A program made the translations under genes and the position numbers. This document shows, piece by piece, positions 1-32,000 of a stretch of DNA of 32,000 nt. The notes under the pieces were generated by a model that did no database searches, was not told the DNA's origin, and saw only the letters and a program-made list of their open reading frames with translations. Location of the stretch: NCBI RefSeq assembly GCF_000406145.1, contig NZ_CM001976.1, positions 4,641,577-4,673,576 of the forward strand, read 5' to 3'. Source of the stretch: Dickeya dadantii NCPPB 898. GTDB taxonomy: Bacteria > Pseudomonadota > Gammaproteobacteria > Enterobacterales > Enterobacteriaceae. Positions within the stretch are counted from its first letter, which is position 1, and each line of letters opens with the position of its first letter.

Positions 1-1348
1 TCAGGCCCAGCGAATGGGCAGCCTTGACGGCGTTGCCCTCAAACTTCGCCATACGCTGGCACAGCAGGCGTTCTTCAATATCGGCCAGCGTCGCATCACA
101 AGCCAGTTCCGGCTCGGCTTTCGCCACTTTTTGCGGCGCGGTAGGCAGCGACGGAAAAATATCGTCACTGTTCAGCCGGGATGACCCGCACAGCAACACC
201 GCCCGCTCCAGCAAATGACTCAGTTCGCGGATATTACCCGGCCAGTGGTAACCCGACAGCGCCGCCTGCCCGGACAGGCTGAGCCCCGGCGCCGGCTTGT
301 TGTATTTTCTGGCGTAGCGGTCAATAAAGTTCAACGCCAGCGGCATGATGTCCTGCTGCCGTTCCACCAGTGACGGCACACGTAACTCAATAGTATTGAG
401 GCGGTAATAGAGATCCTGACGAAACGTCCCTTCCGACACCCTGATGTCCAGTTCGGCGTTGGTGGCGGCAATAATACGGCAATTGGTTTTGAGCGTACGG
501 GACGAGCCAACCCGCTCAAAGCAGCGTTCTTCCAGAATACGCAGCAGTTTGCTTTGCTGGGTCAGCGGCAGGTTGCCGATCTCATCCAGAAACAGCGTCC
601 CTTTATCCGCCAGTTCGAAACGCCCGACGCGGCTTTCCCGGGCGTCGGTGAACGCGCCTTTTACATGGCCGAACATCTCGCTTTCAAACAGGTTTTCGTT
701 GATGCAGCCCATGTTTACCGACACCATATTCTCGTCACGGCGCGGAGAAAGCTGATGGATGGCCCGGGCCAGCAGGCTTTTACCGGTGCCATTCTCACCC
801 AGAATCAGGATGTTGGTTTCGGTTGCGGCCACCTGCTCCACTACCCGCATCAATTGTTTCATCGGCGCGGATTCCACCACCCACTCGCCATTGAAATTGT
901 CTTCCAGTTCCAGCTTCAGCAGTTTGTTTTCTTCTTTCAACCGTTTGCCGGAGCGCTGGCTGAGGCTGAAGGAGATCTGCTGGCGAATCACATTCAGCAA
1001 CCGCTCGTTGTCCCAGGGTTTCTGAATAAAATCCACCGCGCCCGCCTGCATGGCGCTCACCGCGATATCGACGCTACCCCAGCCGGTCATCGCCACCACC
1101 GGCAGGTACTCGTCGTAACGCTTTATTTCTTCCAGCAACACCAGCCCTTCCTGTCCGGACGTGGTATCCCGTTGATAGTTCATATCCATCAGGATCAAAT
1201 CGAAATCATGCTGGGACAACTGACCGGGCACCTGCTCAACGGCGGAAGCGAGCGTAACCTGATAGCCTTCCATGGACAGTAGCATCTGCAGGCTGGCCAG
1301 AATATGCGCGTCATCATCAACAATCAGGATATGTTGCTTATCCGCCAT
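1..1348 (-). CDS. vfmH: sigma54-dependent NtrC-family response regulator; the 3' end runs off the window, with roughly the last 15 aa missing
   Basis: My own minus-strand translation starts at the ATG at 1348-1346, with SD AAGGA 6 nt upstream: MADKQHILIVDDD... It shows a receiver domain (DLILMDMNY, FIQKPW) and an AAA+ core (Walker A GENGTGKS, GAFTDA loop, Walker B LFLDEIG). A Fis-type HTH lies at the window edge (...FEGNAVKAAHSLGL). The gene is absent from the ORF track because no stop codon falls inside the window. The + ORF 554..1282 is its antisense shadow. The symbol comes from the remembered vfmFGHIJ order. Confidence 0.85.
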   Translation of the reverse strand, partial: MADKQHILIVDDDAHILASLQMLLSMEGYQVTLASAVEQVPGQLSQHDFDLILMDMNYQRDTTSGQEGLVLLEEIKRYDEYLPVVAMTGWGSVDIAVSAMQAGAVDFIQKPWDNERLLNVIRQQISFSLSQRSGKRLKEENKLLKLELEDNFNGEWVVESAPMKQLMRVVEQVAATETNILILGENGTGKSLLARAIHQLSPRRDENMVSVNMGCINENLFESEMFGHVKGAFTDARESRVGRFELADKGTLFLDEIGNLPLTQQSKLLRILEERCFERVGSSRTLKTNCRIIAATNAELDIRVSEGTFRQDLYYRLNTIELRVPSLVERQQDIMPLALNFIDRYARKYNKPAPGLSLSGQAALSGYHWPGNIRELSHLLERAVLLCGSSRLNSDDIFPSLPTAPQKVAKAEPELACDATLADIEERLLCQRMAKFEGNAVKAAHSLGL

Positions 1349-1528
1349 AGGGGTCCTTATCACGCGGGTTGATACTGAAATTTCACACTGACAGGCACCG
1401 CCGCAGGAGCGCTCCCGCTGCGATCGCCTCTTACAGCATAATCGATCCGTGGTAACTATTAACGGCTCTGTTGCGGGAAACTGGAGCGCCGGCACTGACG
1501 CCACTGGCGGCATACCGTCCGCTCCCGT

Positions 1529-3964
1529 TTATTCATAACGTATCGCATCACCCGGTTTCATCATGATGACGCGTCGGGACGGGATCCAGGTGGCGAGCGC
1601 GACGATGATAACGATAAACAAAGCTACGAAAGCAAACAACAGAGTAAAATGAATCCTTCCATCACCCAAAATACGGTTTATTCTCGGCGCGGCCAACAAG
1701 GCTAAAGGTAACCCCAGAATTAAACCGGCAATAAGCTGATTCACCCCTTGCAACATCAACATACGCAGTAAATGATTGGGGGTCGCTCCCAATACCTGCC
1801 TGATACCTATCTCCTGAATCCGCTGGCTGATTGCGTTTTGAGTCACGGCATAAATACCGCTTGATGAAAGCACAATGGTAATAACCCCAAACAGCATAAA
1901 CAAATTAGCTAAAACGCTGACACCAAAAGTATTTCTTTCGATCATATCGTTTAGTGCTTGAGGCGGGCCAACCGGCATCAAGTTATCAACATTATATAGT
2001 GCAAGCTTGAGTATCTCAGGCAATACGACAGGATGTTCAGATTTAAGCATAATAGTGACCATGGGCGCAGGTCGTTGCAATAAAGAACGATAAACGGTTG
2101 CGCGATTTTTGAAGGCGCTAAATGGTCGTCCATGTATTACATGGCTGACAACTCCAATGACAGTGTACCAGTCAGTGTTATCCTCGTTTCTAAAACGGAT
2201 TCGCTTACCTATCGCACTTTTACCATCTGGCCAATATTTTCTGGCTAATGACTCACTGATAACAGCAACCGGGAGAGATTTTTCGTTATCTTGCGCGGAG
2301 AACTCTCGGCCATATAAAACGTTAACGCCCATCCCCGTCAGACTGCCCGGCATGACTCCCACGTCATTCACCATCGGATATCCTTCATCCCCAATGACGC
2401 CATCTTCTCTATTCTCAATAAGAAGCTGGTGAGCTTCTGTAAACTCGCCAGGCGCGCTTGTTGTTAACGCCACTGAAGTCAGATTAGGGATATCATGTAA
2501 TTGTTTAGATAACGCCAGATAAAACAACCGTCTGCTTTGCGCAGTGGAATAGCTATCTTTATTCAGATTGACACGGGATATAATGTAACCATCTGTCGCT
2601 ACTCCATAATCGACATTTTTAGCTTTGGTAACTAAAATCAAAAACAGAATACTAATACATAAAATTGAAAAGGAGAGCGCCATTTCAACAATCACCAACG
2701 AGCGCCCAGCCTTGCTGGTACGATAACGTGGAATCCCCCTAGTACCATCTCTTAATGCCTGAAAAAATTGACCATTGGCAATTTTCCAGGCTGGTAATGC
2801 GCCAGTGATAAAGGCGGTAACAATTACCAAAACGCCCGCATTAATAATCATGCTGCTATCTAGGGAGAGATGCCACCAGGATGGCACACGGGTAGGCACA
2901 AACCGGGGAAATATCTTGTTTGTCAAGTCTAACCCCCAGGCAGCGAGTAAAACACCGACAATACCGGCCAGAATGCAGATGATCAGACTTTCCCACAGCA
3001 TCTGCATCACTAATCGCATCATGGGGGAACCCAAAGCAGCTCTGATCGCAATCTCTCTTGCTCGCTGATGAGACCGTGCCAACAGTAAATTACCCACATT
3101 ACAGCAGGCCAATAAGAGAACAAACGCTACCGCAGATAAAGTGATAAGAAATACCTGAGCAGTATCATCCCCCATAAAACTTACCTGAAAAGAAAGTGCG
3201 ACGGCTGATACCCCTTTATTACTCTCTGGATATTTATCAGCCAGCTTATCCATGACTGAAACAATTTCCTGATTCGCTTCATCCAGAGAAAAGTGGGGAT
3301 TCAAATGGGCATACACATAAACATCTGGAGCCTGGCTTCTTAAAGAAAAAGCGAGTGGTTTTATCCTGGAAGGTAACCAAATATCATGAAAAAATGGGAA
3401 AGCGAAACCTTTAGGCATAACACCAACGATATAGGTACGAATACCATTTATCTGGACAGACTGCTTAAGAATATCCTCTCTGCCGTTAAAATAACTTTTC
3501 CACAAATCATAGCTGATTACCGTAACAGGTAATGCATCGGGCTGCATATCCTTATCGTTGAGAACTCGCCCCATCAATGGTGAAGTACCCGTATAACTAA
3601 ATATATGAGGTGTACTCAGGATCCCGATATACTTAACGGACCGGTTACCGTCGTTGAGATCTAAAAATTCGGCGTAGAAATACCCAATATCATCAAGTTT
3701 CGTCGACTGCCTTGACAGCTCGGTATAGTCCAGAAAATTCAAACCAGAATCATCCAAACTGACACCACCCACATTCGGCGTCACCATCACCATGCCTTCC
3801 CCTTTCGGGTACGGCAGGGTTTTGTACATGATGGTGTTGATGACGGAATACATATACAGCGCCAGCCCTAGTCCGCAGGCCATCACGGTAATGGTCAGCA
3901 CGCTGAATCCGGGGCTTTTGAGCAGCAGGCGCAGTGCGTAACGGATATCGAACCATAAATTCAT
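1529..3964 (-). CDS. vfmG: ABC transporter permease, duplicated FtsX/MacB type (811 aa)
   Basis: The track ORF is 1529..4111, but its first 49 codons overlap vfmF. The internal ATG at 3964 lies 4 nt after the vfmF stop (TAAcacgATG). It gives MNLWFDIRYALRLLLKSPGFSVLTI..., a typical MacB/FtsX permease N-terminus. There are two FtsX-like 4-TM blocks (about aa 270-400 and the C-terminal ~130 aa), each preceded by a large extracytoplasmic domain. Confidence 0.85.
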   Translation of the reverse strand: MNLWFDIRYALRLLLKSPGFSVLTITVMACGLGLALYMYSVINTIMYKTLPYPKGEGMVMVTPNVGGVSLDDSGLNFLDYTELSRQSTKLDDIGYFYAEFLDLNDGNRSVKYIGILSTPHIFSYTGTSPLMGRVLNDKDMQPDALPVTVISYDLWKSYFNGREDILKQSVQINGIRTYIVGVMPKGFAFPFFHDIWLPSRIKPLAFSLRSQAPDVYVYAHLNPHFSLDEANQEIVSVMDKLADKYPESNKGVSAVALSFQVSFMGDDTAQVFLITLSAVAFVLLLACCNVGNLLLARSHQRAREIAIRAALGSPMMRLVMQMLWESLIICILAGIVGVLLAAWGLDLTNKIFPRFVPTRVPSWWHLSLDSSMIINAGVLVIVTAFITGALPAWKIANGQFFQALRDGTRGIPRYRTSKAGRSLVIVEMALSFSILCISILFLILVTKAKNVDYGVATDGYIISRVNLNKDSYSTAQSRRLFYLALSKQLHDIPNLTSVALTTSAPGEFTEAHQLLIENREDGVIGDEGYPMVNDVGVMPGSLTGMGVNVLYGREFSAQDNEKSLPVAVISESLARKYWPDGKSAIGKRIRFRNEDNTDWYTVIGVVSHVIHGRPFSAFKNRATVYRSLLQRPAPMVTIMLKSEHPVVLPEILKLALYNVDNLMPVGPPQALNDMIERNTFGVSVLANLFMLFGVITIVLSSSGIYAVTQNAISQRIQEIGIRQVLGATPNHLLRMLMLQGVNQLIAGLILGLPLALLAAPRINRILGDGRIHFTLLFAFVALFIVIIVALATWIPSRRVIMMKPGDAIRYE

Positions 3965-3968
3965 CGTG

Positions 3969-4676
3969 TTATACCGCCTGACGTAATTGTCCGTTTTCGC
4001 CATCAGCCACCACCTGCCCGTCAGAAAGCACAATGGTGCGCTGAGCGCGCATGGCGGAACGCGGATCATGGGTAACGATGCAGATGGTCGCGCCGTCCTG
4101 ATGCAGTTCATCCAGAATATTCATCACCGCTTCGGCGTTGGCGGAATCCAGATTTCCGGTCGGTTCGTCCGCCAGCAGCAACGACGGCTTGCCGACAATC
4201 GCCCGCGCCACCGCCACCCGCTGTTGTTGACCGCCGGAAAGCTGTGACGGGTAGTGGCGCACCCGATGCGACATGTTGACTTTTTCCAGCGCCTGAATGA
4301 CCCGCGCTTTCTGCTCCGAGCGCGACAGGTCATTGCGGTAAGTGAGCGGCAACGCCACGTTTTCCGCGATAGTCAGGTCGCTTATCAGATTAAATGACTG
4401 AAAGATAAAGCCAATTTCCCGGTTGCGCAGGCGGGCCATCTCCCGGCGGCCGATACGTTCTACATCCGCGCCGTTCAGCCGGTAGCGCCCTTCCGTTGGC
4501 GTGTCCAGTAGGCCCATGATGGACAGCAGCGTCGATTTCCCACAACCGGACGGTCCCGCGATAGAGACGTATTCTCCCGAGTGAATAGAAAGGTTTATCT
4601 TGCTAAGGGCATGCGTTTCAATTTCATCGGTAAGAAAGATTTTATGCACATTATCAAGTTGAACCAGCACCGTCAT
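3969..4676 (-). CDS. vfmF: ABC transporter ATP-binding protein (MacB/LolD-like)
   Basis: The 235-aa ORF has Walker A GPSGCGKST, signature LSGGQQQRVAVARA, Walker B LLLADEPTGNLD and H-loop VTHD. SD GAGGA lies upstream of the ATG (ctGAGGAtttcccATG on the minus strand). Confidence 0.9.
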   Translation of the reverse strand: MTVLVQLDNVHKIFLTDEIETHALSKINLSIHSGEYVSIAGPSGCGKSTLLSIMGLLDTPTEGRYRLNGADVERIGRREMARLRNREIGFIFQSFNLISDLTIAENVALPLTYRNDLSRSEQKARVIQALEKVNMSHRVRHYPSQLSGGQQQRVAVARAIVGKPSLLLADEPTGNLDSANAEAVMNILDELHQDGATICIVTHDPRSAMRAQRTIVLSDGQVVADGENGQLRQAV

Positions 4677-5074
4677 GGGAAATCCTCAGTGTATAAATAG
4701 AGTCAGCCTTCCTGAGGCCGAGGGTATCTTACAGGCTGCAGACCACGCACTTTTATCTCTGGTTTTAAAAATGTGCCCAAAATACCTCCACCCGTCCATG
4801 ACGACGCCCCTTTCCTTGCGCTGACTGGCCCTTCCGCTGACAGGCTCTCCAGGTCGTTTCCTGTTCATCTGCGTCAGACAGCACGCACACGGTCTTCACG
4901 AACATCGGTTTCGCGTCTTCTGATCACAGCACAAATCATACCAATTACGTCCTGATCGCAGCCGACGACCCGCTCGCCGGGCAGAAGCAGCCTCCGGCAG
5001 CCGATGCGCACGTCAGCACGGTGCGCCGGCTCGTGGCAGGGTAGCGTATCCGGCTCGTCATTTGCGAGACGAAA

Positions 5075-5112
5075 AATCCCATGTTTGGCACGACACGATC
5101 CCATTAATGGGA
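5075..5112 (+). promoter_or_regulatory. Candidate vfm box / enhancer: AATCCCATGTTT, then ATCCCATT 22 bp downstream, inside the perfect palindrome TCCCATTAATGGGA
   Basis: Read directly: 5075-5086 AATCCCATGTTT, 5098-5105 ATCCCATT, 5099-5112 TCCCATTAATGGGA (a 14-bp perfect palindrome). It lies about 60-90 bp upstream of the sigma54 -24 element. The same 12-mer and spacing recur upstream of vfmA. Confidence 0.4.
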
Positions 5113-5164
5113 CGAGTTACAGGTAGGTGTAAGTATTTCCCTTTAAAAACAACCCCTCACAACA

Positions 5165-5180
5165 TGGCACACAATTTGCG
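5165..5180 (+). promoter_or_regulatory. sigma54 (RpoN) -24/-12 promoter for vfmE
   Basis: TGGCAC(5165-5170)-acaat-TTGCG(5176-5180) matches TGGCAC-N5-TTGC exactly with canonical GG..GC spacing. It sits about 120 nt upstream of the vfmE ATG. A sigma54 activator (vfmH) is encoded in the divergent operon. Confidence 0.7.
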
Positions 5181-5298
5181 TTAGACAGATCGCACATCGG
5201 ACCAAAGGACAATAATTAACCTCAGACTTCGCCGCTGTAAGGATTTTTGGATTTAGCTGGACCAGACACGGGGAATCTATTTTTTTTGGGATGACACC

Positions 5299-5862
5299 AT
5301 GAGCTTGCAGAACACCTACGCCCATACGTTGGATAATGATATTTTCAACAACAATCTGATTCAGGATATGTACCGCCGTCACCCTAATCTGCGCAAAACG
5401 CTTGCAGCAAATAATAAAGCGACCAGCCTGGCGGGAATTATTGACTATATCATCGACAACATCGGTAACAATATTACGCTGGAAGATCTTGAAGACGTCA
5501 GCGGTAAATCAAAGTTTGATATTTGCCGTCTTTTCAATCAGGTCTATAACATTACGCCGATGCGCTGGATTTGGCGCGTACGCCTGACGCTGGCAAAAGA
5601 GATCATTCAGATTTCGCCCAACTGGTCGCTCACCGATATTTGCTACGCCTGTGGCTTTTCCTCGCTACCGCATTTTTCCCGTTGTTTTACCAAGACCTAC
5701 AACATTCCGCCGCTGAAGTACCGCAAAGCAGTCTCGCAGGAACGGGAAAACGAACCGCCCCGCACCATGCAAAACATGAGCTTCGATATTATTTTCGGCA
5801 AACAGCGTCATCTGTTCTCACGTCACGTGCTGCTGGATAATATCCAGAACCTCTGTAATTAA
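5299..5862 (+). CDS. vfmE: small AraC/XylS-family transcriptional regulator (187 aa, no ligand domain)
   Basis: The ORF carries an AraC dual HTH: ...ITLEDLEDVSGKSKFDICRLFNQVYNITPMRWIWRVRLTLAKEII...SLTDICYACGFSSLPHFSRCFTKTYNIPPLKYRK. Only about 55 aa precede it. GC is low (about 40%). The symbol comes from remembered vfm locus order. Confidence 0.85.
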   Translation: MSLQNTYAHTLDNDIFNNNLIQDMYRRHPNLRKTLAANNKATSLAGIIDYIIDNIGNNITLEDLEDVSGKSKFDICRLFNQVYNITPMRWIWRVRLTLAKEIIQISPNWSLTDICYACGFSSLPHFSRCFTKTYNIPPLKYRKAVSQERENEPPRTMQNMSFDIIFGKQRHLFSRHVLLDNIQNLCN

Positions 5863-5869
5863 ATACCGT

Positions 5870-5894
5870 CGCCCGCCGTCGCCGATGGCGGGCG
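5870..5894. terminator. GC-rich hairpin between the convergent vfmE and vfmD genes
   Basis: CGCCCGCC (5870-5877) pairs with GGCGGGCG (5887-5894) around a 9-nt loop. There is no clear U-tract on either side. Confidence 0.35.
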
Positions 5895-5924
5895 CACCAG
5901 ATGCGTCAACGCCCGGCGGTAATA

Positions 5925-7013
5925 TCATGTCCGCTTTGATGCCGTCGGCATCGGACCGTACCGCGACGGATCCGCGTCATCAGGCATTGTCGAATACTGA
6001 ATAAGTGGCGGTATCGGCCTTTCAGTTCCCACTTCAGCATCAGATAAAAACGACAGAATGCGCTGGTGTACCAGGGGGCTGCGTAAAATCCCCAGATGGC
6101 CCAGCCCGCGGGTATAGAACACATCGCTACGGGCAAACGCCCGGTGGATTTCATCCGCCACCGCCGGATGGACACGAACATCCTGCCAGTCATGGCAAAT
6201 CAGCGCCGGACAATCGAGCATGCGATAGAGCGTTTCGCCGACCTGATCGGGATGAAAGCCAAAGCGCTGTGCATAAATCGCTTTCATGGGCGCCGCCAGC
6301 GACGCCGACACCGACGCGCCGGCCAGAAATCGGTCGATCATTTTGCCGAAGTTATCGGGGCTGGCCAGCAGCACCAGCCGCTCCGCCGCCAGTCCCTGCG
6401 CCAGCGCCAGGCTACACACCAGACCGCCGCTGGAATGCCCGACCACCGCATAGAACGGGCCGTAGCGCTGCCCCAGCCGGATAAGCAGACTGGCCAACTC
6501 ATAGTTGGACACCCGCTTTCCGTCAGACAGCCCGTGTGCCAGCAGATCCGGCATCACCACGCCGTACCCCTGCGCTTTTAGCGCCTCGCACAGCGGCCGG
6601 AACATAATGCCGCGGCCCTCCCAGCCATGCACCAGCAACACGTTTTTTGCCGGCGCGTCCGCGGGCGGCGGCACCCAGCGAAACACATACACGTTCTGGT
6701 GCTGAAAACAGACCGTCTCCTGTCGAAAATCGGCCAGATAGTCGTGGTCCATCTGCTTGTAAGAGATATAACGTGTGGTTTCAAACAGATGTAGCAGATA
6801 GCGCGCCGCCAGATGCAGGGAACAACGCTCCAGCAACCACAAATCCGCCAGACGCAGCGCGCGGCACAGCCGGATGTAATGCGTTTCCGGCTTGATCCGC
6901 ACTTTAAGCAGCAGCGACGGGCGGCGCTTGAGCTTCACCAGCGCGCGGTAGTAGTTGTACTGGACGAGGGTCGCCAGCCACATCAAGGGGTAGCATAGGC
7001 TATACAGCAGCAT
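5925..7013 (-). CDS. vfmD: alpha/beta-hydrolase fold protein (362 aa) with a ~110-aa N-terminal extension
   Basis: It has the oxyanion motif LLVHGWEGRG, the nucleophile elbow VVGHSSGG (GxSxG) and a late GLGHLG histidine. The hydrophobic N-terminus is MLLYSLCYPLMWLATLV. Its start overlaps the vfmC stop by 14 nt. Confidence 0.8.
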   Translation of the reverse strand: MLLYSLCYPLMWLATLVQYNYYRALVKLKRRPSLLLKVRIKPETHYIRLCRALRLADLWLLERCSLHLAARYLLHLFETTRYISYKQMDHDYLADFRQETVCFQHQNVYVFRWVPPPADAPAKNVLLVHGWEGRGIMFRPLCEALKAQGYGVVMPDLLAHGLSDGKRVSNYELASLLIRLGQRYGPFYAVVGHSSGGLVCSLALAQGLAAERLVLLASPDNFGKMIDRFLAGASVSASLAAPMKAIYAQRFGFHPDQVGETLYRMLDCPALICHDWQDVRVHPAVADEIHRAFARSDVFYTRGLGHLGILRSPLVHQRILSFLSDAEVGTERPIPPLIQYSTMPDDADPSRYGPMPTASKRT

Positions 7014-8355
7014 CCCGTTCTCCCAGCGCGCAGGCTAGCAACCGGTACTCACGCAGGAACACCACGGCGTACAGCAGGCTGAACGTCACCATCAGACCGG
7101 CGATCGCCTGCACGTCGTTAAAGTAGCGATGGGCGGTCAGCGCGACCGCCACCATCAGCAGTTCCAGCATCAGCGTGAAAATAAGCACCCGTTTTCCCCG
7201 CTCCATTTGTTCCAGCAGCGTTTGCAGCGCCGCCACCAGCGAGGTAAGGAAGAAAGTCGGCAGCAACAACAACAGCAGCGTCTGGCTGGATTGACGGATC
7301 GCCTCGTCATTGGAAAAACCGGCCAGAATACCGTCGCGCAGCCAGCATACGCCGGCGGTGAGCGCCAGATAGGTCAGCGCGATAAGCCACACGCCATTAT
7401 TCAGCAGGCTCGCCAGCAACGGCGCGGCATGGGTTTTGCGGCGCTGGTTTAGCAGAATAGCGATGGCGGAACCGGTCGCCACCGCCGGAATGATGAAGAA
7501 AGCCCGCAGCTTTATCACGATCAGGAACGCGGGCAAAAATCCCGCCCCCAGCGCGGCCACCAGTGGAAAAATCACCATCGAACTGACGAACACCACCAGC
7601 ATGGAAAAGCCTACCGGCAAGCCGGCGTTGGTCAGCAACGCCAGCAGACGAGACGCGAACGCCTGCGGCCGTTCATCCGCCACCGGTGTGGCGACCCGGC
7701 GCAGCGCCCGCACCGCCAACGGCAGCAGCATCAGCGCCGGAACGCTGTTTGCCAGCAGCACGGCATCAAAACCAAGCCGGTAGACGTGAAAACCCAGGTA
7801 GCAACCCGCGGCGTTCAGCAGCACATAGCCACACATCAGCGTCATGGCCGGCACGGTTCTCCCCTGTCCGCGCAGCGCCGCGTTGCACATTTCCAGCGCC
7901 AGAAACGGCGTCATCGACAACAGATAGCCGGGCGCGGCGTTCTGCATCCACGCCAGATCCGGGCTGTTCATCCAGCCGGACAGCGGCGATGCCAGTACGC
8001 GGCACAACAGCGCCGCCAGCGCCGTCGTCAACACGCCGGCGCCCCCAAGCCACAGCGTACTGTGCCAGATGCGCTGTCGCGGCCAGTCATGACGGGAGCG
8101 GGCGCTAAACACCTGATTGGTGATCGCCAGACATTCCAGAATGGCGATAAACAGGAAGTTAAACGGCTGCAAAAAGGAGAGCGTCAGCAACGTCTGGCTT
8201 TCGGCGCCGTTGCCCAGAATCGCAATCTGCATATTCTGAGACAACGACACCACCACCGCGGTCACCATCATCGGCCAGGCTAACGCCATGATCTGCCGCA
8301 TATCCCCACTCACAGCCGGGGCGGCTCTGGACATCACACGCGAGATCAGGCTCAT
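7000..8355 (-). CDS. vfmC: polytopic membrane exporter, MATE/MOP-superfamily-like (451 aa)
   Basis: The product is hydrophobic throughout, with about 12 predicted TM stretches by eye, and has a MATE-like N-terminus (...IMALAWPMMVTAVVVSLSQ...). I prefer the ATG at 8355 (SD AAGGA 10 nt upstream, 22 nt after the vfmB stop) over the track start at 8409, which overlaps vfmB. Confidence 0.7.
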   Translation of the reverse strand: MSLISRVMSRAAPAVSGDMRQIMALAWPMMVTAVVVSLSQNMQIAILGNGAESQTLLTLSFLQPFNFLFIAILECLAITNQVFSARSRHDWPRQRIWHSTLWLGGAGVLTTALAALLCRVLASPLSGWMNSPDLAWMQNAAPGYLLSMTPFLALEMCNAALRGQGRTVPAMTLMCGYVLLNAAGCYLGFHVYRLGFDAVLLANSVPALMLLPLAVRALRRVATPVADERPQAFASRLLALLTNAGLPVGFSMLVVFVSSMVIFPLVAALGAGFLPAFLIVIKLRAFFIIPAVATGSAIAILLNQRRKTHAAPLLASLLNNGVWLIALTYLALTAGVCWLRDGILAGFSNDEAIRQSSQTLLLLLLPTFFLTSLVAALQTLLEQMERGKRVLIFTLMLELLMVAVALTAHRYFNDVQAIAGLMVTFSLLYAVVFLREYRLLACALGERDAAV

Positions 8356-8377
8356 CGTCCCTATCCTTTTCCGTAAT

Positions 8378-8989
8378 TCAGGCCGCCGCCAGACAACTCG
8401 CCTTGCCATAGACGCTGTAGAGCATCATGGAGAAGTAGGACAGGCTATGGGTATTGCCCAGCAGGAAACCGTGTCCGCCCATCATCTTTTCCGCTTCATT
8501 GTTAAGCTGAGTGATCTGGTAGTGATCATCCTCCAGACCAGCCAGGTCGCCTTCCTGCAAGCGCAGATACTGTTGCTCCAGCAGCAGCGCCGCCTTGCCG
8601 GCCACGTCGGCGAAACTGGCTTTGATCAACTGATGACGGGTGGTTTTGGTGCCGAAGCTGTTGCGGCTGGACAGATGCTGCCAGCTCATGGTCTGTATAC
8701 GGGCCAGCACGCCCAGACGGGCGGCGCACACCAGTATCGGGAAACTGGCCGGCAGCACCAACGTATCCGTACCGCGCACCGCATCCAGACCGAGGTGATT
8801 CAGCACCCGGTCAAACAGGCGCTGTGGCTGGTCGGCGTCAGGCAGGCTGCTGATTTCCTGAATCTGATACCCAATCGGGTGAATGTATCGCGCTTCTCCC
8901 GACGGCGATTGCAACAGACAGGCCAGCGCATCGGGCAACGGCTGCTCCCGAAAGACGTCCCAGACTTGCTTGATGCGCTCAACTGACAT
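8378..8989 (-). CDS. vfmB: hypothetical protein (203 aa), no motif I can assign
   Basis: The ORF sits in the operon frame. I prefer the start MSVERIKQVW at 8989, which overlaps the vfmZ stop (ATGTCAGTTGA). The track start is 9010. The symbol comes from remembered vfmAZBCD order. Confidence 0.65.
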   Translation of the reverse strand: MSVERIKQVWDVFREQPLPDALACLLQSPSGEARYIHPIGYQIQEISSLPDADQPQRLFDRVLNHLGLDAVRGTDTLVLPASFPILVCAARLGVLARIQTMSWQHLSSRNSFGTKTTRHQLIKASFADVAGKAALLLEQQYLRLQEGDLAGLEDDHYQITQLNNEAEKMMGGHGFLLGNTHSLSYFSMMLYSVYGKASCLAAA

Positions 8990-9245
8990 GCCGCACCTCC
9001 TGCAACACATTGTCGTTCAGCCAGCTAATCAGGCTGCCCACGGTGGTGAAGGCATCCATGTTGATTTGGTCAGGATCGAACAGCAGCCCGTCGATGCTAT
9101 CTTCAAGCGTCAGCAAAAATTGCACGAACATCACCGAGTCCAGGTCGAGGTCATGATCAAAATCCGTTTTTTCATTGATCTTGATGTCGTCATTCTCCAT
9201 GACTTCGCGTAACGCCTGTTGAATAGTGATTAATAACGCAGACAT
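8979..9245 (-). CDS. vfmZ: stand-alone acyl/peptidyl carrier protein (88 aa)
   Basis: It has the carrier-protein motif DHDLDLDSVMFVQFL, with Ser as the phosphopantetheine site. The preferred ATG at 9245 is preceded by AGGAGA and lies 13 nt after the vfmA stop. The track start is 9269. Confidence 0.8.
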   Translation of the reverse strand: MSALLITIQQALREVMENDDIKINEKTDFDHDLDLDSVMFVQFLLTLEDSIDGLLFDPDQINMDAFTTVGSLISWLNDNVLQEVRHVS

Positions 9246-9258
9246 GTCTGTCTCCTGT

Positions 9259-10191
9259 TTAAATATCAATTTGCTGTATCAGCGCGCAGGAAAGCGTGAC
9301 CCCCATTCCCATCGAAAAACAAAAATAATTTTTCGCGCGACCGGTTGTAGTTTTCATTAGTGAAGAAAAATTAAATAAAACGTCCGAACAATACAGATGC
9401 CCATAATCAGAAACCTGCTGACTGAATAAGCGATCGCCCATATTCAGACGTTGCGCCATCTGACGTAATAATGGGAAATTAAGATTGCAGGGGACAAAAT
9501 AATCCACCTCATCCATGCCTATGCCGCTGTCCCCGACGGCATCGACAATAAAACGGCACAGTTCATCCAGCAGGCAGCCGTTCAATTCCGCTTTTTCCTG
9601 CCGGGTCATATTGCTCGGATTGTTATAAAAACGGCTCAGGTGCCTGACCGCCGTAAACGTCACCCGCCAGCGACTGTTCGCCGCATTGAAGAGCGCCGCC
9701 ACCGGCAGTTCTCCCTGTACGCCGACCGTGAAGCGGTTGATTTCAGGGTGAAACGCCTTCTCTCCCGTCAACAACAGCACCGGCTGGTTCCGTCGAACCG
9801 CGCTATGCCGCACCAGATGCAACGCCGACAGCGCGCCGGCACAGTGATTCAGCCCCAACGTCGTGACGTCCCAGCGCCCCAGCCGCTGGCGATGCAGGAT
9901 GTCGTCCAGCCAGCGGCGGTCAAAGAAGGTGTTGTGCGTCTGCGTCCTGGCATAGATCAGCAGCCCCTCCTGAGAAGGCAGCATCGGCCAGCTATCAACC
10001 AGCCCCGCCACCACCGACTCCAGCATCGCCTGATGGCAATCGGAGCGCATCGGCACCGTCTTCAGTTGATACAGCTTTTCCATCATGCGGCGCTGCCCTT
10101 CCCGCAGCCGATGCGAGTCCCCCAGTTCTCCCAGGGGAAAACGCCGGATGTGTTCCGGCGCTTCATGATGAATGTCATTAAGGCAAAACAT
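9259..10191 (-). CDS. vfmA: KAS III (FabH)-like thiolase-fold enzyme with a divergent active site; the start is ambiguous (10191 preferred, the open frame extends to GTG 10317)
   Basis: By eye it aligns to FabH: LGLNHCAGALSAL matches the Cys motif AACAGF. VDYFVPCNLNFPLL sits at the PHQAN position and SDYGHLYCSD at the GNTSAAS position. The ATG at 10191 has SD GGAGA 6-7 nt upstream. Upstream in-frame starts lack an SD and run through a 9-bp repeat. Confidence 0.75.
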   Translation of the reverse strand: MFCLNDIHHEAPEHIRRFPLGELGDSHRLREGQRRMMEKLYQLKTVPMRSDCHQAMLESVVAGLVDSWPMLPSQEGLLIYARTQTHNTFFDRRWLDDILHRQRLGRWDVTTLGLNHCAGALSALHLVRHSAVRRNQPVLLLTGEKAFHPEINRFTVGVQGELPVAALFNAANSRWRVTFTAVRHLSRFYNNPSNMTRQEKAELNGCLLDELCRFIVDAVGDSGIGMDEVDYFVPCNLNFPLLRQMAQRLNMGDRLFSQQVSDYGHLYCSDVLFNFSSLMKTTTGRAKNYFCFSMGMGVTLSCALIQQIDI

Positions 10192-10240
10192 GCCGGTCTC
10201 CGATGAAGCTCGCACGGTTACCGTCCCCATGTCGCACAAA

Positions 10241-10290
10241 ACGCTCATGACGCTCATGACGCTCATGACGCTCATGACGCTCATGACGCT
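10241..10290. repeat. 9-bp tandem repeat (ACGCTCATG) x5.5
   Basis: Read directly from lines 10241-10290. On the minus strand it reads (ATGAGCGTC)n, encoding MSV repeats in frame with vfmA. Each unit contains the palindrome TCATGA. Confidence 0.95.
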
Positions 10291-10431
10291 AATAGTGAAG
10301 CTATGTCGCAGCAACACCGTTCATGACCCATGATCGAACGCAGTCAATCTACAGACACTTTGCCAAAAAACGAGTTTTGTTTTTATCCGCAGTTGCCGCC
10401 GCCTTGTTTTCAGAACGCTTTTATCTCAAAA

Positions 10432-10503
10432 ATGGGATTAATGCGCTAAAACATGGGATTGTGTCGACAAAACAGCAAAAAAATCGGTTTGATAATGGGA
10501 CGA
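10432..10503 (-). promoter_or_regulatory. Candidate vfm box upstream of vfmA: phased ATGGGA(T/C) motifs at 10432, 10453 and 10495
   Basis: The minus strand reads AATCCCATGTTT (10461-10450) and AATCCCATT (10440-10432), 21 bp apart. TAATGGGACGA (10493-10503) is identical to 5105-5115 and lies a further 42 bp away. Confidence 0.4.
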
Positions 10504-10504
10504 C

Positions 10505-10537
10505 GCAGAAAAGCGCGCGGGGCATCCCCCGCGCGCG
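10505..10537 (-). terminator. Rho-independent terminator of indC
   Basis: A perfect 10-bp stem, GCGCGCGGGG (10513-10522) with CCCCGCGCGC (10527-10536), has a 4-nt loop. It is followed on the minus strand by CTTTTCTG. It lies 15 nt after the indC stop. Confidence 0.75.
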
Positions 10538-10551
10538 TTATGCCGACAGTC

Positions 10552-13500
10552 TCATCCCACCAGGCTGGGAGGTGATTGTTGATACTGGATGACGCTAGTC
10601 AGTTCGTCGATCCCTGGCGCTTTCAGCATGCTGTAGTGATCCGCCATCAGCTCCAGCACCGTGGGCGGCTGGGCGGAAAACCCGCCGTGATTCTCAATAA
10701 ACGAGTAATCATCGCCCTGCGCCTTGATGATGGTTACCGGCGCATTCAGTTGCCGCTGCTGTAGCTCGCTGAAGGTATAGGTGAACTCGAAGGTTTGCGC
10801 CACAATGCGGGTGATCCGCCGTACCAGCCCGTCATCCAGCGCCGGGTTGAGCCCGGTGATAAAGGCCACAAAGCTCCCCTCGTCGCGTACCGTTTCCAGA
10901 CAGCGCTCCAGTTCCGGGTCGGTAATACTGCCGATAAATACCGAGAACAGGATGGTCAAATAACCGGGGTTATCAAAATCCGCCTTACGGTTCATGGCGG
11001 CCACCCGCTCATCGCGCAGTTTCGGCGAACCGGGCGCCAACAGGTACAAGTTTTCCACCACCTCGCCCGCCAGCTCCAGTTGCCAGGCGGTTTCGAACGC
11101 GACGCGCGCGCCGAAAGAGTAGCCCCACAGCGTATAAGGCCCGTGCGGCTGGTGCTGGCGAATTAGCTCAATATCTCTGGCCGCCATCTCGCCGATGGTG
11201 GCGTAAGGCGTCTCGTCCGGATTGATGCCGTGCGCCTGAATGCCAAAGAATGGTCGCTCCGCGCCCAGTTGGCGCGCCAGCAGCCGCAGGTTCATGCAGT
11301 AACCGCCCAGACCCGGCCAGCAGTAGATTGGCGCCTGACGCCCTTTGGGCTGCAACTGAACCAGACGGGACACCGGTTCCTGACGCGCGCGGCTCAGCCA
11401 CGCCGCCAGTTTTTCAACGGTGGGCGCCTGAAACAGCACCTGCAGCGGCAGGCTGGCGTTCAGCGTCGCATTCAGCTCATTGATCAGGCTGACGGCGATC
11501 AGCGAGTTACCGCCCGATTCGAAGAAATTGTCATCCACCGACATCTCCTCGCGTTTCAGTTTCGCCTGCCAGATAGCCATGACCTGATGTTCCAATGGGT
11601 TACGGGGCGCGACGATCGTTTTGTGCTTCAGTTCGACATTAATATTCGCCAGCGCTTTCATGTCGATTTTGCCGTTTGCCGTTAGCGGCATCTCATCAAG
11701 AATCAGCACTTTGTTCGGCATCATGTAATCCGGCATGAACGCCGCCAGGTCGTCACGAATCATCTCCGCCGGCCCTTTCATGTGCACGGCGTCTTCCCTC
11801 ATGCCCTCGCTGTATTTCTGCTCGTCGCTGATGCGCCCGCCAATAAAGAAATAATATGGCCCGGTACGATGACCGAGAATCTGCCAGAAGCGGCGGGCGG
11901 CGGGTAGATCGTTGCCGGTTTCCGAGCTGTAACCGGAAGACATCAGCCCGATATTCAGGGGGTTCATCTGCAAGCGCTGCAGTTTACGCCCCACATGCAC
12001 GTACCCGGCCCAGCCTTCGGTCCGACTGGCGACGCTGATGCCGAACGACGAGCGCTCATACACCGCCTGATTGATGGCGATAACATGTTTCTTATCAATG
12101 ACGTCATCGGCAATGTGCTGCAGGTCGCCGCGAACGTAGCGGTACGTTCCAACCGGCAGGTCGGCGATGTTCGTACCGGCGGTCTGCACGTAAATATCCA
12201 GATCGTCATCCGCCGGCAAACGCGGCCCGGACAGCACATCGCAGGCACCCAGATAGTCATCGTCCGGGTTAATGGCCAGCGGCGTCGGATCCAGCGCCGC
12301 GGCGTCGCACAGCGCCACGCCCAGGCCATAATCCGGCAGGATGATATCCAGCATGCCGATGATGTGCCCCATCTCCATTTGCAACACTTCCCGAATGTTA
12401 TTTTTGTAGATGGGTTCAATCGCGCTCTTCTTGCCGACAAAGTGTAGCCGCAGGCTGCCCGGCGTCACCGCTGCCTGCTCGCTGACCCGCACCAGTTGGT
12501 GATGCACCGGCTGATAATAGTAATGCCCGGCGGTCAGCCCGGCCACGCCGTTCAGTTCCAGAAAAACCTGGGTGGCATACAGCGCGCCCGGCGAAGCGTA
12601 GGTATATTTGGGCAGCAGCCGCTCCGCGCTGGTGAACTGGCCCAGATAACGCAGCCAGTGCCCCAGTTCATCCAGCGTCAGAGCATCCGGCCGGCGCGAA
12701 ATGGCCGTCAGCAGCGGCTCATGCAGCAGCGACAGAATATCGTCACGGCTCACGGCGCCGCCGTCGTAAAACCGATAGGTCTTGCGGGAAAACGCGGTGA
12801 GGCGCTGTTTCTCATCCGGCTGCTTGCCCGGCAAATCGAGGGTATACGGCTGGCTGGCGGCCGGAAACTCCCGGCAGCCTTTATTCGCCAGCTGCAACAT
12901 CACCTGTGCCTTATCGGCTTTGGACTGATGGTGTGAACCGTGATTGCCCTGATCCATCAGCGCCGCTTCGCGGGCATTCAGTTCAATAAACGAAATCAGG
13001 TTCTGATAGCCGGTAAACGGATCGTTCCTGACGATCACCGCCGCCGCTTTCACCCACTCATGGGTTTCTATCGCCGAGCGGATCTCATCCAGCTCGACGC
13101 GATAACCGCGCAGCTTGACCTGATTGTCGGCACGGCCGGCGTACTGGACCGTGCCATCGGGATTCCAGCTGGCGATATCGCCGGTCTGGTACAAACGCCG
13201 CCCGGAGCCGGCCGGCGCGAACGGATCGACGATGAAACGCTCGGCGGTCAGGTCATCACGATTCAGATAGCCTCTCGCCACCCCGTCGCCGCCGATATAC
13301 AGCTCCCCGATTTGCCCGACGGCGACCGGCGTCAGGCAGTTATCCAGTATGTAATAACGGGTATTCGCCACCGGCGCGCCGATGGACAGCGTATCCGGCC
13401 CCTGCCGCACGCTGACTGGGTCAACCCGGAAAGCGGAACTGTTGATGGTGCATTCGGTCGGGCCGTACAAATTAATGAGTTCGCAATCGGGCAGCGTCTC

Positions 13501-15018
13501 CAGACACGCCTGCGCCAGGTGCTTTTGCAGCGCTTCGCCGCCGCTGAAAATCTGCCTCAGCGCCGGGCAATGCGTTAGACGTTCGGTGTCCAGCAGCGCC
13601 TGCAACAGCGTCGGCACGCACTGCAGCGTGGTCACCCGATACTCCGCCAGCATGTCCACCAGTTGTTCCGGATTCCGGTACACGCCCGGTTCGCCCATCA
13701 CCACCCGGCAACCGCAGGCTGGCGACAGAATTTCCCACTGTGCCGCGTCAAAGCTCATCGGCGTTTTCTGCAGAATCACCGTCTCAGCATTCAGCCCAAC
13801 GGTTTGCGCCAGCCAGTTCATCTGATTCAGCACGCTATGATGTTCAATCATCACGCCTTTCGGCTTGCCGGTGCTGCCGGAGGTATAAATCACATAGGCC
13901 AGATGATGCGGTGCGATATCGTTCTGCGGCGCGTCGGGCAGGGAGTGAGCGTGCTGCCGCATAAACGCATCGACATCGTCCGACGTCACCACCTGAATTC
14001 CCGGCGGAGCCAGCGCCAGCAGCCGCTCGCGCAAATGGGGCTGGGTAACGATGATACGGGTTTGGCTGTTCTCCAGCATATAAGCCAGCCGATCTTCCGG
14101 GTATCCCGGCGACAACGGCAGATAGACGTTGCCGGACAGCAGGATCCCCCAGACGCCGGTCATTAGCGCCAGCGACGGCTCGACAAATAACCCCACGCAA
14201 CGCTCGCGCTCCGTCTCCAGCGCATTCAGGTAGTGCGCCAGCGCGCCCGCCTGCTGGTAGAGCTGCCGATAACTTAGCGTCTCATCGCGAAACACCACCG
14301 CGGTCTGTTCCGGATGGCGTTGCGCCCGGTTCTTCAGCCTTGCGGCGACGGTCGTTTCTCCGTCCCACGCCTGTTCGGTCTGGTTAAAGGCGTGCAGCAC
14401 GCGTTGGCGCTCTGCATCGTCAATCAACCCGATATCGCGCAGCGTTTCTGCGCCGTTTTTTGCGGCTGACGCCGTTATCTGGCGCCATACCTCCGGCAGT
14501 TTTTGCATCTGCGTCGCACTGAAACGGGCCGGGTTAAACCGCAGCGTCAGCACAAGCGCGTCTTCGCGACTGGCAACATGGCATGTCAGCGCCTGAACCG
14601 GTTCGCTTTCTACCGGCGGCTGCCAGGATATTTCCAGGTCAAAGATATCGTGAAGCGCATGTTGCGGACCCAGCGTCAGCACGCTGGCGCCCATAGCATT
14701 TTTCTGATGAATGGCATCCGGCGTCATCCAGGTCATTATTTCGCGAATAAAACCGGCAATAGGCGTTGCGCTATTGAACCGAATATTCAGCGGGAGAATA
14801 TCTTGACGAATACATTCATCATCTTTCCAGCGAGTTATTTCCTGCGGATGTAAATGAAAACCGACAATCATTTCTTCATTTTGAGTAATACGTGATACCG
14901 CCAGCGCCAGGGCAGAAAAAAGATAACGAGCCAGAGCGATGTCGTCATGTTCGGGTAATAATCCTTTATTCAAAACCAATACCGGGTAATTAAATGCGTG
15001 ATTCGAGATGTTATCCAT
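10552..15018 (-). CDS. indC: indigoidine synthase, single-module NRPS (A domain with embedded oxidase, T, TE) plus an N-terminal partial condensation-like region
   Basis: The 1488-aa ORF shows A-domain cores (YVIYTSGSTGKPKGV, NLYGPTE, GELYIGGDGVARGY, YQTGD...GRADNQVKLRGYRVEL). A ~300-aa insert precedes A10 (PLTANGKIDMKAL). The T domain has FFESGGNSLIAV and the TE domain has WGYSFGARVA. SD GAGGA precedes the ATG. It sits in the context of indA, indB and pecSM. Confidence 0.95.
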   Translation of the reverse strand: MDNISNHAFNYPVLVLNKGLLPEHDDIALARYLFSALALAVSRITQNEEMIVGFHLHPQEITRWKDDECIRQDILPLNIRFNSATPIAGFIREIMTWMTPDAIHQKNAMGASVLTLGPQHALHDIFDLEISWQPPVESEPVQALTCHVASREDALVLTLRFNPARFSATQMQKLPEVWRQITASAAKNGAETLRDIGLIDDAERQRVLHAFNQTEQAWDGETTVAARLKNRAQRHPEQTAVVFRDETLSYRQLYQQAGALAHYLNALETERERCVGLFVEPSLALMTGVWGILLSGNVYLPLSPGYPEDRLAYMLENSQTRIIVTQPHLRERLLALAPPGIQVVTSDDVDAFMRQHAHSLPDAPQNDIAPHHLAYVIYTSGSTGKPKGVMIEHHSVLNQMNWLAQTVGLNAETVILQKTPMSFDAAQWEILSPACGCRVVMGEPGVYRNPEQLVDMLAEYRVTTLQCVPTLLQALLDTERLTHCPALRQIFSGGEALQKHLAQACLETLPDCELINLYGPTECTINSSAFRVDPVSVRQGPDTLSIGAPVANTRYYILDNCLTPVAVGQIGELYIGGDGVARGYLNRDDLTAERFIVDPFAPAGSGRRLYQTGDIASWNPDGTVQYAGRADNQVKLRGYRVELDEIRSAIETHEWVKAAAVIVRNDPFTGYQNLISFIELNAREAALMDQGNHGSHHQSKADKAQVMLQLANKGCREFPAASQPYTLDLPGKQPDEKQRLTAFSRKTYRFYDGGAVSRDDILSLLHEPLLTAISRRPDALTLDELGHWLRYLGQFTSAERLLPKYTYASPGALYATQVFLELNGVAGLTAGHYYYQPVHHQLVRVSEQAAVTPGSLRLHFVGKKSAIEPIYKNNIREVLQMEMGHIIGMLDIILPDYGLGVALCDAAALDPTPLAINPDDDYLGACDVLSGPRLPADDDLDIYVQTAGTNIADLPVGTYRYVRGDLQHIADDVIDKKHVIAINQAVYERSSFGISVASRTEGWAGYVHVGRKLQRLQMNPLNIGLMSSGYSSETGNDLPAARRFWQILGHRTGPYYFFIGGRISDEQKYSEGMREDAVHMKGPAEMIRDDLAAFMPDYMMPNKVLILDEMPLTANGKIDMKALANINVELKHKTIVAPRNPLEHQVMAIWQAKLKREEMSVDDNFFESGGNSLIAVSLINELNATLNASLPLQVLFQAPTVEKLAAWLSRARQEPVSRLVQLQPKGRQAPIYCWPGLGGYCMNLRLLARQLGAERPFFGIQAHGINPDETPYATIGEMAARDIELIRQHQPHGPYTLWGYSFGARVAFETAWQLELAGEVVENLYLLAPGSPKLRDERVAAMNRKADFDNPGYLTILFSVFIGSITDPELERCLETVRDEGSFVAFITGLNPALDDGLVRRITRIVAQTFEFTYTFSELQQRQLNAPVTIIKAQGDDYSFIENHGGFSAQPPTVLELMADHYSMLKAPGIDELTSVIQYQQSPPSLVG

Positions 15019-15100
15019 TACAATCCTCGTGCATAAATCAATAAAAATAAATCGAGCGGTTTTATTTCAGGGTAAAGCGCCGTATATAAGATTTAACCTT

Positions 15101-15293
15101 ATATCCGTCATATATCCGTCATACTTCAATTTTCAGGTGCGTTGATTTTATTACTCGCCCCCTGGGGCCGCAGTTGGCTGCATTCAGATCCGTTCCAGGC
15201 AGATTTGTCGCTCACCCCGGTCACTTACCTTGGTAAGCGCCCGGGGATTCGCTGCGTCGCCGCCGTCCTGCAACTCAAATTACTTTGGGTGTA
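15101..15293. repeat. ERIC (enterobacterial repetitive intergenic consensus) element, enlarged variant
   Basis: The core 15209-15252 (cgctcaccccggtcacttaccttggtaagcgcccggggattcgc) matches the remembered reverse complement of the ERIC2 primer (20/22) and the ERIC1R primer (17/22). The ends resemble the ERIC termini (ATATCCGTCATACTTCAA... and ...CTGCAACTCAAATTACTTTGGGTGTA). The terminal 11-mer ATATCCGTCAT is duplicated (15101-15122). Confidence 0.75.
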
Positions 15294-15358
15294 GACTCCT
15301 GTCTTCAGGCCAAATCCATTTTTGGGGCAATAAAACGACTAAGAAAAATCAGACAGAA

Positions 15359-16051
15359 TCAACAATAAGATACCGGGGAAGAAGACAGTTTTAATAACGC
15401 GTGGGCAGCCCCGACTACCTCGCTAAACGTATCAACAATCACCTGCGGTTCCGCCGCTTTTAACTGGTCGGTGGTATGAATCCCCCAGGTGACGCCAATA
15501 GCGGCCATGCCGGCCTGTTTCGCCATCAGCAAATCGTGCGTGGTGTCGCCCACCATCGCGGTGGTCGCCGCATCAGCGCCCAAACGGGACATCGCCAGCA
15601 GCCCCATTTCAGGATGCGGTTTGGGGTGCGCTACCATGTCCGCCCCCAGCACCAGATCGAAATACGACCATAATCCGGCCGCCTCCAGCAGCGCTTTCGC
15701 ACTGGCGAATACCTTGCTGGTGGCGACCGCCAGCGTATACCCTTGCCCTTTCAGCAGCGCCAGCCCCTCCACCACGCCGGGAAAGACCAGCCCCGGCGCC
15801 TGCGGCAGCACCTGCTCACGGAAAACGGCCTGATACTGCCTGACGGCGGCGGTTACCCTTTCATCCTCGACCGGCAACGCCAGAATCTGACCAAAGGCTT
15901 TTTCCAGCGGCAAACCGATAGTGGCGCGAATGGCGCGCCGGTCCTCAAACGGCATCGACAGATCGCGCAACGCCGTGATAAACGCGCTAACAATGCCGCT
16001 CGGCGTGTCGACCAGCGTGCCGTCCAGATCAAAAATCACAAGTGGTTTCAT
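15359..16051 (-). CDS. indB: HAD-superfamily phosphatase (indigoidine locus)
   Basis: The 230-aa ORF has HAD motif I FDLDGTLVDT and a late GDTTHD motif. It starts 12 nt downstream of the indA stop, with SD AAGGA. Confidence 0.9.
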   Translation of the reverse strand: MKPLVIFDLDGTLVDTPSGIVSAFITALRDLSMPFEDRRAIRATIGLPLEKAFGQILALPVEDERVTAAVRQYQAVFREQVLPQAPGLVFPGVVEGLALLKGQGYTLAVATSKVFASAKALLEAAGLWSYFDLVLGADMVAHPKPHPEMGLLAMSRLGADAATTAMVGDTTHDLLMAKQAGMAAIGVTWGIHTTDQLKAAEPQVIVDTFSEVVGAAHALLKLSSSPVSYC

Positions 16052-16062
16052 GAGACATATCC

Positions 16063-17013
16063 TTATGCCTGGTTTTGCTGCCGCAGATAGTCGATATGAG
16101 CGCAGGCCAGTTTGCCGGCCAGCGCGGCCGTACTGATCAGCACCGACATGTTGGCTTTGACCGTCTTTCCTTCCGTGGCTTTAGCGATGGCACGCATCAG
16201 ATAAGGCGTGGCGCCCGGCCCACGAATACCTTCATGCTCCGCCTGAAGGGCGGCTTCACGGATAATCGACTCCACCTCATCTGTGTCGATGGCGTCCTCT
16301 TCGCGAATAGGATGGGTAATCAACACCGAACTCTGGTTACCCAGCTTCCAGTGCATGTCGATGGAACGGGCAATGACCGTGGCGTCGTCCAGCCGATGGG
16401 GGCTGTGAAAACCGCTGGAACGACAATAAAAAGCGGGGAAATCGTCAGATTGATAGGAAATGATGGGGACGCACTGGGTTTCCAGATATTCAAGCGTCAA
16501 GCCAAGATCGAGAATACTCTTGGCGCCGGCGCACACCACCGCGACCCGGGAGCGGGTGAACTGGATCAGGTCGGCGGAAATATCCATCGACCGCTCGGCG
16601 CCGCGATGTACGCCGCCGATGCCCGCCGACGCAAAGAAAGGAATGCCGGCCAGATCCGCCGCCACCAGCGACGACGCCACGGTGGTCGCGCCCATGCCGC
16701 CTTGCGCCAGAATCACCGGAATATCACGGCTGCTGGCTTTTGGAATGCCCCTGGTCGAACCAAACCGTTCAAGATCGGCGTCCGACATGCCAATCAGAAA
16801 CCGGCCGTTTTCGATGCCGATCGTCGCAGGAATCGCCCCTTCGGCACGCACCGCGGCCTCAATCTTTCTGGCCGTAGCCACATTCTCAGGATAAGGCAGG
16901 CCGTGGGCGATCACGGTCGACTCCAGCGCCACCACCGGTTTACCGGAATGCAGCGCCTCCTTTACCTCATCACTAAACCGCAGTAAATCATGCGAAAAAT
17001 CCGTTTTAGACAT
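16063..17013 (-). CDS. indA: IndA / pseudouridine-5'-phosphate glycosidase (PsuG)-family protein
   Basis: The 316-aa ORF is strongly similar along its length to remembered E. coli PsuG/YeiN ([13 protein letters not shown]..., [11 protein letters not shown]...[27 protein letters not shown]). Confidence 0.95.
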
Positions 17014-17132
17014 AATATTCTCTCATCCTGGGCGATTATGTCAGGTTATATCCGGACGATGTCGTTCCCGCAGACGCAGGTATGACTCACGTCTGGTATC
17101 AATGACATAGTAATCATTGGTTTCACGATATC

Positions 17133-17165
17133 ATCGATAATAATACATCCTGAATTATTATCGAT
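17133..17165. promoter_or_regulatory. Perfect 12-bp inverted repeat in the indA upstream region (candidate operator)
   Basis: ATCGATAATAAT (17133-17144), a 9-nt spacer, then ATTATTATCGAT (17154-17165). It lies 120-150 bp upstream of the indA ATG, inside a stretch that looks very AT-rich by eye. Confidence 0.4.
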
Positions 17166-17358
17166 TCGTATTTAAGCGCTAGTGGATTATTTTCATCGAC
17201 CAGCACATAACATCTTCATTAAATTAAAAAACGTTTTTCCTGTCTGCAAGATATTGGCTATTGATACGATAACCTAAATTTATTAAGCAATATGTATATT
17301 ACTTTAACATTTCATGTCCAAGATTATTTTGTGATATGCAACACAAAAAAAATATTAT

Positions 17359-18252
17359 TTATTTTATCACACAGTCAGATTGTTCCAGCGGCTTCACTTT
17401 TTTTCTTCTGCTAAATAACGAAATATCCTGCACAATAATAAGTGCCGAGAAAATGAATACCACTCCGACCAATTGCGCGCCGGAAAGCCCTTGCTGCAAA
17501 AATAAAAATCCCAGCAGCAGCGCGACCAGCGGGCTGAGAAAACCCAGCAGCGACATAATCACGGGCGAATTAGCTTCAAGACCAGAAAACCACATGAAAT
17601 AGGCCAGCAAAGAACCGGGAATCGCCAGATACAAATAGCCGGCAAGGTTGGTCAGGGTCACCAGGTCCGGCAATGGTTCCGTCAGCATCTGTACAGGCAG
17701 AATCACCAGCCCACCGCAAAACAGCTGCCAGCCGGTAAACGTCAGCATCGTCATTCCGGCCGGTCGGCCCCATTTTTTGGTCAGCACCAGACCGGACGCC
17801 ATACTCATCGTCGCCAGCGCCGACGCCACCAGCCCGGCGGGGTTCAGCGGCGCTTTCGGCAGCGAAATCAGCAGCACAATACCGATGCCGCCGGCTACGG
17901 CCGCCACCATCTGCTTTTTCAGCACCGGCTGCGTCAGCAACAGGAAAGACAGCAGGATCACGATCAGCGGCTGAAGCGACCCCACCAGCGCCACCACGCC
18001 ACCAGGCAGGCGATAGGCGGCAAAAAACAGCATCACAAAAAACACGCCGATATTAAGCGCGCCCAGCACAAACAGGCGCCACAGCCAGCCGACCGGCGGC
18101 AGGTTTTTACCGAGAATGAGAATAATACCAGCCGGTAGCGCCCGGATCAGGGCCGCCAGCAGCGGCTTATCGGCAGGAAGAAACTGAGTGGTGACAAAGT
18201 AGGTCGTTCCCCAAACACAGGGAGCGTAAAAAGCGAAATCTTTTAATTTCAC
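17359..18252 (-). CDS. pecM: EamA/DMT-family membrane transporter
   Basis: The 297-aa ORF is hydrophobic with a 10-TM-like pattern. It starts at GTG with SD GAGGAAGG. It is divergent from pecS, as in the Dickeya pecS-pecM locus. Confidence 0.9.
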   Translation of the reverse strand: MKLKDFAFYAPCVWGTTYFVTTQFLPADKPLLAALIRALPAGIILILGKNLPPVGWLWRLFVLGALNIGVFFVMLFFAAYRLPGGVVALVGSLQPLIVILLSFLLLTQPVLKKQMVAAVAGGIGIVLLISLPKAPLNPAGLVASALATMSMASGLVLTKKWGRPAGMTMLTFTGWQLFCGGLVILPVQMLTEPLPDLVTLTNLAGYLYLAIPGSLLAYFMWFSGLEANSPVIMSLLGFLSPLVALLLGFLFLQQGLSGAQLVGVVFIFSALIIVQDISLFSRRKKVKPLEQSDCVIK

Positions 18253-18447
18253 GAGTGAACCTTCCTCAAACTATGCCTGTCAAAAGCAGAGGCCAGTTTA
18301 CCAACCCCTTGCTCAGCCTGAGGCGTACCGCCTCCCTGGCCGTACAGAAGGGCGCACATCCATGTGCAGTTCTCCTGACTTACTCACTTTTGATCTTCCC
18401 GTATCTTGACGCATCACATCCTGTGACACCGATGAACAACACTGTAT

Positions 18448-18474
18448 ATTACGATTTCGTAATATACGCATACG
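18448..18474. promoter_or_regulatory. Candidate PecS (MarR-type) operator in the pecS-pecM intergenic region
   Basis: ATTACGAttTCGTAAT (18448-18463) is a perfect 7-bp inverted repeat. The stretch 18452-18474 (CGATTTCGTAATATACGCATACG) matches the remembered PecS consensus CGANWTCGTATATTACGANNNCG at 19 of 23 positions. Confidence 0.55.
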
Positions 18475-18610
18475 TAATTAGTATGTCAATAACATCTGAC
18501 ATTGAATATTTCTTTCCGGAATATTACAGTAGGGTTGATCGCGTAATGGTATTGACCTACGCCTTAATAAAAAGGAATGGTTTTTTATATTAATCAAGGA
18601 TATCTAGTTA

Positions 18611-19111
18611 ATGGCACGCTACCTGGAAGTATCAGATATTGTTCAACAATGGCGCAATGAGCGCCCCGACCTCGATGTCGAGCCCATGCTGGTGATTGGC
18701 ACCCTGTCCCGTGTCAGTCTGCTGATTGACCGCGCCCTGGACAAGGTATTCAGCAAATACAAACTGAGCGCCCGCGAGTTCGACATTCTGGCGACCCTGC
18801 GCAGACGAGGCGCGCCTTATGCCATCAGCCCGTCTCAGATCGTCAACGCACTGATGATCAACAACAGCACCCTGACCAGCCGGCTGGACAGGTTGGAGCA
18901 GGCTGGTTGGCTGCGTCGGATGCCGATTGAAGGCGACCGCCGTTCGGTCAACATCCAACTGACCGATGAGGGGTTTGCCCTGATCAATCGGGTGGTGGAA
19001 GAGCATGTGGAAAATGAACGCGACATTCTCTCGCCGTTCAGTGAAGAAGAAAAAACCCATCTGCGCGCCCTGCTGGGACGTGTTGAAAAACACCTGGTGA
19101 ACAACCGCTAA
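18611..19111 (+). CDS. pecS: MarR-family transcriptional regulator PecS
   Basis: The 166-aa ORF has a MarR winged-helix core (...LSAREFDILATLRRRG...SPSQIVNALMINNSTLTSRLDRLEQAGWLRR...GDRRSV). It is divergent from pecM and adjacent to indABC. Confidence 0.95.
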   Translation: MARYLEVSDIVQQWRNERPDLDVEPMLVIGTLSRVSLLIDRALDKVFSKYKLSAREFDILATLRRRGAPYAISPSQIVNALMINNSTLTSRLDRLEQAGWLRRMPIEGDRRSVNIQLTDEGFALINRVVEEHVENERDILSPFSEEEKTHLRALLGRVEKHLVNNR

Positions 19112-19156
19112 TGTTCAGGTGACATCGCGGTCTGGCGGCAAAAGACGTCGGGCACT

Positions 19157-19186
19157 AAAAAGGGCATCCAGACGGATGCCCTTTTG
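19157..19186. terminator. Bidirectional rho-independent terminator between pecS and argG
   Basis: AAAAA-GGGCATCC(19162-19169)-agac-GGATGCCC(19174-19181)-TTTT, with an A-tract on one side and a T-tract on the other. Confidence 0.8.
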
Positions 19187-19206
19187 TCGTTACATTCAGG
19201 CTGCGA

Positions 19207-20613
<1,407 letters not shown>

Positions 20614-20692
20614 TTACGCAATGTCTGGTCATGCATTGAGACGCGCACGACACGGCGCCATCAGAATCGACTGCGGTGAACCACCGCGCATC

Positions 20693-20731
20693 AATGCATA
20701 TTTATGCAAAATTTATGATTGATAATTTAAA
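20693..20731. promoter_or_regulatory. Tandem ARG boxes (ArgR operator) upstream of argG
   Basis: AATGCATATTTATGCAAA (20693-20710), then att, then TATGATTGATAATTTAAA (20714-20731). Compare the consensus wnTGAATwwwwATTCAnw, two boxes 3 bp apart. The site lies about 140 bp upstream of the argG ATG. Confidence 0.6.
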
Positions 20732-20883
20732 CATCTTTTCCGGCGGACCGGAAGAGAGGAGGCGGATTTTCAGGAAAAAAATTCGCTACGGCAACGTCCG
20801 GCCCCAAGGCAGGGCCAAAAAGCCGCCGTTTTTCACGCTGCCGGCACCGCTGTTTTATATTGCTGCGTTATAAAGCAACGCGG

Positions 20884-21795
20884 CTATAACGGCAAACGCG
20901 CCCAGCCATGAAGCAGCATATACACGCCCACTACTGCGATCAGCAGGCTGGAGAAATAGGGCGCACGACGCATCAACGTGGCAAATCCCGGCCAGCGGCG
21001 GCTGGCCCGCTGCACGCTGAGCGCTGCGCCGACCCCTACGGCCACCAGCGTCAACGCCAGCCCGATACTGAAACACACTACCAGCGCCGCCCCCAGCGTA
21101 AAAGCCTTCACCTGAATACATAACAGCAGCACCGTGATGGCCGCCGGGCAGGGAATCAGCCCGCCGGTCAGGCCAAACAGCAGAATTTGTCCGTTGGTCG
21201 CTTCCCGGTTGGCGAAACGCTGGCGTATCTCATTAGCGTGCGCTCGCTCATGCGCATCCTGATACTCATCATGAGCCAGTGCGTGGTCATGCGGATGCCC
21301 GGCGTGAGGGTGGCCGTGATTATGCTCATGGTGATGATGGGCATGTTCGTGATGGTCATCGTGATGATGACTGCCGTGGTGATGCTCGTGGTGGTGATGG
21401 TGATGATCATGGCCGTGGTCATGGCTATGCTGATGTTGCCGCCATGCTCGCTCGTCGCGCCAGGTACGCCAGAACATCCAGATAGCGGTCCCCAGAATAA
21501 TGATGCCGGAAATAAACTGCAGCCAGGGTTCGGCGGATTCAGCGGTAAATTGCTGGCTCAGGTACATACCGCCCAGCGCAATCAGCCAGACTACCGCAGT
21601 ATGAGATAACGTAGCGGCAACCCCCAGCATCACCGCCTGTTTCACCGTGCCGCGAATCGCCACGATAAACGCCGCCATCATGGTCTTGGAATGCCCCGGC
21701 TCCAGGCCATGCAACGCGCCTAACAGTACCGCACTGGGAATAAACAGCCAGGCGTTAGCCACGCCCTGCTGCAAAAGTAAGGAAAAATCCGTCAT
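20884..21795 (-). CDS. rcnA: nickel/cobalt efflux protein RcnA (His-rich loop)
   Basis: The 303-aa ORF resembles E. coli RcnA (LHGLEPGHSKTMMAAF..., LFGLTGGLIPCPAAITVLL). It has a long His/Asp-rich central loop. Confidence 0.95.
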   Translation of the reverse strand: MTDFSLLLQQGVANAWLFIPSAVLLGALHGLEPGHSKTMMAAFIVAIRGTVKQAVMLGVAATLSHTAVVWLIALGGMYLSQQFTAESAEPWLQFISGIIILGTAIWMFWRTWRDERAWRQHQHSHDHGHDHHHHHHEHHHGSHHHDDHHEHAHHHHEHNHGHPHAGHPHDHALAHDEYQDAHERAHANEIRQRFANREATNGQILLFGLTGGLIPCPAAITVLLLCIQVKAFTLGAALVVCFSIGLALTLVAVGVGAALSVQRASRRWPGFATLMRRAPYFSSLLIAVVGVYMLLHGWARLPL

Positions 21796-21849
21796 AGTTA
21801 GCGTCCGAATCAGGCGGTCGGAGGGCGGCCTGGAAGTGAAATGATGAAA

Positions 21850-21870
21850 ATATACTATACCCCAGTATAT
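21850..21870. promoter_or_regulatory. Candidate RcnR operator in the rcnA-rcnR intergenic region
   Basis: ATATACT-ATACCCC-AGTATAT has 7-bp perfect arms. The bottom strand reads TACTGGGGTATAGTA. Compare the remembered E. coli RcnR site TACT-G6-N-AGTA. Confidence 0.6.
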
Positions 21871-21893
21871 GACCAGACAAGACGGGAGCCGCC

Positions 21894-22172
21894 ATGCCGC
21901 ATACCATTAATGAAAAAAAGAAACTGCTGACGCGCGTCAGACGCATCAAAGGTCAGACGGAAGCGCTGGAAAAAGCGTTGGACGGAGGGGGACGCTCATG
22001 CCTGGAAATTCTGCAGCAGATCGCCGCCATTCGGGGAGCGGTGAACGGGTTGATGGGGGAGGTGCTGGAAGGCCACATCCGCGACCATCTGATGAATGAA
22101 GAAGCGGACCCGGCGGAACGCGCCACCGATCTGGAAGCGATCGTGACGGTGATTCGTTCCTATATGAAGTAG
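21894..22172 (+). CDS. rcnR: RcnR/CsoR-family Ni/Co-responsive repressor
   Basis: The 92-aa ORF starts with MPHTI.... Its central LQQIAAIRGAVNGLM block is identical to remembered E. coli RcnR. It is divergent from rcnA. Confidence 0.93.
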   Translation: MPHTINEKKKLLTRVRRIKGQTEALEKALDGGGRSCLEILQQIAAIRGAVNGLMGEVLEGHIRDHLMNEEADPAERATDLEAIVTVIRSYMK

Positions 22173-22201
22173 CGTGTAATGAAGTAGCCTGTATGAAGTG
22201 A
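22164..22201 (+). repeat. Tandem duplication (about 2.6 copies of a 14-15 bp unit) of the rcnR stop-codon region
   Basis: ATGAAGTAGCGTGTA / ATGAAGTAGCCTGT / ATGAAGTGA, read directly. The first unit contains the rcnR codons M-K-stop. Confidence 0.9.
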
Positions 22202-22433
22202 TTGGCTAAAATAGCCGACCCCACGCAACCGGTCGCCATCGTCCATGCCTTACCGGGCGGCGATCACGGCATGAAGGGAGCGAGTATAGCGCTGTTTATC
22301 GCCAGCACGGGCGAGCAAACATCGATTACGCGACCCACCACTCAATATTGAAACGATATTTCATTTTAAACAGGTTTCTTTGCTATCCTCGGCCGCACAG
22401 ATGTTCCTCCCTTTGATGATTGCTGGAGATACC

Positions 22434-23009
22434 ATGGCCAAGAACGTCGCCATTCTTTTAGCTCCCGGATTCGAAGAAGCGGAAGCAATTATGGTGATCG
22501 ATGTGCTGCATCGCACAAAACTGGACGTCACCCTGCTTTCCTGTCACGACCGGCTGGAGCTGCACAGTTACCACAATATCCGCATGTTCGCGGATGCCCT
22601 GCTGGAAAGAAATATGGACCGGCTGTTCGATGCCGTGGTGATTCCGGGCGGTCCGCAGGGCACGGTAAACCTGGCCGCCAATCCGCTGGTGACGGAGTTT
22701 ATTCGCCGCCATGACGAAGCCGGCAAGCTGATTTGCCCGCTGTGCTCGGCGGCTGCCAGGGTGCTGGGCGGCAACCAGTTGCTGAAAGGACGCCGCTACG
22801 TCTGCTCCGGCGATCTGTGGAAAGACGTGACCGACGGCGTGTATGTCGACCAGAAAGTGGTGGAAGACGGCAATCTGATCAGCGGCAAAGGACTTGGCGT
22901 CGCGTTTGATTTCGCGTTCACGCTTGCCAGCCGACTGAGCGAAGATCGCGATGATGTGAACTTCCAGGTCGAGCATATCTATTACGACTACTGGCGCGTG
23001 CCCGCCTGA
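22434..23009 (+). CDS. DJ-1/PfpI (ThiJ)-family protein
   Basis: MAKNVAILLAPGFEEAEAIMVIDVL..., VVIPGGPQG and the nucleophile-elbow-like ICPLCSAAA fit the family. The ATG at 22434 follows GGAGA. The track start at 22380 (TTG) adds 18 poorly supported codons. Confidence 0.8.
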   Translation: MAKNVAILLAPGFEEAEAIMVIDVLHRTKLDVTLLSCHDRLELHSYHNIRMFADALLERNMDRLFDAVVIPGGPQGTVNLAANPLVTEFIRRHDEAGKLICPLCSAAARVLGGNQLLKGRRYVCSGDLWKDVTDGVYVDQKVVEDGNLISGKGLGVAFDFAFTLASRLSEDRDDVNFQVEHIYYDYWRVPA

Positions 23010-23020
23010 ATCAACGCCCT

Positions 23021-23043
23021 GTGACGGCGCGCTGCGCCGTCAC
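23021..23043 (+). terminator. Hairpin downstream of the DJ-1-family gene
   Basis: GTGACGGCGC-gct-GCGCCGTCAC is a perfect 10-bp stem. No U-tract follows, so its terminator function is uncertain. Confidence 0.35.
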
Positions 23044-23164
23044 GCCCTCCTGCCGCACGCCGATGAGACCCGCCGCTTATTCGTACCACGGCAGCGGCCG
23101 CACCCCATAACGGCCGAACCTCATACAGAAGCGCCGTCCACCAGGTTATTCGCCACCCGCCCGA

Positions 23165-24370
23165 TCATTCATTGTCATACCGACTGTCGCCATAGCCGCC
23201 TTCACCATAGCGCTCGCGATATTCGCGCGGCGTCAGATCGTAATCCTTTCGAAACACGGAATAGAAATACGGCAGCGAGGGATAACCGCACATAGACGAA
23301 ATCTCGTTGATCGACAGCGACGTAGACACCAGCAAATTTCTCGCCCGCTCCAGTTTTTCGGTGTGGATCATGCCGTGAATGGTCTGCCCGGTTTCATCCT
23401 TGAAGCGCTTTTCAAGGTTGGAACGCGACAACCCGACCGCATCCAACACCTGCTCCACCTTGATGCCTTTACAGGCATGATGACGGATGAAATGCATCGC
23501 CTGAATCACCGCCGGGTCGTGCACCGAACGGTAATCGGTCGAACTGCGCTCCACCACCCGCAGCGGCGGCACCAGAATGCGCTGCAACGGCAGCGCATAA
23601 GGCGTCAGCAGCAGTTGGTGCAACAGCTTGGCAGCGCGATACCCCATCTGCCGCGTTCCCTGCGCCACCGAAGATAGGGCGACGCGCGACAGGTAGCGGG
23701 TCAGTTCTTCGTTGTCGATACCGATCACGCATAGCTTTTCCGGCACTGCGATGTTCAGGTGCTCGCACACCTGCAACAGGTGGCGGGCGCGAGCGTCCGT
23801 CACCGCGATGATGCCGGTTTGCGGCGGCAGGGTCTGGACCCAGTCCGCCAGCCGGTTCTGGGCATACTGCCAGTTGCCCGGCGATGTCTCCATGCCCTGA
23901 TACACCACGCCCTGATACTGCTCCGCCGCCACCAGTTGCCGAAAGGCGTGCTCCCGCTCCTGCGCCCACCCTTTCCCCACCGATGCCGGCAGGCCGTAAA
24001 ACGCGAACCGGTTCAACCCTTTATTCTTCAGATGCAAAAACGCGCTCTCTACCAGCGCGGAATTGTCAGTGGCGATGTAATGCACCGGCGGATAATCCTG
24101 CGGACAGTGATAAGAACCGCCCACACCCACCAGCGGCACCCGCACCCCGGACAGCAACGCGATAATCGCCGGATCGTCGAAATCTGCGATTACGCCATCC
24201 CCCAGCCAGTCGCGGATATTGTCGATACGACAGCGAAAATCCTCCTCGATGAAGATATCCCAGTCGCACTGAGACGCCTGCAGGTACTCACCTACACCCT
24301 CAACCACCTGCCGGTCGTATACTTTGTTGGCATTGAACAGCAACGTAATACGGTAGCGTTTCTCAAACAT
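23165..24370 (-). CDS. xylR: xylose operon regulator XylR (AraC family with a PBP-like sensor domain)
   Basis: The 401-aa ORF is collinear with remembered E. coli XylR (RITLLFNANK.YDRQVVEGVGEYLQASQ..., ...GYPSL.YFYSVF). Confidence 0.95.
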   Translation of the reverse strand: MFEKRYRITLLFNANKVYDRQVVEGVGEYLQASQCDWDIFIEEDFRCRIDNIRDWLGDGVIADFDDPAIIALLSGVRVPLVGVGGSYHCPQDYPPVHYIATDNSALVESAFLHLKNKGLNRFAFYGLPASVGKGWAQEREHAFRQLVAAEQYQGVVYQGMETSPGNWQYAQNRLADWVQTLPPQTGIIAVTDARARHLLQVCEHLNIAVPEKLCVIGIDNEELTRYLSRVALSSVAQGTRQMGYRAAKLLHQLLLTPYALPLQRILVPPLRVVERSSTDYRSVHDPAVIQAMHFIRHHACKGIKVEQVLDAVGLSRSNLEKRFKDETGQTIHGMIHTEKLERARNLLVSTSLSINEISSMCGYPSLPYFYSVFRKDYDLTPREYRERYGEGGYGDSRYDNE

Positions 24371-24557
24371 GGCGATACGTTCTCTTCAGACAGTGCGTGG
24401 TGGGCGTCGTCGCTTCTCCGGGCGAAATCCGGCACGAAAATCGGCCTTCCGCCTAAATAGCACGGCCGACCGGTAGCCCAAAAATAATTTCCTTACTTTG
24501 CGAACTGTCTCGCTCATTTTGCCGTGGATGTCCTGTCATCCCTGCCATCCACAGCAT

Positions 24558-25751
24558 TCAGGCTTTGTGTTTGGTGGCGGTATCCATCCACACCGCCAGC
24601 AGCAAAATGCCGCCCTTGACGATGTACTGCCAGAAGGTGGGCACATCGAGCATGCTCATGCCGTTATCCAGCGATGCCATGATGAACGCCCCCATCACCG
24701 CGCCCGCCACACTACCCACCCCGCCCGCCAGACTGGTGCCGCCGATGACGCAGGCGGCGATGGCGTCCAGTTCCGCGATATTCCCGGCAGACGGCGACCC
24801 GGCGCCCAGCCGGGAACTGAGCACCAGACCCGCTACCGCCACCATCAGGCCGTTGATGGCGAACACCGCCAGCTTGGTGCGCTCGACATCCACCCCCGAC
24901 AGACGCGCCGCGTCGATATTGCCGCCCACAGCGTAAATACGCCGCCCGAACGCAGTACGCGCCGCCATGAACATGCCGCCCAGCATGATGAGCGTCAGCA
25001 ACAGCACCGGCGTCGGCACGCCGCGATAATCATTGAGCAGATAGATAGCGCCCAGCACCAGCACCGCCATCAGCGACTGACGGGCGACATCGCCGGAAGC
25101 GGCGGCCACCGGCAACCCCAAACGCTGACGACGCAACCGCTGACGCCAGCGCCACACCACAAACAGCATCAGCCCGATGACGCCGAACAAAAATCCCACA
25201 CCTTCCGGCAGATAACTCTGGCCAATCTGCGACATCGCCGGGCTGGTAGGCGATACCGTCGTCCCGTTGGTGATACCGATCAGCACGCCGCGAAACGCCA
25301 GCATGCCCGCCAGCGTCACAATGAACGACGGCACGCGCCGGTACGCCACCCACCAGCCGTTCCAGGCACCGAGCAACAGCCCCAATAGCAGGGTCACCGC
25401 CACCGTCAGGGGCAACGGCCAACCGAACCAGACATCCAGAATCGCCGCCACGCCACCCAGCAGCCCCATCATGGAGCCGACCGACAGGTCGATCTCGGCG
25501 GAAATAATCACAAACACCATGCCCACCGCCAGAATGCCGGTGATGGCGGTCTGGCGTAGCAGGTTGGAAATGTTGCGTGCGCTGAGGTACGCGCCGTCGG
25601 TCATGAAGGTGAAAAACAGCATGATTGCGACAATCGCCGCGATCATCACCAACACCTGTAGATTGAAAGAACGGCGGCGAGGCGCTCCGCCGGAAGACGC
25701 CACCGGCGCGGGCGTACGGTCAGACAGCCAGGTTTTCAGCATGATGCTCAC
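24558..25751 (-). CDS. xylH: D-xylose ABC transporter permease
   Basis: The 397-aa ORF is collinear with E. coli XylH ([18 protein letters not shown]...[42 protein letters not shown]). Its start overlaps the xylG end, and the ATG at 25742 is an alternative. Confidence 0.95.
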
Positions 25752-27261
25752 TCCTTAATGCGGCTTCCATCACCTGCTCCTGCGTCAGGCCCCGGTTGGG
25801 CAAATCCGCCTTGAGCCGCCCCTGATGCATCACCAGCACCCGGTCGCTCAGGCCCAGCACCTCGGGCAGTTCGGAGGAAATAACGATGACGGCGATCTGT
25901 TGCTTCACCAACTGGTTGATCAGTTTGTAGATTTCATATTTTGCACCGATGTCGATCCCCCTGGTCGGTTCATCCAAAATCAGGATTTTCGGGCGCAACA
26001 TCAGACATTTCGCCAGAATGGCCTTTTGCTGATTACCGCCGCTGAGACGGGCAATCGCCAGTTCCGGCGACGCGGTTTTCACTTTCAGGTGGGCGATCGA
26101 TTCACGCAGGCTGTGCTGCTCGTCGGCGTCCCGCAGCACCGACAGCGCGCCGGCGAACTGGTCGAGCGCCGCCAGCGTGATGTTCTGCGCCACACTCATC
26201 ACCGGAATGATGCCGTCCTTCTTGCGATCTTCCGGCACCATGGCGATCCCCAGCGCCATCGCCTGCCGGCAGTGCCGGATAGCGACCGGTTTGCCTTCCA
26301 CCCGGATATCGCCCTGCCATCGCCCCGGATACGCGCCGAACAGGCACTGAACCGTCTCGGTACGACCGGCGCCGACCAGCCCGGCGATGCCCAGCACTTC
26401 GCCACGGTGCAGGCTGAACGACACATCGTCCACCCGGCGAATATGGCGGTTCACCGGGTGCCAGGCGGTCAGGTGCTCCACCCGCAGCACCTCTTCGCCG
26501 ATATCGTGCGGTTCGTTCGGATACAGCTCCGTCAACTCACGGCCCACCATCATGGCGATGATCTGATCCTCGCTGAGCGAATCCGCCGGGCAGGTGCCAA
26601 TGTGCCTGCCGTCGCGGATCACGCAGATCACGTCGGAAATCGCCTTGACCTCGTTGAGCTTGTGGGAGATGTAGATGCAGGCGATGCCGTGGTGGCGCAG
26701 GTCGCGCACGATATCCAGCAAAACGCCGGTTTCCCGTTCGGTCAGCGATGCGGTCGGTTCATCGAGAACCAGCAAGCGCACCTGCTTGTTCAATGCTTTG
26801 GCGATCTCCACCAGTTGCTGCTGACCCAGCCCCAGTTCGCCAACGCGGGTATTCGGGTCGATGTCCAGCCGCACCTGCGTCAGCATGGTTTGGCAGCGCA
26901 GGTACATGGCGTCGTAATCCATCACGCCGAAGCGCGTGCGCTCATTGCCGAGAAAGATGTTCTCCAGCACCGTCATCTCTTTGACCAGCGCCAGTTCCTG
27001 GTGAATGATGGCGATCCCTTTCTGCTCGGTGTCGCGGATATGCCCGGCCCGTAGCTCATCGCCAGCAAACCGTATGCTGCCCTCATAGCTGCCGTACGGA
27101 TACACCGCGCACAGCACCTTCATCAGCGTCGACTTGCCTGAACCGTTTTCGCCGCACAACGACAACACCTGCCCCGCCTCCAGTTGCAGGCTGACGTTGT
27201 CCACCGCTTTCACCGCCCCGAAGGCCTTGGTGATGTTTTTCATTTCCAACAGACACGGCAT
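25720..27261 (-). CDS. xylG: D-xylose ABC transporter ATP-binding protein (duplicated ATPase)
   Basis: The 513-aa ORF reads [25 protein letters not shown]...[15 protein letters not shown]. It has two ABC cassettes and is collinear with E. coli XylG. Confidence 0.96.
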
Positions 27262-27335
27262 AACCCCTCCGCCTGACCGATGCCGCTCACCCGGCGATGC
27301 CGCATCTGCGACTCGCCGGGCGACGGGCGAACTGG

Positions 27336-28331
27336 TTAATAAATATCTGCTTTCTTATGGAACCCATCGGCGACGACGGTACTGTCGATATTCGTCTTGT
27401 CGACCGGGATTGGCGTCAGCAGGAAAGCGGGTACGTCTTTCTTGCCGTTGTTGAGCGTGGCGTTGGACTCCGGTTTTTTCCCCTCTCCCAGCGACACCGC
27501 GATATTCGCCGCGTCCTGCGCCAGTTTGCTGATGGGTTTGTACACGGTCATGGTCTGGGTGCCGGCCACGATCCGTTTGATGGCCGCCAGATCGGCGTCC
27601 TGACCGGAGATCGCCACCTTGCCGGCCAGCCCCTGAGCGGAAAGCGCCTGAATCGCACCGCCTGCGGTCGCGTCGTTTGAGGCCACCACCGCATCAATCT
27701 TGTTGTTGTTGGCGGTCAGCGCGTTCTCCATGATTTTCAGCGCATTTTCCGGCAGCCAGGCGTCCACCCACTGGTCGCCCGCCACCTTAATCTTGCCGCT
27801 ATCAATTAACGGTTTTAATACTTTCATCTGGCCCTGACGGAACAGCTTGGCGTTATTATCAACCGGCGAGCCGCCCATCAGAAAATAACTGCCCTGCGGC
27901 ACCTTGTTGATCAAATATTGTGCCTGAAGCTCTCCAACTTTTTCATTATCAAACGAAATGTAAAAATCGATATCCGCATTATTAATCATACGGTCATAAG
28001 CCAGTACTTTTATTCCTTCGCGTTTGGCTTCGGCAATCACGTTACTTAAAACCTGACCGTTATAAGGGATAATCACCAACACATCTACGCCGCGGTTAAT
28101 CATATTTTCTATCTGGGATATCTGCGTTTCTTCATTGCCGTTGGCGGACTGCACAAACACTTTCGCCCCTTTTTCTTCGGCGTTTTTCACAAAAATATCC
28201 CGATCCTTCTGCCAGCGTTCGAGGCGCAGGTCGTCGATAGCCATGCCGATTTTAACCTCTTTGGCAAACCCCGGCTGACTCAGCATGGCAAGTGCGGCAC
28301 AGGCTGACAGTAATACGTGTTTCATTTTCAT
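27336..28331 (-). CDS. xylF: D-xylose-binding periplasmic protein
   Basis: The 331-aa ORF has a signal peptide followed by [26 protein letters not shown]..., near-identical to E. coli XylF. Confidence 0.96.
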
Positions 28332-28565
28332 CGTAGAGTACCTTTGTTATAGGAAGGCAGGATAAAAACGTCACTTCACTTACGACTACGTTGCATGAAA
28401 TTGTTGACAAGAAAAGTCAGGGTCAGCAATTGCTGATTTTTATCTCTGAATTACGTTTTTTGGTTTAATTGTTATTTTTTGATAGCGGTCATATTTTCAT
28501 CTTGTTAATCCGTTTCATAACACAACCGATTGCGAGCGGTTTTGCAGATTATTCCGGTTATTTTT

Positions 28566-28581
28566 TGCGATCGAGCGCACA
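28566..28581. promoter_or_regulatory. Candidate CRP site in the xylF-xylA divergent control region
   Basis: TGCGA-tcgagc-GCACA fits TGTGA-N6-TCACA. It sits between the divergent xylF and xylA starts, and I recall a similar element in the E. coli xyl intergenic region. Confidence 0.55.
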
Positions 28582-28697
28582 TTTAATAATTATCTTAATT
28601 TCAGTGTGAAATAACGTAATTGAGGAAACTGGCAGGCAAACGGAATATTGAAACAAGGCTGAAAACAGCCATTCCGGTGGTTTGCAAGGAGATAACA

Positions 28698-30017
28698 ATG
28701 CACGCTTATTTTGATCAGATAGAAAAAGTTCGCTTTGAAGGTCAGGGCAGCCGCAATCCGTTTGCCTTCCGCCATTACAACCCTGACGAGGTAATCCTCG
28801 GCAAGCGCATGGCCGACCATTTGCGTTTTGCGGTCTGTTACTGGCACACCTTCTGCTGGAACGGCACCGATATGTTCGGCGCCGGCGCTTTCGCCCGGCC
28901 CTGGCAGCAGTCCGGCGACGCACTGGCGCTGGCGAAACGCAAGGCCGATATCGCCTTCGAATTCCTGCACAAACTGGGCGCGCCCTATTACTGTTTCCAC
29001 GACGTCGACGTCGCGCCGGAAGGGGGATCGCTGCAGGAATACCTGAACAACTTCGCCGCCATGACCGACATTCTGGCGGCCAAACAGCAGGAAACCGGCG
29101 TGAAGCTGCTGTGGGGCACCGCCAACTGCTTTACCAACCCGCGTTATGCCGCCGGCGCCGCCACCAATCCCGACCCGGAAGTGTTCGCCTGGGCCGCCAC
29201 GCAGGTGTTCACCGCCATGAACGCCACCAAAACGCTGGGCGGTGAGAATTATGTGCTGTGGGGCGGCCGCGAAGGTTACGAAACCCTGCTCAATACCGAC
29301 CTGCGCCAGGAGCGCGAACAGATTGGGCGCTTCATGCAGATGGTGGTGGAGCACAAGCATAAGATCGGTTTCAACGGCACGCTGCTGATCGAACCCAAAC
29401 CGCAGGAGCCTACCAAACACCAGTACGACTATGATGTCGCTACCGTCTATGGCTTCCTCAAACAGTTCGGGCTGGAGAAGGAAATCAAGGTCAATATCGA
29501 AGCCAATCACGCCACGCTGGCGGGGCATACGTTCCACCATGAGATCGCCACCGCGATAGCGCTCGGCATCTTTGGTTCGGTGGACGCCAACCGCGGCGAC
29601 CCGCAGCTTGGCTGGGATACCGACCAGTTCCCCAACAGCGTGGAGGAAAACGCGCTGGTGCTCTATGAAATCCTGAAAGCGGGCGGGTTCACCACCGGCG
29701 GCCTCAATTTCGACGCCAAGGTCCGCCGCCAGAGCACCGATCGCTACGACCTGTTCCACGCCCATATCGGCGCGATGGATACGCTGGCGCTGGCGCTCAA
29801 GGTGGCGGTTCGCATGCTGGAAGACGGCGAACTGAATCAGCACGTCGCCAACCGTTACGCCGGCTGGAACAGCGAACTGGGGCAGCAGATCCTGCAAGGC
29901 AACGCGTCGCTGGAGATGCTGGCAGGTTACGCCGCCCGTCACCAGCTTGACCCACAGCACCACAGCGGGCAGCAGGAACGGCTGGAAAATCTGGTTAATC
30001 GCTACCTGTTCGGTTGA
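28698..30017 (+). CDS. xylA: xylose isomerase
   Basis: [15 protein letters not shown]... matches the E. coli XylA N-terminus (MQAYFDQLDRVRYEG). SD AAGGAG lies at 28687-28692 and the product is 439 aa. The track start at 28620 adds 26 unsupported codons. Confidence 0.97.
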
Positions 30018-30074
30018 ATGGGTGTAGGCTGGCGCAAACCCAACAACGCAGAAAACGGTTTTTTGGCATCTGCG

Positions 30075-30110
30075 CCAGCGGCACAAATATTACCAGCGAC
30101 ACAAATATTA
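30075..30110 (+). repeat. 18-bp tandem duplication in the xylA-xylB spacer
   Basis: CCAGCGGCACAAATATTA (30075-30092) and CCAGCGACACAAATATTA (30093-30110) differ by 1 mismatch. Confidence 0.9.
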
Positions 30111-30154
30111 AAGGTACGACCTGATAACAGCACACGAAGTCACAGCGAGGCGTT

Positions 30155-31615
30155 ATGTACATCGGCATCGATCTTGGCACATCGGGCGTGAAAGCCATTT
30201 TATTACGGGAAAACGGCGAGGTAGCGGCCAGCCACAGCGTGCCGCTGAGCGTCTCACGCCCACACCCGTTATGGTCGGAACAGGACCCGGAACAGTGGTG
30301 GCAGGCAACCGACGCCGCCCTGACCGGGTTGGCCGCGCAACAGGCGTTGCAGGGGGTGCGAGCCATCGGGCTGACCGGCCAGATGCATGGCGCGACGCTG
30401 CTGGATGCGAAGCAACGGGTGTTGCGGCCAGCCATTCTGTGGAACGACGGACGCAGCGCCGCGCAATGCCGGCAACTGGAGCAACAGGTGCCGGACGCTC
30501 GCCGCATCACCGGCAACCTGATGATGCCCGGCTTTACCGCCCCGAAGCTGAAGTGGGTGCAGCAATATGAGCCGGATATTTTCCGGCAAATCGACAAAGT
30601 GCTGTTGCCAAAGGATTACCTGCGCTGGCGCCTGACCGGCGATTTCGCCAGCGACATGTCCGATGCGGCGGGCACGCTGTGGATGGATGTCGCCCGACGA
30701 GACTGGAATGATGATTTGCTTGATGCCTGCGGGCTGAGCCGCGGTCAGATGCCCGCGCTGTTCGAAGGCAACCAGATTACCGGACAACTGCACGCCGACA
30801 TCGCCGCCCGTTGGGGTATGCCGCCGGTGCCGGTGGTAGCCGGCGGCGGTGATAACGCTGCCGGCGCCATTGGCGTCGGGTTGTATCAGGCCGGCCAGGC
30901 CATGCTGTCGCTCGGCACGTCCGGCGTATACTTCGCGGTCAGCGACGGTTTTCTCAGCAACCCCCAGCGCGCCGTCCACAGCTTTTGCCATGCATTGCCC
31001 AACAGCTGGCACCTGATGTCCGTCATGCTGAGCGCCGCGTCCTGTCTCGACTGGGCCGCCCGGCTAACCCACGCCGACAGCGTGGCGGCGCTGATCGCCG
31101 AAGTCGAACGGGCAAGCGCGGAAGAAACCGCCACGCCGGTGTGGTTCCTACCCTACCTGTCCGGCGAACGCACGCCGCACAACAACCCGCAGGCCAAAGG
31201 CGCCTTCTGGGGACTGACCCACTCGCACGGTCGTGCGGCGCTGGCGCGCGCGGTGCTGGAAGGGGTGGGGTTTGCGCTGGCGGACGGTATGGACGCGCTG
31301 CACTCAACCGGGCTGGAGCCCCGGCAAGTAACACTGATCGGCGGCGGCGCCCGCAGCGCTTACTGGCGGCAGATGCTGGCGGATATCAGCGGCAAAACAC
31401 TGGAATACCGCACCGGCGGCGATGTCGGCCCGGCGCTGGGCGCGGCGCGGCTGGCGCAAATTGCGCTGAACCCGGCGACGCCGCTCACACAGTTGTTACC
31501 GGCTTTGCCGCTGGAACAAACCCATCAGCCAGACCCGACGCGTCACGCGCAGTACGCGCAACAGCGCACGGTGTTCCGTCAGCTCTACCAGCAGCTCAGC
31601 CCGCTGATGATCTGA
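30155..31615 (+). CDS. xylB: xylulokinase
   Basis: The 486-aa ORF begins MYIGIDLGTSGVKAILL... and is collinear with E. coli XylB (RPHPLWSEQDPEQWWQATD, FLPYLSGERTPHNNPQAKG). Confidence 0.96.
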   Translation: MYIGIDLGTSGVKAILLRENGEVAASHSVPLSVSRPHPLWSEQDPEQWWQATDAALTGLAAQQALQGVRAIGLTGQMHGATLLDAKQRVLRPAILWNDGRSAAQCRQLEQQVPDARRITGNLMMPGFTAPKLKWVQQYEPDIFRQIDKVLLPKDYLRWRLTGDFASDMSDAAGTLWMDVARRDWNDDLLDACGLSRGQMPALFEGNQITGQLHADIAARWGMPPVPVVAGGGDNAAGAIGVGLYQAGQAMLSLGTSGVYFAVSDGFLSNPQRAVHSFCHALPNSWHLMSVMLSAASCLDWAARLTHADSVAALIAEVERASAEETATPVWFLPYLSGERTPHNNPQAKGAFWGLTHSHGRAALARAVLEGVGFALADGMDALHSTGLEPRQVTLIGGGARSAYWRQMLADISGKTLEYRTGGDVGPALGAARLAQIALNPATPLTQLLPALPLEQTHQPDPTRHAQYAQQRTVFRQLYQQLSPLMI

Positions 31616-31633
31616 TGCCACCCGATGGCAAAA

Positions 31634-31694
31634 CTTATCGTTTACAATATTACCGCTTACAATCTTACCGTTTGCCATCTTACCGTTTAGCAAT
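31634..31694 (+). repeat. Four tandem ~15-bp direct repeats (consensus cTTACCGTTTaCaAT) just after the xylB stop
   Basis: CTTATCGTTTACAAT / ATTACCGCTTACAAT / CTTACCGTTTGCCAT / CTTACCGTTTAGCAAT, read directly. Confidence 0.9.
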
Positions 31695-31699
31695 AAAGA

Positions 31700-31721
31700 G
31701 AGGGCCGCAAAAGCGGCCCTC
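31700..31721. terminator. Hairpin after the repeat array (possible xylB or bidirectional terminator)
   Basis: GAGGGCCGC-aaaa-GCGGCCCTC is a 9-bp perfect stem. The + side lacks a T-run, while the minus side is followed by TCTCTTTATT. Confidence 0.45.
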
Positions 31722-32000
31722 AGATTGCTGTTGAACCCTATAAGAGCCAAATGTTGGGTTTTCCGGGCGTTGAATCTTGTGCTGGTAGGTGAGTGGTTTC
31801 GTGGGGTGAGCTAAACGGTGTCGCTTCTCTGCCATTCCATCGCACGCACGACAAGAAGAGGCTTGTATCTTGCTCATGTCGTGATTAGCTATCACGACAT
31901 GAAACAGAGTGAGCTTCGAAAGAGAGCCAGGGCTATAAACCTTGCGGTTGAGTTTAAACCCTCTGTTTCACCTTTCACGCCAGCATTAACATTGAACGGT

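Follow-up and report, generated by a model that had tools for sequence, protein, structure and literature searches.

The vfm locus of Dickeya dadantii carries short repeated sequences upstream of two of its genes, vfmE and vfmA, and the question that they raise is what kind of element they form and which of two regulators, VfmH or the AraC-type VfmE, binds it. In Dickeya, Vfm quorum sensing acts as the principal switch of soft-rot virulence. [quoted passage not shown] Binding of VfmH to vfmE and vfmA promoter fragments has therefore already been reported; leaving aside the primary binding paper (Nasser 2013), we found no description in the literature of the VfmH operator, of a sigma-54 promoter at vfmE or of conservation beyond Dickeya.

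Pfam matches and a published primer (PMC9306890), which matches positions 4851-4875, identify the window (the whole 32-kb stretch of DNA analyzed here) as the D. dadantii vfm locus on the strain 3937 map. From left to right it contains vfmG and vfmF (- strand), vfmE (+), and vfmD, vfmC, vfmB, vfmZ and vfmA (-), followed beyond vfmA by indC, indB, indA, pecM, pecS and argG in that order; vfmH, vfmI and vfmJ lie directly to the left of the window. Because of this gene order, the second copy of the box falls in the 234-bp gap between the indC terminator hairpin and vfmA. Window positions were converted to the genome coordinates of the published start-site map by adding 4730022. The vfmE start site is rated "strong", that is, supported by both dRNA-seq and RNA-seq in strain 3937 (PMC9239193); the mapped vfmF start site corresponds to window position 4700. 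Feature coordinates are collected in Table 1.

Table 1. Features of the vfmE and vfmA upstream regions (window coordinates)
Feature	Position	Strand	Remarks
vfmE, AraC-family regulator, 187 aa	5299-5862	+	Pfam HTH_18, HTH_AraC
vfmE transcription start site, published	5192 (genome 4735214)	+	dRNA-seq and RNA-seq, PMC9239193 Table S1A
Sigma-54 promoter TGGCACacaatTTGC	5165-5179	+	Sole zero-mismatch consensus match in the window
Third conserved block TATTTCCCTTTAAAAACAA	5134-5152	+	Between enhancer sites and promoter; kept in Dickeya, Lonsdalea and CE70
Core VfmH-type dyad (predicted) TCCCATTAATGGGA	5099-5112	.	Perfect 14-bp palindrome; centre at -61 relative to the -24 GG and at -86.5 relative to the start site
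Auxiliary site TCCCATGTTTGGCA	5077-5090	+	Strong in its left half and weak in its right; precedes the core dyad by 22 bp
Conserved block TCATTTGCGAGACGAAA	5058-5074	+	Adjoins the auxiliary site upstream; candidate site for VfmE or another factor
vfmA transcription start site, published	10328 (genome 4740350)	-	Published start-site map
Site c TCCCATTTTTGAGA	10424-10437	-	One mismatch to the dyad; kept in four Dickeya species
Site b TCCCATGTTTTAGC	10445-10458	-	Half-site only; 21 bp upstream of site c; carries the second 12-mer
Site a TCCCATTATCAAAC	10487-10500	-	Half-site, + strand TAATGGGACGA; 42 bp upstream of site b; core GTCCC(A/G) conserved
indC terminator hairpin	10513-10536		

A sequence-only reading of this DNA had described a shared box built around a 12-mer, and its string coordinates were all correct on recheck. 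The 12-mer, AATCCCATGTTT, occurs at 5075-5086 (+) and 10449-10460 (-), in the same orientation relative to vfmE and vfmA; the second motif described 21 bp from the vfmA copy is confirmed as the one-mismatch version AATCCCATTTTT at 10428-10439 (-). Upstream of vfmE, ATCCCATT (5098-5105) follows 22 bp past the first AATCCCATGTTT. An 11-bp repeat, TAATGGGACGA, links 5105-5115 with 10493-10503, on the + strand both times, again as described. Allowing one mismatch, the 12-mer has 3 matches in the 32-kb window against 0.10 expected, a number reached in none of 100 shuffles. All four ATCCCAT heptamers of the window fall in the vfmE and vfmA intergenic regions; their total is as expected, but their placement is not. 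The motif TCCCA-N4-TGGGA, matched with at most one mismatch, occurs 3 times in the 32-kb window (0.83 expected), each time within the 856 bp of the vfmE and vfmA intergenic regions (Poisson P ~2e-6). Exact identity of the 12-mer and the 11-mer is restricted to D. dadantii, and other Dickeya species keep only the core (A/T)ATCCCA and YGGGAC. The functional unit is the 14-bp dyad TCCCA-N4-TGGGA plus lone TCCCA half-sites, rather than the 12-mer; the shared box of the sequence-only reading gives way to a predicted recognition unit consisting of a 5-4-5 dyad or a TCCCA half-site.

The promoter that the palindrome faces is of the -24/-12 type. TGGCACacaatTTGC has an approximate position-weight score of 15.2, and transcription from 5192 places its GC at -14/-13 and its GG at -26/-25, a spacing that fits a sigma-54 promoter. 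A sigma-70 scan of the vfmE and vfmA intergenic regions returned no consensus-like promoter, and a sigma-54 promoter was found upstream of every vfmE homologue retrieved. The -24 element that had been proposed is thus real, being part of a perfectly conserved sigma-54 promoter that fits the published start site, and the palindrome does lie at enhancer distance from it, with its centre (5105.5) 61 bp from the GG at 5166-5167. With the auxiliary site, which includes most of the 12-mer at 5075-5086, the palindrome forms a pair spaced by 22 bp and centred at -86.5 and -108.5 relative to the start site. The AATCCCA of the auxiliary site does not vary within Dickeya and Lonsdalea. This site is found at -83 from the GG in three of the four core Dickeya species (the Dickeya species other than D. 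poaceiphila); in D. oryzae its right half falls under the 2-mismatch cut-off, with AATCCCA still in place, and D. chrysanthemi has an additional possible site at -104 from the GG. An RNA element or hairpin was considered for the palindrome and rejected: an Rfam search of 4600-10700 gave no match, and the palindrome precedes the start site and lacks a T-run.

Aligning the vfmE upstream regions of three Dickeya and five Lonsdalea genomes reveals conserved islands at TT-CGAGACGA--AATCCCA, at ATCCCAwwAATGGrA, at a TyTCCC...AAAA block and at the sigma-54 promoter. TT-CGAGACGA is invariant in Dickeya and Lonsdalea, and TTTTCGAGAC is also found in Pseudomonas. GAGACGAAAA (5066-5075, +) is similar to the GAGATAAAAG box, which occurs exactly twice in the window (4750-4759 and 10418-10427, both -), in the sense direction each time, one copy 50-59 bp ahead of the vfmF start site and the other 90-99 bp ahead of that of vfmA; GAGACGAAAAG is found upstream of vfmA in D. 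oryzae and D. chrysanthemi. GAGATAAAAG/GAGACGAAAA is a candidate VfmE box. The block TATTTCCCTTTAAAAACAA could represent a half-site, an A-tract bend or an IHF-like core. TAAAAACAA occurs in the window only at 5144-5152 (+) and 10377-10385 (-), in the sense direction both times (-48 to -40 of vfmE; -57 to -49 of vfmA), and could represent an IHF-like core or belong to a VfmE site. In D. zeae, IHF is required for vfmE expression and IhfA binds the promoter, with a predicted IHF site within the 5' untranslated region (PMC9452768); Fis as well as IHF has been reported on the vfmE promoter. By-eye reading of both strands of 5113-5164 showed no match to the IHF consensus WATCAANNNNTTR.

On the vfmF side of the same intergenic region, a sigma-54-like element, TGGTATgatttGTGCT (4928-4943, -), points to vfmF; in four Dickeya species it stands out as a conserved island amid variable DNA, and the vfmE dyads are 142 and 164 bp upstream of it. 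The published start-site supplement contains no start site near 4917 for this element, which may be a relic of a second (divergent) promoter.

Upstream of vfmA, sites a, b and c are centred 165.5, 123.5 and 102.5 bp from the start site. No sigma-54 promoter was found upstream of vfmA in any of eight lineages; GG-N10-GC scores are at most 6.7, and none of these sequences is conserved. One sequence, TGGCAAagtgtCTGT (10365-10351), was rejected as a vfmA sigma-54 promoter, having a good -24, no GC at -12, no conservation and a position ~12 nt off the start site. A conserved TTGGCA at -38 to -33 of the start site looks, by its sequence, like a -35 element. Since there is no vfmA sigma-54 promoter, the canonical mechanism cannot explain the vfmA copy of the box, and the NtrC-type enhancer logic of the sequence-only reading is demonstrable for vfmE only.

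The 5' end of vfmA has features of its own. A perfect 9-bp tandem repeat, ACGCTCATG x 5.6 (10241-10290), reads on the coding strand as in-frame ATG-AGC-GTC units; it is much shorter or missing in other Dickeya species, so the start codon and N terminus of vfmA are variable. A 7-codon reading frame, ATGAACGGTGTTGCTGCGACATAG (10301-10324, -), starts 4 nt past the mapped vfmA start site and is kept in D. dadantii and D. undicola.

Dyads with at most one mismatch are found only upstream of vfmE and vfmA, both in the 32-kb window and in the complete 38-kb cluster of a Rahnella plasmid. There is no TCCCA near the vfmF start site, and the promoter of the large biosynthetic operon of Rahnella lacks even a half-site. 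The 927-bp vfmK promoter region of one core Dickeya contains no dyad; five sense-strand (T/C)ATCCC motifs are present in the 150 bp upstream of vfmK, again without a dyad (locus positions 1643-1777, +, in Dickeya sp. NCPPB 3274), a count that 0 of 500 shuffles reach. A separate string, GTGCAATTTCAArCAAA, a further candidate for a VfmE or promoter element, is common to the large-operon promoter regions of Dickeya (locus positions ~1912-1930) and Rahnella (locus positions ~4600-4620); it is similar to the GCAAyTk...AAAA blocks found ahead of vfmA.

Clusters resembling vfm are also present in Pseudomonas spp., Rahnella (on a megaplasmid of ~0.5 Mb), Sodalis ligni, Pantoea sp. and, in part, Serratia microhaemolytica. 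They comprise vfmJ-I-H-G-F, an additional hlyD-like gene, vfmE, vfmD-C-B-Z-A and a large biosynthetic operon; together with D. poaceiphila, these lineages form what we call group 2. VfmE homologues in the syntenic clusters of Pseudomonas, Rahnella, Sodalis and Pantoea are 43-51% identical, and vfmH is in the cluster in both Dickeya and group 2. The group-2 upstream regions are unalignable with those of Dickeya yet contain the same dyad (for example TCCCATTAATGGGA, TCCCAAAAATGGGA and TCCCATTAGCGGGA). An unbiased count over the 180 bp that precede these sigma-54 promoters in 12 lineages returned TCCCA/TGGGA as the top-enriched pentamer (38 occurrences against 3.0 expected, in 12 of 12 lineages) and TCCCA-N4-TGGGA as the sole recurrent perfect palindrome, in 8 of the 12. 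The motif is therefore conserved in orthologous vfm promoters within Dickeya and beyond the genus, as far as Pseudomonas, which supports the earlier suggestion that its recurrence is functional. This conservation effectively refutes the idea of a chance or historical repeat, such as duplicated intergenic DNA, without a regulatory role: the exact 12-mer and 11-mer identities confined to D. dadantii speak for it, but the preservation of motif and promoter spacing from Dickeya to Pseudomonas in unalignable DNA and the enrichment of 12-mer, pentamer and dyad leave it a negligible probability.

The position of the dyad is as regular as its sequence. Allowing one mismatch, its centre lies at exactly -61 from the GG in all Dickeya (except the group-2 D. 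poaceiphila), in Lonsdalea and in Pectobacteriaceae bacterium CE70. Group-2 dyads are centred at -119 to -124 in 7 of 7 lineages, with additional dyads at -80 to -82 in 4 of the 7, at -57 to -59 in 2 and, weakly, at -199 to -205 in 3. Sites are separated by steps of about 21, 42 or 81 bp and hence lie on one face of the helix. Between the vfmE dyad and its promoter lies an A-tract, TTTAAAAACAA; at the equivalent place group 2 has AAACAA-N4-TTA. In group 2 there is, in addition, a second and divergent sigma-54 promoter, TGGCAY-N5-kTGCW (score 13.8-17.2), directed toward the hlyD-like/vfmFGHIJ operon, and the weak distal dyad is 93-95 bp from it. Sigma-54 activators classically have such an arrangement, in which palindromic sites form a central array flanked by two divergent sigma-54 promoters. 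As one of the divergent promoters serves the vfmFGHIJ operon, VfmH is probably autoregulated there. S. microhaemolytica has lost vfmE and kept vfmH, together with the sigma-54 promoter of its operon and a perfect dyad.

Lonsdalea and CE70 present a different arrangement, with vfmE beside argG, a sigma-54 promoter and the dyad at -61, and without vfmG, vfmH, vfmI or vfmD-A nearby. No sigma-54 activator is encoded within 10 kb, and a protein search returned no VfmH orthologue; the 88% match belongs to Musicola. These look like "VfmE solo" genomes.

VfmH itself has receiver, Sigma54_activat (AAA+) and HTH_8 domains and is NtrC-type by Pfam and PDB comparison, with LuxO among its relatives of solved structure. 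Across the genera with the dyad, its HTH helix, SRSAFYRRLEK, does not vary; the HTH regions of VfmE are as conserved, so helix conservation does not discriminate between the two proteins. All VfmH orthologues examined carry GAFTDA in place of GAFTGA, yet adjoin conserved sigma-54 promoters. A 2023 study (PMC10714721) reported c-di-GMP binding by VfmH, did not detect RpoN in a pull-down and left open whether a GAFTDA VfmH works with sigma-54. We found no link between rpoN and vfmE expression in the literature.

Taken together, these data make it likely that the box is a VfmH enhancer (UAS) of the sigma-54 promoter of vfmE, with related sites upstream of vfmA, and that the dyad would be the sequence contacted by VfmH; the AraC-type VfmE is an unlikely binder. 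VfmH is favored because the distribution of the dyad matches the promoters reported to be bound by VfmH (PMC7912708), because a compact, symmetric 5-4-5 dyad suits a Fis-type HTH dimer, because the position of the dyad is coupled to sigma-54 promoters, and because S. microhaemolytica keeps dyad and vfmH without vfmE. The region upstream of vfmE has a -24/-12 promoter with transcription starting at about the expected distance (12 nt) past the GC, phased dyads and a cognate activator encoded in the locus, all expected of such an enhancer, and the need of vfmE for IHF in D. zeae is consistent with looping at a sigma-54 promoter. No promoter of this type is present downstream of the vfmA sites. 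Against a VfmH enhancer stand this lack of a vfmA sigma-54 promoter in any lineage, the box and promoter of Lonsdalea and CE70 without a detectable vfmH, the dyad-free ATCCC array of vfmK, where VfmE and not VfmH is reported, and the GAFTDA motif, with RpoN not recovered in the pull-down.

In the mechanism that we propose, VfmH dimers would recognize the 14-bp TCCCA-N4-TGGGA and would also use half-sites 21-22 bp (two helical turns) away on the same face of the DNA. Occupied sites at -86.5 and -108.5 would nucleate an active VfmH oligomer, which DNA looping, favored by the A-tract and probably assisted by IHF, would bring to the sigma-54 RNA polymerase at TGGCAC-N5-TTGC; ATP hydrolysis would then open the promoter for transcription of vfmE. 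At vfmA, VfmH would have to act otherwise, for example as FleQ or VpsR do, on a sigma-70 promoter, or together with VfmE.

An alternative is that VfmE binds ATCCCA(T) as direct repeats two helical turns apart, in the manner of araI1-I2, autoactivating vfmE and activating vfmA. The half-sites of core Dickeya are indeed directly repeated, with a spacing of 21-22 bp, and read in the sense direction of the gene that follows, the HTH regions of VfmE are conserved across the genera that share the motif, and Lonsdalea and CE70 have VfmE and the box with no detectable VfmH. The sense-strand ATCCC array upstream of vfmK, a promoter reportedly bound by VfmE, keeps alive a role for VfmE on half-sites. 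However, the unit shared across genera is a symmetric 5-4-5 dyad, ill-suited to the two dissimilar HTHs of an AraC protein, and it occurs in S. microhaemolytica without vfmE. Site centres lie 86-165 bp upstream of the start sites rather than beside the -35 (-35 to -80), no common second box accompanies the half-sites, and there is no such site near the vfmF start or at the Rahnella large operon, though VfmE is said to bind all vfm operons. The asymmetric 17-20 bp site, adjacency to the -35 and presence at all reported VfmE promoters that characterize AraC/XylS operators were thus not found, and we consider binding by VfmE improbable. The sequence-only reading had left the choice between the two regulators open; the ambiguity is largely resolved for VfmH, and the direct-repeat, AraC-like appearance on which the case for VfmE drew is limited to core Dickeya.

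We give an equally low probability to shared or overlapping targets, in which VfmH would occupy full dyads and a second protein (VfmE, another sigma-54 activator, Fis or CRP) half-sites or adjacent blocks, so that the promoters would integrate two inputs. VfmH and VfmE are both reported on both promoters, and Fis and IHF on that of vfmE; GAGATAAAAG/GAGACGAAAA and TAAAAACAA adjoin the dyads, and Lonsdalea and CE70 need an activator other than VfmH. Against this, there is no sequence evidence that requires a second protein on TCCCA itself, and the other shared elements are separable from the dyads.

Returning to the VfmH enhancer, a broader proposal can be made only tentatively: VfmH would be a natural GAFTDA sigma-54 activator with two modes from one operator, sigma-54-dependent at vfmE and, in the wider family, at the divergent promoter of its own operon, and sigma-54-independent at vfmA (as for FleQ and VpsR), and the enhancer with its transporter/kinase/VfmH/VfmE core would be an old mobile signaling module. 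The vfm system has been called Dickeya-specific in several publications; as the module is common to Pseudomonas, Rahnella, Pantoea, Sodalis and Serratia, it is not. The promoter, start site and phased dyads offer a testable answer to the question of a GAFTDA VfmH and sigma-54, and the exact bases to mutate are identified for the widely used vfmE reporter strains. The dyad combined with -24/-12 also provides a search pattern for the VfmH regulon and for vfm-like systems elsewhere.

As a type of element, the vfm box would be an ordinary enhancer for a sigma-54 activator. The arrangement resembles that of NtrC (GlnG) at glnAp2: a response-regulator sigma-54 activator with a Fis-type HTH, dyads phased on one face ~80-150 bp upstream of a -24/-12 promoter, and strong sites combined with weak ones. 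It differs in the dyad, which is TGCACC-N5-GGTGCA (17 bp) for NtrC against TCCCA-N4-TGGGA (14 bp) here, in the GAFTDA rather than GAFTGA of VfmH, and in having a target, vfmA, without a sigma-54 promoter. The LuxO/qrr system of Vibrio has the same logic, a quorum-sensing phosphorelay leading to a sigma-54 activator and on to the sigma-54 promoter of a downstream regulator gene; LuxO, however, is active at low cell density and targets small RNAs, whereas VfmH is presumably activated by the signal and has as its target the gene of an AraC regulator. To our knowledge, the operator sequences of LuxO and VfmH are unrelated.

The FleQ box of Pseudomonas aeruginosa is GTCaNTAAAtTGAC. FleQ shares with VfmH a 5-4-5 dyad with an A/T-rich spacer and c-di-GMP binding, as reported for VfmH (PMC10714721), and by acting at sigma-54 flagellar and sigma-70 pel/psl promoters it offers a precedent for the vfmA copy; it differs in its half-site sequence, in lacking a phosphorylatable receiver domain and in working with FleN. 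The araI1-I2 sites of AraC are alike in that their repeats have a 21-bp spacing and point the same way relative to the gene, but these are 17-bp asymmetric half-sites abutting the -35, whereas the vfm unit is a palindrome far upstream.

Follow-up and report, generated by a model that had tools for sequence, protein, structure and literature searches.

A probable RpoN promoter and candidate VfmH operator sites in front of the quorum-sensing regulator gene vfmE of Dickeya

In Dickeya, vfmE is the master switch of pectinase production and virulence, and the question raised by this locus is how the bacterial enhancer-binding protein (bEBP) VfmH turns it on. The cascade in which VfmI/VfmH act on vfmE, and vfmE in turn on the vfm and cell-wall-degrading-enzyme genes, reportedly goes back to Nasser et al. 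in 2013 and is said to have been the model ever since. In the field model vfmE is activated by VfmH in a mode that is left unstated, and a 2023 study left the use of sigma-54 as an open question owing to the GAFTDA sequence of VfmH (PMC10714721). We analyzed a 32-kb stretch of DNA (the window), which is collinear with the vfm-ind-pecS-argG-xyl region of Dickeya dadantii and whose gene order agrees with that in Table S1A (Forquet et al., 2022). On the minus strand lie vfmH (1–1348), vfmG, which encodes a MacB/FtsX permease and ends at 1529, and vfmF, which encodes an ABC ATPase (3969–4676); within this divergent gene set vfmH is downstream of vfmF/vfmG. A 622-nt intergenic region separates vfmF from vfmE (5299–5862, plus strand), the gene of a 187-aa AraC-family regulator, and vfmD, vfmC, vfmB, vfmZ, vfmA and indC are located downstream of vfmE on the minus strand. 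We consider it highly likely that positions 5165–5180 of the intergenic region are a functional RpoN promoter of vfmE driven by VfmH. RpoN is probably the missing link between VfmH and vfmE, and we infer that vfmE is RpoN-dependent.

The -24/-12 element and the vfmE start site

The sigma-54 element read from the sequence at 5165–5180 (plus strand) is TGGCAC-ACAAT-TTGCG, with T5165 G5166 G5167 C5168 A5169 C5170 forming the -24 element, the spacer ACAAT at 5171–5175, and T5176 T5177 G5178 C5179 G5180 following. The GG (5166–5167) and GC (5178–5179) are exactly 10 nt apart, TGGCACACAATTTGC at 5165–5179 fits 10 of the 10 specified bases, and the distance from the end of the motif to the vfmE ATG at 5299 is 119–120 nt. 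A TGGCAC-N5-TTGC match with this strand, these GG and GC positions and a distance of about 120 nt to the ATG had been reported in the preliminary description of the locus, and all of these particulars were confirmed from the sequence.

On both strands of the window (64 kb in all), the vfmE motif is the sole exact match to TGGCAC-N5-TTGC. Dinucleotide-preserving shuffles of the whole window held a mean of 0.12 exact matches, with at least one in 11 of 100 shuffles, and one-mismatch matches in the window numbered three against 4.08 expected, the other two being inside open reading frames (ORFs). The remaining sigma-54-like matches of the window (28842 on the plus strand, 17730 and 8925 on the minus strand, among others) are intragenic, occur at the chance rate, and were rejected as candidates. 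The match-count statistic is by itself weak; the motif is raised above chance by its intergenic position facing vfmE, a mapped transcription start site (TSS) and conservation across genera. It very probably functions as a promoter.

By dRNA-seq, Forquet et al. (2022) placed the primary vfmE TSS of D. dadantii 3937 at 4735214, 107 nt before the start codon at 4735321; it is graded “strong” (found in both TEX-treated libraries and in RNA-seq) and flagged “pred,” meaning that a promoter of some class was predicted there by the authors' tool. The window strain is not 3937, and the coordinate offsets on the two flanks of vfmE are ~20 nt apart. To place the TSS, the intergenic region was aligned with that of six strains with identical VfmE. 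Among those strains only one large intergenic difference was seen, an indel of 19 nt that precedes the activator sites (described below). From these sites to the ATG they show a few single-base differences, each falling in the stretch that ends at the -24 element, and the leader changes in length only at one T-run, which has 7 or 8 residues. Because the region from the upstream activator sites (UAS) to the ATG is near-identical in the six strains apart from this T-run, position ATG-107 corresponds to 5191 or 5192 of the window (plus strand), 12–13 nt past C5179. This is the distance expected for sigma-54, which starts transcription about 11–13 nt past the -12 GC, as judged from data for a close relative and not from the window strain's own.

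The preliminary description had pointed to a start near 5191, where the published 3937 TSS does fall, and had named a TSS elsewhere with a sigma-70 promoter as the finding that would speak against sigma-54. A consensus scan of 4600–5400 for sigma-70-like -35/-10 pairs found 0 against 1.0 expected, and the TSS fits the sigma-54 motif. Relative to that TSS the -10 region is GCGTTAGAC and the -35 region CCCTCACAAC, neither of which resembles a sigma-70 element. The 5' leader of ~107 nt (5192–5298, plus strand) contains a conserved block, GGACAATAATTAAC, at 5207–5220.

Conservation of the promoter and its upstream sites

Alignment of the intergenic regions of the window, D. undicola, D. oryzae and three Lonsdalea species (mean column identity 64%) revealed a 16-nt block, ATGGCACACAATTTGC, that shows no variation in Dickeya and Lonsdalea between diverging flanks; it is the longest invariant run of the alignment, the RBS/ATG region excepted. 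Searching genome contigs with VfmE returned two Dickeya species and Lonsdalea only, and the set was widened via protein homologues and their contigs; homologues with 47–51% identity were found in Rahnella, Sodalis ligni and several Pseudomonas species. The pattern TGGCA[CT]-N5-TTGC precedes the vfmE orthologue, on the coding strand, in 15 of 15 loci from six genera or groups, namely Dickeya (several species), three Lonsdalea, Pectobacteriaceae CE70, Rahnella, Sodalis ligni and two Pseudomonas. Consensus scores at these loci were 9–10 out of 11, and distances to the annotated ATG ranged from 85 to 145 nt. The motif is TGGCACACAATTTGC in Dickeya and Lonsdalea, TGGCACACTATTTGC in Pectobacteriaceae CE70, TGGCATAGCAATTGC in Rahnella, Sodalis and P. 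soli, and TGGCATAGCATTTGC in Pseudomonas MUP55, so the 15 loci vary only within the spacer, at base six of the -24 element and at the position that follows TTGC, all of them places where known sigma-54 promoters tolerate change.

Around the motif, the DNA is unalignable among the distant genera. The distant clusters are syntenic, with genes for a bEBP, a MacB permease, an ABC ATPase and a periplasmic adaptor, a divergent AraC gene, and then a hydrolase, a MATE protein, an ACP and a KAS-III, and a vfmH-like bEBP gene adjoins vfmE in all clusters examined except that of CE70. The comparison shows that the same circuit is present outside Dickeya.

Two dyads lie upstream of the promoter. The proximal UAS, ATCCCATTAATGGGACGA (5098–5115), contains a perfect 14-bp palindrome, TCCCATTAATGGGA, at 5099–5112 and is centered ~86 bp upstream of the TSS; the distal UAS, ATCCCATGTTTGGCACGA (5076–5093), is an imperfect dyad centered ~108 bp upstream of the TSS and is conserved among Dickeya species. 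Together they form a direct repeat with 78% identity and a spacing of 22 bp from start to start, i.e., two helical turns, and their positions at about -86 and -108 are within the 80–150 bp expected for bEBP sites. A dyad of this type (TCCCAnnnATGGGA) precedes the -24 element in every orthologous locus, 66–127 bp upstream, the distance from dyad to TGG being 66 bp in Dickeya, Lonsdalea and CE70 and 85–127 bp in Rahnella, Sodalis and Pseudomonas. Directly upstream of the distal UAS is a conserved block, CATTTGCGAGACGAAAA (5059–5075), which is near-invariant in Dickeya and Lonsdalea. A sequence resembling this block, CATTTTCGAGACAC, was also observed in Pseudomonas MUP55.

Allowing up to two mismatches, the dyad occurs three times in the 32-kb window, always upstream of vfmE or vfmA. 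At vfmA there is a second set of paired ATCCCAT sites, ATCCCATGTTTTAG followed by ATCCCATTTTTGAGA (10424–10459, minus strand), 21 nt apart from start to start. According to a review of Nasser et al. (2013), VfmH binds and activates the vfmE and vfmA promoters in vitro, at the level of promoter fragments (PMC7912708). The dyads are therefore proposed as the VfmH operator, being common to vfmE and vfmA, the two published VfmH-bound promoters; binding of VfmH at these particular dyads is a prediction from shared sequence.

The vfmA promoter itself was considered and rejected as a canonical sigma-54 promoter, for it has the dyads but only TGGCAA-N5-CTGT, and D. chrysanthemi does not retain the -12 element. 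The vfmA TSS in 3937 (4740350) corresponds to window position ~10349 or 10328, depending on indel placement, and neither fits the -24/-12 register. Because vfmA has no canonical element and VfmH is reported to act with CRP at pelD, VfmH may also act at promoters that are not of the sigma-54 type.

A candidate IHF bending site, made up of an A-tract and then AAACAA (5140–5159), is located in the gap that separates the two UAS from the -24 element, and an AAACAA-type motif occurs 20–30 nt before the -24 element in nearly all loci. Sigma-54 promoters typically depend on IHF. A scan from the UAS to the -24 element for the IHF core WATCAANNNNTTR gave matches with one mismatch in Rahnella, Sodalis and P. 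soli and with two mismatches in Dickeya, which is weakly suggestive of an IHF site whose position at 5140–5159 is a tentative placement. In ihf mutants of D. zeae MS2, vfmE was down 6- to 32-fold (log2 -2.6 to -5.0), and a vfmE promoter fragment was shifted by IhfA, the authors' own predicted IHF site being elsewhere, in the vfmE leader (PMC9452768).

VfmH, VfmE and the proposed activation of vfmE

The vfmH gene in the window encodes the first 449 of ~466 aa of an NtrC-family response regulator/bEBP, the C-terminal HTH being cut by the window edge. Pfam assigned Response_reg (3.8e-24), Sigma54_activat (1.4e-66) and AAA_lid_14 to this fragment, and HTH_8 is present in full-length VfmH orthologues, the last ~17 residues lying outside the window. 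Among the Pfam-scanned ORFs, which included every large ORF, vfmH alone has a sigma-54 activator domain, in agreement with the earlier statement that the window's only bEBP is encoded in the divergent gene set. With 285.6 bits against a cut-off of 800 for the NCBIfam LuxO model, VfmH is not a LuxO equivalog, and its best NCBIfam matches (PEP-CTERM regulator, AtoC and NtrC) are each below their own cut-off; VfmH is an equivalog of no named family.

The loop of VfmH that would contact sigma-54 reads GAFTDA (residues 231–236) and not GAFTGA, and it does so at the same position in six of six VfmH orthologues examined, including those of D. chrysanthemi, Rahnella, Sodalis and both Pseudomonas species. 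Banerjee et al. (2023) obtained a VfmH pull-down without RpoN, raised the G-to-D change in the loop as a possible loss of contact, and left the VfmH-sigma-54 interaction as an open question (PMC10714721). The same study found that vfmE promoter activity needs VfmH, that ATP is hydrolysed by VfmH, and that pelD is activated by VfmH together with CRP (PMC10714721). GAFTDA has elsewhere been listed among the natural GAFTGA variants expected to be active and occurs in DVU2106, a controller of sigma-54 operons (Kazakov et al., 2015; PMC4641369). GAFTDA does not vary from genus to genus and invariably accompanies a consensus -24/-12 promoter, which speaks for a working contact over a lost one; a productive contact between the GAFTDA loop of VfmH and sigma-54 is a prediction drawn from sequence.

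VfmE of the window is 97% identical to a protein named VfmE by NCBI and has no Pfam domain other than its HTH pair (HTH_18 and HTH_AraC). PDB matches to RamA, MarA and SoxS cover residues 37–146, aligned to residues 6–114 of MarA and 22–124 of RamA, leaving ~36 N-terminal and ~41 C-terminal residues beyond the core unassigned. Scores against the NCBIfam models were all below the cut-offs (RamA, 51.7 against 180 bits; SoxS, 39.6 against 174; MarA, 36.6 against 202). The preliminary description had put about 55 aa before the HTH pair; the two-HTH core begins at about residue 37–45. It had also likened VfmE to MarA and SoxS as a regulator without a ligand whose amount, rather than ligand binding, sets the output. 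The likeness holds for fold and size, as the PDB matches indicate. The ligand-free part does not hold, given that VfmE is a published c-di-GMP effector that binds via RWIWR (R93), binding blocking the activation of Pel (PMC9045272), and that the RWIWR motif is present in the VfmE of the window (ITPMRWIWRVRL). The output of VfmE is consequently not set by its amount alone. VfmE is moreover a reported activator of all vfm operons, which constitutes positive feedback (PMC7912708).

In the mechanism that we propose, E-sigma54 would sit on the -24 GG and -12 GC as a closed complex unable to open the DNA alone. Upon the Vfm signal VfmH would be phosphorylated and bind both dyads (5076–5093 and 5098–5115) on the same face of the helix, then oligomerise by its AAA+ domain and contact the polymerase by DNA looping, probably with the help of IHF. 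Hydrolysis of ATP by VfmH would open the vfmE promoter, transcription from 5191–5192 would yield the 107-nt leader and then vfmE, and VfmE would go on to act at the sigma-70 promoters of the vfm operons and of the genes for plant cell-wall-degrading enzymes.

The step from VfmH to vfmE had been put forward as a cascade in the preliminary description. VfmH is indeed required and binds the promoter (PMC10714721; PMC7912708), which had already been published, and it is the sigma-54 step alone that is added here. In the accessible literature on vfm with sigma-54/RpoN we found no RpoN-vfmE link and no rpoN experiment, save for the open question in PMC10714721, although an earlier mention is possible, and a 2021 review of sigma-54 in plant pathogens names HrpS-hrpL as the sole RpoN/EBP pair of D. 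dadantii (PMC8657755). The novelty is a well-supported but predicted sigma-54 promoter and operator inside a known cascade, with no new kind of mechanism.

Three other readings of the locus were weighed. FleQ, VpsR and Rhodobacter NtrC are models for conventional activation by bEBP relatives, and by analogy a sigma-70-family holoenzyme could transcribe vfmE with VfmH as a conventional upstream activator, the motif being conserved for another reason, e.g., as the operator of another factor. The presence of GAFTDA in all VfmH orthologues examined, the pull-down of VfmH without RpoN (PMC10714721), and the lack of canonical -24/-12 elements at the reported VfmH targets vfmA and pelD would all suit such an arrangement, which we nevertheless consider unlikely: no -35/-10 pair suits the TSS (GCGTTAGAC and CCCTCACAAC stand in those places), the TSS is 12–13 nt past the GC, and TGGCA, TTGC and the 5-nt spacer length are fixed across genera while the spacer sequence varies. 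Proteins with GAFTDA are, furthermore, tied to sigma-54 operons elsewhere (PMC4641369), and an invariant GAFTDA that always accompanies a consensus sigma-54 promoter argues for function of the loop.

If the sigma-54 promoter is real, it might instead be fired by a bEBP encoded elsewhere, such as NtrC, the effect of VfmH being indirect or auxiliary. The pairing of a bEBP with its promoter is not readable from sequence alone, and CE70 has the promoter and the dyad by vfmE without an adjacent vfmH. Against this, the vfmE promoter fragment is bound by VfmH in vitro and its activity is VfmH-dependent (PMC7912708; PMC10714721), the promoter and a vfmH-like gene occur in synteny in Dickeya, Rahnella, Sodalis and Pseudomonas, and we rate a foreign activator as quite improbable, below the sigma-70 reading. 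The dyad, too, is common to the VfmH-bound vfmA and is not an NtrC-type site, for which the consensus is TGCACC-N5-GGTGCA. The least probable reading, to which we give hardly any credence, is that chance produced the motif, or that it is a sigma-54 site of the non-productive kind, with no role in vfmE transcription. Non-productive sigma-54 sites are numerous by ChIP in E. coli and Salmonella, and the shuffles (an exact match in 11 of 100, one-mismatch sites at the chance rate) leave room for such a match. The motif is, however, intergenic, correctly oriented, located at the TSS, invariant in 15 loci from six genera or groups and paired with upstream dyads, and its conservation has effectively refuted the chance reading already.

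Related circuits and wider meaning

A promoter of vfmE fired by VfmH and sigma-54 would have several known counterparts. In Dickeya, Erwinia and Pectobacterium, the HrpX/HrpY-HrpS-sigma-54-hrpL system likewise runs from a two-component signal through a bEBP to the sigma-54 promoter of one master regulator, and is IHF-dependent. It differs in that the product of hrpL is an ECF sigma factor, as opposed to the AraC-type VfmE, in that the input of Vfm is a quorum-sensing signal, and in that VfmH is itself a response regulator (REC + AAA+), whereas HrpS is without a receiver domain. In the NtrC-sigma-54-nac system of Klebsiella and E. coli, a phosphorylated NtrC-family bEBP similarly acts at the sigma-54 promoter of a small transcription factor, and Nac couples the signal to sigma-70 promoters, chiefly through its abundance. 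Nac is of the LysR type and, to our knowledge, has no known co-effector; VfmE is of the AraC type, binds c-di-GMP and exerts positive feedback at the vfm operons.

The LuxO-sigma-54-qrr system of Vibrio shares with Vfm a quorum-sensing phosphorelay that leads to an NtrC-family bEBP, and VfmH fits the LuxO model over residues 10–407 without being a LuxO equivalog. The target in vfm is a protein regulator gene, whereas that of LuxO is a set of sRNA genes, and in the published model VfmH acts in the presence of the signal, unlike LuxO-P, which is the active form at low cell density. MarA, SoxS and RamA resemble VfmE in the fold of the HTH pair and in that synthesis is induced by an upstream sensor-regulator. 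VfmE differs from them by its length of 187 aa with both terminal extensions, by binding c-di-GMP and by its probable sigma-54 promoter, the soxS and marRAB promoters being sigma-70 promoters. HrpX/Y-HrpS-hrpL is thus the closest analogue in the same organism, NtrC-nac the closest in logic and LuxO-qrr the closest in biology, and none is identical.

On a wider reading, which we favor with some reservation, Vfm-type quorum sensing is a family of syntenic clusters found in Pectobacteriaceae, Rahnella, Sodalis and Pseudomonas. These clusters would be wired to RpoN by a GAFTDA subfamily of bEBPs that bind TCCCAnnnATGGGA dyads and fire the sigma-54 promoter of an AraC-regulator gene, and the clusters outside Dickeya would also have a second, divergent sigma-54 promoter before their own transporter/regulator operon. 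A candidate for the latter is TGGCAT-N5-nTGCT, which precedes the MFP gene in Rahnella or Pseudomonas.

To a specialist, use of sigma-54 by a bEBP is the natural expectation; the accessible literature, however, is without that link and voices doubt. If the sigma-54 promoter of vfmE is real, RpoN, and probably IHF, would be required for Vfm quorum sensing, an rpoN mutant should be Vfm-blind, and all-or-none, activator-dependent switching of vfmE would be explained. The likely VfmH operator TCCCATTAATGGGA would become usable for mutagenesis and biosensor design, and the locus would provide a natural test case for the GAFTDA variant. Should the family reading also prove true, the GAFTDA loop would be fully able to contact sigma-54, and RpoN, and with it sigma-factor competition and IHF, would be essential but as yet overlooked parts of this type of quorum sensing and of Dickeya virulence.

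Vfm-like clusters in other genera

The literature consulted describes Vfm as a Dickeya-specific system. Beyond Dickeya, we found vfm-like clusters in Lonsdalea (loci L003-L007), Rahnella (L082-L084), Sodalis ligni (L089), and Pseudomonas (L079-L081 and L090), where VfmE is 84-85% identical for the Lonsdalea loci and 47-51% identical for the other three genera. These non-Dickeya clusters keep the order of genes for the enhancer-binding protein (bEBP), MacB permease, ABC ATPase, and divergent AraC regulator, the last being followed by hydrolase, MATE, ACP, and KAS-III genes. In Pectobacteriaceae bacterium CE70 and a relative (L087 and L088), a vfmF-vfmE pair carries an intact dyad (TCCCAGCAATGGGA) together with TGGCACACTATTTGCG; neither vfmG nor vfmH adjoins this pair, the vfmD-A genes are also missing, and the neighborhood includes a phosphopantetheinyl transferase gene and gas-vesicle genes. 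The CE70-type locus may be what remains of a cluster, or one that has undergone rearrangement.

Variation and possible converging transcription at vfmE

Among strains encoding identical VfmE, a 19-nt indel (11 + 8 nt) lies at about 5017-5030 of the window, directly upstream of the paired activator sites proposed as the VfmH operator, and from these sites to the ATG the same strains vary only at a small number of individual bases and in how long one T-run is. Two conserved blocks were also recognized: CATTTGCGAGACGAAAA (5059-5075), upstream of the distal activator site and with similar sequence in Lonsdalea and Pseudomonas MUP55, and GGACAATAATTAAC (5207-5220) in the vfmE leader, which overlaps the position of an IHF site predicted in D. 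zeae MS2. According to Forquet et al., vfmE is traversed from the other strand by a long antisense transcript, indC-vfmAZBCDFG (5299-5862 and from 5925 onward), so that the vfmE sigma-54 promoter would fire into converging transcription, a possible layer of interference.

The vfmA promoter region and ORF start

The vfmA promoter region (10351-10500, minus strand) carries paired ATCCCAT sites, as at vfmE, and lacks a canonical −12 element, the sequence there being TGGCAA-AGTGT-CTGT. Between this sequence and the ATCCCAT pair is an extra conserved box, GGCAA(C/T)TGCGGATAAAAACAAAA in Dickeya, with the counterpart AAGCAAT..AGGCAAAAA in Rahnella and Pseudomonas, which may be a VfmE box. The longest vfmA ORF has at its 5' end five copies of a 9-nt tandem repeat, AGCGTCATG (10243-10290, minus strand), which put the GTG start at 10317 in doubt. 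The repeat is missing from D. chrysanthemi and probably accounts for part of the length variation among strains.

A second sigma-54-like element

The divergent transporter/bEBP operon of the Rahnella, Sodalis, and Pseudomonas clusters begins with a gene for a periplasmic adaptor, which is not present in Dickeya. Of the sigma-54-like element associated with this operon, TGGCA[CT]-N5-nTGCT, Dickeya keeps only the degenerate homologue TGGTATGATTTGTGCT (4928-4943, minus strand), about 250 nt upstream of vfmF, and this does not match the vfmF TSS mapped in strain 3937. The element itself was located on the minus strand at 5627 in L081, 5623 in L084, 5567 in L089, and 5619 in L090, where it faces the adaptor gene from upstream; its predicted start lies ∼25 nt from the adaptor start codon in Rahnella and Pseudomonas MUP55. 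This arrangement suggests bidirectional sigma-54 control and autoregulation.
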